From the NCBI GenBank assembly GCA_951406725.2, contig OX597825.1:25730001-25794000 (forward strand): a stretch of DNA of 64,000 nucleotides, read 5' to 3'. Shown here one piece after another: positions 1 through 64,000 of this stretch. The stretch is from Octopus vulgaris. Lineage: Eukaryota. Numbering within the stretch: the first letter of the stretch is position 1; every line of letters starts with the position of its first letter. The notes under the pieces were generated by a model. That model saw nothing but the letters and a program-made list of their open reading frames with translations. It was not told the origin of the DNA and did not search any database. The translations under genes were made by a program, and so were the position numbers.

Positions 1-29
<29 letters not shown>

Positions 30-31
<2 letters not shown>

Positions 32-197
32 ATGTCCCCGCGTCACTCGTAACAAGCGATTCAGCAAAGGAGGACGCTAGAATAAGTACCGGGCTTTAAA
101 AAGTAAGTACTGGAGCCGATTCACTCGACTAAAATTTCTTCAAGGCGGTGCTCTAGAATGGCCGCGATTTAATGACTGGGAAATATAAAATTAAAAG
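30..197 (+). mobile_element. SINE family A, 3' part
   Basis: Follows (TG)n; diverged match to the family A tail (AGAATAAGTAC...GGCGGTGCTC.AG.ATGGCCGC...ATGACTG) seen intact at 11499-11916. Confidence 0.75.
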
Positions 198-274
198 ATA
201 AAAGAGGATTAAAATGAAGAAAATAAGCACATTAAATATTGCTGGCAAATTGTGTCACATGACCAACCAATTTA

Positions 275-442
275 GGAGAAGGGGTAAGTCGATGCCATCG
301 ACTGGTACTTATTTTAACGATCCCCGGAAAGTTGAAAGACAAAGTCGACGTTAGTGGTATTTGAACTCAGAACGTAAATACGGTCAAAATGGCGCTAAGC
401 ATTTTGTCTGGTGTGCTAACGAATCTATTTGCTCGCTGCTTT
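275..442 (-). mobile_element. SINE family B, diverged copy
   Basis: Reverse complement of the B-box (GAGTTCAAAT) and central domain (GACTTTG.CTTTCA..TTTC.GGG.TCG.TAAAATAAGTACCAG) seen at 61488-61708. Confidence 0.75.
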
Positions 443-1429
443 AAACACCGATAAATACTAAATATGTATTCAAATCACTAGCTCTTTATCAACTCACAAG
501 AATCCATAGGATTGTAGTTTATCTATAGATTCCATCATATTAATCTGTAAGGTAAACATATCGCAACAGAGCAAATTAGCCTATCGCAAAACGTTTCATC
601 TGAATTCAACTTAACGCTGAAATCTGAGAAAACAAACCAGTATTGTGTCAGAGAAATAAAGTCGCTGACAAATAGATAGATATACAGATAGAGATAGATA
701 GAGAGAGAGGCAAAGAAAACGCGAGAGCAAAAGAGAGAGAGAGAGGCAAATGGAAAGTGGGAGAGAGAGAGAGAGATACAGAGTTTTCTAGAGTTAAGTA
801 CCTTATCGTGTAATACTGCTTACACGACAGGGACATTTGAAATATTGCTTTGCATCTAATTGCATTAGCGAATCAGTCATTTGTGCCCTCACTTGCGTCA
901 GTGAACTGAGTTTAAGCTAATGCATTTACAATAATTGGCTTTGGATTTTGTGTAAAGCCATATAATATTCATGTACAAAAACACAATCTGATTATAGTCT
1001 CTATAAATAGCCAGACGAAATGTTTTATGACAGTTGCAATCTCAGCGTTAAGCTGAAATCCTGCCCACGCTAATTGCGATTACCCATGTACGTACGTACA
1101 TACGCATGTATATAATTATGCATGTATGTATGTATGTATGTATGTATGTATGTATGTATGTATGTATGTATGTATGTATGTCGTGTGTTTGTGTGTTTGT
1201 GTATGCGTGTATACTCTTATGTGTGTGTTTATGTGTGTGCATACGCGATGCATTCCCGTGATTTTGAATATTTTTTTAACAAGAAGCGGTCATAACTTAA
1301 ATATATCACTACTAGACATATAATAGTCTGACTGATCAGCTTCTGATATTCTAGATTAAAGGAGATAACTTTAACACTACTTTGAACGCAGCCTCTTAAA
1401 CCCTTCTTACCACTGATGACTCTTTTGCT

Positions 1430-1960
1430 GAACGCAGTCGGGTCGAGAAGACAATTTGGAAGTTCGTGTGTTGTGTTAAATTGGGCAAAATCGCCACCAA
1501 AACTAATGCTCCAGATGCCAACGGATTAAAATGCATAAGCTGAACATCAGTTTTTTTAGCTGATATAAACAAGTCAACAGGGAGGCTCATGAAGACGTTA
1601 TTTTTTGACAGCAAGAGCATCATCTACATCTACAAGTGGGTTTCCTCTGATCAGACGTTCAACAGAGAGTAATTCGTGGAGGTTTTGAGAGAGTTTAGAA
1701 ATAGGCTGCAGCTCCTGTACCACTCCACAATTCTCGACTGGTAACCAACAACTTCACAGAAATGGGTATCAAAAGTATCCCTCACCCTATCTGGAGTACA
1801 AACCTCAGCTCCCTGAGAGTTTTGGTTGTTTCCTGGGCTGAAGGAGAATATGAAAGAAACTGCGAGAAGCGTTCTCAAATCATTGACTTTTGAAGACTTC
1901 CGTGAGGCCTACAGCGAGTGGCTGCAGTTCTGCAACAAATGCCTTGAAATCACAGGACCC
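1430..1960 (+). mobile_element. Degenerate mariner transposase relic, internally deleted
   Basis: Frameshifted translation gives KF..CVKLGKIAT, PHPIWSTNL/AP*EFWLFPGLK (cf. mariner PHPPYSPDLAPCDFWLFPKLK) and EDFREAYSEWLQFCNKCLEITG (mariner C-terminus). Confidence 0.7.
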
Positions 1961-2055
1961 TAGAAAGAGTGAGATTAAAGCTTTTGACATCCTTGCTGTT
2001 AGTAAATGTCTCTTCTGAAAAGGAATCAAAATGTCTGGAATGCACCATGTGTGCG

Positions 2056-2092
<37 letters not shown>

Positions 2093-2113
2093 ATGTGTGT
2101 TTGTGTGTGTACA

Positions 2114-2220
2114 TACAGTAATCCCTCGACATATCGCGGTTTACCTATCGCGGCTTATCATTTCAGCTTACATTGAGTCCTTCGTCGTGTTGATGTGCAT
2201 TTATAAAATAAATATGTACT
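2114..2220 (+). mobile_element. pogo/Tigger-like DNA transposon end
   Basis: TA followed by CAGTAATCCCTCGACATATCGCGGTT resembles Tigger/pogo termini; no partner TIR seen. Confidence 0.4.
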
Positions 2221-2231
2221 AATTATAACAA

Positions 2232-2304
<73 letters not shown>

Positions 2305-2534
2305 AATATACATATACATATATACGTATATCTAAACATAGATACATATGGGTGCATGTATGTGTGAGTTGATATATATATATATGTATACGTATGTTTT
2401 TTTCGAATTTCATGTTGTTTACGTTTTGTGATGTCCTGTACCCATATATGCATATATCGACATTTGAATGTCTGTACATATATGTATTTATATATGCATA
2501 TATATATTATTTATATTATCATATGATTGAACGA

Positions 2535-2868
2535 TGTGAAGACACATGGCTCAGTGGTGTGAGCGTAGATCTTACGATCGTGAGGTTGTGATTTCGATTC
2601 CCGGACCGGTCTGTGTGTTGTGTTCTTGAGCCAGACACTTTATTTCACGTTGCCTCAGTTAACTCAGCTGTAGAAATGAGTTGCGACATCACTGGTGCCA
2701 AGCTGTATCGGTCTTTGCCTTTCCCTTGGATAACATCAATGGTGTGGAGAGTGAAGTCTGGCATGCATGGGCGACTGCTAGCCTTCCCCAAACAATCTTG
2801 CCCTGACTTGTGCCTCGGAGGTAACTTTCTAGGTGCAATCTCATGGTCATTCATGACCGAAGGGGGTC
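2535..2868 (+). mobile_element. tRNA-derived SINE with CORE-like central domain
   Basis: A-box TGGCTCAGTGG, B-box-like TTTCGATTCCC, then TTCTTGAGCCAGACACTTTATTTCACGTTG...ACTCAGCTGTAGAAATGAGT; head shared with the 59927-60194 family but a different tail. Confidence 0.75.
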
Positions 2869-3377
2869 TCCACCTCCTCCTATATGATTCAACGCCACAC
2901 ATCCATTTCCAAGTAAGTTAATCTTGTTAATTTTGATGCGACTCTATTCTTACCGTTCTCTCTCTCCCCCTTTCGTTTTCTCTCTCTCTCCCCTTTTCAT
3001 TTTCTCTCTCTTCCTTTCTCTATGTTGGCATCGCCTTTAAGATGCATCCAATACTTGCACCCCGTGCTATCCGCCTACAAAAAAAATCATACTCGCATCG
3101 CAAAGCAACAATACGGCACAATTATTTTACCTCAATTGGCCCCGCTCTCTTTAACACAACACAAAAACATATTAAACCAGAGTTAGACCCCATGTAATTG
3201 AAGAAGTCTTCAGACACAATCTTTCAAGAAATCCCGGATATGTCTCCGTAAACAATAACTCTCTACTTGAGTCGGCCATGTTGTTCGATTCCTGATTTGA
3301 ATGATTTTTCCAGATGGTGCTATTAATCTAGACATGGCCTGGGCCACTACTGGCTGAAACATATCAAAATATCAAAG

Positions 3378-3714
3378 TATGGATGTGTGGTAAGTAGCTT
3401 GCTTACCAACCACATATTTCCGGATTCTGTCCACCTTGCGCAAGTGTCTTTTAATATAGCTTCGGGCCGACCAAAGCCTTGTGAATGGATTTGGTAGACG
3501 GAAACAGAAAGAAGCCCACCGTATATATATATGTTTGTGTGCCTGTGTTTGCCTCCCCCCTAACATCGCTTAACAATCGATACTGCTGTGTTTACGTCCC
3601 CGTCACCTAGCGTTTCGGCAAAAGTAACCCATAGAATAGGTTCTAGGCTTACAATGAATAAGATTTACTCCACTAAAGGCGGTGCTCCAGCATGGCCACC
3701 GAAACAAATAAAAG
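3378..3714 (+). mobile_element. SINE family A
   Basis: TGTGTGGTAAGTAGCTTGCTTACCAACCAC...TTGGTAGACGGAAAC...GGCGGTGCTCCAGCATGGCC; matches multiple copies in the window. Confidence 0.85.
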
Positions 3715-3759
3715 TATCAAAGTATGAAAAAGAATATATATATATATATATGTATAAAT

Positions 3760-3829
<70 letters not shown>

Positions 3830-4439
3830 GAATAGCATGTAGGAAACTGCACGCAATTTTACATAACCATATCTGAGAAAGGAACGAATCTTCTAATAGA
3901 CTTAACGTCGATTGAATAATCTTATGTACACTACTAGTTTTATTTAACCAACCACATCATGATCCTAACCAGGAGAAAACGACCACAATATAAAGAAATG
4001 CATTCATGTTGAATAGGAAAGCGGATAATATTGATTTCTTCCCCCCCCCTCTGATTCTTCTCATTCAATATGGTAGATTTTTCTTTTCCCCAGCTACATC
4101 TGATATTTTCATTATGCATGTCTGCAGCTACAAACTACTAGCCAACGAATCTATTGCTGGCCGGTTATCTAGCGGTCAACAACAATTGTTCGATGGAAAT
4201 CGTTGTATAAATTAAAGGCACAATACAAGTTCATTCAAAGGTTATGTTATTAGATTTACAAATCTACATTCCAATGTATTGATAATAACGTTTGGATGAT
4301 AAGTTTGTTTTTTTCTCAGCCACCCCCCCCACCCCAATCACCTGTATTTATATGTATTTCACGTACTATCGATCTAATTGTGTGAGTCTGCCTCTTTCCT
4401 CCACCTTTCTCCCTCTCTCTATCTGTCTTTCTTTCTCCC

Positions 4440-4458
4440 TACGTGTGTGTGTGCGTAA

Positions 4459-4517
<59 letters not shown>

Positions 4518-4552
4518 TATATTTTTATATATATATATATATACACACACAT

Positions 4553-4611
<59 letters not shown>

Positions 4612-4645
4612 CATAGATATATATATATATATATACATATATATA

Positions 4646-4695
<50 letters not shown>

Positions 4696-4902
4696 TATAT
4701 GTGTGTGTCTTTGTGCGTGTGTACGTGTGTGTGTATATGTATGTATATATACATATATGCATAATATATATTTTAATATACATATATGTATACGAACGTT
4801 CATATATAACTAAGTATATGCGAATATTAATGTTTATGTATGCACATGTGTGCATGTGTGTGCATTCATGTATATGCATATTTGCGATGATAGGGTTTAG
4901 CC

Positions 4903-4972
<70 letters not shown>

Positions 4973-5073
4973 CGTGTGTGTGTGTATGTATACATGCATT
5001 ACTATGCGTGTGTAAGAGGTATGCCTATTTTTATGCAGATATATATGCACACACGCACACACACACACACATA

Positions 5074-5130
<57 letters not shown>
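4440..5130. repeat. Compound (TA)n/(TG)n/(CA)n microsatellite block
   Basis: Directly visible dinucleotide runs; source of the [12 protein letters not shown] ORFs. Confidence 0.95.
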
Positions 5131-8100
5131 GTAGGTATAGTCATATTTTATGGCTTTCACTTGTTATTCGAAAAATGGCTTCAAAAGCAAGCGGCTGGGT
5201 TGAAGGAAGAAAATGGAAACTAATTTATTTTCATCTTTATCGGATCTTTCATCTGACAACATGTCTATTTATCTCATAATCATACCAATTCAGCGAATTA
5301 AACGGCACGTAAAACCGATGAGCGACATGATTGTTATCGGCAGTTTGGTATTCGGCACTGAGTACTAAGTAAATTCCAGCGCAATTTGTTGAATAAACGT
5401 ATCGATGATATCAAAAGCAACGTAGTTTATACGTATACAAATGAAAATGCATGACAGTGTAAGGTTAGGCTTTTCCGCACATTTAGTGAGAAATCTGACG
5501 AAAATAGCTATCTCTTCCAGCAATTGACTGTTCAAAGTTCCGAATTAGCAATGGAAAATTGTGACTTTTATATATAACTCAACAGCATGGCTGCTCTGTT
5601 CGTTACAAACTAGTTTATTCTATGCAGCCACCTATTTCTACGTTGGCTGTGAGCGTGTTTAGTTTGCGTGCTTTCCTAACGTTTTTAATGTGTGTAACTT
5701 CAGGGTGAAATCTACACCAACCTCACTGGCATAGATAAAAGAAACGTCATTAAAATTTGCTAGCGAGTATAGAAGCAATATTTTTGAAATCAAAAGCTAC
5801 CTAAATCTCTTATGATTAGGTTTGCATATAGAAACCAAATTTAGATCTACCATAACTAAACAAACGACATTTGTTAAATCTATTTTAAATTTGAGGTTGG
5901 AATAACTGGTGAGTGATGTAGAGCGAGAGGCTAGTTTTTAGTGAACCAATTTTTGCAACTAGTTTTGAATGCCAGTTGGAGATATTTCAATTATTTCACT
6001 TCACTTGTGCCACTAATATTCTTGGGGAAGATACATTAACCTACTATAATTTCACGCCTTTATACGTCTTTTCGATTATATTGAAGTAAGATACCAAAAT
6101 TAGCTTTGCGGATGAGCCAGTGGTGTGTGGCAGAGAAAGCAGAGATCCTATCTAAACGCTCGGTAGATAAATCAAATACTCGGATAGAATTCCGTATGGA
6201 ATATCGTCTGATCATCTACGCTCTCAGTTCAAATCTTGACAGGAAAAAATTTATCAGTTACTTTTGACCATCGTTAAAATAAAATCAATCAAGTACTTTG
6301 ATAGATTCGCTCCCACATTCTCTCTCTCGCACTCTTGACTGTACTTGTAAAATTAATTTCCAATATTCTCACATGTTGCCACTCTAATTCGGCCTAATGA
6401 TTGCGTTAAAGTTGCAATATGAGAAATTCAGTTGTTGGAACAACCTAATAAATGATTTTCGAAATAGAAGGAGAATCTACCCCCACCGTTGTTTAATTGC
6501 GATTTTCTTTATGTTCAGAGCTCAAATACCACATTCGTCCATTTTAATTGTCACTCAAACAAGTTTTGATAAAAGCAATGCGTATTGCTGTGATTTACTT
6601 ATGAGTGTACATCATAAGAGATCAGTGTACAAATATTTTCTTGGCACTTCCCGTGTTGAACATTTTGTTCTACGTTGTCTTCCGTGTCTTTCTATCTGAT
6701 TATAACTCTGTCTGTCTCTATATTTATTTATCTTTATGTGCAGAAAAAGGCATGTGTTAAAACATTAAAACGTAATGATATTCTTTATCAGCAAATGTAG
6801 GTTTAATTTTATCACCACAAAATAATACAATTTTATTTATCTTTGTTACTTATCCTTTAGACTAGCTCAGTAATATTCACAAATAACTTTCCTGTCGGAA
6901 TTTTTCTTGCACACAAACTTACGTTAGATAGAAATTCCTGCAAACTGACGCGGTTCACGGCATTCACAGCTGCAAAAGATTTAATCCTGATTTCTAACTC
7001 TGGTAGGAAGTTAGTTAGAAATGTATATATAAATCGTAAACTTGATCGAAATAACTCCAGAACTTGCAGTTACTTATTGCATTGACCTTGGGACCAATCT
7101 GTCTGAGATTTCAATTTACAACACAAAAGGGACATAATCAACAACAGGAAATATTTTATTCCGATATTTTCGTAATTCTTCACTTTAATAGCGTATTCTG
7201 GTGAATGGATTAAATGCTTGGGCGTCATATTTGTAGAAGCATTAAAACGATGGAGCGATGGCGCTACGGCAAATCGTTCTGGAAAGTCGTTCCGGCTCTC
7301 TGTACTGTTAATGCAAACACTTGCGAGGTTGATAAATAAAGTACCATCCCTGTACTTTGTTGATTCTTCCCTTACTCTGTATTTCTTTCTGTCTGTGTGC
7401 ATTTCTCAAGGAAATCAGCTGTGGACAAACCTGGAAAGGGATGGACTCAACCGTATCGAAAAATGCCCAAGATACGCTGTATTTCGTAACGGCGAAACTA
7501 AGGCATTATTAAGGTGTTGAGAGGCACGATGAGAACTAATTAATAATAATTCGATCTCATTATATTCCTTTATAACATTCCAGTTATTCTTTTCCAGGTT
7601 TTTCTCTCTGATTAATTCTTTCTGCCGTTCTTTGTGTCGGTCAATCTGACAGTTTGTCTTTTGGAAAGTGCTACGTTATAGCAATTACGAATGTCTTGAG
7701 ATTGGAGGGGGGGGGGCACCCAGAGTTCTCCTTTTCCCAGAAAAAAAGGTAGGGTTAAGGGATTTTTCTCTTGTAGAATAAACTGATTTACTAGAAGAAG
7801 AAAATATGTACTATATCAACATACCAAATGGAAGCCATTATCCTCGACAGAATTTCGACAGAACTCATGGCCGAAGTAGACGAAGCTAAGACCTGGAATA
7901 CATTTTACCGGTAATCCAATGGTTTTGATAATCAATGATCCTATTCAGCGCACTGATATCAATCATTAAATGTTCATCAATCGCTGTAGAACAAGAATAA
8001 TGCCAGTGGCCATTTGAGACTATAACTTGGTTACCTTCATAACTGATAAAATTCCACATTACCTGGTGGGTGGTAATTATTTTTTCGGGAGGGAGGTGAA

Positions 8101-8452
8101 CAACATAAATTATAGTTTCACCTTTATAGTCTAGACTGGTGCCATTTGGACTTCTTCAGATTCATCACCGTTTCATTTAAATGAGGACGTAAGCATTGCT
8201 ACATTGCAATGACTCTCAATAGTTGTATTCCATATTTAGAAGCTGTGTCAGTCGACATTGACCAACGCTTTGCAAGTGTTTAGGCCTGAGCAAGATTTAT
8301 TGAGTATGATTGATAGTGATCTATATATATATATATATATATAAAAACTTTTTTAAAACTATTTCTAATACTTAAAGAAAATCTCTCTCATATAGTGTTT
8401 GCTCAATTCAACTCACGAAAGTATGGGGGTAAAGACATTAAAAAATCAAATG

Positions 8453-8527
8453 CAAAGGTTATTTGAGAACGTACGTTTCAAGATTAGTCAAACTCGACAT
8501 TTCTATCATCAGCTCAGAACTCCTTGG
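8453..8527 (-). ncRNA. Type I hammerhead ribozyme-like motif (inverted copy)
   Basis: Reverse complement of the motif at 8963-9037. Confidence 0.6.
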
Positions 8528-8962
8528 TTTGGATTTGAAAACACTGAAAGTGGGAGCATACCCTTTCGGCTTCTTATCGCTTCTGAAGATCTGCTCGAAA
8601 CTAACAGTGCCAGCACACCCAAAATATGCAAGCGAAGAATTTCTGCTCTCCCCTTTCCACCAGCGTGGGTTAAAATCAGTAAACACTATGCTTTTTCGGT
8701 AAATCCGAAACATTAAATAGAGAGAGATGAATTATAATTTCAACAATTGAGGGTAAAATTAATTAATTATTAATCAATGTTTCGGATTTACCGAAAAAGC
8801 ATAGTGTTTACTGATTTTAACCCACGCTGGTGGAAAGGGGAGAGCAGAAATTCTTCGCTTGCATATTTTGGGTGTGCTGGCACTGTTAGTTTCGAGCAGA
8901 TCTTCAGAAGCGATAAGAAGCCGAAAGGGTATGCTCCCACTTTCAGTGTTTTCAAATCCAAA

Positions 8963-9037
8963 CCAAGGAGTTCTGAGCTGATGATAGAAATGTCGAGTTT
9001 GACTAATCTTGAAACGTACGTTCTCAAATAACCTTTG
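8963..9037 (+). ncRNA. Type I hammerhead ribozyme-like motif
   Basis: UGAG-CUGAUGA(8978-8984)-stem II (AGA..GUCG/UGAC..UCU)-GAAA(9011-9014)-CGUACG-UU-CUCA; stem I UGAG/CUCA extended by AAGG/CCUU; predicted cleavage after 9022. Confidence 0.65.
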
Positions 9038-9526
9038 CATTTGATTTTTTAATGTCTTTACCCCCATACTTTCGTGAGTTGAATTGAGCAAACACTATAT
9101 GAGAGAGATTTTCTTTAAGTATTAGAAATAGTTTTAAAAAAGTTTTTTTAGCTACTATTTCTAATGAGTTCAGTATGTGGCAAAGTAATTTATTTTACTA
9201 AGCCCTTTTATATAATGTAATAATTTAAATTCGCCTTAAATGGTCCCTTTACATACTGAACACTTGGTGAAATTGATTAATAATTAATTAATTAATTTTA
9301 CCCTCAATTGTTGAAATTATAATTCATCTCTCTCTATTTAATGTTTCGGATTTACCGAAAAAGCATAGTGTTTACTGATTTTAACCCACGCTGGTGGAAA
9401 GGGGAGAGCAGAAATTCTTCGCTTGCATATTTTGGGTGTGCTGGCACTGTTAGTTTCGAGCAGATCTTCAGAAGCGATAAGAAGCCGAAAGGGTATGCTC
9501 CCACTTTCAGTGTTTTCAAATCCAAA

Positions 9527-9601
9527 CCAAGGAGTTCTGAGCTGATGATAGAAATGTCGAGTTTGACTAATCTTGAAACGTACGTTCTCAAATAACCTTT
9601 G
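9527..9601 (+). ncRNA. Type I hammerhead ribozyme-like motif (second tandem copy)
   Basis: CUGAUGA 9542-9548, GAAA 9575-9578; identical to 8963-9037. Confidence 0.65.
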
Positions 9602-9878
9602 CATTTGATTTTTTAATGTCTTTACCCCCATACTTTCGTGAGTTGGAATTGAGCAAACACTATATGAGAGAGATTTTCTTTAAGTATTAGAAATAGTTTT
9701 AAAAAAGTTTTTTTAGCTACTATTTCTAATGAGTTCAGTATGTGGCAAAGTAATTTATTTTACTAAGCCCTTTTATATAATGTAATAATTTAAATTCGCC
9801 TTAAATGGTCCCTTTACATACTGAACACTTAGTGAAATTGATTAATAATTAATTAATTAATTTTACCCTCAATTGTTG

Positions 9879-9920
<42 letters not shown>

Positions 9921-9965
9921 TATTCACATAGAAATACAATAAGAGGCTTCCAAATAGGAAAGCCT

Positions 9966-10292
9966 TGTTTCAGTCATGTGACTGTGGGCATGCTGGAGCA
10001 CCGCCTAGTACTTATTCTATCTGTCTCTTTTGCTGAACCGCTAAGTTACGGGGACGTAAACATACCAGCATCGGATGTTGGAGGGGACAAACACAGACAC
10101 ACAAACATATACACACGCATATATATATATATATACATACATACGACGGGCTTCTTTCAGTTTCCGTCTACCAAATCCACTCACAAGTCTTTGGTAGGCT
10201 CGAGGCTATAGTAGAAAACACTCGCCCAAGGCACCACGTAGTGGGACTGAACCCGGAAGCAAGCTACTTACCACACAGTCATTCCTATGCCT
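9966..10292 (-). mobile_element. SINE family A
   Basis: Reverse complement of family A with its internal TA/TG microsatellite. Confidence 0.85.
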
Positions 10293-10319
10293 AGTGCGAA
10301 CGCGAGCTCAAGGCACAGG

Positions 10320-10508
10320 GAGTTTCTGCTATATTAGAGTGGATTACATCAACCCTAGTATTGAACTAATATTTCTTTCATCGACGTCGAAAGTATGAAA
10401 GGTAAATTCGACCTTGGTGGAATTTGAACCCAGAACGTAAAAATGGATGAAATGTTGCTAAGAATTTTGATCGGTGTGCTAACGATTCTGCCAGATCGCT
10501 GCTTTAAG
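10320..10508 (-). mobile_element. SINE family B, diverged copy
   Basis: ATGAAAGGTAAATTCGACCTTGGTGGAATTTGAACCCAGAACG...TGCTAACGATTCTGCCAG. Confidence 0.8.
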
Positions 10509-11498
10509 GTGGAACAAAGTTTTGCGTGGGATCCTTAACGACTCAGCGAATTCATGATAGATGTGCTACTAGGGAGTGCTGTAGAATAAGATGCAAATTC
10601 ACTGCGTAGGGGAAGCGGTAGCTGAGGAGGGGAGGAAAGGATTCCCTATTGAAAAGATTTAACTTCTCTTTCGGTGTTAATATCCATTAATGCAAATTTA
10701 CGGGTTTCATTTCCCGAAGCCTGCACACCTTTCTATGAAGCTAATCACATTTACATAAAATGCGCAATAATTCAGCAGGTAATTGTATGAAAATTCTGTC
10801 ATATATTTGTTTCCTTACATCTCTTAGCAAACACTTAACTATGATTGTTTCAAGTTTCGTAGACAATTAGGAAGTAATAAATCCTCAACCAATATTGTAT
10901 TCGTTAAGTATAAATACTAAATATTTAATGAAGCCGAAGACGTGTGTTATGCATAATCTTAATTACCGGAGTATCCACGAACTTAAATTATGGAGCTTCA
11001 AACACACACAGACACACAGACACAGACACACGGATACACATACTTGTTAGATAGGACCTCTTTTCGTCACTACTACCATATGCAATGTATGGAGTACTAC
11101 AAGCGAAAGAACTACTCAACATATTTACAATTCTATTGTCAATAGTAGTGGAAATGCTGTCAATTTATGGATATGTTCTTTTCTTAGCATTTTATCTGTT
11201 TCTATCTCATATTCACCATCACAACTAATTTCTGCAGAAAAAAGAAGAAAATATATTTTCTGAAATTTAACCTTTCAACATCGAGAAACCATTTCTCATT
11301 GGAAAATCTTTAAGAAGTTTACACAGTTATGAAAATGAAAGCTGGAGCATCAGAGAATTATCCCGAAACAACTGAAGATTATAATTGCTATTCAAAATCC
11401 AAACAATATAGTCTCTAATTTAAAAGTTATTTTAGATGTAGGAGAAGAGGCGATGTCACTTTTTGATCGTATAGAATACTGGTAAAGTCTAAAGAAAG

Positions 11499-11916
11499 TG
11501 GCGCAGGAATGACTGTGTGGTAAGTGGCTTGCTTACCAACCACATGGTTGCGGGTTCATTCCCATTGCGTGGCACCTTGGGCAAGTGTCTTCTACTATAG
11601 CCTTGGGCCGACCAAAGCCTTGTGAGTGGATTTGGTAGAGGAAACTGAAAGAAGCCCGTCGTATATATGTATATATATATACATATGTGTGTGTGTATAT
11701 GTTTGTGTGTGTGTGTGTTTGTCCCGACAATATCGCTTGACAATCGATGCTGGTGGGTTTACGTCCCTGTAACCTAGCGGTTCGGCAAAAGAGCCCGATA
11801 GGATAAGTACTATGCTTACAAAGAATAAGTCCTGGGTTCGATTTGCTCGACTAAAGGCGGTGCTCTAGCATGGCCGCAGTCAAATGACTGAAAACAGCAA
11901 AAGAGTAAAAGAGTAA
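11499..11916 (+). mobile_element. SINE family A, full length
   Basis: tRNA-like head GGCGCAGGA.TG.CTGTGTGGTAAG...GGGTTCA.TCCC, internal TA/TG repeat, tail ending AAAAGAGTAAAAGAG. Confidence 0.9.
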
Positions 11917-12371
11917 AGTCTTAACATCTGCAAATTTCAGTGGAAGGGAATAAGGTTTTGTTGAAGAGTCGGAGTATGGTGGAAGGGAAAGAAGAAAGTA
12001 TATTTAACTCCGGCACTAGGTTCAAATGCTTGCAACAGAGTGGGCTTTTATAAAGTCAGATTAGGGCTATCTAGCGGTGTTAAAGTAGGCCTCAACGAGA
12101 TTAGAAATCAGTAAGCCAAAAGCTCGACTAAATATTGCAAGTTATTCCTTCTGGTGCTCTAGTTACTTCGCTAGTCCTCTACTCTAAGTTAGTATATAAT
12201 TTATCAAATATCATTCATAGATTAATTTTATAGAATACTTAATTAATGGACCCTCGTCGATAGATTACATAAAAGCTGGCCTCCGCAGGATTTCAAATCA
12301 GAATCCAAGGAGGCAGAAAAATACCACCAGGCATTTCTTCCGACGCTCCAATATATATTTTATCTTATACT

Positions 12372-12770
12372 GTTTACTTGTTTCAGTCATTAGACTGCGA
12401 CCATGCTGGGGGTACAGGCTTGAAGAATTTTAGTCGAACGAATCGGCCCCCTTTCTTATTTGTTTTTTTTAAAGCCCTCTACTTACTCTATCGGCCACTT
12501 TTGCCGAACCTTAACATTACAAGTACGTAAACACCCCAAAACCAGTTGTCATGTAATGGTGGGGTGCAAACACGGTGAGAAGGATACATACATCACATAT
12601 GCATATGTACGACGGGCTTCTTTCAGTTTCCGTCTACCAAATCCTCTCACAAGGCTTTGGTCGGCCCGGGGATATATTAGAAGAGACTTGTCCAATGTGC
12701 AACGTAGTGGGACTGAACCCGGAACCATGTGATTCTGAAGCAAACTTCTTACCATACAGCAACGTCTGCG
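12372..12770 (-). mobile_element. SINE family A
   Basis: Reverse complement of family A. Confidence 0.85.
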
Positions 12771-14497
12771 CCGATCTGGACATTCGACGACTGCACAATA
12801 GTAATATGTTACATTATCGATTAAAGAATGTCTGCTAAATTTTTCGATTACTGATTTTAAAAAAAAACAACAAAAAAATATTATTGGAATTCTCGAGTAG
12901 AAGTAAAGAGGGTGATTTTTATTTATTTTTTCAAACACTATTTTGCATCACAAAATAGTGTTTTTTAAAATTGCATTTGTGTCAAATTCTCGGCAACGAG
13001 GTCTGTATACTTCCATTTTTAAAAAATTTAATACTTTCTTTTGTCTACAGTTATGGCCCAGAGACTTAGATGCAGTTGTTCTTAGCGAATTATGAAATCG
13101 TCAGTGTCAAGAAATTGTGTTGATACTCTCACCATTTCAACCTTCCAAAGCAGAAGATTACTCACAATATATTTGTTGGGATTAATATGCGTACCGTCCC
13201 TGAAATAATTCACGATTGTCAGAAATTGATATAGACGTCATGTGTCAAGCTCGTTGTAGTATTTCGAATGAATTGCGAGGATATAAATAAATCCAAATCG
13301 TGAATGATTAAAGCAACGATCGTTGTTACCAATCACACTGGATTCCCGGTCACTGCACTAGATTCCACTTCTTTTCTTTTTACTAGGCTGAAAGAAATCA
13401 CGCAAATGTTTTCAATTGATGAACAGTCATGTGTTGACATTCAATTACTCCTCGTAAACAGACGTCGGAAACATTGAACGTTAATTCCTAAAAATAAATG
13501 AAGAAATAATCCCTCGCATGCGTGTCAGCTACAATACTTAATCATAGCGTACATGCAATGATATTGTTCCATCAAAAGTTATTTTCTGCCAATGAATTCT
13601 ACGAACCCCTTTAAACTTTCTTCGGACTTTAGCACTATTCTAAAATATTGAGCAGAAGCATCAGTTCTGTGACATTCACCAAATTATTTAAATCTAGAGT
13701 CTATACTCCTGAATGTAGATATCAATTGCGATTTTAATATGTTTTATGAATATTATTATTTGAAATCTTTTCTCGAATGCTCTAACACTAGTTTTGATAA
13801 CTGTAAAACTGTTTTAGGATTGTTTTCTGATGGAAAATGACATCTTGATCTTTCAATGCAGCGATATCTTTTATAACACATTTTTTCACAGTATTCTACA
13901 GAAATAAAGTAAAATACTGAATTTCGGATAAAATATGAGATAGAATACGAATAACAAAACGTAGATACAAAATTCTGAGATGGATTTCCATCTCTATTAT
14001 AGCAGATTCTCTTACAATTTGTAAATATTAATATTCGTTTCCTTTTAAAATGCAAGATCGAAATACCAATGCATTTCTGAAAACATTGAAAAGATCAATA
14101 AAAGAAAAAAGAATATAATTTATATTTACTGGCTTTGCAAATATTTGTATTATGATTTTATAAAATATTCATTTTTGCATAGGGAGTTAATCTATGGAAA
14201 TATTTGATGATTGCAAATGGAAATACAAAACTACCGTTTAATACTGTAGCACATATTCGGGATTATTCTTTCAGTAAACCGTGATATTTCTAAAATTAAT
14301 TATTTTAACGTTGGTTTTGTGAGAAGATAAAATACATACTTTGGTAAAAGTAGATAGCAGAGAGGACCCTCTCTCCCTCCTTCTTAATATACACACACGG
14401 ACATACATACATTAGTATGTATGTAGAGAGGGAGGAAGGGGGAAGAGAACGTCCTGTATGTACATACTAACCACACACACACACATATACACACACA

Positions 14498-14561
<64 letters not shown>

Positions 14562-14562
<1 letters not shown>

Positions 14563-14770
14563 TTACTCTTTTACTTGTTTCAGTCATTTGACTGCGGCCA
14601 TGCTGGAGCACCACCTTTAATCGAGCAACTCGACCCCGGGACTTATTCTTTTTGTAAGCCCAGTACTTATTCTATCGGTCTCTTTTGCCGAACCGCTAAG
14701 TAACGGGGACATAAACACACCAGCATCGGTTGTCAAGCAATGCTAGGGGGATAAACACAGACACACAAAG

Positions 14771-14801
<31 letters not shown>

Positions 14802-14958
14802 CATATATACGACGGGCTTCTTTCAGTTTCCGTCTACCAAATCCACTCACAAGGCATTGGTCGGCCCGGGGCTATAGCAGAAGACACTTGCCCAAGATGC
14901 CACGCAGTGGGACTGAACCCGGAACCATGTGGTTGTTTAGCAAGTCACTCCTGCGCCT
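14562..14958 (-). mobile_element. SINE family A, full length (a further partial copy follows at ~15003-15150)
   Basis: Close match to 25229-25632. Confidence 0.9.
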
Positions 14959-16293
14959 ATATATATATCTATATCTATATCTTTTATCTTTTACTCCTTT
15001 TACTCTGGGTCACCGTTTTGGAGAATATTTTAGTCGAATAAATCAACCCCAGTACTTATTTTAAAAAGCCTAGAACTTTTCCTATCAATCCATTTTGCTG
15101 AACCGCTAGGTTGTGGGGACGTTAACACAGACTCAAACACACATACACACAAATATATATTTCTCTTTTCAAAGAAAGTATTTCTTTCAGCGTTCACTAT
15201 CTTTCCCCTCGTTCTGGTCTAACGACCTTCCATGTTCGTTTTCGTTCGGTTTCCTCGTATGTCTCCACTGTCCTGTTTTTGTTCCGATCTTTGACCCTCC
15301 ATAAAATCCAATTGTTATTGCTTATTTGAAACATTTTCTCGAATGGCTTTAACTCTTTTTTTTGTAAAAAAATTCTCTTTCCACGTTTCTTACATCTTCC
15401 AGTGAACACCAGTCTCCGGAAAGGTGAACTCTTTAGTCGATTGAATATTTTTGTTACCTGAACGATGTCTTGTTGCGTTGCATGAAACAGTGCAGTCAGT
15501 GAGTGAATGAATAATAAGCTTCGAAGGAGTGAAGTATACTGCCTGTGTTGAAAACAAATAGAGAAATGACTTGAAGTCTTATAAATATTTCAGGCGATTT
15601 ACTCATCTTTAGAGGCAAACATTCAAACAACTATTTGAGACTGCAAGGTCACACTCTGACATACAATAATCCTGTTTGTTTTTCTTCTGTAGAAGGGTGT
15701 GCACTTCGAAACATATGGGACTTATAAAATATTAATTCTCTCTTTGCATTGTACGAATCTCTCGGGGAAATTTCTACTTTCCATTTCCTTCAATATAATA
15801 AATACGTCAAGAAATATATAACTCCCTACTTACAAGCATTGATTTATTATTTTCCCATTTTTAATGTATTCCAAAATACGCTGTCACATTTTTAAAGGTT
15901 TTAGTCACAAGACTGCCGTCCACCTGGACGGTCATCTTCAGATGTTTTCACTTTATCATACTGATCACAGTACTTAGTTCAATCAGGCACAAATTTCAAC
16001 AATTGGTTAACATACCGTTTACCTTTTACTTATTTAAGACACAGGTGCGATTCCATGACAGGGCATCGACTTAAAGAAGTTTATTGAAACAAATCAATCC
16101 CAGAATTTATTTTAAGTCTAGTACATACTTAATCGGGCGTTTTGCCGAAATGCTAAGTTGGGAGATGTAAAAAATCAAGTGGTGTACAAGGAACAAACTC
16201 AAACACAAAAATGCACACACATATACATATATCATAGGATCCCACATATCATCCGGCTTCAAAATTCATATATCTATACAGGAGTACATATAT

Positions 16294-17233
<940 letters not shown>

Positions 17234-19168
17234 GAAAATAATTTTATGTGAATGTATGTATGTATATATACATATACATGTATATGCATATATATGTGTA
17301 TTTTTTGCTATACTTGTATTTATATAAACACCCAATGTTAATCTTTGTATCCAACAATGCTTTCTACGTTTTCCCCCTCCTATATCTACCTACATAATTT
17401 ATATTGTTGTGAATGTCATATCTTAGAAATCAGAATTCGACGACGTTATCACCGATATTCGGAAACTGTCATTAGTAATAGAAAAGTAATCTCAACACAA
17501 CTTTATTTACGATGTCTTACTGCTCTTTTCTTTACTGCTTCAACATATTATTTTTTTCATCTTGATAATGTGTATTGGTTGGCTGCAAACAACAACATTG
17601 AGATATGAATAAAGTGGACAACTCTATTGTTACTTCTATATCTCCACATTTTATGTACCTGTCACAATATATATTTAGACGTTAGCTTGTATCTACATCT
17701 CTAAGAGCAATTGTCACGGCTGCCATATTTTTTAATTACGAGCAAGTCTCCAAAAATACATCTCACTTAAAACCAAATGCACATACTCGGCACATTTATT
17801 TCTCGAATGTAGATATTAGTGAAACAAATAAATGTAGTTCTAATACGGAATCGAAGACAAACATACTTTGCACGACTTGTTGGCAGCCCTTCGCAAATTC
17901 TAAGTTTTTCCCACTGTAAAAAGTAGTTCTACCGGAATTGATTCGTTACTTTATAGTACGATGTTGATTGCTCTATATCAACACTATTACAAAAGGGACT
18001 GCGATTTGAAAATATTGTATTTATTGTAAATAAACTTTTTTCTATTTAACCCTTTCATGCGAAACTCGGATACATTTATCGAAAATTTGCTTACCAGTTA
18101 ACTGCAGAAAGAAGATTCATATACCAATTTATCTTTTGTCGAGTAATGTCATATTTGAAACTATTTTCTATGGGGTTATGTCAAGTTTAGGGTGGCAACG
18201 TACTTTGCGGAAAATACCAGTTCTATCTTTGGTAGATATTTAATGTCAACACTGGAATTAACGGGAAATTTTATTTCGCAGTGAAAGAATCACTCCATGT
18301 AAGCTCCATTCGAAGTGTTGCCGCTATAAAATATTCCACCTTATTTTGAGAGATATATTCATGAAAACATTATACAATATACCCTTCGCTTTTTAAACAC
18401 AATAATGTGTTAATTGAGTGTGAGCTTTCTGTTGTCTTGTAGTATGTTATAAGGCTATACTGAGCAGTGTTTTCCAACGTTTGCACAATTGGAAAACTTG
18501 TGAAACACATTCTATGTCTCAGGGCGCCCTTACATGAATTTTACTATCTTTTTATATTAATAATTATATTTCTCTTTCGTAGATTAATATTTCATAAGAG
18601 ATTAAAGAAATTATAAATCGGTTTTTGAAATATTTGCCCCTGGCGTCTAATCCATTAGACGCCACTAAAATATTTATGAAATTTCCTCTCAATAAAGAAA
18701 TTGTTTAGATCAAATTCATCTACAATTTCCTACTAAGAAGGTATATTTCTCTCATGGCCTTCTTGCTATATAAGCGAATCCAGCGAGAAACTTTCTCCAT
18801 GACAAAACACAGTGAATGGCCTATTTACGAGACCATGCGTGCCACATGCATATTGGAACTTGTAATAGCATTTCATTTATACAATTCACTGCCGAGTGCT
18901 CCCTCCTCTTTTATATAATACTTGAATTTATGATGGCTAAGGGATATATCAGTTGTAAGATCCTCGGTTATATTTCGCAACAATTTTGGGTTTTACACAG
19001 TGGTCTTGTCTTCCTTATTTCTTCTTTGTTGAGTTCTGTATGCCACGCTTTTCTTAGAAGACCTTAATGACATGTATATTTTCCTGTCAGAAGGGATTTG
19101 AAATACCCCATTCAACACATCCCAATATCTGTAGAAATTATAGTGCGAGTGATTTTGCTACATCTCTC

Positions 19169-19171
<3 letters not shown>

Positions 19172-19236
<65 letters not shown>

Positions 19237-19454
19237 AGAGAGAGACAGAGACACAGAGGAAGAGTGACAGAGAGGTGGGGAGAGAGAGAGACAGAGAGAC
19301 GAGGGAGGAAGAGAAGCCGATTCTGAGAGAGAGAAATAGTGGCAAACCGGGAGAGAGAGAGAGAGAGTAATGTTGAGAGAGAGGTGGGGAGAGAGATAGA
19401 GAGACGGGGAGAGGGAGGAAAAGACGATTCTGAGAGAGAGAGAAATAGGGGCAA

Positions 19455-19490
<36 letters not shown>

Positions 19491-19620
19491 AGACAAGCCA
19501 ATTCTGAGAGAGAGAAACAGAAGCAAAGAAAGATAGAGTGTGAGGGGAAAGAGGGAGCGAGAGAGAGAGACAGAGAGAGAGACAGAGAGAGAAAGAGAGA
19601 GAACGAGATAGAGATGAGAG
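19172..19620. repeat. (GA)n purine tract with a thrice-repeated interruption motif
   Basis: (GA)n with ATTCTGAGAGAGAG...AAA.AG..GCAAA recurring at ~19315, ~19422 and ~19495. Confidence 0.9.
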
Positions 19621-20234
19621 TTAAAAATTGATCCCTATAATTTACAGTTGCTTTATTTATTGGTTCTGGTGAAATGGAAGGTTAAGAGAACATCGGCGGT
19701 ATTTGAACTCAAAGTGCAGAGAACTGAATCAAATACCACAAAGCGTTCTATCCGAAGCCTGAAACTAATCTGTCAGTTCAGTGGTTTCCAACATATAGAT
19801 GAACCTTAATAATAAACGGCAGCCTTTAGTTCCTAGGCTGGTCACTGTGACACGATGATAGAGATGTTGGATCAATGGGAAGAGTTATGCATTCAACGAT
19901 GCATGTTATTGACCTACGTGAGGGAGGAAATTACTTTTGTTTTGCTTTCTTCGTGTTTTCCTTTCTTCCATTGCGTTTCTGTGAAATAATAAAACGCAAC
20001 GCAACATGATAGCATTTCAGTTTTGAATTCTTTACACGATGGAATAAATATGGGTTTTGTTGTGTTTCATACAACACTGGCATTTCTTTGGTAACCATTG
20101 AAAAACAAAAAAAAAAAAAATGAATGCCAGAGAAATCCACTCTAATTTCCGATATGTGCGCGGCTGCAATTAGCATTTTATGAAATCATTCAAATTCGGA
20201 TTTCTGTCAATATTGAAGATACCTCATATGCTTA

Positions 20235-20355
20235 TTATAATAGTAATAGCAGCAGCAGTAGTAGTAGTAGTAGTAGTAGTCGCAAGAGCAACATTGCTAT
20301 GAATTGTAATAACACCAACATCACCAACATCCCCAACGCCGCCACCACCACCACC

Positions 20356-20387
<32 letters not shown>

Positions 20388-20495
20388 CAACAACAATACT
20401 GCTAATAATAATAATAGTAATAATAATCATAGCAATAATAATAATAACAATAATAATAGCAGAAGCAACAATAACAATTATTATTATCATCATCA
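20235..20495. repeat. Compound trinucleotide microsatellite (AGT/ACC/AAC/AAT)
   Basis: Directly visible. Confidence 0.9.
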
Positions 20496-20499
20496 AACC

Positions 20500-21397
20500 C
20501 AAGATTTCTATAGGGGGCGAGTTGTGGGGATGAGTGATGATGGCCTAGGATTGGATCTAGGCATCAACGAGAACAGTCTGAGCAGTCTCTTCCAGAGGAC
20601 CTTCAGGTCGAAGATCATGGACAATTTCCAAAAGTCTTTGGCATGGCAGTGCTAGAGAGGGACATTGCCCATTTCAGGCAATCTCTTCAGGTATGTAAGT
20701 ACTAACAGCCGAACCTGTGCGAGATGCTTGCAGGGGGAAGGAACTATCCTACATGCAATAATTCAGTGTCCGTGCATTAGAGAGTCTCGGGATTGTGTGG
20801 AGCAGCTGTTGTCGCGTGTAAGACGAAGTCAGCTGTCTGCTGAGTGTATAGTGAAGATGGACGCACCATCTTCCTAAATCAGAGAAGGAAGGCAGGTCTT
20901 TCTATGTTTAATGGCTGTGCAAAAGGGGATGTGTGGTGGACCCGTCTGAAAAGTTTGAAGACAGGCACATTCTTATCTGGTCAAGCCCTCATCAACTTCT
21001 TCAAATATCATTTGAAGAGGAAGGTGAGGGTAGAGAGGGAGATTATAAAAAAGTGGTCGACAGTGGCAACACTGGTGAAACTGAATGTATCGATTCTGAA
21101 TATGCTTTTCTAAGCAGGAGGAAAGAAACGAAGGCACTTTTCCAGGCTTTGGGGATGGCAGAGTATTCCGGGAAATGTGTGCAGGGTTTATACCGAATTA
21201 CTCTAAATGGACTACCCCGTTATTGAGGATTTTAGTTATTTATTTATTTCTCTACTTTCTGTTATATGCTTCTGTTATACCCTTTAATGTGGTAGAATCT
21301 CCCCTTGCTTGATGCTAATCTCACGTTTTTTGTGTGTTGTATTCGTCCTTCGACATTGTCCTCCATGTCTTGGGCCCTTGTGGCCAATAAAAGAAAC
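20500..21397 (+). mobile_element. L1/Tx1-clade LINE, 5'-truncated 3' end (zf-RVT region plus 3'UTR)
   Basis: SLFQRTF...MDNFQKSLAWQC*RGTLPI...CARCLQGEGTILHAIIQCP (CX2CX8HX4C knuckle), then AKGDVWWTRLK; ends CCCTTGTGGCCAATAAAAGAAA followed by (ATT)n; stop codons present. Confidence 0.8.
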
Positions 21398-21439
21398 CAT
21401 TATTATTATTATTATTGTTGTTGTAGTTATTGTCCTTGC

Positions 21440-21487
<48 letters not shown>

Positions 21488-23223
21488 GATCCAGGCTCGT
21501 CAATCCATGCAATGAATCAAACAAAGCCGTCTCAAAATACAGACAATAAAGTGATATAAAAGCGAGGTATTAGTAAATCACATATCATATTAAAACGATT
21601 GTCTTTCTTCAGCTACAGGAAGTAAGCGCCGATCTAAAATAAAAAAAAACAACAACTCAGAAAGAAAGAAAGAAAGAAATCAACAGAGCCTCATGAATCA
21701 AAGGCCTGTTCTCCACAACCCTGATCATCATCTTACAAAAATAAACGCTTGCCTCTGAAGTAAGTACGTGCAATTTCTTTGTCGAATTAAGCACGACAGG
21801 GCAGCATTTGTTTTCCTCTAGACTTACTTGTAATCTTTTTGTAATTCGTCCATCGATTTCTTGCTTGCTATACGAATTGTGACAACCCCAACGGTAAGTT
21901 TGGACTAGGTGGAGTACTGTATAAAGATGGTAAAATATATATCATTTCTACTCGTGCTTCGACTTTTGTCGCAGTTATTGCCCGACCGTTTTTGAGCGTC
22001 TTCTCTTTCGCTTTAGGTGGAAAATATGCGAACTATTTTTATGCAGTCCTCCTAGTCTCTTTGATTATGCCTCGTGATACATTGGATAATAATCCGGTAA
22101 AACAAATCTAGTTACAATAGGGTTAAGAGTAAATCATGTTTAGTCAAAAGTGTTCAATTTTCAAGATTGTTTTCATACATGTATTCAAGGCAAAACAAAA
22201 GACTGGGAGATTATATATATAAATGGTAAGCTCAATGTTTGAATCAATGATAGGCGGGGTAGCAGAGAAAGGAAAAGAGGGAAAAGTGAAACCAAAAAGT
22301 AAAAAACAGAAAGACAAGAAAAAGTGGGAATACAAATGGAGTTGTAAAAATGGCAGTTACTCGATAAAAAAAGATTCTAAGACAGGGAAGAGGAGTTTGA
22401 GTTGAAATTATTATAGAACACCCGCTCAGAAAAAAAACTAGTTATACAGGATAATAGTTCATTCCCTATAGCTGTTTCCAACGAGATTTTAAGGATGAAT
22501 AGAGATATTACACCGTGCCAAAAAATTAAATCGTTTTCATCAGGGGAATATACACGAATTATACATCTAAAAAATACCGATGAAAACGGTATAGTCATCA
22601 ATAAAAAATTCCGTCGGAAAAAGCTGTAGTGAATTAACTATTATCCATCTGATGTTATTTATTTATTATTCTCCTTACTCAGAACCTGTTATTAGCATGG
22701 CTCTGGAGTCTTTTAAGTGCAGTACAATTGGTGCATTGTGTTTTGCTAAATACACCCTGGAGACTCATAATATACTCAACCAGGTGCAGTTAATCGTATA
22801 TGGAACTGGAAAAATAATATGTCTGGACTTCGATATTCGTTTCTCTGATTTTGAATTGTACACGATTTCCTTTTTTTGACTCGAGTCGGTGCTTTACCAT
22901 TTAAGCACCTGATTCACATGAGTCTTGAACTTTCTACACACATACACATGATGGTGATACATACATATGTATATACATACATATATGCATACATACACAC
23001 ACAGTGACAATCTGGAAAAATTAGTGTTTTCAAATAACAATTATCCAGTTAATAATCTGTAATGGAATCTATAAGCGGAAGAGTAAAAACGTGCAAGACT
23101 TTTCTTAAATACAAAATTTGTATTTTTTTTTTGTTTGTTGTCTATATTTCAACGATGGAATCGTTGGTAGAAATCAATGCCTTCCTTACAGGAAGAATCC
23201 AATTCAATATAGAAAACAGTGTA

Positions 23224-23664
23224 AATACACACACACACACACGGGGACACGCATACGTGCACACGCACATGCGCATGAGTATACATACTGGTACATACAG
23301 ACACACATGTACACATACATACACACATATGAATACACACACACTCACACATATACATACATGTACGTACAGACACACAAGTACACACACATGCATACAC
23401 GCGGACACGCACAAACACACAAACACACACGTGTACTTCTATATTTCTTAACTGTTGTAAAAGTGCAAATGCAAAAAGTGCACGGAACATTGATTTCTTG
23501 CATTTTCATCTCTTGTGTAACGATTAAAGGATTCAAAAATATATACCTATATATGGTTATATGCATGCGTTATAGTTTATTCCCCCTCCATGGTGCATGC
23601 ATATGTGTATGCCTCTCTCTCACTCTCGATATATATATATATATATACATACATACATACATGC

Positions 23665-23701
<37 letters not shown>

Positions 23702-23778
23702 CACTGACACATCTATACATATATACATCTATGTATGTATATGTATGCACATATCTGTGTATATGTATATGTATATAT

Positions 23779-23833
<55 letters not shown>

Positions 23834-23854
23834 CATATATATATATATATACAG

Positions 23855-23903
<49 letters not shown>

Positions 23904-23965
23904 CATACATATATAAATATATGTATGTATGTATCCATGTAAATGTGCTTACACATACATGTATG
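23224..23965. repeat. Degenerate (CA)n/(TA)n/(TACA)n microsatellite region
   Basis: Directly visible; explains the 274-aa ORF. Confidence 0.9.
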
Positions 23966-24519
23966 GATTGTAGAAATGGAGGATGTAAAAATAAATGTTT
24001 GAAGGATTTTTCATGACAGACGGAAAGACGGTTGAAGGATTCATCATGAATTTAATACCAGAATGATTGTTCAGAGAAAAAAAAATAGGAAAAGCTTCGC
24101 AGACGGATATACAGGGATAATACTTCAATACATGTCAAGACTGAGGTTTTAAGTCCTACGTATATTAATAGACAAAACGAAATATTAAGTGATTTGATGT
24201 CGTGACAGACATCAAAAAATATTTTTTAAAAAAAGATGTCAGAAAACCTACTTTTGGAATTTGAATTATCTTTTGTAAAAGAACTTGCATTGTTAAATTT
24301 AATGCGATGCTTAATAAAGATCGTAAATAAGAAAATGCTATTTCATGAGTTACTGATGATATGTCCTCTCACAGCATTTACATTCTACATATATGTATGA
24401 CTGTCGTGCACTTTAAGCTAGTTTTCAGTTTAGTTACCTTCATAGTTGACATTTCGAAATCTATCAAATTCCTAGTAACCTTTCACATTTTCACAAGTAG
24501 CATCGGTAGCTTCTGTAGC

Positions 24520-25215
24520 AAAATCACTACCACCCCCAGTACCACCATCAAATCCTCCCCGCCAAGCGCCATCACTATTATAGGTGCTACAACAATAATC
24601 ATAATTACGGCATCCTCACCATCGCTATTACTACCAGCTTAATAACATCCCTGACAACCAATACTATAATCGCCGCCATCGTTACCACCGATACAACATA
24701 CTAATATATATATATATTCGCCATCACCATCGGTGCTACGGCTTTTCTTCTGCACCACACCATACACGTTCACAATCACGAACCCAACTTCTACCGTTAT
24801 AACACTAACTTGAGTAACTTCATAAACCCGTCATTACAACCGCCCCTATTAGATTCAGTCACATCCACTACGGCGATAACCACAACGTCCTACTCCATCT
24901 CCACTGCTATCACTATCGTCGCCACCGGACGACCATCATCATCATGTCTTCTATAGCCACCACAAAGATTTTTACATCTAGTACATTTATGCTTGCCGTT
25001 ACCATTACTGCTGTTGCCAGCAGCGCCAGAAATTACCTCCGATAATTTCAGGCTAACAGACACCACCACTATTGCTGAGCATATTATCTTTGCCACGTCC
25101 GCTACCACAATCATCGTCACCGCCGAAACTCACCACAACCACCACTAACACCACCACCATCAATACCATTACCTTCAGCAACAACAATCACTGTACGGCT
25201 ATCTCCATCATCATC
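24520..25215. repeat. Decayed ACC/ATC-rich trinucleotide low-complexity tract
   Basis: Thr/Ile/Ser/Pro-rich translation broken by stop codons; strong C over G strand skew. Confidence 0.65.
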
Positions 25216-25228
25216 AGCTGTACATATA

Positions 25229-25632
25229 CTCTTTTACTCTTTTACTTGTTTCAGTCAGTTGACTACGGCCATGCTGGAGCATCGCCTTTAGTCGAGCAAC
25301 TCGACCCCGGGACTTATTCGTTGTAAGCCCAGTACTTATTCTATCAGTCTCTTTTGCCGAACCGCTAAGCGACGGGGACATAAACACACCAGCATCGGTT
25401 GTCAAGCAATGCTAGGAGGACAAAACACAGACACACAAACATACACGCACACATATATATACATATATACGACGGGCTTCTTTCAGTTTCCGTCTACCAA
25501 ATCCACTCACAAGGCTTTGGTCGGCCCCAGGCTATAGTAGAAGACACTTGCCCAAGATGCCACGCAGTGGGACTGAACCCGAACCATGTGGTTGGTATGC
25601 AAGCTACTTACCACACAGCCACTCCTGCGCCT
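25229..25632 (-). mobile_element. SINE family A, full length
   Basis: Complete head to tail on the minus strand. Confidence 0.9.
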
Positions 25633-25788
25633 ATATTGTCAACTATTTTCTCATGCTTAAAACTAAAGATCAAAATGATTGTTAATATTAACTAAACGCC
25701 AGGGTACGCTTCATTCTTCAAACTGCAGTTGAAATGGAAAAGTACATTACATCTGCTTTTGATGTCGAGATACACAATCAACTGCTAA

Positions 25789-25821
<33 letters not shown>

Positions 25822-26208
25822 AACACACATATATTAACTAGAAGTGGCTGAAGCAGCGTAGATTATAGTATATGTGTACAATTTTATTTATGTACACTCG
25901 AGCATGGAAAGACCTTCGCTGCAAAAATTGTTTCCGGGGGGAAAATTTTCTTACACATGCACACACACACACACACGCACACACGCTAACACATACTCAC
26001 ACCCATGGACACAATTTACATTTTAAGCGGCGCTTAAGATTTCCTGCTGATAGGGACGAGTATTGTTTTCAACTAGCATTGAAAATAAAGATGCCTGTTG
26101 TATAAACAGTACTAAAAAGATTTGTTTATTATTTAAATCTCTTCCTGATTTTGAGAATTCATTCTTCCACTCGCTTACTAAGATATTCACTCTTTCTCCG
26201 TCTCTATG

Positions 26209-26255
<47 letters not shown>

Positions 26256-26290
26256 CTGTCTTCGTCTTTTGTTTTTCTATAAATTTCCAC

Positions 26291-26320
<30 letters not shown>

Positions 26321-26325
<5 letters not shown>

Positions 26326-26542
26326 CAACAAGCAGGTGTATTAATTTAACGCTCGGGAAAATTAGAAAGCCTTTTACGCTTCGGGCCTACGCTCTTCAAC
26401 AGAAAAGAATAAGAGATAATAAGCAGAGAGAGATATTCAAAAGACCTGTGGTTTTAGCGGTCAATCATAGCGACTGGTTGGAAAAAGAAATGTTTGACTG
26501 GAGAAGTAGAAAGAAAGGGAGATAATAAATTATTGGTGATCC

Positions 26543-26545
<3 letters not shown>
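26321..26545 (-). mobile_element. Penelope-type pLTR-like fragment between (TA)n tracts, with degenerate mini-hammerhead
   Basis: Minus strand CTTTT-CTGTTGA-A-GAGC-GTAG-GCCC-GAAG-CGTA-AAAGG; related sequence at ~46340-46435 (+). Confidence 0.45.
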
Positions 26546-26637
<92 letters not shown>

Positions 26638-26887
26638 CGGGTGTGTGCATGTGTGCGTGCCTGTGTATGTGTGCTGAATACAGGAAATACGAGATAGCGT
26701 CTGAGATGAACACAGCCGACATGCCAAAGGAGAAATAAACTTAGATTTTACCAATACTATAATGGCATTTTCAGAAGTTCCATAATATTGAAACATACCT
26801 TATAAGTTAAAGATAGCCAGTATATGATTCTGTGCCATAAGTATACATACATACATACATGCATACATACATACATACATACATACA

Positions 26888-26920
<33 letters not shown>

Positions 26921-26922
26921 TT

Positions 26923-26984
<62 letters not shown>

Positions 26985-27584
26985 CCCCAGTAAATAAAAG
27001 ATTTAATCAAAAGATTATCCGTCGACCCGTTATGCTGTGTTATAGCATCGATTATTATCCTTAAAAGTAACTGTTATATAAATTAAAGAGGGGATTGCCT
27101 ATCGTTTCTCTGAATACGGTATTATATCATTGGTTCCAATGTAAGGTTTAGAATTTTTATTGGATTTCTCATTTTGCACTCAATGTTTGCAAAGCATACC
27201 AACCCTTTCAAGTCTTTGTAGCTAAAAGTCTTCTTTGGCTACGTCTTTGAATTTTAGAGTTGTAAATAACATTCTTATCAGTAAAACGAAATTTTCTTTC
27301 ATCAAATAATTTTTTTCGTGAAGTATTCCAGTGGGTAGTTTATCAGCTTATAGCAGACAACTTGTCTCTGAATATGAATGACGAACGACTGTTTTCTAAA
27401 ATCTGTTTACCAATAACTACAATGAAGACAAAAGGATGTATTTAACGATTTCCGATTCTTATTAGATGATTGCCACATACACGTGCAACATAAATATATT
27501 TAACAATATCCACATGTCACTTGTAGAATTCAGACGAATATTAGAGATGCTCAGCTTTGTGCAAATGATATACATTACACGTGG

Positions 27585-27935
<351 letters not shown>

Positions 27936-28037
27936 TAGATATATGCATCACGAATACTTTGTTGAAATAGGTATTCATGCACCTTATACATTACATATAA
28001 CTGAAGGAACGATGCACATCCTGTACTGGTATATACA

Positions 28038-28762
28038 TACGAGGGAGAGTCAAAAATTATACACACTCTTGTTTTTTCAATGTATTTACACAAAAGCAGG
28101 GGATAAACAAGTTCGTCATTTTTCTATATAGTCACCTTCATTTTCGATGCATTTGGTCCAGCAGTCCACAAGCTAGCATATTCCCCCAAAGAAGAAGGTT
28201 TTGGGTTGGTCGTGCAACCATTTATGCACCGCCGCTTCCTTCATATCTTCATCCGTAGTAAATCGACGATCACATAAACAATCTTTGAGCGGTCCAAAGA
28301 TATGATAGTGGGAAGTGGAGAGATCAGAGCTGTAGGCAGGGTGTTTGTTCCAGCACCTCAAAACTCAAGTGGTTAATGGTTTCAACGATTTGGCTGGATG
28401 TGTGTGGGCGTGCATTGTTATGCAGCAACAAAAGTTTCTTCGACAATAGTGTTGGGCGTTTGGTGCGAATTGCTGGCTTCAGTTTATTGGCTAACAATGT
28501 ACTGTATCTTGTATTATTGTTCGTATACCCTTTTTCCAGAGAAATCGGATCACTGCTTTTTGTTCTACCTTGGCGTACATTGGTAGTGGAGCGGTCATGC
28601 TTACACTGTAAAACCAGAAAGAAAAATGGCGTGATCAGGCTCAAACTTCGATCCCGTGACCGGAATAGTACAAACTATAAGCACGCATGCGCAGAAGGCA
28701 GTGTGGGAATAATAAAGATATGTTATGGCGAAAGTACGGATAATTTTTGACTTTCCTTCGCA
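28038..28762 (-). mobile_element. Mariner element, internal-deletion derivative with both TIRs
   Basis: TIRs TACGAGGGAGAGTCAAAAATTAT / ATAATTTTTGACTTTCCTTCGCA; LLLHNNARPHTS and HPAYSSDLSTSHYHIFGPLK...RRFTTDEDMKEAAVHKWL (cf. HDNARPH and YSPDLAPSDYHLF), frameshifted. Confidence 0.9.
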
Positions 28763-29128
28763 TGTATATCAGTAGATGCTTAGGTTTAATCTTACATAGA
28801 TGTGTAAATGCAATCCTCTAAAACATTTCTCATCAATAAGAGCTTGTTTAAGTCCTTGGGCATATGAAAAAGCTGCTTTTACATAAAGAAATACTGAAGG
28901 ATTAAACAAGTACGGAAACAGAAGTTATAGTTGACACATGGATTACCATGGATTACGACATCATACGAAATGACACAATTGGAAACAGGGATTAGATGTT
29001 CCAGGTACTGGAATTTCCATGTGAAAGTGCAGTGACTACTTCAACCGAATATAGACCTACAAAATGTATATATAAAGACAAAATCCTTCAATTTATTAAT
29101 ACATGAATACACTGAATTGCTACTGTGA

Positions 29129-29222
29129 TGACTTTTCACATTTCCTGACTTTTCACATTTCAGTATTAATGACTTTTCACAGTTTTCAAATATTCTGACT
29201 TTTCACATTTCAGTATTAATGA
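29129..29222. repeat. Short minisatellite, 4 x TGACTTTTCACA
   Basis: Copies at 29129, 29146, 29170 and 29196. Confidence 0.85.
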
Positions 29223-30171
29223 ATTGTGTCGGACAGCTACGTTCATTGCTAAGAAATATGCAATGCTACTTAGTGAAACTAAATACCAAAAGGCATAATT
29301 ACTAACATTGTCAATAGTTTAGTCGAATCTGGTCTCTGAAAAAACTACTAAAATCCTGATCCATGATCATACATATGTACATACATATGTGCACACACAT
29401 ACATATACACATACATACATACATACATACATACATACATACATACATACACACACACATATATATATACACATATATACATACATACATATGTACACAT
29501 ATATACATGCATGCATACATACGTGCGTACAGGTACATATAAGCTTAGATTTATTAGTGATTACTGAATGGTTATAAATTTTCTCCAATAATTCTGTTCT
29601 TGTAGTATCATGATATAACCTGATCACAGTTTTTAAACGATTTCAATTAGATACAAAACATTAGATATAAAAACCAATGCATGGCTATGTTTGAAAACTT
29701 CGGAGTTACAATAACATTACTTTGCAGAGCAAACCATTTTGGATAAACAACCACTGTATTAACTATCACATTTGAGGGTACACATTTTAGTTAAAGTAAC
29801 ATGAACTTCAAATGACCACAAGATACTAATGCACAAAGGGAAACAGGCAGTAAAATAAAGCATATACTTATGACAACTGAGGCAGTCTCTGTGTATTTAA
29901 TACTGAAAAATATAATCCACATCATCAACAATTGTTCGTAAATATCACATTATGTACAGGTGAATTATAATCATGCCACTAAAACATGCCTTAAATGGAT
30001 AATCGTGATGATTACCATAAAAGAATTTTCTGTAACATGCATGGCATAATCTGAGAGTATGGAGCCCTTTATATCTCTGTTAGAAACAAGCTCTTTCCTT
30101 ACAAGAAGCCTTCATATAATTTAAACCACAAGAGAAGATACAAGTTCGCATATACACGCATATATATATAA

Positions 30172-30210
<39 letters not shown>

Positions 30211-30264
30211 CCTACCTACCAACCTTCATACATACATAATACATACATACACACACTCACACAC

Positions 30265-30331
<67 letters not shown>

Positions 30332-31041
30332 TATATGAAATAAACTTCAAATGGATAGGTGTTGGTCTGCCTAAGGGAGACTTGTATCATTAAGCAAAAT
30401 CTATCAAATGAGTACAGTGAAATTGCTGTGTGATATAGAAATCCAATATCCTGCACAGTATACATATCCACATGCACACATGCTTAAATACATAGAAATA
30501 CGATAGGTGACTCTCTTGTCGATTTCTACCTATGAGTCCATTTAGATAAGTATCTATCTAACTAACTAACTAACTAACTAACTAAATAAATAAATAACTA
30601 TCTATCTATGTTTCTACAGACACCCACACACACACACGCACACACACATTTATATATAGACACATACTGATAGAGCTATAAATGATATATAGATATTATT
30701 TATTGATTACTCATAAGTGGTACTTAAAATATCGCCGACCTAACTCAGTACCCTGCTACGAAGTGAACTGCGAACGTGTTGGTCGCTTATCCACCAACCT
30801 ATAAATTCAACCATGTCCGACAATATCTATTCTAGAAAAATATGAAAATCCACTTCGACTGTGTACTTTATACTGTAGTATTAGTATAATTAGTATTAGT
30901 ATGATTAGTATTATTATTTCTATTGTCGATTTAACTGGAAATGTCATGTCACGGAATGAACAAGGTCATTCCGGTGAAATATTACGGAGGTCAATCTGTG
31001 CAATATTCGCACTTCTAGTTCCATTCCATACCACTAAGAGG

Positions 31042-31738
31042 GACTCAGTCAGTTACTTCGACGGGTTTTCCAGTCGAACCAATTAACGGAACAGCCTGCT
31101 CGTGAAATTAACGTGCATGTGGCTGAGCATTCTACAGACAAGCGTACCTTAGTTCAAAGGGGTGAGGGCGCAATGGCCCAGTGCTTAGGGCAGCGGAGTC
31201 GTGGTCGTAGAATCGCGGTTTCGACCGGGTGTTATGAGTGTTCATTGAGTGAAAACATCTAAAGCTCCACGAACTTTCGGCAGGGGTGTGTGGCGAGCCC
31301 TGCTGTACTCTTTCACCACAACTTTCTCTCACTCTTTCTTCCTGTTTCTGTTGTACCTGTATTTTAAAGGGCCAGCCTCATCACACTCTGTGTCACACTG
31401 AATCTCCCCGAGAACTACATTAAGGGTACACGTGTCTGTGGAGAGCTCAGCCACTTACATGTTAATTTCACGAGCAGGCTGTTCCGTTAATCGGATCAAC
31501 TGAAACCTTCGTCGTCGTAACAGACGGAGTGTGACGAATTCTCAGAGAGATTCAGCTTGACAAAGAATGGAGCATGTGTGACCCTTTGAATTACAGGTAT
31601 TATTTAGTTTGGTAAGCGGAGTGAACTACAGTAATGTAAAATAAAGTGCCTTGTTCAAGGATAAAACGCGCCACCGGGAATCGAACTCATGGCCTTACGG
31701 TGGTAAGCGGAATGACCTAACCACTATGCCATGCGCCT
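31042..31738 (-). mobile_element. SINE family D, split by an antisense family C insertion
   Basis: Tail at 31042-31155; remainder and tRNA head at 31535-31738; matches 59927-60194. Confidence 0.8.
31163..31531 (+). mobile_element. tRNA-derived SINE family C
   Basis: GGCGCAATGGCCCAGTG.TTAGGGCAGCGGA.TCG.GGTC... head; close match to 36808-37195; shares its tail with family D. Confidence 0.9.
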
Positions 31739-32319
31739 TTTCTGCTCTATGTAGCGAGTGATTGTGTGGAGTTCTTCTAACCATTCAACTAGCTGCCATT
31801 TTGTATGGAAATAACACATCCATAATTCAATATCTTCAACAGCTAGCCGACTAATCTGACAAAAACTTGTTCACGGTTGGATAATAGTGATAAGTGATAA
31901 TTTCACAATAACAAAACAAAAACAAATCATGAATATAATCAGAAATGAAAATTAACTGTGTTTTTTCCGCCATGTTTTAGCTGAAATGAAATGACCCTCA
32001 AACAGTAAAAGAAACAAATAAGCATTAAATAAAACACAAGACAAAAGAAAACAAAATAAAAATCAAAAACAGAAAATAACAAAAAATGTGCACAAACAGA
32101 AAGCAAATATATTAAACACCGTCAGATTTAATTTTCATGAAAATAACACAATATAGGACACCGAGACACATGCTTCATAACTCATATATGGAATACATTT
32201 CTGACATGCGAAGAAATTTATGATTTAAACTTTTTGACCTTTTATAATGTAGCAGAATTCGTTCTTATTAATAACTAGAACAACAACGACAAGACTAAAC
32301 GGGATGAAGAGGGTAATAA

Positions 32320-33114
32320 TAATAATAATACTAATAAGGATATGATGATGATGATGATGATGATGATGATGGTGGGGATGAGAATAAAGAAGAACCAGTA
32401 GACAAAGGATAATAACAATACGAAATAATGTCTTCAAAATCCTCGTGGTCATCATCGCTGTCGGCATCATATTCGTCGTTGTCGTCGTCGACACCCTCCA
32501 ATTCTTTCCCCTTCCACGACTTCCTCCTCCTCTTCTTCCTCCTCCCCCTCCTCCTCCTCCTCCTCCTCCTCTCCACCTCCCCTTCTTCCTCCTCCTCCTC
32601 CTACTCTTCTTCCTTCTCACCCTCCTGCTTCTTTCCCCTCCTCCTCTTCTTCCCCCTCACCTCCTCTTATCCCCCCTCACCTCCTCTTATTCCCCTCACC
32701 TCTTCTTATTACCTCTCCTCCTCCTCCTCATTTTCCTCTTCCTCTTCATTTTCCTCTTCTTCCTCCTCATTTTCCTCTTCTTCCTCCTAACCCCCTCTTC
32801 TTATTCCTCCTCCTCCTCCTCCTCCTCCTCCTCTTCTTCTTCTTCCGACTCATCCTCCCCTCCTCCGCCTTCCATCCTCCTTTTCACTCTCCCCTTCCCC
32901 CTAATCCTCCTCCCCGCCCGCCTCCTCCTCATTTTGAGCCTCCTGCTTCTCCTCAAAACGGTTTCTATTTGCAAATTATTGGTTTCTATTGTAATGACAA
33001 TGCTGAAGATAATGATAATGATGATGATGATGATGAAAACGGTGATGATAAATATTAAGAACAGTCACAATATCAACAACAACAACAAAAACAACAATAA
33101 CAACAACAGCTACA

Positions 33115-33168
<54 letters not shown>

Positions 33169-33205
33169 AGCAACAACAACAACAACAATACAGCAATAAT
33201 AATAA
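32320..33205. repeat. Trinucleotide-rich block with a ~430-bp (CCT)/(CTT) polypyrimidine tract
   Basis: Near-pure pyrimidine at ~32500-32930, flanked by (ATG)n, (AAC)n and (AAT)n. Confidence 0.9.
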
Positions 33206-34404
33206 AGCAGTATTTGTGTCTGTTGTTCGATCTGAAGAACGTGTATTGTCATATCCAGTCACTCGGTTCATTTAACCAAACAAAATTTGAAGACACACAC
33301 TCAAGCATACAAGCACAGACACTGACATACACCCACAGACACACAAGCATGCACACATCCACAGACACATACACAGAAATGCACATCCGCACATAGACAT
33401 ATACAAGCATCTAGACACACGAACACATATATACACATACACGCAAAAACACTCAACATTACATAGAATTAACCGTTATATAGACACACATACGCAGACA
33501 GTGATATATAACGACAAACACAAATATATATCCCAGACTATACAATACGCTGTTGTTAATAGTTCTAATTAGTTACTTAATATCGGCTAGCACCAGAATA
33601 GATTTGACCAATGATTTATTGTTGAATCTGCAACCAATACCAAGAGGAAAAAAAAAAACAATAACAAAACAAACAAAAACAAAAAAATAACAAGAAAAGA
33701 TGCACACATCCCCCTCAAAAAAAAAAAAAAAACTAGGAAAAATAAAATCAATCTAATGTTATCCGCCAACTAACTCTATCAACCAAACAGATAAATAATG
33801 AAATATTGAGTAAAAATGATATTAATATGATTAACGGAAATATGAGAAAACAATTTTTTTTTCCCGTTGAGAAAGGATGGCGAATTAAATGGAGACAAAA
33901 TGGTAGCATTCGTGGAAACCGATACAAAATGGGACTAATAATTCACAATTTATTTTTGTTCAATTTAAAAGAACAAGAAAAATAAACAAACAGCACAGAG
34001 ACAAAATAACAATTGAGGAGACATCGAGTAGCAACCTGGGTATTAGGGAGAAAAATGTGATACAAATTTAAACGGAATCGGCTTTAAATGAACTCTTCCT
34101 GTTGATAAGAGTGTAGGTGTTGCCTTTGGAAACATTTGTTTCTTCGTATGTATATAACGTTATATACATACATACATATATACATATGTGTGCATGTGTG
34201 TGTATGATAAAGTGGGAGACTGTGTATGTTTATAGGCATGAATGAGTGGCTAAGAAGCTCGCTTTCTGAGGACGTGGCTTGGGTTCAATACTGCTAACTG
34301 GCGGCAATAGACAAAGGCTTTCTACTTTAGCTCCGAAACGACTAATATTCTGCAATTTGCAAAGGAGTGTCGATGGTGTATGTGTGAGTGTGTGTATGTA
34401 TATC

Positions 34405-34444
<40 letters not shown>

Positions 34445-34743
34445 TGTATGTATGTATGTATGTATGTATGTATGTATGTATGTATGTATGTGTGTGTGTC
34501 ATTATACAGTATATTTCAAAATGTCTTGCCAATACAGAAAGAAGCTCTTTCTAACCAAGATCCAAGGTTCCTGGAAATTCAACATCCACAACAGAGTATT
34601 TTCGTATGTATGCATATATGTGCGGATGTGTATGATTTATCTATGTATTCTCATGCATATAGTTGCATACATAGATATGCTCATATATATCTATCTCTAT
34701 ATATATATGTATATATGAATATATATATCTATGTATATATAAC

Positions 34744-34780
<37 letters not shown>

Positions 34781-34823
34781 GTATACATGTATATATATAT
34801 ATATATGTATATATACGTATACG

Positions 34824-34866
<43 letters not shown>

Positions 34867-34920
34867 GTTAATATATATGTATATAAAAGTTAATATATAT
34901 ATATATATGTATATATATAA

Positions 34921-35302
34921 TGGCTGTGGCTGTGTGGTTAGTAGCTTGCTTACCAACCACATGGTTCAGGGTTCAGTCCCATTGTGTGGCACCTTGGGCA
35001 AATGTCTTCTACTATAGTATCTGGCCGACCAAATTCTTGTGAGTGGATTTGGTAAACGGAAACTGAAAGTAGCCCGTCGTATTTATGTATATATGTGTGT
35101 GTGTTTGTGTGTCTGTCTCCCCACAATCGCTTTACAACCGATGCTGCTGTGTTTACGTCCCCTTATCATAGAGGTTCGGCAAAAAGACCGATAGAATAAG
35201 TACTAGGCTTACAAAGAATATGATCTGGGTCTATTGATTCGACTAAAATGGCGGTGGCCCAGCATGGCCGCAGTCAATTGACTGAAAGAAAAGAATAAAA
35301 GA
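34921..35302 (+). mobile_element. SINE family A
   Basis: Near full-length family A match. Confidence 0.88.
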
Positions 35303-35308
35303 ATATGC

Positions 35309-35357
<49 letters not shown>

Positions 35358-35377
35358 TGTATGTATTCATGTATATT

Positions 35378-35772
35378 CGTATGACGGCTACGTTGGCAAA
35401 TAAACTTTACTGTTCAGTATTGACATTAGTTATATCGCACTCACATTTGGAGATTGTATAACTAGCTGTTTTGCTTCATACGAAATCAATGACTGTCTGT
35501 CACTTCTCTGTTTAGGTATTGTGAGTAAGGTCGAGTGACTACCATCTCTAGCCGGCAGTTATCCAGTACCGAGGGTGAGAATTAATCCAGAAACCATTGG
35601 TCTGCTGGTACTGCTAATAGCTAGAGGGGAGTAATACACTCCCTTGCTCCAGAGTATATTCCAGACACAGATCGTGTATCGATAACCAACCGGAAAAGCT
35701 GATTTCCTGGGGTTAAAAAGTAGTAACATACTTCTACGTAGGACGCCCACCGTACGCTGGCAAATAAACTTT
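35378..35772. mobile_element. Unclassified (TA)n-flanked element with a 20-bp terminal direct repeat (period 364)
   Basis: TACGTTGGCAAATAAACTTT 35389-35408 vs TACGCTGGCAAATAAACTTT 35753-35772. Confidence 0.45.
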
Positions 35773-35776
35773 TATA

Positions 35777-35829
<53 letters not shown>

Positions 35830-35957
35830 TATATATGTATATATATATATATATGTATATATAATTATATCTATATATATGAATGTGTATACATATATAT
35901 ATATATGTATATATATATATATCTATATATATGTATGTATATATATATGTATGTGTG

Positions 35958-35988
<31 letters not shown>

Positions 35989-36021
35989 TTGTGTGTGTGT
36001 ATGTGTGTATATATATATATA

Positions 36022-36083
<62 letters not shown>

Positions 36084-36599
36084 CACATTTAATATCTTCC
36101 ATTTACCGTCTTAACGCAGACAGGTAGTAAAACTCCGGTAATGGAAGGTAAATAGATATCATATAGCACAGTTTTATTAAACCACATTTCAAATTATTAA
36201 ATTATGTATTTTTTCTATACTCTATATTACATACTTTATTAAATTATGGTATTTCATATTATAGTTAATTAGCTTATAATATATTAATGTATCTAAATTT
36301 GGACGTAAAATTATATGGACGATTTTAACGGGTGATGACAATCCATTCATAAAAAACACACACACTGCATACAAACTCATACACAAGTAACACTGTATAG
36401 AAGCACGCACAAACATTGTATACCCCCACACATCTATCTATATATATCTATCCATATACACAAGTGGCTGTGTGGTAAGAAGCTTGCTTCCCAACCACAT
36501 TGCCCCGAGTTCAGTCTCACTGTGTAGGAGTCGTGAATGTCTGCTGTTTTCTACAAGGTATAAGTTCTTGGTTGTATCAGAAAAAAGTGTCGTTTTTTA

Positions 36600-39410
36600 T
36601 TCACAGCTCCTACTCAACAGCATCATTAATAATTACACCAAAGCTTAGCCACAAATGTATAACGAAATTAAATTAGATAAAATAATAGAGGTTCTTCCAA
36701 TAAAAAGACACCTTTATAAGTATTAAAGAACATAAAAATAACTTCCTGTCTAATCCTAAATGTAGACTTATTAACCCAGCTAAATCAGAAATCTGTAGTA
36801 TTAGTTAGTGGAGGCGCAATGGCCCAGTGGTTAGGGCAGCGGACTCGCGGTCATAGGATCGCGGTTTCGATTCCCATACCGGGCGTTGTGAGTGTTTATT
36901 GAGCGAAAACACCTAAAGCTCCACGATGCTCCGGCAGGGGATGGTGGTGATCCCTGCTGTACTCTTTCACCACAACTTTCTCTCATTCTTACTTCCTGTT
37001 TCTGTTGTACCTGTATTTCAAAGGGCCGGCCTTGTCACTCTCTGTGTCACGCTGAATATCCCCGAGAACTACGTTAAGGGTACACGTGTCTGTGGAGTGC
37101 TCAGTCACTTACACGTTAATTTCACGGGCAGGCTGTTCTGTTGATTCGGATCAACCGGAACCCTTGTCGTCGTAACCGACGGAGTGCATCCATTAAGTAT
37201 TAGTTAAGAAACTTTAGGAAAAATCAATGCGAAAGTCAGAAATGCTACTAGGTTAGTAAAATGCTCCAATAGTATAGAAATCGTTGATTGGTTTAAATCC
37301 ATTAGGAATAAGAATAAATTGAGATATACACAATTCGATATTGTCGATTTCTATGCCTCTATCGCTAAGGAACTGCTAGATAAAGCGCTCACCTTCGCAA
37401 GCGAATTTATAGAAGTTTGTACACAAGATAAGGACATAGTCTTCCATGCTAGAAAGACGTTACTCTTCAGCGAGAACACAGAGTGGGTCAAGACTATCGA
37501 TGATACAGAGGGTGCTTTCGATGTGAGCATGGGGTCATATGATGGAGCAGGCATATGCGATCTCATTGGAGTATTCTTACTCGATGCGTTGGGCAATACT
37601 TTTCCTGACGTATATTTCGCCATTTACAAAGATGATACCCTGCCCTAGCTTTAACCACAAATACCAATGGACCAGCACAAGATCGGTGAAAATGATGAAA
37701 ACGTTTGGTTTTAGCATAATTACAGATACCAACCTGACGGTTGTCAATTTCTTGGATGTATCCTCAGATTTAAACAATAATATTTACAAGCCTTATAGGG
37801 ATTCCAACGATAGAATTAGTTATATAGGTTCCTCTCATCTCCCTATAGTGTTTAAAAATTTATTTAAAGACATTATCAAAAGAATTTCTTGCCTCCCCTC
37901 CGATAGGGACATTTTTAATAGTGTTGCCTCAGTATATAATAATTCTCTAAAAGATAGTGGATTTAGCGAGGAAATAACCTATACATATGTTACCAGTTCA
38001 ATAATAAAGAAAAAGAAACACAGGAATAGGAAAACTATCTGGTTCACAGCCCCTTATTCCACCGAAGTTACCTTTAATATAGGTTAAATATTTCTTAGCA
38101 CTTATAGATAGACATTTTCCAATTAATCATAGTTACAGAAAGCTCTTCAATAGACATAACTTAAAAATCAGTTTTAGGTCAACTACTAATTTTAAAAATA
38201 TAATCGCACACAATACACAAAAACAACAGAATGAAACCAGGTGTTCATGCAAGGATAAAAAATTGAGCCCGCTAAATAGAGCTTGCATGAGCGAGACCAT
38301 CATTTATGAAGCCACCGTAGACTCAACAACCACTAAGGACATAGTTTCGTCAAGGTAATATGTGGGTCTCTCAGAGGGGAACTTTAAAGCCAGGTTCAGC
38401 AATCACTCCTTGAGCTTCAGACACTGGGATAAAAGAAAAACAATCAAATTATCCAGTGATATATAGTGCTTAAAAGAAAAAGGTGTTAATTACAACATCC
38501 ATTGGGAGATCTTAGCCAAGTGTAAGCCTTACACCGACGGCATTGGAAAGTGCAGTCTTTGTGAAATGGAAAGATGGCTCATCTGGAAAAGCAGCTTAGA
38601 CCCCGCTACATGTCTAAATTCAAGAACTGAACTTTTTGGGTCATGTCCGCATATTGCTAAATATTTGTTACGTTTTTGATTCCCCCAAAGACCACAGATA
38701 GAACCTGAATTTTATTTTGTGTCCACTTACAAGCATTTTATCTTTATATATTTTGTATATATACTTTTTACATATTTTTATATCTATTTTTACATATTTT
38801 TTCTGTATATTACATTTCACCCTGCATTTTTCTTGTGCATGTGCATATATAGATGTGTATATGAACATATTTGTGCGCACATGGGCATAAATACGTGTGT
38901 GTGTGTATGTGCGTTTGTGCGAGTATGTATATGTTTACATGTGTATGGTTGCGTATATATGTGGATGTACATGCATGTGTTTCACGCGAGTGTGAGTGAG
39001 CATATGCATACATAGCATGTGCATTTTCTCCTAACGCGAGAAAATTCATTCTTGCCTGTGGAACCTACCATGTTTATAGAAACACGAGTTTCTGCCGCTC
39101 TAGGTCTCTGGATAAGCCGCCATTGTCCAGACACCAGCCAGGTTCACAGCCTTCTTCAACCAATCGTCGCCCGTTTACTTCCTTGCAGCAACAGACTGCC
39201 GACCACAGCCACGCCATCAGATCCAGCAGAAGTGAAGTCATTTGAATCTTTGTTGCTGACTGTAGTATGAACATCATTCCTTTTGGCAATCTTCTATTAT
39301 AAATATTATTATATTATAAATTAATATAAGAGGAATAAATCGTCGCTTTTTCAACATTCAAATCTTATTGTTCTTTTTTCAACACCATGTCATTATAATT
39401 AGTGACCTAC
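36600..39410 (+). mobile_element. Penelope-like retroelement (Naiad-type RT plus C-terminal GIY-YIG), pseudogenised
   Basis: KEHKNNFLSNPKCRLINPAKSEI; QFDIVDFYASI; FDVSMGSYDGAGICDLIG; IYKDD; VNFLDV; IWFTAPYS; GIY-YIG region IIYEA...YVGLSEGNFKARFSNH...CSLCEME...LNSRTELFGSCPH; many stops/frameshifts; coding ends ~38680; 3' boundary approximate. Confidence 0.88.
36808..37195 (+). mobile_element. SINE family C inserted in the Penelope RT, with 11-bp TSD
   Basis: TSD AGTATTAGTTA at 36797-36807 and 37196-37206. Confidence 0.92.
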
Positions 39411-39602
39411 GAACTCTTATATATATATATATAAAATATACAAAATGGGACAAGAATGCAAAACATCCGGACAGTTAGGTGATATAAAAATGGAACAACA
39501 AAACATCCAGATAGACGATACAAAGGAGTCAAAGACGGGTCATTCGAAGTTTTCTTTCCTCAGTCAAGTACCAGGTTATCTTCGCAATTTCGGCTGATTA
39601 TT

Positions 39603-39646
<44 letters not shown>

Positions 39647-39656
39647 CATACATACA

Positions 39657-39692
<36 letters not shown>

Positions 39693-42309
39693 TATATATT
39701 TATAATATGCCAATATGCATATAAACGTCTTTATAAACACAAAAGTGCACAGCAATAAATGTTGTGTACATTCCTCGTGGTCACGAAATTGTAGTCTCCG
39801 TTACAGATATGTATATCACGTGTACAACCTTTGTAGTTTTCTTAGAGAATTGAACAGCAGTCATCATATTGCCATTTTGATACCGAGCAAAAATCATCAT
39901 GATAGATGTAAGTCTTTGTTGATATCCAGATGGCTTCCAGTCTTCCATACCAGCTAAATTTTTCTTAACTACAACTTTAATATTCATGCTCTCCAAAGCC
40001 GTCGACTATTAAGCAATGCACTAAGCTGCTTCTCAAAGAAGGAAATATAAAAAAAAACATCGTTTAATTTAGCTCGAACACTATGTATGTATGTACGTAA
40101 GTACGGTATGTATTACATATATATATTATATATATTTATTTTATACATACACATATGTATGTATGTACGTATAGATGTATGCATAGATGTATATATATAC
40201 ATTAATACATACATATATGATTGTGTGCGCTTGCTATTATGCGCCAGTACATTTATTTGAGGTTTTTCTCATCTCATACTCATTTCGAAGTTAGAAGATA
40301 ACGGTGGATATAATTCGGGTTATCTGTTCGGTTCATAACATAGGACTAATTAAGGACGAACGATCGTACTAAAACGACATACAAAATGGAAAACAATAAT
40401 GACGTGGAATGAGAAGGAGATAGCTATGTGTGAAATTTAGTAAATTCAAAGAGATCAGATGTGTGATAAAATAGATGCGACAGTTCGTTCTTAGAAGGAG
40501 AGAAATGCAACAGATGGGCAATTGTCTATCATACGGATCGACTCCTTTTTTGAATCCTTTAGCAGGATTATAATAGTATTATGATAAATCATAAATCACA
40601 GGTTTAAGCTTTTCTGACATTTAATGTCATTGCTATGTTTTCGAAATATGTATTCATTTATTCATATCTTCTTTTCCTCTCTACATTCTAACCAAGTTGC
40701 TTGGATTATTTTTTTCTGCATCACCGACATTATATAACTTAAGAGATATCAACTTAACTTTCCAACTGCAAACTCAAAATAAGTTTGGTCTCATACATTT
40801 AAGTCAAAAGTCAATTTATACATGTTTACACTAACGTCATCTTCTTCCGAAATGTCAAGGTAATACGCAATATATAACAGTCATCTATTCTTACGAAAAT
40901 AGGTTCTTTTATATGAGGCTTCGTAGCCAGGCACATTGAAAAGGAAAATATGATGGCTCGATTGTGTCAAATTAATTGCATCACAGAATCGGTGCAGCAA
41001 GCTTAACTATAGACATGACTATACTCTGTGTTTATGTCTTGATGCGAAGATTAGGATTATCTGATGCTGGGTTATTGCTGCGTCTATTTCTTCTTTCTTA
41101 TAATCACTATTCAGATACATTAAACTTCAGAAACTATTTCCAACATCCATGCCTACAAATTGCGATAGTCAAAGTGGTAGAACCGATCCTAAAACTTGGA
41201 CCTTTTCCGATGTATAATATGAATGCGGTAGTGTCATATTTTGATATGCTGTTGTGTCTAGGGAGAGTCATTTTCTTGTTGTGCCTTATAATTTAACACA
41301 CGCACCGGTAAAATTTCCACTTATTTCTTATTAGATAAGAAATAAGAATAAATTATAAGGCACAAAACGGAAATAACTCTCTCCAGAGACAACAGAATAT
41401 GTTCCAACACACGAACTGACACAAAGAATCTTGCAAACCAAATCCAAAAACGAAACATATTTTGATAATTTGTCATTAAAGTGAAGTAGTTAGACCTTCA
41501 CATTACAAACTTGGACGAGAGAGTAGCTCAGGGTGGACCGTTTCATTCGGTAAATGACTGCGAGGAAGCGAAATCTGAAAAGTCAGGCATAGATAGCAAA
41601 TACTTCCACAATATATTATCACTTATTGCCTGATGTTCAACTTTTGCTGCATGCGTTTTTTACAATGGTGAGACAGCTGTACCCCCTCTTCGTGTGGAAC
41701 AATCGGTGTTATCTAATCCTGAAGACCTATCTAATGTCAACAGCCTCTGCACAGGGTTTGGGATTCAAACAGACCATGTTTGACCGGCGCTTACGGAATA
41801 TACTCTTCCACTGTCAGGTGTTCCCATTGTTCCACAAGAAGAGGAGCATAGTTGTTGGGATGCTGATCGTAGTATTATAAAACAAATACTTTAAAAATGC
41901 GGCAGTAATGTATACATCTATGATAAGCATATCGTACAGCGTAACAACACAATATATTTTACACTGCGTTGATGAATACCTTTTTTTTTATTATTGAGAA
42001 CAGAAAAGTTGTTATATTCTTATATCTGTAATAGTGTATTATCTCTCGAATCTTACAGCGTAAGTTTTATATCTCTGTGGGCACAGAACAATTTTAATTT
42101 GACTAGTTAACGGTTTTTGGATCACTTTTTCGGCCTCTCAAGAGATAGAGTCTGTGTTGAAAAAGCTTTATCTTTACTCTTTACAATAAAGCAGAAGGGT
42201 TTATGAAAAACGTGTACCATACATTTTAGATTAATTAAGAAACCATGAAGAGCACTTATAAATTATTAATATACGACTACTCATACATATACACACTAAT
42301 GCGCCACCC

Positions 42310-42510
42310 TCCATGCACAAGGCTGGGAAATTTGTGGGAGGGGCTAGTCGATTAGATCGACCCCAGTACACAACTGGTACTTAATTTATCGACCCGGAAA
42401 GGATGAAAGACAAAGTCCACCTCGGCGGAATTCGAACTCAGAACGTAACGGCAGATGAAATACCGCTAAGCATTTCACTCGGCGTGCTAAGCATTCTGCC
42501 AGCTCACCGT
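42310..42510 (-). mobile_element. SINE family B
   Basis: GGATGAAAGACAAAGTCCACCTCGGCGGAATTCGAACTCAGAACGTAACGGCAG. Confidence 0.85.
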
Positions 42511-42806
42511 TTTCCCCACCCCTAAATATAATGTATATGATAAAACATAAAGTTAAGAGGTAGGAGAGGTGACAACCGATTTATTTAGGCACTTGATTTC
42601 TATAAGATTACGGCCGTTTCGCAACCTATACCAGAAATTATGCGACCATGCTTCCATTGACATGTGTGCTCGGGATTATACAATGTCATTGTATATTAAT
42701 AAATTAATGGAAATAAAGCTCATCAGATCGTCAGAATATCATGGTTACATCAACAAGTGAACTCTTAAGGTACACGCAAGATTCAAGCTTTATACATACA
42801 TGCAAC

Positions 42807-43180
42807 AGGTGCCGGCGTGGCTGTGCAGTAAGAAGCTTGCTTCCCAAATACAAGGTTCCGGGTTCAGGATCTTCTACTTTAGCCTCGGTCCGGCCAAATC
42901 CTTGTGAGTGGATTTGGTAGAAAGAAGCTCAACGGATATATATATATATATTTGTGTCTGTATGTTTATATTTATATGTATATATGTATTTGTGTCCTCT
43001 CCACCGCTTGACAATCGGTGTTGGTATGTTTATATCCACGTAATTTAGCAATTCGGCAAAAAGAGCGATAGAATAAGTACTAGACTTACAAAGAATATAA
43101 ATCCTGGTGACGATTTGATCGACTGAATGTATTGCTCCAGCATAGCCGTAGTCAGATGACTGAAACAAGTAAAAGAAGTA
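42807..43180 (+). mobile_element. SINE family A; its 3' ~140 bp is duplicated at 43988-44125
   Basis: Family A head and tail; 43041-43180 recurs at 43988-44125 with one substitution and one 1-nt indel. Confidence 0.85.
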
Positions 43181-43202
43181 TATATAGAAGTATATAAAAG
43201 AA

Positions 43203-43243
<41 letters not shown>

Positions 43244-43333
43244 TTTGTTGGCACTGTTAGTTACGAGCAGATCTTCGAAAGCGATGAGAAGCCGAAAGGG
43301 TATGCTCTCACTTTCAGTGTTTTCAAATCCAAA

Positions 43334-43408
43334 CCAAGGAGTTTCTGAGCTGATGATAGAAGTGTCGTGTTGACTAATCTTGAAACGTACGTTCTCAAAT
43401 AACCTTTG
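43334..43408 (+). ncRNA. Type I hammerhead ribozyme-like motif
   Basis: CUGAUGA 43350-43356, GAAA 43382-43385, then CGUACGUU-CUCA; core identical to locus 1, with differences only in the stem II region and distal stem I. Confidence 0.65.
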
Positions 43409-43891
43409 CATTTGATTTTTTGATGTCTTTACCCCCAAACTTTCGTGAGTTGAGTTGAGCAAGCACTATATGAGAGAGGTTTTCTTTAAGTATTAGAAAT
43501 AGTTTTAAAAGTTTTTTAGCTGCTATTTCTAATGAGTTCAGTATGCGGCAAAGTAATTTATTTTACTAAGCCCTTTTATATAATGTAATAATTTGAATTC
43601 GCCTTAAATGTTCCCTTTGCATACTGAACACTTGGTGAAATTGATTAATAATTAATTAATTTTACCCTCAATTGTTGAAATTATAATTAATCTCCCTCTA
43701 ATTAATGCTTCGGATTTTACCGAAATAAGTATAGTGTTTGCTGATTTTAACCCACGCTGGTGGAAAGGGGAGAACAGAAATTCTTCGCTTGCATATTTGA
43801 GTTTGTTGGCACTGTTAGTTACGAGCAGATCTTCGAAAGCGATGAGAAGCCGAAAGGGTATGCTCTCACTTTCAATGTTTTCAAATCCAAA

Positions 43892-43966
43892 CCAAGGAGT
43901 TTCTGAGCTGATGATAGAAGTATCGTGTTGACTAATCTTGAAACGTACGTTCTCAAATAACCTTTG
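43892..43966 (+). ncRNA. Type I hammerhead ribozyme-like motif
   Basis: CUGAUGA 43908-43914, GAAA 43940-43943; one G>A change weakens stem II. Confidence 0.55.
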
Positions 43967-44123
43967 CATTTGATTTTTTGATGTCTTTAATTTAGCAATT
44001 CGGCAAAAAGAGCGATAGAATAAGTACTAGACTTACAAAGAATATAAATCCTGGTGACGATTTGATCGACTGAATGTATTGCTACAGCATAGCCGTAGTC
44101 AGATGACTGAAACAAGTAAAGAA

Positions 44124-44163
<40 letters not shown>

Positions 44164-44963
44164 TCTTAATGAAAGTATGTGACAAATAGGTTGAGAGAAT
44201 AAAAAAGAGAGAATATGAGATGAAGAAAAATGGAGAAGAAATACAGAATAGAAATAGGAAGAATACTTCGATATAGAATAGAAATAGCTTTGTTATCGAA
44301 GTGTTCCTGTAAACAGAACGAGAGAGATAGGTAAGGACGGTAATAAAAATGGGTTTGAGAAAAATGTAAATAAAATAGTTTGGAATAAGTTCGAATTGAG
44401 TTAATTTCTGTCTTAGAGAGTTAAATGTAAGCAATATTTTACAGGTTGGAAATTACATGAATCTTTTGATAGTTTTGCTCCAATATGCTAATAATATAAA
44501 CGAATATGCCTTATTGATGGCCGGAGGACATGTATGAATTGAGGAGAACTGATTTCGAATAAGTACCACACCACTTGGTTTTCAAGCATGAATTGTTATA
44601 AATATATTTAATAAACTTCAAACCGGTAAGAGAGAATAAACAAAAAGAAAAAGAGAGAGAGACTCTACAAACAATATGGTGTTACCTTCACGAATTATGG
44701 TTTAATCTACATATTTATCTATTTCTATAAATATATCTGTTTTCGATTAATAATTCACAACGGTTGTAAAACAGTGGAGAAGTATTCTTTGATCATTTTT
44801 ACTTTGTTAACAAAATCTAGTTTAATCTTAAAGTTATGAAAGAAACACGGATATCGGATATTCCAAGACTTCTAAATTATTTACCATACCCTCGGCGGAA
44901 TGCAAACACGCATATACATACAAGACATTCATATAAATATATGCAGTAGATAGACATAAACAT

Positions 44964-45028
<65 letters not shown>

Positions 45029-45093
45029 GTCTGTATGTGTGTTGTGTGTGCGAATATGTGAGTGTACTTGCATGCGTGATTGTGTACGTGTTT

Positions 45094-45213
45094 TCATATT
45101 TAAAATGTTTGAGTACAATTGCATTTGAGAACATCTGCTGAAGAAATAGTGACAGGAGAAAATTTTCTCCCGGAACTTGTTGTCGAACTTGTACTCGAAC
45201 GTTTTAAATGTGA
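45094..45213. mobile_element. Small MITE-like hairpin element (25-bp inverted ends)
   Basis: TCATATTTAAAATGTTTGAGTACAA / TTGTACTCGAACGTTTTAAATGTGA (3 mismatches); internal palindrome GGAGAAAATTTTCTCC. Confidence 0.5.
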
Positions 45214-45214
45214 C

Positions 45215-45266
45215 ATTTATACATATATACACATATATATATATATGTGTGCATATATATATATAT

Positions 45267-45329
<63 letters not shown>

Positions 45330-45713
45330 GCATATGCATATGCATATATGCATATATATACACATATAAACATATATATGCATTTATATATGCATATATA
45401 TGCATATATATATATACATATATATATATATACATTTATATATGTATATATACATATATATACATATATATTACATATATATGTACATGTATATATGTAT
45501 ATATACATATATATACATATATATATATATATATGTATATATATGTATATATGTATATATATACATAGATATATATATATGTATATATATATATATGTAC
45601 ATATATATACTTGTATATATGTATATATATATGTATACATATACATGTATATGCATATATACATACATATATATACATCTCTCTATCTATCTATCTATCT
45701 ATCTATATATATT

Positions 45714-45795
<82 letters not shown>
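45215..45795. repeat. Long degenerate (TA)n microsatellite
   Basis: Directly visible. Confidence 0.95.
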
Positions 45796-45796
<1 letters not shown>

Positions 45797-46173
45797 TGTA
45801 GTTTTGTAGACTTGTGCTCGCGGAATGTGAAATCTTTTCTCTTTTAGTTTTTGCGTTCATCTTAATAAATGTTGCCTCATATGAATTTACGTAATTACTT
45901 GTAGCCTGGTACTGTTTTAATAAGAATGAACTCGTTCGTTTCTGGTTGGAAATCACAGTTTCTACTTCCTAGTTGACGAAGTGCAAGTCAATTATAACTG
46001 CACGAATGCGCATATGCAATGATCCATATGCACACATATATATACCAGTACGTGTAATAGATATCACTCCATATAACGTACGCACTGGGTTGCTTACACA
46101 CATACACACAAAAACACAGATTTTTCAGCTCGCCCACACATATGTACTCAGACACTTACACCCATTCATACAT

Positions 46174-46226
<53 letters not shown>

Positions 46227-47480
46227 ACTCACACATACACAGCGAGAATATATTCGTTCGGCTGGGTCACCGTAATTATTTCCCTTTCATGCAACCTTCT
46301 GGAGATTTCGTCATCTTGAACTGTTAATCCCCACGAAAAACTTTTCTCTCTCTCCGTTCTTTTTACATTTTCCCTTAATCCTTTCTTTTTTAAAGTGCAT
46401 AGACTCGAAACGTAAAAGACATCCATTCTTCCCGTATCAGTACCAAAAGTCAATCTTTTTACCCAACTTAACATAGAGGTATTGTTAGAAGGCCGAATAC
46501 TGTGGTGTTTTTCTTGAGCGGACTTCTCATACAAGTGCATGGTATATAAAAGCACAGATATATATCGTACCAGACGTGAATCGTCTGGTATAATGCCAGA
46601 ACTGCCAGCTTCTTCAGTCTCAGGCGTCCGATTACCGCATACCAGCCAAATCTTGCTGCCAAGGATATATGGAATAACAGTGTCTTTCCAAACACTGACA
46701 TAGCAAATCACCAGCAGACTTATGAAAACGTAAATATTAGCGTCAGAAGCAGTATTAATATTGCGTATGTGTTGTTTAGTAGTGTTCATAGATTTAATAC
46801 AAAACAGCAAGACATTTGCTGAAGGAACTTTCTATACATTTCGTAGAGTAGAACTTATAGATAATATTAGATTAACATCAGACCGAATTTCGCCGTTAAC
46901 GGTTTATTCAGCCAGTGAATTTTAAAGAATAAAGTCACCTTATAACCAAACATCAGACAAGCTTTCACAGAAACGATGTTGGCATAAGAAAAAAAAAATG
47001 TTTGTTGGTCGAAGTGTAGAGTAGATTATTTTGTGGTTGGAAGCGAGGGAGAAGATGGATTAAGTGTGGGAAAAACGAGGGTTAGACAACAAAAAGAAAC
47101 CTGTTACGGAGAAAGTGAAGCAGTAACAGAAGAAAATAAGGCCTGATAAATTAGTATTAGAAAGCGGGACGGGATGGATGAAGAGATGGTCGTGGATAGG
47201 ACAGAGAGAGTTGGAAAACATATCAAGAGTACCACATATCACAGAAGGGTATAGGTACAACTAGTGTTACATACATACATACATACATAGATACATACAT
47301 ACGTGCATACATACGTACATACACATGCGTGCATATATGCATACACATTCTCATACACCTACACAAACTCACATATATATGAGTATGTGTGCGTTTCTAT
47401 ATGTGCATAGATAGACACGAACACATGTGCATGTACACGCAACGCCCATATGTAGATAAATATAAATATGGCTACACACC

Positions 47481-47517
<37 letters not shown>

Positions 47518-50500
47518 ACACACATACCTTAAAGCAGAAAAGAACACGCATAAAGTTTGGCAAGACTTGACACACACATTTTATTTAGCTGTTGAATAGA
47601 AGGTTTAGAAAGTCTCTGACAGCTGTTTCTAGATTATTCCAGTTATTGGAACATCGTGGAACATCGTATCGAGCGAGGATCCCATAGGCTGAGTATTTCG
47701 TTATCAGAGGGAGGAAGATTAAACATAAGCAACAGTGGGGGAAAATCCCTCATGAATGATAGTTATTGTGGTTCATTAAACCTACAAATGGAGAAGAAAT
47801 CCAATTAAATCCGATTTAAACGGATATCCATTAGGAAAATTTATGAACAGAGAGAATGATTTGAGGATAATCCATGGTGAGGGAAGATGAGAGCTAACAG
47901 TTCCAAAGCTGGAAAACTGTCTTGCCAAACTGTTTGCCTTTACTTTTCTGCTTTAATCTATACCTACCGACTCAAAGGGAAACCACTTATAGCCGCTTTA
48001 GAAAGGAAAGTCACAAAATCACATTTTCAAGTGCAGTTCAAGCAACAATCTTATGCATGCTTGTGTAAGCATACACATAGATATATGCACGCACATACAT
48101 ATATGTTCAGGCATAGGCACACATATACACACTATATAGAAATGTATAGAGTATATAAGGTGTGTTATGAGAATTTATAGAACAAGTATCCTAGAGGAAC
48201 TCAAACTGTTAAATATGGAGAAGAGAATATGTTAAAAATTTGAAAAGAATTTAATCCACGCATTCGATCGTTTCAAACAATACGATCGTTTCAAACAATA
48301 TTAATACGTAAATAACACGGTAGAAAAATTAGAAATGAGTTAAATTGAAATTAAATCAATTACATATTACTCTTCTCCTCGGTGTGAAAAAAGAATACAT
48401 CAAAAAAATAATATTATTATTGTTACAGAAGACTTGATGGAGTGAGTATCACATAACATATTCAGATATACATATCATCCTAATGAAAGATTAAGAGCAT
48501 GCTATGATAGTGTTGTTTAGTCTAGTTGAGTATGAACTAAACTTTAAAATAGTCTAATATTGGGACATATAAGCCTACGACGGGAGAAGTGGGTTTTGTA
48601 CGCATGCGTACATATGTTTAACCTTTAGAATAAATACCATGCTTCAAAACAATGAGTACTTGGGTCAATTCGCTCGATTAAAATTCCTGAATGCACGTTT
48701 CAATGACTGAAACAAATAAAAGATAAAAGTGTCTACCCAAGTCTACTCAACCGCATAGAATACTAACGGGGGCATGGCGCAAACCATTCCTGCTCACATG
48801 CTGATTATTACGCATGGCCCATGACTGGAAGGACCGAGAGAGTATCTCTGTTTGCTCGTGATTACATAAGCACTTAAAACAATAGACAAAATTATGATAA
48901 CTTTTACTGAGCAATTTACAATATCGTAGCAATCCAAGCTCGCTTGCGAGTGACGGCTTCAGTTGTTGCCTTAGACAAAGTGTAAAATTCAACTCAGAGA
49001 CGATAGAATGGTGTGTGACTTAGGATCGAACCCATGATTTTAATGCTCTTACTGAAGGGAAAAGTCATCAGCTGCAATCGAAATTCCTTTTGGGATTGTG
49101 TATTATATATTCCTGAGTTTTGCGACTTCTTAGAATGATGTACACTAACAACATAAAAACAAACATATTTAGGAAATGTTTTACCGATCTTAAGATGAAG
49201 TTTTATTATTTTGATGGAATTTCAGATAGAAAATTTGATAGATTAATAAAAAAACTGCTATTTTACTATACTGAAAGAATATTTTATTTTAGTAGTATAC
49301 TAAAAAAACAAAAGAAAAACAAACACACAAAAAACAGAAAAGAAAAACGATAAAGAAATAAAAACACAAAGCAATATAGTAGAGAAATTGAAAATTCAGA
49401 ATAGTAGTTGCAGTACTATGTAATAACAGCAAGAATGATGATGCTGTTGTTATCATCATCTTCGCCATTACGACTGCTACTACCATCGCAAACATCATCA
49501 AATTCCCCCTCCACCCAGCATAAATACCGCCACCATTATCGCGATCATCATTGTCTTCGTTGTCCTCCTCTTGCTCCTCCTCCTCCTTATCATCATCATG
49601 ACTATCAATACAACAGCAACAACAACAGAAGCAACAACAACTACAACGACAAGAACAGCAATCTCATCTCGATTTAGATGATTTTTAGGCATATTGTTTA
49701 TAACTATCCTTTCTCAATCCCCATTTTATGTGAAGAGTAATGTTAATCTCCATTTCAAAAATTATACAAAAAGATAAAAAAGAAAGAAATAAAGGAAACG
49801 GTTTGGCAAAATAAAAATTATTTCTAGTATCTGTTTGTTATATTGTTGCATTTGAATATAATCAGAAATGAAAATAAAATAATTACACGAAAGTAATGCG
49901 TTATCCTTCAATAAAATATGGTATTTCAATTTATAAAACACAGTTCTCGCTGTTCTGCAAAATATTTTTGAAATTTTAAGAACCAAATACACACACACAC
50001 ACACACACAAAAAAGAAAAAAATGCGGAGAGGAAAATAATACTAAACGATAATAAAGAATAATATGAGATTCAAGAACTCTAAAGTATTGGAGAAAATAT
50101 TCTTTTATAACCAGCACTGATGAAATTCAATAATTGTTTCAACAAGAGAGAGGAACCTGAACTGTTTGAGGAAAACTAGCAAGTGAAAACGTAATTCAAT
50201 GAACATGGATAAACAACTTGAGGATCACATCTGGTTTAATTGATTTGGTTTTAGACAAAAATTCTACGATTCGAAAGTTCGTTTGTTGTAGCCCTATTTC
50301 TGCTGACCAAAATAATTGTTCTCTCAGTTAATCGAACCAAAAATATATCGTCGGCAATTTGTAGTTCAACTCGACACGGGTGGTCAAGAGTGTGCTATAT
50401 AAATTTACAAATGTTTATTTTGTGACCTAAATTAAAATTGCTTCAGGAAGAATAGAATGATGAAGGATGGTCACCAGCTGGTTGTTATTTACTTAAATAC

Positions 50501-50815
50501 ACATTTCCTTAAATACACAAATCCTCAAGTATTCACATTATAACGAACTGCTTAGCTATATTTGTCGGTTTCAGCCAGTGGCTGTGACCTTGCTGGAGTA
50601 CTGCCTTCAGTGATTGGCTTTTATTTCACACTTTCTTGCCAGTTTTCTTTCCGGAACTGTCTTTCGTGGAGTAGCAATATGGACAGAGCTTCATTTCTTT
50701 GTATTTCCTGCCGCGATATAAGTTCCTCTGCTACCTTAATTAAAAAAAAAATGTCCAAATGTTATCTAAAAACATCCACGTTACACCTCGCAGGTTTAAA
50801 ATATTTTCTTGTCTA

Positions 50816-50888
50816 CGAGCTTGCCAAAATTCGAACCAGGGATCTTCTGATCCATAAGCAGACACGTTATCCATTGCTTCATAGGCCC
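50816..50888 (-). pseudogene. tRNA-Arg(ACG)-derived pseudogene (anticodon now ATG)
   Basis: 73 nt GGGCCTATGAAGCAATGGATAACGTGTCTGCTTATGGATCAGAAGATCCCTGGTTCGAATTTTGGCAAGCTCG aligns to eukaryotic tRNA-Arg-ACG; D- and anticodon-stem mismatches; no CCA; TTTT ~14 nt downstream. Confidence 0.8.
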
Positions 50889-51179
50889 ACCTTGATGGCA
50901 GGAACTCACTAAAAGTACTCAATAGAATAATTTAGCACATCAGCTTATAGGGATTAAAGAAAAGTCAAGGAAAAAAGGATAACAATGAAAAACCGTTGCT
51001 CACCAAATCGTTAACTTTCAACCCATCGGGGCAACTATGGAAGTTTGCTTAACGATCAGAGATAGCAATCAGATATTCTGCAATCGTAAATGGTCCTATA
51101 GAAAAAAGGATGTCACATAAAATAATGTGGTCGTGGATACAGTATATAGGAATATTATGACAGAATCATTATGACTAAT

Positions 51180-51757
51180 AAGGCGGCGAGCTGGCAGAGA
51201 CAGTAGCCCGCCGGGAAAAATGGTTAGCAGTATTTCGTCTGCCGCTACGTTCTGAGTTCAAATTCCGCCGAGGTCGACTTTGCCTTTCATCCTTTCGCGG
51301 TCGATTAAATAAGTACATGTTACGCACATGGGTCGATATAATCGACTTAATCCGTTTGTGTGTCCTTGTTTGTCCCCTCTGTGTTTAGCCCCTTGTGGGT
51401 AGTAAAGAAATAGGTATTTCGTCTGCCGGTACGTTCTGAGTTCAAATTCCGCCGAGGTCGATTTTGCCTTTCATCATTTCGCAGTCGATTAAATAATTAC
51501 CAGTTATGCACTTGGGTCGATATAATAGACTTAATCCGTTTGTGTGTCCTTGTCTGTCCCCTCTGTGTTTAGCCTCTTGTGGGTAGTAAAGAAATAGGTA
51601 TTCCTAAGTTCAAATTCCGCCGAGGTTGACTTTGCCTTTCATCCATTCGGGGTCGATAAATTAAGAACCAGTTACGCACTGGGGTCGATGTAATCGACTT
51701 AATCCCTTTGTTTGTCTCCTCTATGTTTATCCCCTAGTGGGCAATAAAGAAATAAGA
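51180..51757 (+). mobile_element. SINE family B concatemer: one head plus three ~184-bp bodies
   Basis: Body restarts (GTATT) at 51230, 51414 and 51598 after the tail AAAGAAATAG. Confidence 0.88.
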
Positions 51758-53169
51758 ACAACCTTCATCACTGGCACTGGCAGTCAGGGACGACCTAATA
51801 CTGAAGCTGAGCAACAACAATAAGTGTAACATGTTTTTTTGAAGTAATATACCTAAGCGAACAAAATCTCATGTGTTGTCTATTATCAACCATGCTTATA
51901 GCATCACACATGCAATTGAAACTATCATAATCAAGGTAATCAATTGTCACAGTTTCCGATCAATCTTAGTGAATGCACGTAATACTTCGCCATTGCGACG
52001 ACAACACTAAGAGCAAAGACGTTGTGCTTGACATCAGCAATTCTTTAAGGTTGAGTCCCGTGAACAATTCAAATATAAATTTCCCAGCTATAAACTAAAT
52101 ATAGCAGCGCATTTCTTGAATACATACATTTCTAGCAGACAGACATTTTTCCATAAATAGGCTATACACAAATAACTGTCAAACGCTACATAATGTATGC
52201 AACACAATATTTGAATATCTCTAATGGCAACATCATTTAAGTAACGTTATAAAAACTGCATCAGATAAGCGTGTATGTATGCGTGTGTATACATGTTTTT
52301 GCCAATCTATGTATGTATGTATGTATGTATATATGCATATATACAGAAGCAAAATATGTTCCATACATAATATTAACACAGGAATATGTTCGCATGTCTA
52401 CATACTTATACGCACATATGCAATAAAAATATAGAAATATATAGTTTCGTTACTAAAAGCTTGTTGCAATAACAAATTCAGGTATGAAATACATACGAAC
52501 ATACACATACGCATACGTCTACACAAAGCTTTTAAATTTTTTTATACTGAAAGTCAGTAGAATTAAATAGTATGTTGAACATTTGCCGATTGCATTTTAA
52601 GATTATTATTAAAGTAAGGCCAAGTATTTTATGATCTGCTTTGAGCAGACATTACAACAATTTTTTTTACCGATTTAATGTTTTCAAATAATCGCTGTGT
52701 AACAGAAACTGTGAATGCATGATTAAGAAACAGTGTGAAAGAATAAATATCCAAAGAGAAATTAGAAGCCGAAAACGTCAGTGAGACTGCGTCATGGAAG
52801 ATCACTTATTCTGATAGAATCTCGGTTTTAATATGTTATGGTGACAAAATAAAACATTTTTGTTCGGATAAAGCGTTTCACAATAATTTCGTCTCTAATA
52901 AATGATATCTTGTAAAATACAAAATAATATTATTTATCGGAAAAATACCTTTGTGGAATTTAGTTACACCAGTTTATGTTTAGAGTTTGAATCCGGAAAC
53001 AACAATTAACATTCCGGTGGAGCCCTAATCGATTTTAGAATAAAATCCTGAAATGGAAGTAATTATTGATGGTTTCATCACTATATCGTTCGTCGTTATA
53101 AATCAACACACTATAATTCATATCGAGAATTTCTCCTTCATATCTTTCCAACAATAAATCTACCATTCC

Positions 53170-53870
53170 ATCTTCACGCTTTCCCAGACTCTACTGCCCT
53201 TACAGAGTCGGGGTTAATGCTTCACCTTTCACACTCAAGTGGGTACCCGCAACCTATTGCGTATATTTTGCTTTCTGCATTTCTGCCATGAACTCGTTTC
53301 TCCGCTGATCAAATACTTTTTCTTAACGACAGATCGAGAACGACAGATCGAGAAATTAATTTTTTGTAACTAAGCACTTTCAAACTTCGGACACTGGTAG
53401 AATGTGTCATATAAAACATCTTTTACTCTTAGTGTTGTTGAGAAAAAGTAATTTTTTTCAGCTGAATACACGTCATTGATTGGTTGAAATTACCGAAATA
53501 CGACAATTTTAACACGAAATAACTTTGAAAATAATAACACATTCTACCAGCGTCCGAAGTTTGAAAGTGTTTAGTTACAAAAGATTAATTTCTCGATCTA
53601 CCGTTCAAAGGGTAAAGATCCTTCTTAATATTTTCCGGTATGGCACCAGTCATCTTCAATATCCACAATATCAGCTTTTTACAATGGGATTGCTTAAATT
53701 CTTGAACCTTTCTCGGTATCTAATACCTCTCCTTCAGAAGGGATGCATATCTGTATGACATTCTGGTCGGGAATTCCTTCGTTCACCGCCACATCCAACA
53801 CAGAAATTCAACTCCCATACCCATACTTATTCTTTCAACTCCCAAACAGCATTATTTATCGCCTTTCAAT
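53170..53870 (-). mobile_element. Possible highly decayed RLE-type (R4/Dong-like) LINE 3' end, interrupted by a MITE
   Basis: Minus-strand fragments VLDVAV...PDQNV...MTGAIPENIKKDL and EMQKA resemble the RLE C-terminus; very degraded. Confidence 0.35.
53325..53615. mobile_element. MITE with ~70-bp terminal inverted repeats
   Basis: AGATCGAGAAATTAATTTTTTGTAACTAAGCACTTTCAAACTTCGGACACTGGTAGAATGTGT and its complement at ~53534-53605. Confidence 0.85.
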
Positions 53871-54699
53871 TCATGTAGGCTACACAGTGATGTAGCAACA
53901 GAAATATTTAACTGTTCCTTATTTGTACTTCTCTCTCCTTTAATATTTAATTTCTAGCTTTTATGTTTTAGCTTTAGCTTATTCTTTTATGATAATTTAT
54001 TACTTATTTTCTCAGTCGGTTATATCTTACCAGAATTACGTGGACGTCTAAACTGCGAGAACAATTGAATAAATACATTTACTTCAACCTGAGAACAGAG
54101 CAAACTATAAACGTACGCCTCAGTTCACTGTGATTCTCTTTCGCCATAATCACTTCACAATCTTATATGTAGGGAATTTTAAGAATATTCCAGACCTATA
54201 TCATGTGAAAACCGCATGTTTGTGTTTATATGCATATATCTATGAATCAGAATAACACATATCTCCTAGTGTAAGCGCATGTGTCTGAAAATCCGCATGT
54301 CTGTATGCCTGTAAATAAAGATATTTATGAATGCGTATTTATTATTAAGACTACTCACCACTCTATAGGGTATTAAGATAAGATATTAAACGTATGAGGT
54401 CTCATATTTTAGCTCTCTATTAGCTAATTAACTGTTTCATAATTTGTACAGAAATGTTTCTATTACAGTGAACATAATAGACTACTGGTGTCTATTATGT
54501 TCACCATTGAACTGCTGCTCAACAACATACAGCAGTCATTCAACTGCTAGTATCCTCACATGACAATCGCTGACTTATAGCAACGGAGATTTTCTTAATC
54601 ATCCAATGAACTGTAACCTTGTACATCAGTTATCGTTTCCACGAGACGCACATCAACCAAAATATGACCGATGAGTCGTGCTTTTAAGTTTATGAAATA

Positions 54700-55008
54700 T
54701 TCCTTTCTACTCTACGTACAACGCAACTGTTACTTAATTTATCGACCCCAAAAGGATGAAAACGTAAAGACAGACGAAATACCTATTTCTTTACTACCCA
54801 CAAGGGGCTAAACACAGAGGGGACAAACAAGGACACACAAACGGATTAAGTCGATTATATCGACCCCAATGCGTAACTGGTACTTATTTAATCGACGCCG
54901 AAAGGATGAAAGGCAAAGTCGACCTCGGCGGAATTTGAACTCAGACCGTAACCTCAGACTACGCATTTCGCCCGGCGTTCTAACGTTTCTGCCAGCTCGC
55001 CGCCTTTG
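54700..55008 (-). mobile_element. SINE family B dimer
   Basis: Full copy followed by the same tail-to-internal junction as at 51.4 kb (plus strand AGACGAAATACCTATTTCTTTACTACCC, ~54772-54799). Confidence 0.85.
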
Positions 55009-57775
55009 GGTTTATGAAATATTGAATAATGTATTTCTGAGTCAAAAACTGTTAAATCAGTACATGTAAATACATTCATGAAATAGCATTTTTCAAAAGT
55101 ACACAAATGTTTATAACAAGCATAGCCGCGAAACCACCAGCCGTAAAACATATTCTACATTTATGTGTGGTATATTTATATATTATTACCAAATGCTTCA
55201 AGGCAATATCAGAAATATAAACTTTTTCCCCTCATATTCAAATGAGTGTGAACACTATAATATCTTGTTTACCGACAATGGGGTATATCTGTTTACATTA
55301 AAAATCTATCTTCAGCGAAATATTAAATCAGTTTGGCAGCGTGGTGGTTTCAACAGCCGTTTATGATGTTTTAAAAATTGGACTTCCATTGAAGTAGCTA
55401 GAAAATCGTTCAAGTCTTCTACATGCTATTTGAACTTAAAGATGTTTACAATGAACCGAAACAATCGAAGGAGATCAAAATAAAATTCAGAAATCTCATA
55501 ATTAGTATTGATTAAGGGAATACTCTACAACGAAGACCCTCCTTATCGCTAGTAACTTAGCAGCAAAACCTACTTACATTTAAAGAGAGTAAAGATACCT
55601 GCATTTATTTGGAAAATTGATAAATTAAACATCAATAACTGTTGTCTACTTGCGAAAGGAGCTGTATTCATCATATAGAATTATTTCTGAATTCTGTCTG
55701 ATTTTATTATCCGACGATTGGATTACATCAGTTGCTAGTACTATACTGTGTTTATCAGGATATTCAAGACAATATCGAAAATAAAGTTATCTTTATGTTA
55801 TCACATTCATCAAGTATGAAGTTTAAAGTTTTCATTAATATGATTTGCATTTAAAACATAGAAGAAATAAAGAAAACATAATCCGTTATGAAATATTTTA
55901 TTTTTAAAAAATGTGGTACATATTGTTCTTGCATAAAAGATATCAGCACACTGAAGCTCTAACTTATCGTTCTACCTATCAAAAACATCCAAATATCTCT
56001 CAGATCACTCACTACACACTCATATAAAGAGACGATATATCAGATAATTCAGTTATGGGTAACTCTAAACAGGTTTTATTGTTCTTGTTAGGAAGCTTTC
56101 AATTATAAATTGTTCATTACAGCGAAACAAAAAATGAAAGAAAATGTAGCATTGAAATTCTGAGAATTTAAAGCAATTTACTCCGCCAGCCGTAGCGTTT
56201 TAATTTACTCTGATAAAGCATTTGCAAAATGTAAACAAATAACATCCTCCACTAATCCACGTTCTTTGAAGTAAAAATAAAAACGATTATGACAGGTATT
56301 GCTGTTATTCATTACAATTACATGTAGAATAACTAAATGTTTGTCCTTACCCATTCTTTAAGCACGAAGTGTAGAGAGCTGGTGAGAATCCCATCGTTTA
56401 TTTTCTGTTCGTATTTTAGTTTCCCTTCCTGCATGTCATTGTAAAGACGTTTATAAAAATATTCCATTTTAATGTCTAATAAATTACCCTGTAGTATGTA
56501 TTTAATGAAGGAGAAGCCTTTTTAATCTTCCAAGCAAATATTTTACTATTTCTCTTTCTCTTATCTAAAAGAAATACAAAATGAATGAAGAAAAAAAATA
56601 ACAATAAAAGAGAAAAGAAAATGTTTTATCATATTCAGCAAATTCTAAATCTTATTTGAAGAAAAAATATACCAAAAAAAAAACACCCCGAAAAATCTTG
56701 TGTAATATTATTTTCCATGTTGTGAAACACTAACTAAAAATATTTTAAAAGAATCCTCAAGAAGATTATATTGATGCGCTAAAAGCAACAAGAATTCCTA
56801 TAACTGCTTACAACAGCAACACACACTAAAAAAGAAAATGAATGACGAATTTTACGTATATATGTTTATAATTACTGCAGAATGGTTAAGGCATCAGATG
56901 AAATGTCTTGCGGTATTTGTTTTGGGTTTTAAATTCTGAGTTCAAATCTTAAAGAAGTCGTTTTTGCCGTAAATTCTTCGAGAATTGATTAAAAATACTA
57001 ATGAAGTACTAAAGACAATTTAACCCATTATCCCTTTCCCCAAATTTGTGCAAATGTATGTATCTCTGTTGAAAGATGTTAATTAAGACTGGATTGGTGC
57101 AATCGTAAGAGCGTGTCGCAAGCTGACTCTGAGAAACTGAAAGTTAACCGAATTAGCTAGAAAACTGTGTAAATCTTTAACTTAAAATTCGGTGATAAAG
57201 GAATTTACAGGCAAATTGAACATTAGAAGCTACGTCGAAATGAAATTTAAACTTAATTTCACAAATAATAAAATATTGATGCAGGAATTGCTGGAATAAA
57301 ATTCATTCGAACCAGAAAGAGCTTCGTTTATGTAAGAAACTTAGTTTATAGGAAGTTGATGGCAAACTGTGTTCCATCTGTTCCAACTCTTTTCATTCTG
57401 GGTTAAAATCCTGTCGAGATCAACTTAGCCTTTCATTCCTCCAAGATCGAAAAATTAAAGGACTAATCAAGTAGTTGATTAGCTTAAATAGGCAACGGCC
57501 TGATGACCTGGCACTAAATTTCGGAGGATAATTGGTGCTGAATTGGCTAAGTCATTACAATGTTGGAATAAAACGTTATTTGATTTTTCTTCTGGTTCAT
57601 TTCGTTTCCAGTTCATATTTCACAGTCGTCCTTTGGAAGCCGACAAATGGAAGCAATAGAAAAGTGCTGGAGTCAATATAAACATATTATGCTTCGAATG
57701 AAATTATAATTGTGCCTAAAATGTGAAAAAGTATTGCAGAATCATCATAACAGGAGACAAAAAATGTTGCATACA

Positions 57776-57948
57776 GTAGCTGTGGGGTAAGAAGCTTGCC
57801 TCCCAAATGCATAGTTCGGGTGGAAGTCCCACTGTGTAGCATCCTGGACATGTGCCTTGTACTACTATAGTCTTGGGCCGTTCGAAAGCTTGTGAGTGGA
57901 TTTGGTAGACGGAAACTGAAAGAAGCCCGTCGTATATATATATATGTC

Positions 57949-57970
<22 letters not shown>
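57776..57970 (+). mobile_element. SINE family A, 5' half
   Basis: ...TTGTGAGTGGATTTGGTAGACGGAAACTGAAAGAAGCCCGTCG followed by TA/TG. Confidence 0.8.
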
Positions 57971-57981
<11 letters not shown>

Positions 57982-58552
57982 TATATATATAGAGGTAGAT
58001 GTGTGTGTGGATTGAAAATCATCATAAGGTAAATACACACACATGTAGAAATTTTTCACTTCAACAACTCATAAATCCCTCTTTTGTATCTTTTTAGATT
58101 TAACTCGTTATAATAATTGAAAGTACCAGATTAAGCTTGAGCAAATGAAATCTATTCCTAAAGAGGTATGGGAAATTTAAAGACAATTTAGGAGGAAAAA
58201 ATTTAAAAAATCCACTTATGCAAGTGCGACTTGCATAGGGATAAGTTTGAAGCAGATGAAACTATTTAGATTGTTATTGAGAAAAGTTCTGAATAACTGC
58301 GGGTATCAAAATGTTCCGCAAATTAAGAAATGAATTTCGGAATGCTTTGCTAGTGTTCAAGAAAATCTGTGTAGAACGGTCGCAACTTTAGGGAGAGCAT
58401 GTCTGTTTAAAAATGTCTAGTTTACTTAGTTGCCTGAAATAAGTTCTTATTTAACTGTAGGTTAAACTTCTTTGAACAAACTTTATGATAAAGCATTATA
58501 AAAATTTCCATTCGATTTTTCCCAGCACTATCTAGGTTTATATCATTCAGTA

Positions 58553-58757
58553 GATCCACTCAGCTGGCAAAAATGAGTAGTATCTGTATTTCAAAGGGCC
58601 AGCTTTGTCACACTCTGTGTCACGCTGAATCTCCTCGAGAGCTACGTTAAACGTACACATGTCTATGGAGTGCTCAGCCACTTGCACGTTAATTTCACGA
58701 GCAGGCTGTTCCGTCGATTGGATCAACTGGAGCCCTCGTCGTAACCGACAGAGTACC
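58553..58757 (+). mobile_element. SINE family D, 3' part
   Basis: CACTCAGCTGGCAAAAATGAGT...GGAGTGCTCAGCCACTTGCACGTTAATTTCACGAGCAGGC. Confidence 0.85.
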
Positions 58758-59348
58758 AGTTTATTATTTATTGTTTGAGCAGGATGAATATATTTTAACG
58801 AATAATTTGTAGATTTTCCTCGCAGAACAACCAACCCTACGAGAGCTCATTCGCTTGTTAGAAGAAAAAAGATATTGGAGAATTAAAGAAAGTATGACAA
58901 AATGATGGTATTAAAGCAATATGCAAAGAAATGGCTTCCAAATGCTGCTCGAAATATGTTTAGAATTTCACACACCATAGGGAAACGCGTTAGCTTTTCA
59001 GAAACCTCTGTACTTGGAATTCTAAATAGTAAAGCAAATGAAATGAAAATAATATTTACATAAATAATCAATCTAGAATTATCTTCGTAAACTAGCGGAG
59101 TCAATTGAATCTTAGTTTAAGAAAATTACTTCCTTTTGTCGGATATAATTGCCATGAATGTTTTAACGGAAGAAATCATCCATATCACGTATATTCTTTG
59201 ATAACAATTTATTTATTCATTTATTCTCTGATTAATTGTCTGAAGTGTTCCCCCCAAAATTATAATCTATCAAAATGAATATTTTATAGAATGCTGCGAT
59301 TATAGAACAGAGTCAGCAACTAAGTTAATATGAAATTTTCTTGAAAGA

Positions 59349-59394
<46 letters not shown>

Positions 59395-59926
59395 AGAACA
59401 CACAGATGCACATACACACATATAGAGTATACTGCGTGTAGAGGTAAGAAGTCCATGGATCAAATCAGGGCGTAATGCACGCATTATATCGAGTGTATAT
59501 GGTTCTCAGTAACCAAAGGCGCTGTTGATAGCTTATCCGTTTCCCGGTTCTTGTTGAGATAATGGCCGTACTCCGATCTCCCCAGCGACAATTATAAGCA
59601 CATACCCATGCACTGAAACCACCACATACCCCTGTGTACGCGCACTATACACGAGTCATTTCCATATGCACGCAGAAATATGTCTACACGAACACATCCC
59701 CAGTCATTTGGACGTTCTGTATAAATTCACACGGACACATATTCACAAGCAGTCACACTATAAACAAAAGCAAAAAGCGGATTAAGGACATAGAACCACA
59801 TTGATCGCACAAGAGCATCATATATCGACATAAACGCTTCTACTCACATATCGCATCAAAAAGACGTTATTTATAACTTCACACGTGCGCATAATTGCAC
59901 ACAGGCACAGACGTAACCATATAGGA

Positions 59927-60194
59927 GCACTCCGTCGGTTACGACGACGAGGGTTCCAGCTGATACGATCAACGGAAAAGCTTGTTCGTGAAATTAACGT
60001 GCAAGTGGCTGAGCACTCCACAGACATGTGTACCCTTTACGTAGTTCTCCGGTATCACTCATTTTTGCCAGGTGAGTGGACTAGAGCAACATGAAATAAA
60101 GTGTCTTGCTCAAGGACACAACGCGTCGCCGGGAATTGAACTCACGACCTTACGATTGTAAGCCGAATGTCCTAACCATTAAGCCACGCGCCTT
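59927..60194 (-). mobile_element. SINE family D with internal deletion
   Basis: Minus-strand tRNA head GGCGCGTGGCTTAATGGTTAGG...GAGTTCAATTCCCGG, and the tail shared with family C. Confidence 0.85.
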
Positions 60195-60234
60195 CTGTCA
60201 CTATATACTAACAACTAATACAAACTGAGAAAAG

Positions 60235-60458
60235 ATATTGGTATCAAATTCTTGCATGAGGTCAGCACATTCGGGGGGCGGGGGATCGAGCCGATTACAT
60301 CGACCCTAGTACTCAGCTGGTACATATTTTATCGACCTCAAAAGGATGAAAAGCAAAGTGAGCCCCGGCAGAATTTGAACTCAGAACGTGAAGGCGGACG
60401 AAGTGTTGCTAGACATTCTGCTCGGCGTGCTAATGCTTCTGCAACCTCGCCCCCTTAA
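60235..60458 (-). mobile_element. SINE family B, older-tail subtype
   Basis: Family B central domain and B-box on the minus strand. Confidence 0.8.
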
Positions 60459-61028
60459 AGTGATAAAAGATATCAGGCCACGCCGACTACACACATGCAC
60501 GAATGCAAAAGATACACACATATATCCTCACTACCACGCACAAACAATGACTACACACACGCACGGACACACTTATCTATTTACATATATAAATTAAATT
60601 AGGCACAAAAATCATCATTGATAACAAACCCTTCAGCATTTCCTCGCCAATACATACTGCAAACGTTTATGTATCACACGCTAAAATACAAACAAAGGAC
60701 TACATCACACATATATCCAGCGCTCGAACAGAGATACACACGCAAGAAAAGATAGACTCACACAAGTAGCAGTTCGACTATCTTAAACTCACCTTAACAA
60801 CTACCTTGTAACGAACACACAGACACTAAAACATGTTTGCACACAAATTCTCTCTCTCTCTCTCTCTCTCTCTTTTTCGCTTTCTGTCTCCTCTTTCTCA
60901 CTCTCATTTTCGCTCTTTCTCTGTCGTTCCCGCTCTCTCACTCTCTGTATGTTTCTCTCCCACACAGAAATCACCAAATGGCAGCGAAATCTATGTCTCT
61001 TGTGACTTTATTATCATATCTCCGTTTT

Positions 61029-61950
61029 AAGGTGGCAAGCTGGCAGAATCATTGGCACGCTGCTCAAAATACCTAGCGGCATTTCGTTATCTTACGCTGT
61101 GGGTTCGAATTCTACTGTGGTCGACTTTACATTTCATCCTTCCGAAATCGATAAAATAAGCGCCGGTTGAGAAACAGGGGCCGGTGAAATCGACTTGCTC
61201 CCTCCCTCTAAATTACTGGCCTTGTTCCGCAATTTGAAATCAATATTTTACGTCCGTTATAGAACCGTGACCTGACAGAATAGTTAGCACGCCGGCAAAA
61301 ATGGTTGGCGGCATTTTTCCCGTAATTACATTCTAAGTTCAAATTTCACCGAAGTCGACTTTGCTTTTCATCCTTTCGGGGTCGAGAAAATAAGTACCAG
61401 CTGAACGCTAGAGTCGATGAAATCGACTTACCCATCCAGCGAAATTGCTGGCCCAGCGCCAAAATAAGAAACCAGTATTATATTTCCCTGGCAGAATCGG
61501 TAGCACGCTGGGCGAAATGCTGAGCGGTATTTCGTCTGCCGCTACGTTCTGAGTTCAAATTCCGCCGAGGTCGACTTTGCCTTTCATCCTTTCGGGGTCG
61601 ATTAAATAAGTACCAGTTACGCACTGGGGTCGAATTATCGACTTAACCCGTTTGTCTGTCCTTATTTGTCCTCTCTGTGTTTAGCCCCTTGTGAGTAGTA
61701 AAGAAATAAGTATTATATTTCCCTTATAAGGCAACGAACTGGCAGAATTGTTAGCAAGCCGGACTAAATGCTTAGCGACGTTTTGTCCGTCTTTACGTTC
61801 TGTTGCGGTCGATTCTGCTGAGATTGATTTTGTCTTTCATCCTTTCGGTGTCGATAAAATGAGTACCAGCTGAGCACTGGTGTCGACGTAATAAACATAC
61901 CCCTACCCCCGAAATTACTAGTCTTGCGTCAACATTCGAAACTAAAATCA
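61029..61950 (+). mobile_element. Head-to-tail cluster of four family B SINEs
   Basis: Copies at ~61029-61245, 61258-61478, 61488-61708 and 61728-61950; the third has TSD AGTATTATATTTCCCT (61474-61489 / 61709-61724). Confidence 0.88.
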
Positions 61951-62044
61951 TTCCTGCGTTAATAAGTCGTTCTATATCTCCCATTTTTAAAATTTCTTTG
62001 TCTATGGTTTTGCACATACGCGTACGCACACATATTCACAAATA

Positions 62045-63240
62045 CTTTCGTTGGGTGGTTTCACTCCTTAGATATGGAGCAGTGGTAATGCCATGGACAG
62101 TAAAGGAACTAAACAGCTTAAAATGAAGGAAGCTGCTGACTAGATATGTGATACTCGACCCAAAATGTGACACAGACAGACAGTATGTACCAAGAAAAAG
62201 AGGGGAAGTGAACTGATTGGATGCGAACAGAGCATCCAATCAGTGTTAGAGCATGGATCATAGCATGGTGTATAAAAAAATGTCACAGAACCACAATTAT
62301 TGGAAGTAAGAAGCTCATGTTTCTGTAGGATGAAAGTTTGCAAAGATAAAGCACTGTACAAGCAGTTGAGAATGAATAAAACTGAAAACAGGTGGATAAA
62401 GAAAAGAATGCATGAACAATTTCATAGGGATGTTGAAGATAAGAAGACAGACAGAGAAACAAAGATTGCTATGGATGACTAAGAGTGATTTAAAACCGGA
62501 AACAGAGGTTCTAATCTGTGCTGTCCAAGAGCAAGCATTAAGAACGAATTACATCAAATATAGAATAGACAACACACCAGAAAGTGATAAGTGCAGAATT
62601 TGCAGACAAAAAGGTGAAACAGTATGGCATATTACCAGTCAATGTACGCCAAACCCCAGAAAGAATATAAGAGACGTTATGGCAATATAGCAAGGATTGT
62701 CCTTTGGACACTTAGCAACAAGTATTGACTTGACAGAGCAAAACAGTGGTACGAACATAAACCCGAGGGCATCATCGAAAATGATAATGCAGAGATCCTA
62801 TAGGATTTTATGATTCAGAGCAACCATGAGATAGAGAATAAGAAGCTAGACATATTGTTCATTGAGAAAGAAAGGAAATGATGCTGGATCATAGATATAG
62901 CATGCCCAGCTAACAACAAGGTGTGCGATAAGGAGGAAAGCAAAGTCGTTAGATATGACAGGTTAGCTTAGGAGGTTAAGCAGGTGTGGTCGGTGAAAAA
63001 GGTGGTAATAGTACCAAAAATTGTCGGAGCCCTGAGAACAGCGAGTAAAAGTTTTCAGAAGTACGTAGAATAAATAGGGGTTGCAATGAGGGTGGAACAC
63101 TTGCAGAAAACAGTGCTGATTGGAACGGCTCCAATACTGCGGAAATACCGCGCGAAAAGTGAAGGGTGTTGCCTTAATTCACCGGTAGTGAACCTCTGGC
63201 ACTGTAGTACATCTCTAGCGATAGAAGCTGTGCAAAGACA
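62045..63240 (+). mobile_element. R4/Dong-clade LINE 3' half (post-RT, zinc knuckle, RLE endonuclease), pseudogenised
   Basis: PKCDTDRQYVPRK; MHEQF; LKPETEVLICAVQEQALRTNY; CRICRQKGETVWHITSQC; WYEHKPEGIIEN; IIDIACP; LQKTVLIGTAPILRK; ends in (TAAA)n/(TAA)n. Confidence 0.9.
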
Positions 63241-63270
63241 ATAAATAAATAAATAAATAAATAAATGATG

Positions 63271-63320
<50 letters not shown>

Positions 63321-64000
63321 ACTACTACTACTACTACTACTAATAATAATAATAATAGTAGCACTAATTATAAATATACTAATTTGAACCTTGTACACTG
63401 GCATATTTTTAGTGAAGTGATTATTGGAAAGTTGCGATATGCATAATTTTCAAGTTTTGATAATACTAGGGGGTGCAGCATAAGCGAATTCATTGAGTAA
63501 CGAACCCGTATTGGAAACTGAAACATTCGGTAAATTATATATTCCTTGATATAGCTTGCGACGATATTTGCTTTCAATTCCCGACATATAAATGACATTA
63601 AAATGAAAATACAACTCTCTGCACAAAAGAATATATATTTAAATATTAAAAAAAAAATTAGTTCTAAAAAGGTCACCAATGTTTTATTTCCCATGATTTT
63701 ATGTCAATAACATTCAAAAGACTACCACTGAAATATACTTAAAACAAATAACAGGATAAATAATTAAATAAATGCATAAATCTATAAAATCCGTTACATT
63801 CAACGCTTCTGGCATGTATTCAAATGAAATTCAAGGATATCATTCAATATAAATGGCGTTCACAAAGAAAGCAGCTTCATTGTAACAAATATCGAAAACC
63901 CATCGCTTCGTTGCATTGCATACGTATTTGGTTGTTATTTAATCACCACCTTTAAACTTAAACATCTGAAATATCACTCTGATTTGAGACATGCATTACA

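Follow-up and report, generated by a model that had tools for sequence, protein, structure and literature searches.

Introduction

Animal non-LTR retrozymes are tandem non-coding units with one type I hammerhead ribozyme each, a low GC content, a monomer predicted to be self-paired and co-occurring Penelope-like elements (PLEs) (PMC7229834; 10.64898/2026.07.22.740005). In the preprint 10.64898/2026.07.22.740005, retrozyme consensus lengths span 51-972 bp (the mean for ray-finned fishes is 650 bp), and a PLE origin is given for retrozymes; 21 PLE matches are reported among 57 Xenopus retrozyme families, and no mollusc was sampled. EN+ PLEs are found as partial tandems with an inverted 5'-truncated copy and a one-end tail, prefer (TA)n, and have two internal initiation sites (PMC8557442, PMC3846280, PMC11167929); the tail is often at one end only (PMC8557442). 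In vitro, the PLE protein of Anolis Poseidon cleaves AT-rich DNA on both strands and extends each of them; initiation takes place at two internal positions of the RNA, which delimit the tail, and the protein has been modelled as a dimer. Hammerhead cleavage was not needed for insertion, and the start sites did not differ between strands (PMC11167929). Such systems bear on two questions, how retrozymes enter new sites and how the inverted repeats and tails of PLEs arise.

Here we describe a 564-bp repeat of Octopus vulgaris that shares all of these retrozyme features, and that shares with EN+ PLEs the partial tandems, the inverted 5'-truncated copy, the one-end tail, the (TA)n preference and the two internal initiation sites. 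It differs from EN+ PLEs in having no ORF, and a tail of about 100 nt rather than 30-40 nt. Neither its head-to-head arms nor its fixed, paired ends are described in the available portions of the two retrozyme studies. A family that is short, young and non-coding, with over a thousand hammerhead copies, gives a clean readout of where copying starts.

Results

A tandem 564-bp unit inserted head-to-head in (TA)n

The window is a stretch of 64,000 nt (contig OX597825.1 of assembly GCA_951406725.2, positions 25,730,001 to 25,794,000, forward strand). At 8344-9882 it contains an insertion inside (TA)n, made of an inverted 435-bp arm and 1.96 tandem copies of a 564-bp unit arranged head-to-head (Table 1). 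An earlier note on this DNA had described a tandem unit with an inverted partial copy and flanking (TA)n, which the sequence and self-BLAST bear out: the two copies of the plus arm lie 564 bp apart and are 99.5% identical across 548 aligned bp, and the minus arm is the reverse complement of 9272-9715 at 98.6% identity. Tandem Repeats Finder, with its period limit of 500, misses the unit. Unit positions are counted from the predicted cleavage site, with position 1 at 9023.

Each unit carries one hammerhead-like motif, as the note had said, with predicted cleavage after 9022 and 9586, and a third motif lies on the minus strand. The sole minus-strand match in the element is the inverted arm's copy, so the hammerhead is present in one polarity only; the suggestion of a viroid-like RNA is not supported. 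The diverged homolog that had been noticed elsewhere in the window is real, and belongs to an older subfamily (92.8% identical, 1.34 units of 558 bp); it has two hammerhead sites, after 43393 and 43951, its 5' end adjoins (TA)n, and its 3' end has been replaced by another repeat. The statement that no ORF is conserved also stands: of 75 copies examined, only 16 keep the 84-aa plus-strand ORF of the unit intact, and this ORF gave no Pfam match. The unit has no RT and GIY-YIG ORF, and neither of the two PLE proteins described below (781 and 862 aa) matches the insertion.

Elsewhere in the window, 36716-38667 is a degraded piece of a PLE that is unrelated to the retrozyme and shares 27-36% identity with the 862-aa protein. 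Two abundant SINE-like repeat families also have many copies in the window.

Table 1. Features of the insertion and of related or neighbouring repeats in the window
Feature	Positions	Strand	Basis
(TA)n target, left remnant	8322..8343	.	sequence
Inverted arm, unit positions 250-564 then 1-~125	8344..8778	-	self-BLAST
Hammerhead motif of inverted arm, predicted cleavage at 8468	8454..8526	-	motif scan
Head-to-head junction, 3-nt overlap of the arms (microhomology)	8776..8778	.	
Forward arm ending at site A; 1.96 tandem units with 5' truncation at unit position 318	8776..9882	+	
Type I hammerhead 1, predicted cleavage after 9022	8964..9036	+	motif, covariation
564-nt monomer predicted from double cleavage; 33% GC; predicted highly self-paired	9023..9586	+	
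Conserved stem around hairpin B (9179-9204) and AU-rich loop with site B (about 9205-9220)	9169..9260	+	
Conserved hairpin A (to 9302), then site A (about 9315-9317)	9265..9317	+	
Type I hammerhead 2, predicted cleavage after 9586	9528..9600	+	motif scan
Conserved stem with hairpin B, second copy	9734-9825	+	
Hairpin A and site A, second copy	9830-9882	+	
3' end of insertion at site A, adjoining (TA)n	9870..9882	+	
(TA)n target, right remnant	9883..9920	.	
Older-subfamily copy, 1.34 units of 558 bp, 92.8% identical	43241..43989	+	
SINE-like repeats (two families)	51180-51760, 54720-55010, 61030-61940; 9960-10290, 11500-11915, 14500-14990, 25230-25630		

A predicted hammerhead and its downstream hairpin module

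Hammerhead 1 consists of CUGAUGA at 8978, a stem II with a basal U-U, GAAA and a GUU site, and its stem III is 1-2 bp long with a palindromic GUAC loop. CUGAUGA, a stem II, GAAA, the GUAC loop and the GUU site recur in every unit. The 1-bp stem III with a palindromic tetraloop resembles axolotl HHR_Amex1, and the basal U-U of stem II resembles HHR_Amex2 (PMC7229834). Rfam gave 0 matches at gathering score over the window, so the ribozyme call relies on the core motif and on covariation; 12 sub-threshold Rfam matches, mostly hairpin-driven hits of miRNA-precursor models on the palindromic junction, were rejected as unrelated. With nine natural copies from four families, RNAalifold recovered stems I and II unprompted, together with the downstream module. 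Changes on both sides were seen in 23 of 60 pairs, and 96.3% of cells pair, as against 37-50% in slid alignments; no shuffle reached the observed level. The nine copies are relatives of one another and also the source of the structure, so the covariation is supportive and should not be read as a probability. It suggests that the ribozyme stems and the downstream hairpin module keep their pairing through compensatory changes across the four families. Among the copies compared, each of the four bases occurs at core position 7, whereas only GUU, GUA and GUC, and never GUG, serve as the predicted cleavage triplet.

Folding predictions bear on how such a hammerhead might act. In the monomer the hammerhead fold is predicted at -1.4 kcal/mol, versus -10.2 kcal/mol for an alternative hairpin, and in the predicted circle it costs 3.9 kcal/mol above the minimum; the monomer is strongly self-paired (z -6.8 linear and about -5.9 circular, 30 shuffles). 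A duplex of two palindromic loop-3 loops is predicted at -11.6 kcal/mol. Hammerheads with a palindromic helix III act as dimers (PMC4209133), and a dimer-active design has been described for axolotl retrozymes (PMC7229834); the loop-loop pairing of the predicted unit hammerhead is of the same design. Self-cleavage of the hammerhead is a prediction. The features that we count against activity are the basal U-U pair in stem II, the GUU site and a predicted monomer fold other than the hammerhead, and eight of nine predicted retrozymes tested in another study did not cleave (10.64898/2026.07.22.740005).

An abundant, young family with three siblings

The unit query returned 1,656 candidates genome-wide, of which 40 were scored, with identities of up to 99-100%. 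The exact hammerhead pattern has 696+691 = 1,387 matches in the genome against 0+0 for a reversed control, and is therefore not a chance occurrence. A variant hammerhead pattern gave 475+480 matches (control, 2+2), with eight of the first 100 looking unrelated, and the hairpin-A pattern gave 2,510+2,503 = 5,013 (control, 0+0). The 564-bp repeat is abundant, young and non-coding. The family is also present in assembled contigs of four sequencing runs with two organism labels, runs whose RNA nature is a guess. Within the literature searched, which left repeat libraries and supplements outside its scope, we found no description of the 564-bp family or of the counted end rule reported below, and neither 'retrozyme' nor 'ribozyme' occurs in the main text of a study of octopus repeats (PMC13282606).

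Three sibling families, with units of 562-602 bp, were found beside PLE loci. One aligns with the unit over the whole of its own 562-bp unit at 65%, another has a 602-bp period, and all three carry a hammerhead with different stems. At first look the siblings (L115-L144, L145-L174, L225-L228) have about 1,600-2,060 candidates each.

Insertions end at two different fixed sites

We examined 53 loci: that of the window, 39 others among the 40 scored, and 13 distinct new loci out of 30 found by the hammerhead pattern, after overlaps and repeats among the 30 had been dropped. Thirty-nine are two-armed, with the arms head-to-head and the tails outward, and 14 are single-armed or complex. The 3' ends fall either at site A, at about unit positions 293-295 after hairpin A, or at site B, at about 186-205 after hairpin B and ~100 nt upstream of site A. 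Classed by their two ends, the two-armed loci comprise 33 A/B, 5 A+other, 1 B+other, 0 A/A and 0 B/B. The window's locus is A+other, an exception to the A/B pattern, since the outer end of its inverted arm is at neither site. When L032 is dropped for having the same flanks as L031, and an A/A locus found later (L229) is added, there remain 33 independent two-armed insertions in which each end lies at a fixed site, and 32 of these are A/B (p = 4e-9 versus independent choice). The single A/A exception, L229, belongs to an older subfamily. The two ends of an insertion are therefore almost always fixed, each at a site of its own. In the sibling families 15/16 and 12/16 rows are A/B and none is A/A, in counts where B/B is hard to see because the queries contained site A, and where some rows are segmental duplicates.

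Inserted copies are flanked by (TA)n, inside which target-site duplications are unreadable, and the junction overlaps between arms are mostly 1-6 nt. Three single-armed copies in a chromosome-order sample, and others besides (L183, L184), end at B without an A arm. The earlier note had named fixed termini, such as terminal inverted repeats, as a finding that would count against a retrozyme; fixed 3' ends do exist, but they are PLE-type initiation sites rather than terminal inverted repeats. L031 and L032 have their central parts inverted relative to each other, which is consistent with recombination between inverted arms after insertion.

The template: probably a circle or an uncleaved multimer

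Rare variants were common to all copies over both arms in 38 cases, to some copies in 11, and private to one copy in 119. Divergence in the young set is 0.5% within an arm, 1.3% across arms and 1.9% between loci, and in the chromosome-order set it is 0.4%, 0.6% and 6.2%, respectively. Similarity between arms may come in part from gene conversion. The arms run through the cleavage site, and the longest extends for 7,654 nt, up to about 14 units. Of 78 5' starts, a single one is found 10 nt or less from the cleavage site, against 2.8 expected, so the pile-up of 5' ends that a linear monomer template would produce was not seen among these 78 starts. The long arms together with the lack of such a pile-up rule out a cleaved linear monomer as the template. 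The data fit either a circle or an uncleaved multimer as the template of both arms, and we regard the choice between these as evenly poised.

One 14-unit array (L035:1456-9032) has several variants that recur in scattered units or in every third unit, pointing to exchange between units or to a higher-order template.

PLE families in the same genome

The search for an autonomous partner covered about 95 PLE or hammerhead loci out of thousands (6,136 and 15,887 candidates). The unit was compared with GIY-YIG loci in sets of 25 + 20 and then 20 more, and with Hydra-type stretches in sets of 17 + 5. In none of the 45+20 GIY-YIG, eight solo-hammerhead and 22 Hydra-type loci did the unit's module form the 3' end of a PLE ORF. 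Matches to the module in L077, L112 and L209, considered as PLE 3' ends, were rejected as separate insertions, and 60 sibling-family loci, compared with the 781-aa protein only, yielded no partner. Among the eight solo hammerheads, that of L231 is part of a Hydra-type PLE, while the remaining seven come from repeats unrelated to the unit.

The genome holds at least two young intact PLE families. The first (L095-L110) has an intact 781-aa ORF in many copies, with an RT as well as GIY-YIG at the C terminus, and a linker that fits Neptune or Nematis by the motif given in PMC8557442; its 3' end is unrelated to the 564-bp unit. In these loci the ORF is also overlapped by an upstream frame, up to 479 codons long, and the 3' region has several tandem minimal hammerhead-like motifs in which U takes the place of C3. 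The second (L238) has an 862-aa ORF with the Hydra motifs DKT and CxCX5C and no CCHH, as judged by eye, the clade being assigned from these motifs and not from a tree; a Pfam search does not recognise the protein. L238, L255 and their relatives are very abundant (the 15,887 candidates above), with an asparagine-rich 862-aa ORF and a 3' UTR that may measure a few hundred bases or exceed 3 kb, and their hammerheads keep the core and the palindromic loop with a freely varying stem II.

The Hydra-type family resembles the unit in its layout. Its terminus is a hammerhead whose tetraloop is palindromic, it has two ends in (TA)n, and all five of the two-armed fragments seen (5/5) are A/B. Its module (L238) is 196 nt long, and the two ends lie about 75-85 nt from each other; no sequence similarity to the module of the unit can be detected, the two being no more similar than shuffles (z -0.4). 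The family represents the Hydra-clade PLEs (PMC8557442), which we propose as a candidate partner clade.

Discussion

On genomic criteria the 564-bp unit is a non-LTR retrozyme, as the earlier note had proposed: it has tandem type I hammerheads in a closed tandem unit, 33% GC, no protein and no LTRs. The note had also called it unusually large, which the range of 51-972 bp in 10.64898/2026.07.22.740005 does not support; given those sizes and the PLE origin argued there, neither the size of the unit nor its link to PLEs is new. Mobilisation by PLEs, which the note had taken from work on animal retrozymes, is supported by the (TA)n target, the inverted 5'-truncated copy and the one-sided tail, and the part that was not recovered is the partner itself, absent from about 95 loci. 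We consider it very probable that the unit is a non-autonomous retrozyme mobilised by a borrowed PLE RT-endonuclease. It is not a new class of element; the added value lies in the counted A/B insertion rule.

Our explanation as a whole, which we think likely, is of a non-LTR retrozyme inserted in (TA)n as head-to-head arms primed at two fixed sites. Tandem copies would be transcribed, and two hammerheads of one transcript would pair through their palindromic loops and cleave. This would release a 564-nt monomer to be circularised by a host ligase, the monomer alone being predicted to fold with its ribozyme off. A PLE protein, probably a dimer, would bind the conserved module and cut both strands of (TA)n, and cDNA would be primed from both DNA ends, at site A 3' of hairpin A on one and at site B 3' of hairpin B on the other, about 100 nt apart. 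Each polymerase would travel a different length, at most some 14 units, along an RNA that is either circular or an uncleaved multimer, and the two cDNAs would be joined head-to-head through a few bases of microhomology; where one arm failed, a single 5'-truncated arm adjoining (TA)n would result. The A/B rule, the private variants shared by the arms and the passage of arms through the cleavage site fit two-ended target-primed reverse transcription of one RNA, and for the priming step at A and B, taken by itself, we judge the balance to be favourable. Against the explanation as a whole we count the autonomous partner not found in the sampled loci, the A/A locus L229, the left end of the window's insertion, the hammerhead features listed above, and the in vitro insertion that did without hammerhead cleavage and showed no strand difference in start sites (PMC11167929). 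Gene conversion is another possible source of the shared variants: the units of L035 show a mosaic of exchanges, and the centre flipped after insertion in L031/L032.

The main rival to two-ended priming has only one priming event, after which the inverted arm would be made by fold-back or template switching onto the new cDNA, or by self-priming on antisense RNA; endonuclease resolution at site B would then set where the second end falls. It too predicts variants common to both arms, and 3/33 A/B loci are perfect palindromes without a spacer. PMC3846280 reads head-to-head palindromes as self-priming, and PMC8557442 ascribes the one-sided tail to endonuclease resolution. Fold-back should however place the 5' starts of the two arms close together, whereas their offsets spread from -228 to +258 nt and are zero in only 3/33. 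The B arm is the longer one in 11/33 loci, a point weakened by post-insertion flips. The single arms that end at B with no A arm suggest that B is a priming site in its own right, and both ends of the tail map as initiation sites in PMC11167929. Fold-back therefore seems to us improbable, though it deserves more weight than the readings that follow.

A different reading would make the unit a mere pseudo-LTR (pLTR) of an autonomous PLE, its arrays by-products of tandem insertion and its hammerhead a servant of the parent. Retrozymes and pLTRs are related in frogs (10.64898/2026.07.22.740005), our PLE sample is small against 6,136 and 15,887 candidates, and PLE copies are mostly 5'-truncated, all of which speak for it. 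Yet the hammerhead recurs within 265 nt after site A, which leaves no room for an ORF, in arrays that reach about 14 units; the same closed unit is retained in sibling families of about 65% identity (562 bp over its whole length in one, a 602-bp period in another), and neither of the young intact PLE families sampled has a related 3' end. We hold this reading to be quite unlikely. Least credible of all is a fold-back or MITE-like DNA transposon, or a satellite spread by recombination, in which the hammerhead is incidental. The arms do resemble long inverted repeats and some long arrays, such as L035, show exchange between units, but the ends differ (A versus B), the centre is variable and 5'-truncated, and the single-armed or complex loci (14/53) do not suit it. 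The hammerhead covaries across families, and the layout of partial tandem, inverted truncated copy and one-sided tail is the PLE pattern (PMC8557442). A MITE or other DNA transposon with terminal inverted repeats was rejected, since identical inverted termini and a fixed interior are absent and the junction varies; the asymmetric ends largely refute the DNA-transposon and satellite readings.

Within two-ended priming, a more specific version can be put forward tentatively, and we think it rather less probable than not. A PLE dimer would hold one 564-nt circle by its two hairpins, at fixed sites 100 nt apart, and prime from both ends of the (TA)n double-strand cut; each subunit would then roll round the circle before the head-to-head joining. 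With both primers on one circle, strand displacement would presumably be needed. If this rolling-circle version were true, the inverted repeats and one-sided tails of PLEs would be explained in one step, retrozyme circles would be true transposition intermediates, and retrozymes could be long-kept free RNA parasites without a sequence-related parent element. Two fixed start sites, one per end and each just 3' of a conserved hairpin, are a clue to how copying likely proceeds. With a 300-nt RNA module now defined, and intact PLEs of two families in the same genome, two-ended priming and a circular template become directly testable.

Other described elements differ from the unit in instructive ways. 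The pairing of one A with one B was counted here in 32/33 insertions, whereas Poseidon in vitro showed no strand difference (PMC11167929). Unlike the Xenopus families that have PLE matches (21/57; 10.64898/2026.07.22.740005), the unit matched no autonomous PLE pLTR in the roughly 95 loci sampled. Chlamys elements such as MRC1 are likewise non-autonomous PLEs with multicopy head-to-tail insertions, but their 3' ends are generally similar to that of the autonomous partner, and their clade has no canonical hammerheads (PMC8557442).

Hammerhead motifs outside the 564-bp family take several other forms. In the L225 sibling the site is GUC, and stem III is of another kind, closed by a 3-nt loop; these features may permit monomer cleavage. 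An old family (L230, L232-L234, L236, L237) consists of short head-to-head elements with a hammerhead-like motif, a variable stem II and no (TA)n flanks. In the window itself, the minus strand has at 22467-22543 a solitary hammerhead-like motif that belongs to another family and whose stem II is long.

What the first reader, a model, noticed from the sequence alone, without database searches (positions are those of the whole stretch)
9023..9586. Hammerhead-delimited monomer folds into long helices, with covariation between the two loci
Seen, folded by eye. (1) GUUCAGUAUGU (9168-9178) pairs with ACAUACUGAAC (9251-9261); at locus 2 both partners change, to GUUCAGUAUGC / GCAUACUGAAC (43536-43546 / 43619-43629), a U-A to C-G compensatory change. 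(2) UAGAAAUAGU/ACUAUUUCUA (9123-9132 / 9154-9163) becomes U-G at locus 2. (3) A long-range arm pairs ~9053-9109 with ~9326-9410 (CGUG.GUUGAA with UUUAAC.CACG, AAACACUAU with AUAGUGUUU, GAGAGAGAU with AUCUCUCUC); at locus 2 it includes a 13-bp helix 43458-43470 / 43730-43742. The extra G in tandem copy 2 also fits the pairing. Inference: selection acts on a rod-like or branched + strand RNA structure, as in retrozyme and viroid circles.
Basis: partly seen in the sequence, partly recalled or inferred. Interest (0 to 1): 0.75.

Follow-up and report, generated by a model that had tools for sequence, protein, structure and literature searches.

The report
Structured hammerhead retrozyme, twin-primed insertions
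This is one copy of a 560-letter non-coding jumping repeat, present over a thousand times in an animal genome, whose folded RNA shape has been preserved through paired mutations and which carries a predicted self-cutting motif; it belongs to a known kind (retrozymes), and its insertion ends suggest that a Penelope-type enzyme likely copies one RNA, probably a circle, from two fixed start points at once.

Summary
All quoted helices and coordinates are real, and 9023-9586 runs exactly from one predicted hammerhead cut site to the next. The two loci alone do not show covariation: one two-sided change, P about 0.15, and 6 of 11 changed pairs break. The family does. In 43 units (73-100% alike), 6-11 distinct pairs change on both sides on one tree branch, against about 1 by chance, whichever of six units supplies the structure. 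One-sided changes favour G-U on the + strand (86 vs 37). The fold is branched, not a rod. The element is a young non-LTR retrozyme family (1,416 exact ribozyme-core matches) inserted in (TA)n, mostly as two back-to-back arms. In 34 of 35 such insertions one arm ends at unit position ~197 and the other at ~299, and both arms come from the same variant, which is the scar expected from Penelope-type twin priming. Those two sites lie in a 160-nt helical module shared, with compensatory changes, by a second ribozyme family. Cleavage, circles and the helper enzyme are not shown. This scan has already reported the same kind and end rule for other families in this genome.

The parts
8340..8778 (-). 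Inverted arm of locus 1: unit positions 250-564 then 1-128, ending in (TA)n; contains one hammerhead core (8512 down to 8468)
   Evidence: 98.7-99.2% identical to the + arm; 3-nt overlap at the junction 8776-8778
8776..9887 (+). Direct arm of locus 1: unit positions 318-564, 1-564, 1-299, ending in (TA)n at fixed end B
9023..9586 (+). One full 564-nt unit, predicted cut site to predicted cut site; longest ATG frame 84 codons on this strand
8965..9035 (+). Upstream type I hammerhead motif (core 8978-9022, predicted cut 9022/9023)
   Evidence: sequence; core consensus recalled; not detected by Rfam
9529..9599 (+). Downstream type I hammerhead motif: CUGAUGA 9542-9548, helix II 9549-9574 with U-U at its base, GAAA 9575-9578, 2-bp helix III with palindromic GUAC loop, GUU cut triplet, predicted cut 9586/9587, helix I with an internal loop
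   Evidence: sequence; CUGANGA kept in 42 and GAAAC in 41 of 43 units; helix I pair C-G to U-A in 4 of 30; not detected by Rfam at E<=10
9055..9112 (+). 5' strand of the long-range arm
   Evidence: 6 of the 9 same-branch two-sided events fall in this arm
9327..9413 (+). 3' strand of the long-range arm
9119..9163 (+).
9165..9324 (+). Conserved 160-nt module (helix H3 9165-9261, hairpins 9266-9302 and 9306-9324) that holds both fixed insertion ends; shared at ~72% with a second, ~591-nt ribozyme family
   Evidence: 0.45 changes per column against 1.07-1.9 elsewhere
9214..9230 (+). Fixed end A (unit ~192-208), AU-rich loop inside H3; inferred reverse-transcription start
   Evidence: 74 of 178 arms
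9312..9321 (+). Fixed end B (unit ~290-299); inferred reverse-transcription start
   Evidence: 84 of 178 arms
9432..9526 (+). Second long hairpin arm (unit 410-504)
   Evidence: 4 pairs with two Watson-Crick types
43240..43989 (+). Locus 2: single arm, unit positions 411-564, a full 558-nt unit (43394-43951) and 1-38; another subfamily, 92.6% identical

Best explanation
This is a young, protein-free tandem repeat family inserted in (TA)n, whose unit keeps a branched + strand RNA fold through compensatory changes, and which is likely a retrozyme copied by a Penelope-like enzyme: tandem transcripts are predicted to self-cut at the hammerheads and probably close into 560-nt circles, and the enzyme likely nicks both strands of a (TA)n target and primes both nicks on one RNA, at two fixed sites. 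Shown: the family, its copy number, its target, the two fixed ends and their one-of-each pairing, the common template variant of both arms, seamless arrays of up to 13.7 units, and covariation on the + strand. Inferred: one reverse transcriptase starts at site A (~197) and one at site B (~299), both inside the conserved 160-nt module that probably serves as the protein-loading element; both run on past the ribozyme site, often for several turns; the two cDNAs join head to head with short overlaps or small gaps. Untested: self-cleavage, circle formation, the promoter and the identity of the helper element.
For: 1,416 exact ribozyme-core matches, reversed-pattern control 0; 5,175 module matches, control 128. 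Of 49 insertions taken in genome order, 37 are two-armed, 35 have both ends at A or B, and 34 of these have one of each (p=1e-9); 11 of 11 further ones in a second subfamily (read by eye). Arm-to-arm divergence median 0.57% against 5.7% to other insertions (63 insertions), and 48 of 71 insertion-private variants are in both arms. Some insertions have arms that cover separate parts of the unit, so neither was copied from the other (L236, L254; L235). 145 of 178 arms cross a ribozyme site and 70 cross two or more. Covariation: 9 same-branch two-sided events against 1.3 +/- 1.2, 0 of 1000 controls; 6-11 distinct pairs against 0.8-1.4 for six reference folds, 0 of 300 each. An RT + GIY-YIG element with intact 781-codon frames exists in the genome; it also ends in (TA)n at two fixed sites 39 nt apart, one of each in 2 of 2 back-to-back cases. 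In vitro a Penelope-like protein cuts and extends both strands of AT-rich DNA, starts inside the RNA at two sites and is modelled as a dimer (PMC11167929, parts 1-2 of 4 read).
Against: No helper element sharing sequence with this family was found among 40 GIY-YIG loci; only 150 of 6,136 candidates were scored. Rfam does not recognise the hammerhead, the isolated motif folds no better than shuffles (z +0.5 and +1.1), and its triplet is GUU with a U-U base of helix II, so cutting may be slow. 5' ends do not pile up at the cut site (2 of 178 arms end exactly there): this fits a circle but equally an RNA that is never cut. Li et al. 2026 found cleavage in only 1 of 9 predicted retrozymes. The window's own inverted arm ends at position 128 and locus 2 at position 38, neither at A nor B. 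The covariation test is my own parsimony count, not R-scape, and mosaic copies can repeat an event.
Confidence: 0.72

Rival explanations
1. Same Penelope-type twin priming, but the template is an uncut linear multimer transcribed from an older array; the hammerhead is slow or protein-dependent and no circle is involved. Arrays would then lengthen by template jumps or unequal crossing-over.
For: No pile-up of 5' ends at the cut site; weak isolated ribozyme fold; for the anole element, ribozyme mutants did not impair insertion in vitro and uncut RNA was the main substrate (PMC11167929).
Against: Arrays of up to 13.7 units with seamless junctions and array-private variants shared by all 9-11 units need a lengthening step that a circle supplies directly; the ribozyme core is kept while its variable positions change across subfamilies 73-80% alike. 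These points favour but do not prove a circle.
Confidence: 0.2
2. The paired changes come from mutation, not selection: template switching between inverted repeats, or inherited A-to-I editing of stems, on a repeat that happens to be self-complementary.
For: Many stem changes are A to G (49 vs 18 T to C); in young subfamilies unpaired positions also showed A to G excess (29 of 57 sites vs 6 of 71); the share of pair-keeping changes is only slightly above control (0.565 vs 0.51, 18 of 1000).
Against: C to T also exceeds G to A in stems (37 vs 19, p=0.02), which editing cannot make; template switching would be strand-symmetric and would not favour G-U; insertion-private variants show no clear A to G excess (18 vs 13); three two-sided changes separate two families only 72% alike.
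Confidence: 0.05
3. The unit is only the orphan terminal repeat of an autonomous Penelope-like element, produced by 5' truncation, and has no life cycle of its own.
For: Xenopus retrozymes are related to Penelope pLTRs (Li et al. 2026); the insertion anatomy is that of Penelope-like elements (PMC8557442 passages).
Against: The unit continues into itself past both fixed ends; among 240 family-related loci the Penelope protein matched 6, and the two I read (L168/L201, L235) were separate insertions side by side; the other four were not read. Many subfamilies have diversified as full tandem units.
Confidence: 0.03

Closest known systems
Metazoan non-LTR retrozymes (Cervera and de la Pena 2020, PMC7229834, parts 2-4 of 6 read; Li, Clavereau and Pollet 2026, bioRxiv 10.64898/2026.07.22.740005, parts 1-3 of 5 read)
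   Same: Non-coding tandem repeats, one type I hammerhead per unit, G+C under 50%, stable self-paired fold, thousands of dispersed copies, co-occurrence with Penelope-like elements. The motif resembles axolotl HHR_Amex2 (2-bp helix III with tetraloop, U-U at the base of helix II). The ribozyme-competent fold costs only 5.3 kcal/mol in the circle, in line with the unblocked ribozymes described for animal retrozymes.
   Different: Unit of 545-571 nt, longer than the 170-400 nt circles shown in 2020 though within the 51-972 bp range of the 2026 survey. The parts I read describe no back-to-back arms, paired fixed ends, shared module or covariation test. Circles and cleavage are shown there and untested here.
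Penelope-like elements (Craig et al. 2021, PMC8557442, 12 passages read; Frangieh et al. 2024, PMC11167929, parts 1-2 of 4 read)
   Same: Tandem plus inverted 5'-truncated copies, microsatellite targets, a 'tail' at one end only, internal start of reverse transcription at two sites, extension of both target strands in vitro.
   Different: No RT or GIY-YIG frame; the two ends are ~100 nt apart instead of 30-40; no parent element found.
Twin priming of LINE-1 (recalled, no call)
   Same: Inverted arrangement from two primers on one RNA, joined by short overlaps.
   Different: Here both starts are fixed sites, there is no poly(A), and both arms can exceed one unit length.
Hammerhead viroids and plant LTR retrozymes (as summarised in PMC7229834)
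   Same: Highly self-paired small RNA with a hammerhead.
   Different: Type I motif on one strand only, no LTR/PBS/PPT seen, genome-encoded; no sign of RNA-to-RNA replication was sought or found.

Membership tests
Non-LTR retrozyme | Head-to-tail repeats of a few hundred bases with a type I hammerhead in consecutive units | tested here: met
   arrays up to 13.7 units. Motif identified by recalled core consensus; Rfam gives no hit
Non-LTR retrozyme | No protein-coding capacity | tested here: met
   longest ATG frames 84 (+) and 97 (-) codons in the doubled unit; frames not searched against protein families
Non-LTR retrozyme | Stable self-paired fold of the unit | tested here: met
   (z -4.4 to -6.9 on +), covariation
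Non-LTR retrozyme | Dispersed, recently amplified copies | tested here: met
   96-100% identical copies on many contigs
Non-LTR retrozyme | Self-cleavage | not testable with these tools
   core conserved; isolated fold weak
Non-LTR retrozyme | Accumulates as circular RNA | tested here: inconclusive
   no RNA holder listed; contigs cannot tell a circle from a tandem transcript
Penelope-mobilised element | Tandem and inverted arms, fixed 3' ends with a tail at one end, AT-rich target | tested here: met
   same scar in an RT + GIY-YIG family of this genome
Penelope-mobilised element | Sequence shared with the terminal repeat of an autonomous element | tested here: inconclusive
   none in 40 GIY-YIG loci, a small part of 6,136 candidates
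Autonomous Penelope-like element | RT + GIY-YIG reading frame | tested here: not met
   no match of the 781-aa protein in the window

The most novel reading that the evidence does not exclude
The 160-nt helical module is a portable loading element for a dimeric Penelope enzyme: it sets two start points on one RNA circle, one per target strand, and has been kept by compensatory change across retrozyme families that otherwise differ in ribozyme and body. It would be a defined RNA signal that turns any small circle into a rolling-circle template for genomic insertion.
Probability: 0.4. Interest if true: 0.62.

Novelty: new member of a known kind. Interest (0 to 1): 0.38.

Why it matters
Retrozyme folds are usually shown as single energy predictions. 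This family gives a tree-aware and strand-specific sign that the fold is under selection, and points to the part that matters most: the module holding the two insertion ends. The strict one-of-each use of those ends and the common template of both arms make a concrete prediction for how Penelope-like enzymes build their unexplained tandem and inverted insertions, and for how retrozymes are mobilised, a route so far proposed. The class itself is known, and this scan has noted the same end rule in other families of this genome.

Tried and rejected
Two-locus covariation as evidence: not significant. Extra G: private to 1 of 200 units. Folding energy as a strand test: both strands score. Rfam: no hit at gathering score in the window, no hammerhead at E<=10 over 9480-9660. 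A circular RNAalifold run on 26 per-insertion rows with missing data gave a poor fold and was not used; the tool's run on 30 real units gave 142 pairs, 9 with two-sided changes, but it is fitted to the alignment, so single-sequence folds were used for the tests. The homopolymer hairpin (unit 111-129) was left out because its alignment is ambiguous; 10 of 99 insertions with under 90% cover were left out, and L113 was dropped from then on as a degraded copy. Inherited A-to-I editing as main driver: not supported by private variants (A to G 18 vs T to C 13 shared by an insertion; 19 vs 25 private to one unit), though one search showed an A to G excess on internal branches. Helper search: L168 and L235 are chance neighbours; the 781-aa family shares no sequence or module. 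Expression: no RNA holder listed; in 4 runs guessed to be RNA, contigs covered the element and not the 720-nt unique flank, which is no proof either way. Literature: searches listed no paper on this family or on retrozyme covariation; the supplement of PMC7229834 could not be read and bioRxiv supplements are closed, so a listing there cannot be excluded.

Full report
Observation. The interval 9023-9586 is one unit of a tandem repeat and runs from one predicted hammerhead cut to the next (core consensus recalled): CUGAUGA at 9542-9548, GAAA at 9575-9578, a two-pair helix III around the palindromic loop GUAC, the triplet GUU, and helix I closed by the start of the next unit. Rfam does not find the motif and on its own it folds no better than shuffles, but CUGANGA is kept in 42 and GAAAC in 41 of 43 units while N7, the cut base and helix III vary (many of these units were found through the motif, so this count is partly circular). 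The unit folds far better than shuffles (z -6.8; circular z -4.4 to -6.9 on the + strand, -2.5 to -5.7 on the - strand) into a branched shape: a long arm, three to four hairpins, a second arm and the ribozyme.

Covariation. Two loci are not enough. They differ at 31 positions; 11 of 133 confident pairs change, 5 keep pairing and 6 break, and one two-sided change is expected with probability 0.15. The extra G is private to 1 of 200 units. I therefore collected copies and aligned 43 units 73-100% alike to locus 1. With pairs taken from the locus-1 fold alone, 9 two-sided pair-keeping changes map to single branches, against 1.3 +/- 1.2 when each base is given another partner of the same letter (0 of 1000), and 15 pairs show two Watson-Crick types against 5.6 (0 of 1000). 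Counting distinct pairs, leaving out an ambiguous homopolymer hairpin and using six different units as the source of the fold gives 6-11 pairs against 0.8-1.4 (0 of 300 each; internal branches only, 0-1 of 300). The overall share of pair-keeping changes is only modestly above control (0.565 vs 0.51), so the constraint is real but loose outside the core helices. Strand: at Watson-Crick pairs one-sided transitions that make G-U on the + strand number 86, those that make A-C number 37; unpaired positions give 65 and 61 (p=0.004; C to T 37 vs G to A 19 alone p=0.02). The + strand RNA is the one under selection.

What it is. The ribozyme core matches 1,416 times in the 2.8-Gb genome, the reversed control never. 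Copies are young, lie in (TA)n and form arrays of up to 13.7 units. This meets the sequence definition of animal non-LTR retrozymes (PMC7229834; bioRxiv 10.64898/2026.07.22.740005). Locus 1 is not a plain tandem: an inverted arm (8340-8778) is joined head to head to the direct arm (8776-9887), with (TA)n on both sides.

Insertion anatomy. Of 49 insertions taken in genome order, 37 are two-armed, always back to back. Arms end at two fixed unit positions, A (~197) and B (~299): 74 and 84 of 178 arms. Of 35 insertions with both ends at A or B, 34 have one of each (p=1e-9); so do 6 of 6 long arrays and 11 of 11 in a second subfamily (read by eye). The arms of one insertion differ by a median 0.57%, against 5.7% to other insertions, and 48 of 71 variants private to an insertion are present in both arms. 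Some insertions have arms covering separate parts of the unit, so each arm was primed on its own. 145 of 178 arms pass through a ribozyme site, and only 2 end exactly at it. Both window loci are exceptions in part: the inverted arm ends at 128 and locus 2 at 38.

The module. Positions 143-302 change three times less often than the rest and hold both fixed ends. They recur at ~72% identity in a second family with a ~591-nt unit and a different, longer hammerhead, where three pairs of helix H3 have changed on both sides (each is one event at the family split). A pattern from the module matches 5,175 times against 128 for the control.

Mechanism. Penelope-like elements leave tandem and inverted insertions with a tail at one end and favour microsatellites (PMC8557442, passages); the anole protein cuts and extends both strands and starts inside the RNA at two sites (PMC11167929). 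This genome holds intact RT + GIY-YIG frames, and that family ends in (TA)n at two sites 39 nt apart, one of each in 2 of 2 back-to-back cases. The simplest reading is that such an enzyme binds the module on one RNA, primes both nicked strands at A and B, and runs on past the junction, best explained by a circle. The helper was not identified, and an uncut linear multimer remains a fair rival.

Novelty and score. A new member of a known kind. I reached this reading before consulting the scan's notes, which then showed the same kind and end rule reported for 359-, 485/490- and ~590-nt families in this genome; a look-up by this unit's sequence returned nothing. What this finding adds is the tested covariation, the strand assignment and the shared module. 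Interest 0.38.

Noticed in passing
window 43041-43196 and 43988-44142: Locus 2 is flanked by a 156-bp direct duplication (96.8% identical) of a common dispersed repeat, each copy followed by (TA)n, and the element stops at unit position 38. It may be an unusually long target duplication or a later rearrangement.
   Followed up: partly
run X18 laid on window 9563-9032 junction (table 5c); run X2 record 19 on window 8444-8756: One low-depth contig (2.8) from another organism label spans the ribozyme junction with 10 of 12 A read as G and no other change; a contig in X2 carries mostly A-to-G differences on the antisense strand. This looks like A-to-I hyper-editing of double-stranded RNA, as back-to-back arms would form; run types are not on record and no matching DNA run was compared, so it is only a hint.
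   Followed up: no
L229:940-2350, L201-L230: Second retrozyme-like family, ~591-nt unit, hammerhead with a long helix II, same two-armed insertions; 1,760 first-look candidates.
   Followed up: partly
L181-L197 (e.g. G000:C4:116249000-116258000): Young Penelope-like family with intact 781-codon RT + GIY-YIG frame and a CxxxxCxxC linker (Neptune-like by recalled definition), an upstream 479-codon frame in some copies, and two fixed 3' ends in (TA)n; no canonical hammerhead found by pattern.
   Followed up: partly
L103 subfamily, L131-L160: The U-U mismatch at the base of ribozyme helix II is A-A in this subfamily: both sides change and it stays a mismatch.
   Followed up: no
runs X10, X16-X18, X20: The family is present in runs under four other organism labels (B-E), so it is not confined to one species label.
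   Followed up: no
window 51230-51716: 184-bp tandem, 2.7 copies, that looks like a tRNA-derived SINE unit (identification recalled, not tested).
   Followed up: no

Follow-up and report, generated by a model that had tools for sequence, protein, structure and literature searches.

The question raised by the DNA of Octopus vulgaris analysed here (the window, a stretch of 64 kb in all) is whether a short motif at positions 8963-9037 encodes a self-cleaving RNA and, if so, whether one copy of it is sufficient for cleavage or a second one has to take part. In the preliminary description it was regarded as a hammerhead ribozyme with an atypical core, in which a U-U apposition closes helix II, the cleavage triplet is GUU and a 10-nt palindrome implies dimeric catalysis. 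As judged from its anatomy, the motif is confirmed as a genuine encoded type I hammerhead, for which self-cleavage is predicted. Its parts and its further copies in the window are:

8964-9037, + strand: focal type I hammerhead including an extended stem I, with outer pairs 8964-8972/9030-9037 and four inner base pairs 8974-8977/9023-9026.
8978-8984, + strand: 5' box of the core, CUGAUGA (C3 to A9), without a variant among those listed.
8985-9010, + strand: helix II, with either a U8985.U9010 mismatch or an A-U closing pair flanked by an extra N10 and N11, then 3 bp, a 3x3 internal loop, 3-4 bp and a variable loop.
9011-9022, + strand: GAAA box, helix III (A-U, C-G and a GUAC loop) and GUU triplet, helix III lying within the palindrome 9013-9022.
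8453-8526, - strand: hammerhead of the inverted copy at locus 1, a pattern match.
9528-9601, + strand: second tandem hammerhead at locus 1, 564 nt downstream of the focal one and its predicted dimer partner.
43335-43408, + strand: fourth hammerhead copy, at locus 2, with C3 at 43350.
43893-43966, + strand: fifth hammerhead copy, at locus 2, with C3 at 43908; one G>A change breaks an inner helix II pair.

In the numbering of the focal copy, C3 is at 8978 and A9 at 8984, followed by a U at 8985, helix II at 8986-9009 and a second U at 9010, with G12 at 9011, A15.1 at 9014, U16.1 at 9021 and U17 at 9022. CUGAUGA and GAAA are intact in five of five copies, as are UGAG before C3, CUCA after U17, the U after A9, the U preceding G12 and the GUU where the cut is expected, which bears out the preliminary description on all these points; the five copies represent only two insertions, and the three at locus 1 are identical over the motif. 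Helix I is in register behind N17, with four Watson-Crick pairs after GUU (an NUH triplet), and the cut is predicted, from the NUH rule, after U9022. The alternative of taking C9023 as N17 was rejected, as stem I would then fail to pair. The usual R10.1-Y11.1 pair is absent, being replaced by U.U in strict numbering and by A-U if an extra N10 and N11 are counted; this pair is treated as usual rather than defining, because an active natural exception, HHR_Amex2, exists. Helix II has an energy of -3.3 kcal/mol, and a register with A8986-U9010, which scores +0.8, was rejected on energy. In the fold of the 75-nt motif, stem I contains an internal loop, its inner pairs have probabilities of about 0.6, and helix II contains the 3x3 loop.

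The sequence AACGUACGUU (9013-9022) is a perfect palindrome, which ends there without further extension. In a monomer it provides a helix III of 2 bp with the GUAC loop, A15.1-U16.1 being present, while its 8-nt part can form an intercopy duplex of 8 bp with a computed energy of -9.8 kcal/mol, in agreement with the earlier estimate of about 2 bp in a monomer versus 8 bp in a dimer. Most of the palindrome would be implied by helix III pairing together with A14 and U17, and the extra information would then reside in the GUAC loop only, expected by chance about once in 16 cases.

Two other strings in the window resemble the core. One, on the opposite strand of the repeat unit (8907), was rejected: its helix II is unpaired, its N17 would be G, and it is absent from locus 2. 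The other (39420-39605, - strand) is a degraded hammerhead-like string (CUGAGGA, a short hairpin, GAA) in a segment of about 170 nt bounded on either side by (TA)n, and fails the relaxed descriptor described below.

A search with the pattern CUGAUGA-N20-40-GAAACGUACGU gave five matches in the 64-kb window (8469-8512 on the - strand; 8978, 9542, 43350 and 43908 on the + strand) and none in 100 shuffles, a control that is generous because the pattern was derived from the motif itself. A relaxed hammerhead descriptor, composed post hoc, found exactly the five copies in the window, five matches in 200 shuffled windows and six in 5000 shuffled units; a chance origin is unlikely because this descriptor so seldom matches shuffles. 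The check with Rfam hammerhead models that the preliminary description had proposed was run: the Rfam search gave no hit at gathering and no hammerhead family up to E 10, and what it matched instead were miRNA models, on the inverted repeat, and snoRNA or CRISPR models below threshold.

The U-U had been suspected of making standard searches miss the family, and a published descriptor and Rfam do miss it, although the cause is probably mostly a different one. The RNAmotif descriptor of 2014 permits, in the text available of PMC4209133, 'a possible extra N10' and 'a possible extra N11', but has no loop III and a loop II of at most 10 nt. Re-implemented, this published descriptor for the minimal hammerheads of Penelope-like elements (PLE min-HHR) found none of the five copies. 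The obstacles were loop III and the length of the interrupted helix II: all five were recovered only if the descriptor admitted both a loop III and a loop II as long as 22 nt. When the extra N11 was forbidden in the relaxed descriptor, the number of copies found was again zero. Thus, only descriptors in which a pair is obligatory at this place lose the motif on account of the U.U; the U.U is not the sole cause and had already been provided for in 2014. The failure of the descriptor comes mainly from loop III and the interrupted helix II, and these may be the responsible features for Rfam as well.

A pattern scan for relatives matched at least 117 metagenome loci and 43 viral loci; among the 161 matches listed, a loose filter on the stems retained two, and by blastn none of 160 loci was similar to the unit. 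The two, L078:595 (-) and L121:1001 (-), are GC-rich metagenome or viral matches unrelated to the unit, with the core, a paired stem I, GUC and the same palindromic loop, and they are possibly hammerheads.

The five hammerheads belong to a repeat with a unit of 558-564 bp, non-coding and with 33% GC, which is present at two loci:

9023-9586, + strand: predicted cut-to-cut monomer of 564 nt, 33% GC, non-coding and strongly self-paired.
8776-9887, + strand: direct part of locus 1, about two tandem units that differ by one substitution and two gap columns.
8340-8778, - strand: inverted partial copy at locus 1, equal to 9272-9715 and head to head with the direct part.
8322-8343: (TA)n at the left end of locus 1, from the sequence.
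9881-9920: (TA)n at the right end of locus 1, from the sequence.
43240-43989, + strand: locus 2, 1.3 tandem units with a period of 558, 93% identical to locus 1, with other start and end points in the unit.
43043-43240: left copy of a long duplication at locus 2, a putative target-site duplication of about 136 nt plus (TA)n, with one substitution and two gap columns relative to 43990-44125.
43990-44162: right copy of the long duplication at locus 2, ending in (TA)n.

Locus 1 spans 8340-9887 in total, its copies being one substitution apart each, and no target duplication beyond (TA)n was seen there. The insertions end at differing points of the unit at the two loci, yet the whole period is common to both; terminal inverted repeats common to both loci were not found. 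Insertions of PLEs, as described in PMC8557442, include a partial tandem with an adjacent inverted copy and are biased to (TA)n, and the shape of locus 1 is of this type (partial tandem, adjacent inverted copy, microsatellite target). At both loci at least two consecutive motifs are present, which fold at -11 kcal/mol, though not into the active fold (the criterion being below -5). The unit also includes near-perfect hairpins at 9121-9165 and 9266-9302, with indel variants in loops and arms, and several DNA palindromes.

No remnant of a reverse transcriptase (RT) or GIY-YIG endonuclease was found in the unit or in a frame at either locus. A tRNA-derived SINE head was not indicated, with zero tRNAs in the window and none of its 20 B-box-like matches inside the units. 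A stop-free frame of 106 codons runs antisense to the hammerhead (8774-9094 and 42929-43465, both on the - strand), and at locus 2 changes of +1 and -1 around the motif restore the same frame; the search with the 106-aa product returned one candidate and no hit, with Atlas scores of at most 0.80, and the open frame is probably a coincidence. Two other frames of the unit gave no significant Pfam hit. A coding role of the unit was rejected, there being no protein relatives for the longest frame and no Pfam support.

The surrounding window is AT-rich and crowded with microsatellites and SINE-like repeats, including 2.7 tandem copies of a 184-bp SINE-like repeat at 51230-51716 with further dispersed copies. 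At 36530-38680 (+ strand) there is a decayed frame with an Atlas score of 0.97 to eukaryotic clusters, a third of whose members carry PF26215, and with no significant Pfam hit; it shows putative features of a Penelope-like RT with a GIY-YIG endonuclease, and a SINE-like repeat interrupts it at about 36810-37195. This frame and the unit have no DNA similarity, and no autonomous partner could be linked to the unit within the window.

The unit or a part of it was found in 20 of 24 listed sequencing runs with four organism labels, and no RNA run was among the listed runs containing it. In one run per label, the contigs with the unit numbered 11,335, 3,330, 2,137 and 708, and head-to-tail unit joints occurred in contigs of three of these four runs. 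U8985 is about 98% fixed in three runs and 91% in the fourth; T>A at this position, which would give an A-U pair, makes up 1.9, 2.1, 1.9 and 8.5% of summed depth. Among the variants listed for the four runs, none of 5% or more falls at 8974-8984 or 8999-9050. Those listed within the motif are at 8985, 8990 and 8996-8998, with 8966, 8970 and 8973 just upstream, and the listed variation of the motif is confined to loop II, the internal loop and the extra nucleotide.

None of 49 listed variant places falls in the 27 positions of core, stem I and helix III (P 0.08; 0.04 in a trimmed range), nor in the 39 positions that include the helix II pairs (P 0.025; 0.01 in a trimmed range), in a post hoc test on listed variant rows, with seven substitution rows and one indel row outside; other variant-free runs, 8780-8856 and 9179-9222, are equally long. 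The preliminary description had made its reading depend on the core nucleotides being more conserved than the rest of the unit. The absence of listed variants from the structural positions agrees with that expectation, but conservation of the core above the rest of the unit is borderline, because the comparison is post hoc, some rows are outside the listing and equally long invariant runs exist.

Fold models, which ignore tertiary contacts and co-transcriptional folding, rate the 75-nt motif no better than shuffles (z 0.27) and give the active monomer fold a predicted probability of 7e-5, with a helix III pair probability of 0.16. The cut-to-cut monomer, by contrast with the short motif, is strongly self-paired (z -6.8 linear and -4.8 circular; overall z -4.5 to -6.8), and the opposite strand of the unit folds as strongly (z -6.0 versus -4.8 in the circular form). 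For tandem transcripts the prediction, at both loci, is that the two palindromes pair with each other (P 0.98-1.0) and close off the spacer. At locus 1 the double hammerhead has an advantage of 12 kcal/mol over two monomer folds and of 6 kcal/mol over one, while at locus 2 it costs about as much as one monomer (15.1 versus 15.2 kcal/mol). It lies above the free ensemble by 10 kcal/mol at locus 1 and by 15 kcal/mol at locus 2, being disfavoured because a predicted hairpin traps the core. In this hairpin (8964-9011, + strand) the 5' strand of stem I and the core pair with helix II; it is predicted in the monomer, circle and tandem of locus 1 and is not the preferred fold at locus 2. Allowing A14-U17 pairing brings a gain of about 2 kcal/mol, and the final two pairs of the 10-nt palindrome may therefore be a hindrance to catalysis and not an aid.

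The claim that cleavage may require a tandem transcript is uncertain: the pairing of palindromes in the predicted tandems makes dimer folding plausible, but a helix III of 2 bp plus tetraloop belongs to the type for which cleavage as a monomer is reported in invertebrates. Motifs with a short palindromic helix III act as dimers, in line with the preliminary description, and cleave slowly (PMC6765202), those with a stable helix III mostly cleave as monomers in the invertebrate type I class (PMC7761336), and GUU is among the cleavable NUH sites (PMC3138052), all as given in the portions of these sources consulted. On account of these reviews, cleavage is likely to be dimer-enhanced rather than strictly dimer-dependent.

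The explanation that probably holds, and that is put forward with some reserve, is that a non-coding retroelement of the non-LTR retrozyme type, non-autonomous and with a unit of 558-564 nt, carries the motif as its type I hammerhead; cleavage would be aided by dimer formation and the resulting circle copied by a PLE. Read-through transcription of a tandem copy would give an RNA with two hammerheads, whose folded spacer might bring the two palindromes together in a shared helix III of 8 bp. The double hammerhead would cut after each GUU, slowly in a single copy and better in the pair, and would release a monomer of about 560 nt, to be circularised by a host ligase. The circle might then be copied by the RT and endonuclease of a PLE with priming in (TA)n, so that insertions would come out permuted, inverted and longer than one unit. 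A ribozyme on its own would be weakened by the U.U, by U17 and by the interruption of helix II, so that the circle stays intact. The steps from transcription to insertion are proposed because of precedent in published systems. The explanation is favoured by a motif beyond chance, no listed structural variants, head-to-tail joints and a full period with differing ends, as well as by the PLE-like shape of insertion, the long duplication, the palindrome pairing, an active analogue in Amex2 and the unit lengths of retrozymes related to pseudo-LTRs (pLTRs). It is weakened by the borderline conservation, the core-trapping hairpin, the equal self-pairing of the opposite strand, the cleavage of only one of nine dimers tested elsewhere, the weakness of PLE hammerheads as dimers and the lack of a linked autonomous partner.

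Two other readings, each rather unlikely, keep the element and change the role of its ribozyme. The ribozyme might cleave well as a monomer, the palindromic loop being incidental or merely helpful. The equal cost of monomer and dimer folds at locus 2 is consistent with this, as are published statements, in the text available, that a helix III of 2 bp capped by a tetraloop is 'more stable ... similar to invertebrate HHRs' (PMC7229834), that in invertebrates type I motifs with a stable helix III mostly cleave efficiently as monomers (PMC7761336) and that coral and mussel hammerheads cleave at 0.8/min and 0.1/min, respectively (PMC7229834); yet the active monomer fold and the helix III pair have the low predicted probabilities given above, and the closest assayed analogue, the axolotl HHR_Amex2/Rtz_353, reaches, as a monomer, just 22% cleavage in 1 h, its dimer being much more efficient (PMC7229834, Cervera and de la Pena 2020). 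At the other extreme, the hammerhead may be a nearly inactive relic and the repeat may have spread by PLE machinery without self-cutting, a reading that has only a modest chance of being correct. The U.U, U17, the weak helix II and the competing hairpin occur here all together, conservation is borderline and the fifth copy has a broken helix II pair; among published cases, eight of nine Xenopus dimers gave no product, with one of nine predicted retrozyme dimers tested being cleaved (bioRxiv 10.64898/2026.07.22.740005), and Naiads proliferate without canonical hammerheads (PMC8557442). Against a relic stand the 39 structural positions with no listed variant in four runs of four organism labels, the fixed unit length with one ribozyme per unit, which fits unit-length processing, and the activity of Amex2 despite its U.U (PMC7229834).

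That the unit is instead the pLTR of an autonomous PLE, the two loci being its 5'-truncated tandem and inverted insertions, is improbable. Traits of PLE-type ribozymes (an extra nucleotide after A9, a 4-bp helix I and a long helix II), the PLE-like insertion shape (PMC8557442) and the occurrence of the D. willistoni hammerhead Dwi_HHR2 in both PLEs and a tandem array (PMC4209133) would suit it, but the unit is devoid of an RT or GIY-YIG remnant, and the same complete period at both loci, together with the contig joints, is unlike random truncation. This reading overlaps with that of a retrozyme, because retrozymes were proposed to derive from pLTRs (bioRxiv 10.64898/2026.07.22.740005). It is hardly credible that the motif is a chance hammerhead-like string in a DNA-level repeat, such as a satellite or a MITE-like hairpin element. 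The missing match to Rfam hammerhead models, a descriptor relaxed to fit, several DNA palindromes in the unit and the similar folding of both strands might be quoted for it; the relaxed descriptor nevertheless matches only the six of 5000 shuffled units, the anatomy of Dwi_HHR2 is matched position by position at the helix II base and in helix III (PMC4209133), and the ends are permuted, with no terminal inverted repeats common to the two loci.

The listed variants suggest one extension of the retrozyme reading. Transitions on the hammerhead strand are unequal (A/G 20 versus C/T 10 among 40 listed rows, P 0.03), and over 8780-9343 (+ strand), with variants polarised by majority, A>G exceeds T>C (13 versus 5, P 0.02), and no imbalance is seen between G>A and C>T; this is a post hoc comparison, on listed rows only and of uncertain polarity. 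Four other repeats of the window had no consistent transition skew, and no preference for a 5' U at A>G sites was found (P 0.32). It is conceivable, though unlikely, that this is a young retrozyme family across several related species with a doubly gated ribozyme, its core trapped by a hairpin in monomer and circle and freed only through palindrome pairing in tandem RNA, and that the genomic copies of the family record A-to-I editing of a circular RNA fixed by reverse transcription. If true, an animal retroelement would have diversified through host RNA editing of its circular intermediate, and the editing would support the hammerhead strand as template.

If active, the motif would add a large and recently mobile retrozyme family to a lineage without such a description in the literature searched, and would offer a natural construct for studying how partner-dependent cleavage arises from the combination of a U.U, U17 and a palindromic loop. 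The analysis also demonstrates that Rfam and a published descriptor miss such families. Knowledge of hammerhead chemistry and of dimer cleavage is left unchanged. The interpretation given in the preliminary description is, overall, partly supported; its 'atypical' core is overstated, since a U.U occurs in hammerheads of HHR_Amex2, D. willistoni and Hydra and the supposedly odd features are already described in fly, salamander and mollusc ribozymes.

Among the closest known systems are the PLE hammerheads, comprising min-HHR (PMC4209133) and variants with a small palindromic helix III (reportedly Lunse et al. 2017). Among assayed hammerheads, HHR_Amex2, for which circular RNAs were found (PMC7229834), resembles the octopus motif in being of type I, with a helix II that starts from a U.U and a helix III made up of 2 bp and a tetraloop, and in belonging to a high-copy non-coding tandem; it differs, as far as its description in the text allows comparison, in a unit of 350 bp and in being described as canonical, with contacts between loops 1 and 2. 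An even closer anatomy at the helix II base is that of Dwi_HHR2, with 440 sequences located in PLEs and in tandem arrays of as many as 85 repeats of 450 bp (PMC4209133), where CUGAUGA is likewise followed by U, the U.U base by A-U, G-C and A-U pairs, and the 2-bp helix III has a palindromic tetraloop. Its triplet is AU-A/C instead of GUU, however, its helix II is continuous, and its unit is 450 bp versus about 560 here.

In the supplement of PMC4209133 (Cervera and de la Pena 2014), as extracted, a hand count over 56 representative PLE-type hammerheads gave 15 with GUU, 14 with GUC and 24 with U17, so that GUU is the commonest triplet, both Lottia rows included. In the Hydra PLE row, too, U stands on either side, the second U being placed by inference from the supplement text, because the GAAA column was extracted apart from the rows, and a drawing backs the D. 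willistoni case only. As G10.1-C11.1 is called highly conserved in that paper, the U.U is a minority state (2 of 56 rows). PLE hammerheads share with the octopus motif an extra nucleotide after A9 (between 9 and 10.1), a short helix I and a long helix II, palindromic positions 15.2-16.2 with loop III, a frequent GUU and the dimer model, and their published opposite-strand pairs, 100-700 bp apart, are similar to the layout of locus 1. They are described as weak even as dimers (PMC4209133). The PLE min-HHR consensus differs in its G10.1-C11.1, absent here (A-U, as in the D. willistoni row), and no RT or GIY-YIG frame is linked to the octopus unit.

Retrozyme traits are present in the unit, which is non-coding, has a GC content below 50% (33%) and many dispersed copies, and at locus 2 is bordered by the duplication of about 136 nt; long duplications are described for retrozymes, as are units of 150-450 bp (PMC7229834). 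Li, Clavereau and Pollet (bioRxiv 10.64898/2026.07.22.740005) tie animal retrozymes to pLTRs, with units of 51-972 bp, so that the length of 558-564 bp lies above the former range and inside the latter. Molluscs do not figure in their sample of 31 vertebrates, 3 insects and 1 coral, and inverted copies and (TA)n targeting, which are found here, are absent from the discussion in the available text of that preprint. No description of this family was found in the literature on hammerheads in octopus or cephalopods, on G10.1/C11.1 and on retrozymes since 2021, and by the literature searched it is a new family of the non-LTR retrozyme type. It has in common with the non-LTR retrozymes of the preprint (bioRxiv 10.64898/2026.07.22.740005) a minimum of two successive units, each having a complete type I motif, and mostly few repeats per locus, and it is probably moved, as its insertion pattern suggests, by Penelope-like elements.

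Follow-up and report, generated by a model that had tools for sequence, protein, structure and literature searches.

The two insertions

The window (the whole 64-kb stretch of DNA that was analysed) contains two recent insertions of one non-coding repeat of about 560 bp, and no further unit copies were found in the 64 kb besides these two loci. Locus 2 (43240..43989, + strand), delimited by BLAST and pairwise alignment, consists of 1.34 head-to-tail units of a 558-bp repeat, that is, 750 bp made up of one 558-bp unit and 192 bp. Pairwise alignment of the repeated 192 bp gave 190/192 equal bases between the copies. The insertion lies in the tail of a host SINE, starts with GAGTTTGTTGGC at 43241 (the T at 43240 is common with the TA tract) and closes with GTCTTTA at 43989. 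An earlier note had described locus 2 as shifted in phase, and its coordinates, terminal motifs and length were found as claimed.

Locus 1 is composed of two segments. The forward run (8776..9882, +) is 1107 bp long (1.96 units of 564 bp), carries two hammerheads and terminates in an AT tract. The inverted arm (8343..8778, -) represents 0.77 unit with one hammerhead, terminates in a TA tract and abuts the forward run head-to-head via a 3-base overlap. The unit copies of the forward run are equal at 545/546 aligned bases, and the inverted arm matches 9272-9712 at 436/436 aligned bases with 5 gap positions. A 4-base indel sets the arm apart from both forward copies, which was counted against a circular monomer as the template. 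A target duplication is not discernible at this locus, where TA tracts lie on both sides.

The GC content of the unit is 0.33-0.34, and the units abut directly with no LTR arrangement. Only three frames of at least 110 codons were found over the loci, all of them antisense and stop-to-stop (113-178 codons). The RT/GIY-YIG ORF that an autonomous Penelope-like element would have is absent between the hammerheads (558-564 bp apart), and ARAGORN reported 0 genes.

Hammerhead ribozymes

The first type I hammerhead of locus 2 is located at 43346..43397 (+), with its core from 43350 and a predicted cut after 43393. The second (43904..43955, +) has a predicted cut after 43951 and differs from the first by one G-to-A in the helix II hairpin. 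At locus 1, hammerheads are found at 8978 and 9542 (+) and at 8512 (-), and the predicted cuts of the forward run fall after 9022 and 9586. The claim that each plus-strand run contains two hammerheads thus agrees with the motifs at 8978 and 9542 (locus 1) and at 43350 and 43908 (locus 2). The further claim that each locus retains the minimum needed to regenerate a monomer did not go beyond chance: two whole ribozymes are expected at random phase with a probability of 0.20-0.25 for 750 bp and 0.82-0.87 for 1107 bp. The inverted arm, with only one ribozyme, was also counted against it, as was the fact that both loci came to notice through being tandem.

By hammerhead numbering and core rules, helix I of the ribozyme has 4 bp, helix II is weak and carries a U.U at its base, and helix III comprises 2 bp closed by a palindromic loop; the cut triplet is GUU, and the core is equal in 5/5 copies. 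This architecture is described in PMC4209133. The GUU triplet and the weak helix II were counted against reading the unit as a retrozyme circle.

When the exact hammerhead pattern was applied to the window, it occurred five times (one per unit), compared with a mean of 0 in 100 shuffles of the window. In the window, a general type I descriptor picked out these five sites only, and it matched 1 of 20,000 shuffled units. Rfam gave 0 matches on the window at gathering scores and, at E up to 5, 10 weak matches of which none was a hammerhead; the identity of the ribozyme therefore rests on the motif (core and helices). Searches for the exact motif in metagenome contigs and in prokaryote-genome contigs gave 0 matches in either set. 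A looser pattern matched one metagenome and seven viral loci, and these were dropped as 0/8 resemble the unit beyond the motif. A motif like a type I hammerhead, unrelated but sharing the palindromic helix III, is present in a single copy and not in tandem at 1306-1358 of the metagenome contig L001.

The lone helix III hairpin is predicted to be unfavourable (+2.4 kcal/mol), and the duplex formed by the 10-nt palindrome has a predicted energy of -11.6 kcal/mol. In folded transcripts of both loci, the palindromes of adjacent copies pair at a probability of 0.84-1.0 per pair, and holding the circle in the single-hammerhead fold carries a predicted cost of 7.6 kcal/mol. These values fit a ribozyme that cuts in multimers and is shut in the monomer circle, as proposed for such ribozymes in PMC4209133. 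The complete active fold is not the minimum-energy fold of the transcripts.

Fold of the predicted monomer

The two predicted cuts at locus 2 would free a 558-nt monomer (43394..43951, +), a candidate circular RNA according to fold prediction. Its circular MFE is -144.9 kcal/mol (z -5.7 against 40 shuffles). The z values for the monomers of the two loci are -5.3 and -5.7 (40 shuffles each), and the minus-strand circles fold about as well (z -6.3 and -4.5). A consensus fold of the two sequences contained 2 double changes among 166 pairs, too few to weigh. Variants of the family keep the predicted structure no better than chance, with 13 broken compared with 15.3 expected (P=0.24; 40 of 56 variant sites). 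In one circular fold, 43394-43401 pairs with 43794-43801, so that the 3' strand of helix I is occupied and the ribozyme would be blocked; this pairing is absent from another circle fold.

Probable target-site duplication at locus 2

Locus 2 is flanked by two copies of the same host sequence, a feature that the earlier note does not mention. The left copy (43041..43240, +) consists of the 3' part of the host SINE and the TA tract, with about 24 extra tail-repeat bases, and the right copy (43988..44162, +) of about 175 bp is equal to it at 132/134 positions. The left copy shares 74-82 % identity with four other SINE copies in the window, compared with 132/134 aligned SINE bases for the right copy, and all of its private changes (15/15) are common to the right copy. 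Thus, the duplication is local, and an independent insertion of the right-hand SINE piece was ruled out. A plain tandem duplication of locus 2 was ruled out as well, since the order is A-B-C-B-A and not A-B-A-B. The duplicated SINE sequence is best read, from its arrangement, as a long target-site duplication (TSD) of about 175 bp that would have arisen from staggered nicks. Between the two SINE copies there is 1 internal substitution in about 175, a divergence close to that of the unit copies (2 in 192) and in keeping with a single event. The extra repeated SINE-tail bases of the left copy (43170-43240, about 24), absent from the right copy, possibly reflect slippage during insertion or repair.

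Ends and identities of the segments

The ends of the three segments were numbered from the predicted cut site, the RNA-3' end being the point where reverse transcription would begin. The RNA-3' ends lie at +38 (locus 2), about +125 (inverted arm) and +295 (forward run), and the RNA-5' ends of the three segments at +250, +318 and about +405. The absence of a common terminus, which the earlier note had asserted, was thus borne out: no end is common to the three segments, none (0/3) ends at the cut site and all (3/3) read through it. Read-through in every segment and the lack of any end at this predicted site exclude a linear monomer copied only once as the template. The RNA-3' ends span about 257 nt, a figure from three ends, two of them from one locus, in which later deletion is possible; the phase sample as a whole comprises two loci and three segments, two of the segments belonging to locus 1. 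At each of the three 3' junctions, 1-2 bases are common to the element and the AT-rich target, and 3 at the inversion junction. A 30-40-bp tail pattern was not evident in the three segments.

The cut-to-cut monomers of locus 1 and locus 2 are equal at 526/555 bases (94.8 %), compared with 99-100 % among copies within a locus. Copies are therefore closer within loci (545/546, 436/436 and 190/192) than between them (526/555), as the earlier note had it, and its proposal of a separate template variant for each locus is supported by the same values (94.8 % between, 99-100 % within). High identity within a locus follows from a circle, from a linear multimer or from any local duplication, and so does not tell a circle from a linear multimer here.

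The family beyond the window

Sequence words of locus 2 were present in 20/24 listed sequencing runs (10 studies, 3 organism labels). The listed runs are contigs, none on record as RNA (for one, an RNA origin is a guess), and the best run may be the window's own sample. In four runs, 4505, 843, 1756 and 196 contigs matched one unit; these counts and the depth are not copy numbers, and depth follows sequence variation. Depth over the unit covered 30/30 bins in the four runs, and the fraction of contigs that are less than 95 % alike runs from about a quarter to over a third. The head-to-tail (end-to-start) joint was found in 4/4 runs. Joints to the opposite strand at other phases were found in two runs (one contig each), and one of them may reflect an internal hairpin. 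Contigs continuing into unlike sequence made up shares of 0, 0, 0 and 0.03, and a pile-up of molecule starts or ends on the unit was not listed for the contigs of the four runs; both results are to be read with the fact that contigs break at branch points. Among 24 of the 249 loose ends, about 21 appeared by eye to be variant element sequence and three were ambiguous. The unit is thus a heterogeneous, many-copy, tandem family in the four runs, with no sign of a dominant fixed end. Depth dips were seen in 4/4 runs at two hairpin regions (43832-43857 and 43699-43736), and the loose ends suggest variants with a deletion near 43840-43856.

These data bear on a very unlikely alternative, in which the loci derive from a fixed-end linear element, for example the pseudo-LTR of an autonomous Penelope-like element, and were trimmed after insertion. 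It draws on the relationship of Xenopus retrozymes to pseudo-LTRs stated in bioRxiv 10.64898/2026.07.22.740005 and on partial tandems and inverted copies being normal for Penelope-like elements according to PMC8557442. Sequence may have been deleted across the right-hand junction of locus 2, which would also suit it. It requires separate deletions at the 3' ends, however, and the end of the unit is joined straight to its start without an intervening ORF. The lack of any listed pile-up of ends and the few contigs that continue into unlike sequence (0, 0, 0, 0.03) speak against it too, weakly in view of the breaks at branch points.

The variation within the family also touches on spread at the DNA level, either by extrachromosomal DNA circles that reintegrate or as an ordinary satellite, with the hammerhead as a passenger. 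Such DNA circles would likewise give random phase and short overlaps, the route is mentioned for Schistosoma repeats in PMC8490949, and no structure-preserving variation was detected at 40 of the 56 variant sites. However, the long TSD, the TA targeting and the head-to-head 5' inversion fit target-primed reverse transcription, which counts against DNA-level spread. The equality of the hammerhead core in 5/5 copies points the same way, as do the few changes in the core region (only position 7 and the helix II base among 40 of 56 variant sites), which are weak evidence alone. We consider spread at the DNA level improbable.

Relationship to known elements

The ~560-bp unit is best read as a non-autonomous, non-LTR retrozyme, an assignment from sequence in agreement with every sequence-level feature tested. 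The features of non-LTR retrozymes found here are tandem type I hammerheads, a non-coding unit, GC below 50 %, no LTR, a TSD of more than 4 bp, a stable predicted circle and multiple copies. Metazoan non-LTR retrozymes, as described in PMC7229834 and bioRxiv 10.64898/2026.07.22.740005, resemble the unit in being tandem and non-coding with a type I hammerhead, GC below 50 %, no LTR, a self-paired predicted circle and a TSD of more than 4 bp. The description of the axolotl HHR_Amex2 is also like the ribozyme of the unit (2-bp helix III with a tetraloop, U.U at the helix II base). The unit length of 558-564 bp exceeds the 150-450 bp given in PMC7229834 but falls within the 51-972 bp given in bioRxiv 10.64898/2026.07.22.740005. 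Unlike metazoan retrozymes, the present loci are 1.3- and 2-mers with one inverted arm and a TSD of about 175 bp.

Penelope-like elements and pseudo-LTR hammerheads (PMC8557442, PMC4209133, PMC11167929) are described with partial tandems, an inverted 5' copy, TA tracts and a palindromic helix III suited to dimer cleavage, all of which are like the present loci. Locus 1 shows the inverted 5'-truncated copy and TA-tract targets that PMC8557442 describes for Penelope-like elements. In contrast to these elements, the unit contains no RT/endonuclease ORF, and its 3' ends (n=3) do not lie at two nearby sites as described for the Anolis element.

Newt satellite 2 and Schistosoma SM-alpha (PMC7229834, PMC6765202, PMC8490949), which were compared by description only, are like the unit in that they occur both dispersed and in tandem and carry a type I hammerhead, and the newt satellite 2 ribozymes are described as having a weak helix III and cleaving as dimers. 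The units of these repeats measure about 330-335 bp compared with about 560 here.

The family is a further instance of the known animal retrozyme class. The origin that the earlier note proposed, reverse transcription around a circular or multimeric RNA, corresponds to the retrozyme model already published in PMC7229834 and PMC7761336, and circles have been demonstrated for coral, mussel and axolotl retrozymes (PMC7229834). A literature search of listings and the openings of abstracts, with most subscription journals outside it, turned up no paper on the family of this unit and none on how the ends of retrozyme insertions are distributed over phases.

Proposed mechanism of insertion

An RNA-templated origin is supported by the Penelope-type inverted arm, the TSD, the TA tracts, the variable ends and the read-through of the cut site. 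This part of the earlier proposal therefore stands, and its alternatives of a circle and a linear multimer are indistinguishable here. As the agent, we favour, at about an even chance, reverse transcription of a circular monomer by Penelope-like machinery, a reading drawn from the sequence features above. A transcript spanning two units would fold such that the palindromic helix III segments of two hammerheads pair, as the fold models predict. The double hammerhead would cut out a monomer, whose ligation would yield a circle, and the circle, with its single hammerhead, would resist recutting. The transcription and cleavage of the unit are, like the ligation, steps that we infer. A Penelope-like RT/GIY-YIG protein, presumably acting in trans as the mobilising protein, would nick AT-rich DNA, and priming would then probably occur on the circle at almost any phase via 1-2 matching bases. 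Copying would pass the ligation site and complete 1.3 to 2 turns. At locus 2, a second nick, placed in the TA tract some 175 bp beyond the first, would produce the long target duplication. At locus 1, either extension of both target ends or fold-back of the cDNA would give the head-to-head inverted arm, and both fit. Priming from both target ends is called twin priming. The 64-kb window yielded no mobilising element with sequence in common with the unit, which was counted against this reading.

The more specific proposal, direct reverse transcription from a closed ~560-nt RNA circle with any start phase, TSDs well over 100 bp and extension of both target ends, is tentative, and we place it somewhat below an even chance; its free choice of phase would contrast with the fixed internal start sites of the only such protein assayed in vitro. 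The Penelope-like protein of Anolis was observed to extend both target strands in vitro (PMC11167929). The finding in bioRxiv 10.64898/2026.07.22.740005 that 8/9 predicted Xenopus dimers did not cleave in vitro was counted against a circle.

Alternatively, and in our view rather unlikely though the main rival, the same element and machinery used as template a linear multimer that was transcribed from a homogeneous array of parent units and left uncut, with internal priming and 5' truncation but no circle. Variable ends, read-through at the cut site and identity within a locus would be expected of a linear multimer too, and the 4-base indel of the inverted arm could derive from another unit of the array. 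In vitro, the Anolis protein began at fixed internal start sites and used uncut RNA as its main substrate (PMC11167929), which favours a linear multimer, and ribozyme mutants of the Anolis element were still inserted (PMC11167929). The start at fixed sites and not at many also counts against this template for the present loci. Moreover, daughters of a linear multimer would never be longer than their parents, such that arrays would wear down without regeneration. Copies across the family are heterogeneous but uniform within a locus, which a circle explains directly.

In PMC7229834, the step from circle to inserted tandem cDNA is presented as a hypothesis, and the 2026 preprint (bioRxiv 10.64898/2026.07.22.740005) states that the mechanisms remain to be elucidated. 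Should the proposal of direct copying from the closed circle at any phase hold, the genome would preserve, in the many young insertions, a record of rolling-circle reverse transcription, which is the step of the animal retrozyme model that has yet to be tested. As the family is young and high in copy number, with short insertions and readable junctions, the insertion step can be tested from a genome assembly alone.

Other features of the window

A degraded Penelope-like ORF with stops and frameshifts was observed at 36560-38680 (+), with an RT followed by a C-terminal endonuclease-like region. By eye, a CxC linker is present in it, and the conserved E and N are surrounded by CxxC and CxH motifs. 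Its Atlas matches (0.90-0.93) include RT-named clusters, and nothing significant was found for it in Pfam and PDB. The CxC linker and CxxC/CxH motifs are described in PMC8557442 for a TA-targeting, hammerhead-bearing Hydra clade, and a link between retrozymes and Penelope-like elements is put forward in bioRxiv 10.64898/2026.07.22.740005. As the ORF has no sequence in common with the unit, it was considered a candidate for the class of mobiliser only. The ORF is interrupted at about 36810-37190 (+) by a ~380-bp insertion with a tRNA-like head, judged by eye to be probably a second SINE family; ARAGORN found no tRNA in it. The host SINE and the microsatellites suggest that the DNA comes from an octopus.

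A frame at 28327-28674 (-) resembles by eye what we take to be a mariner-type transposase fragment and has no Pfam match. Apart from the two loci, the general type I descriptor found no hammerhead in a further tandem repeat at 51230-51716, which consists of 2.7 copies of a 184-bp unit that are 85 % alike.
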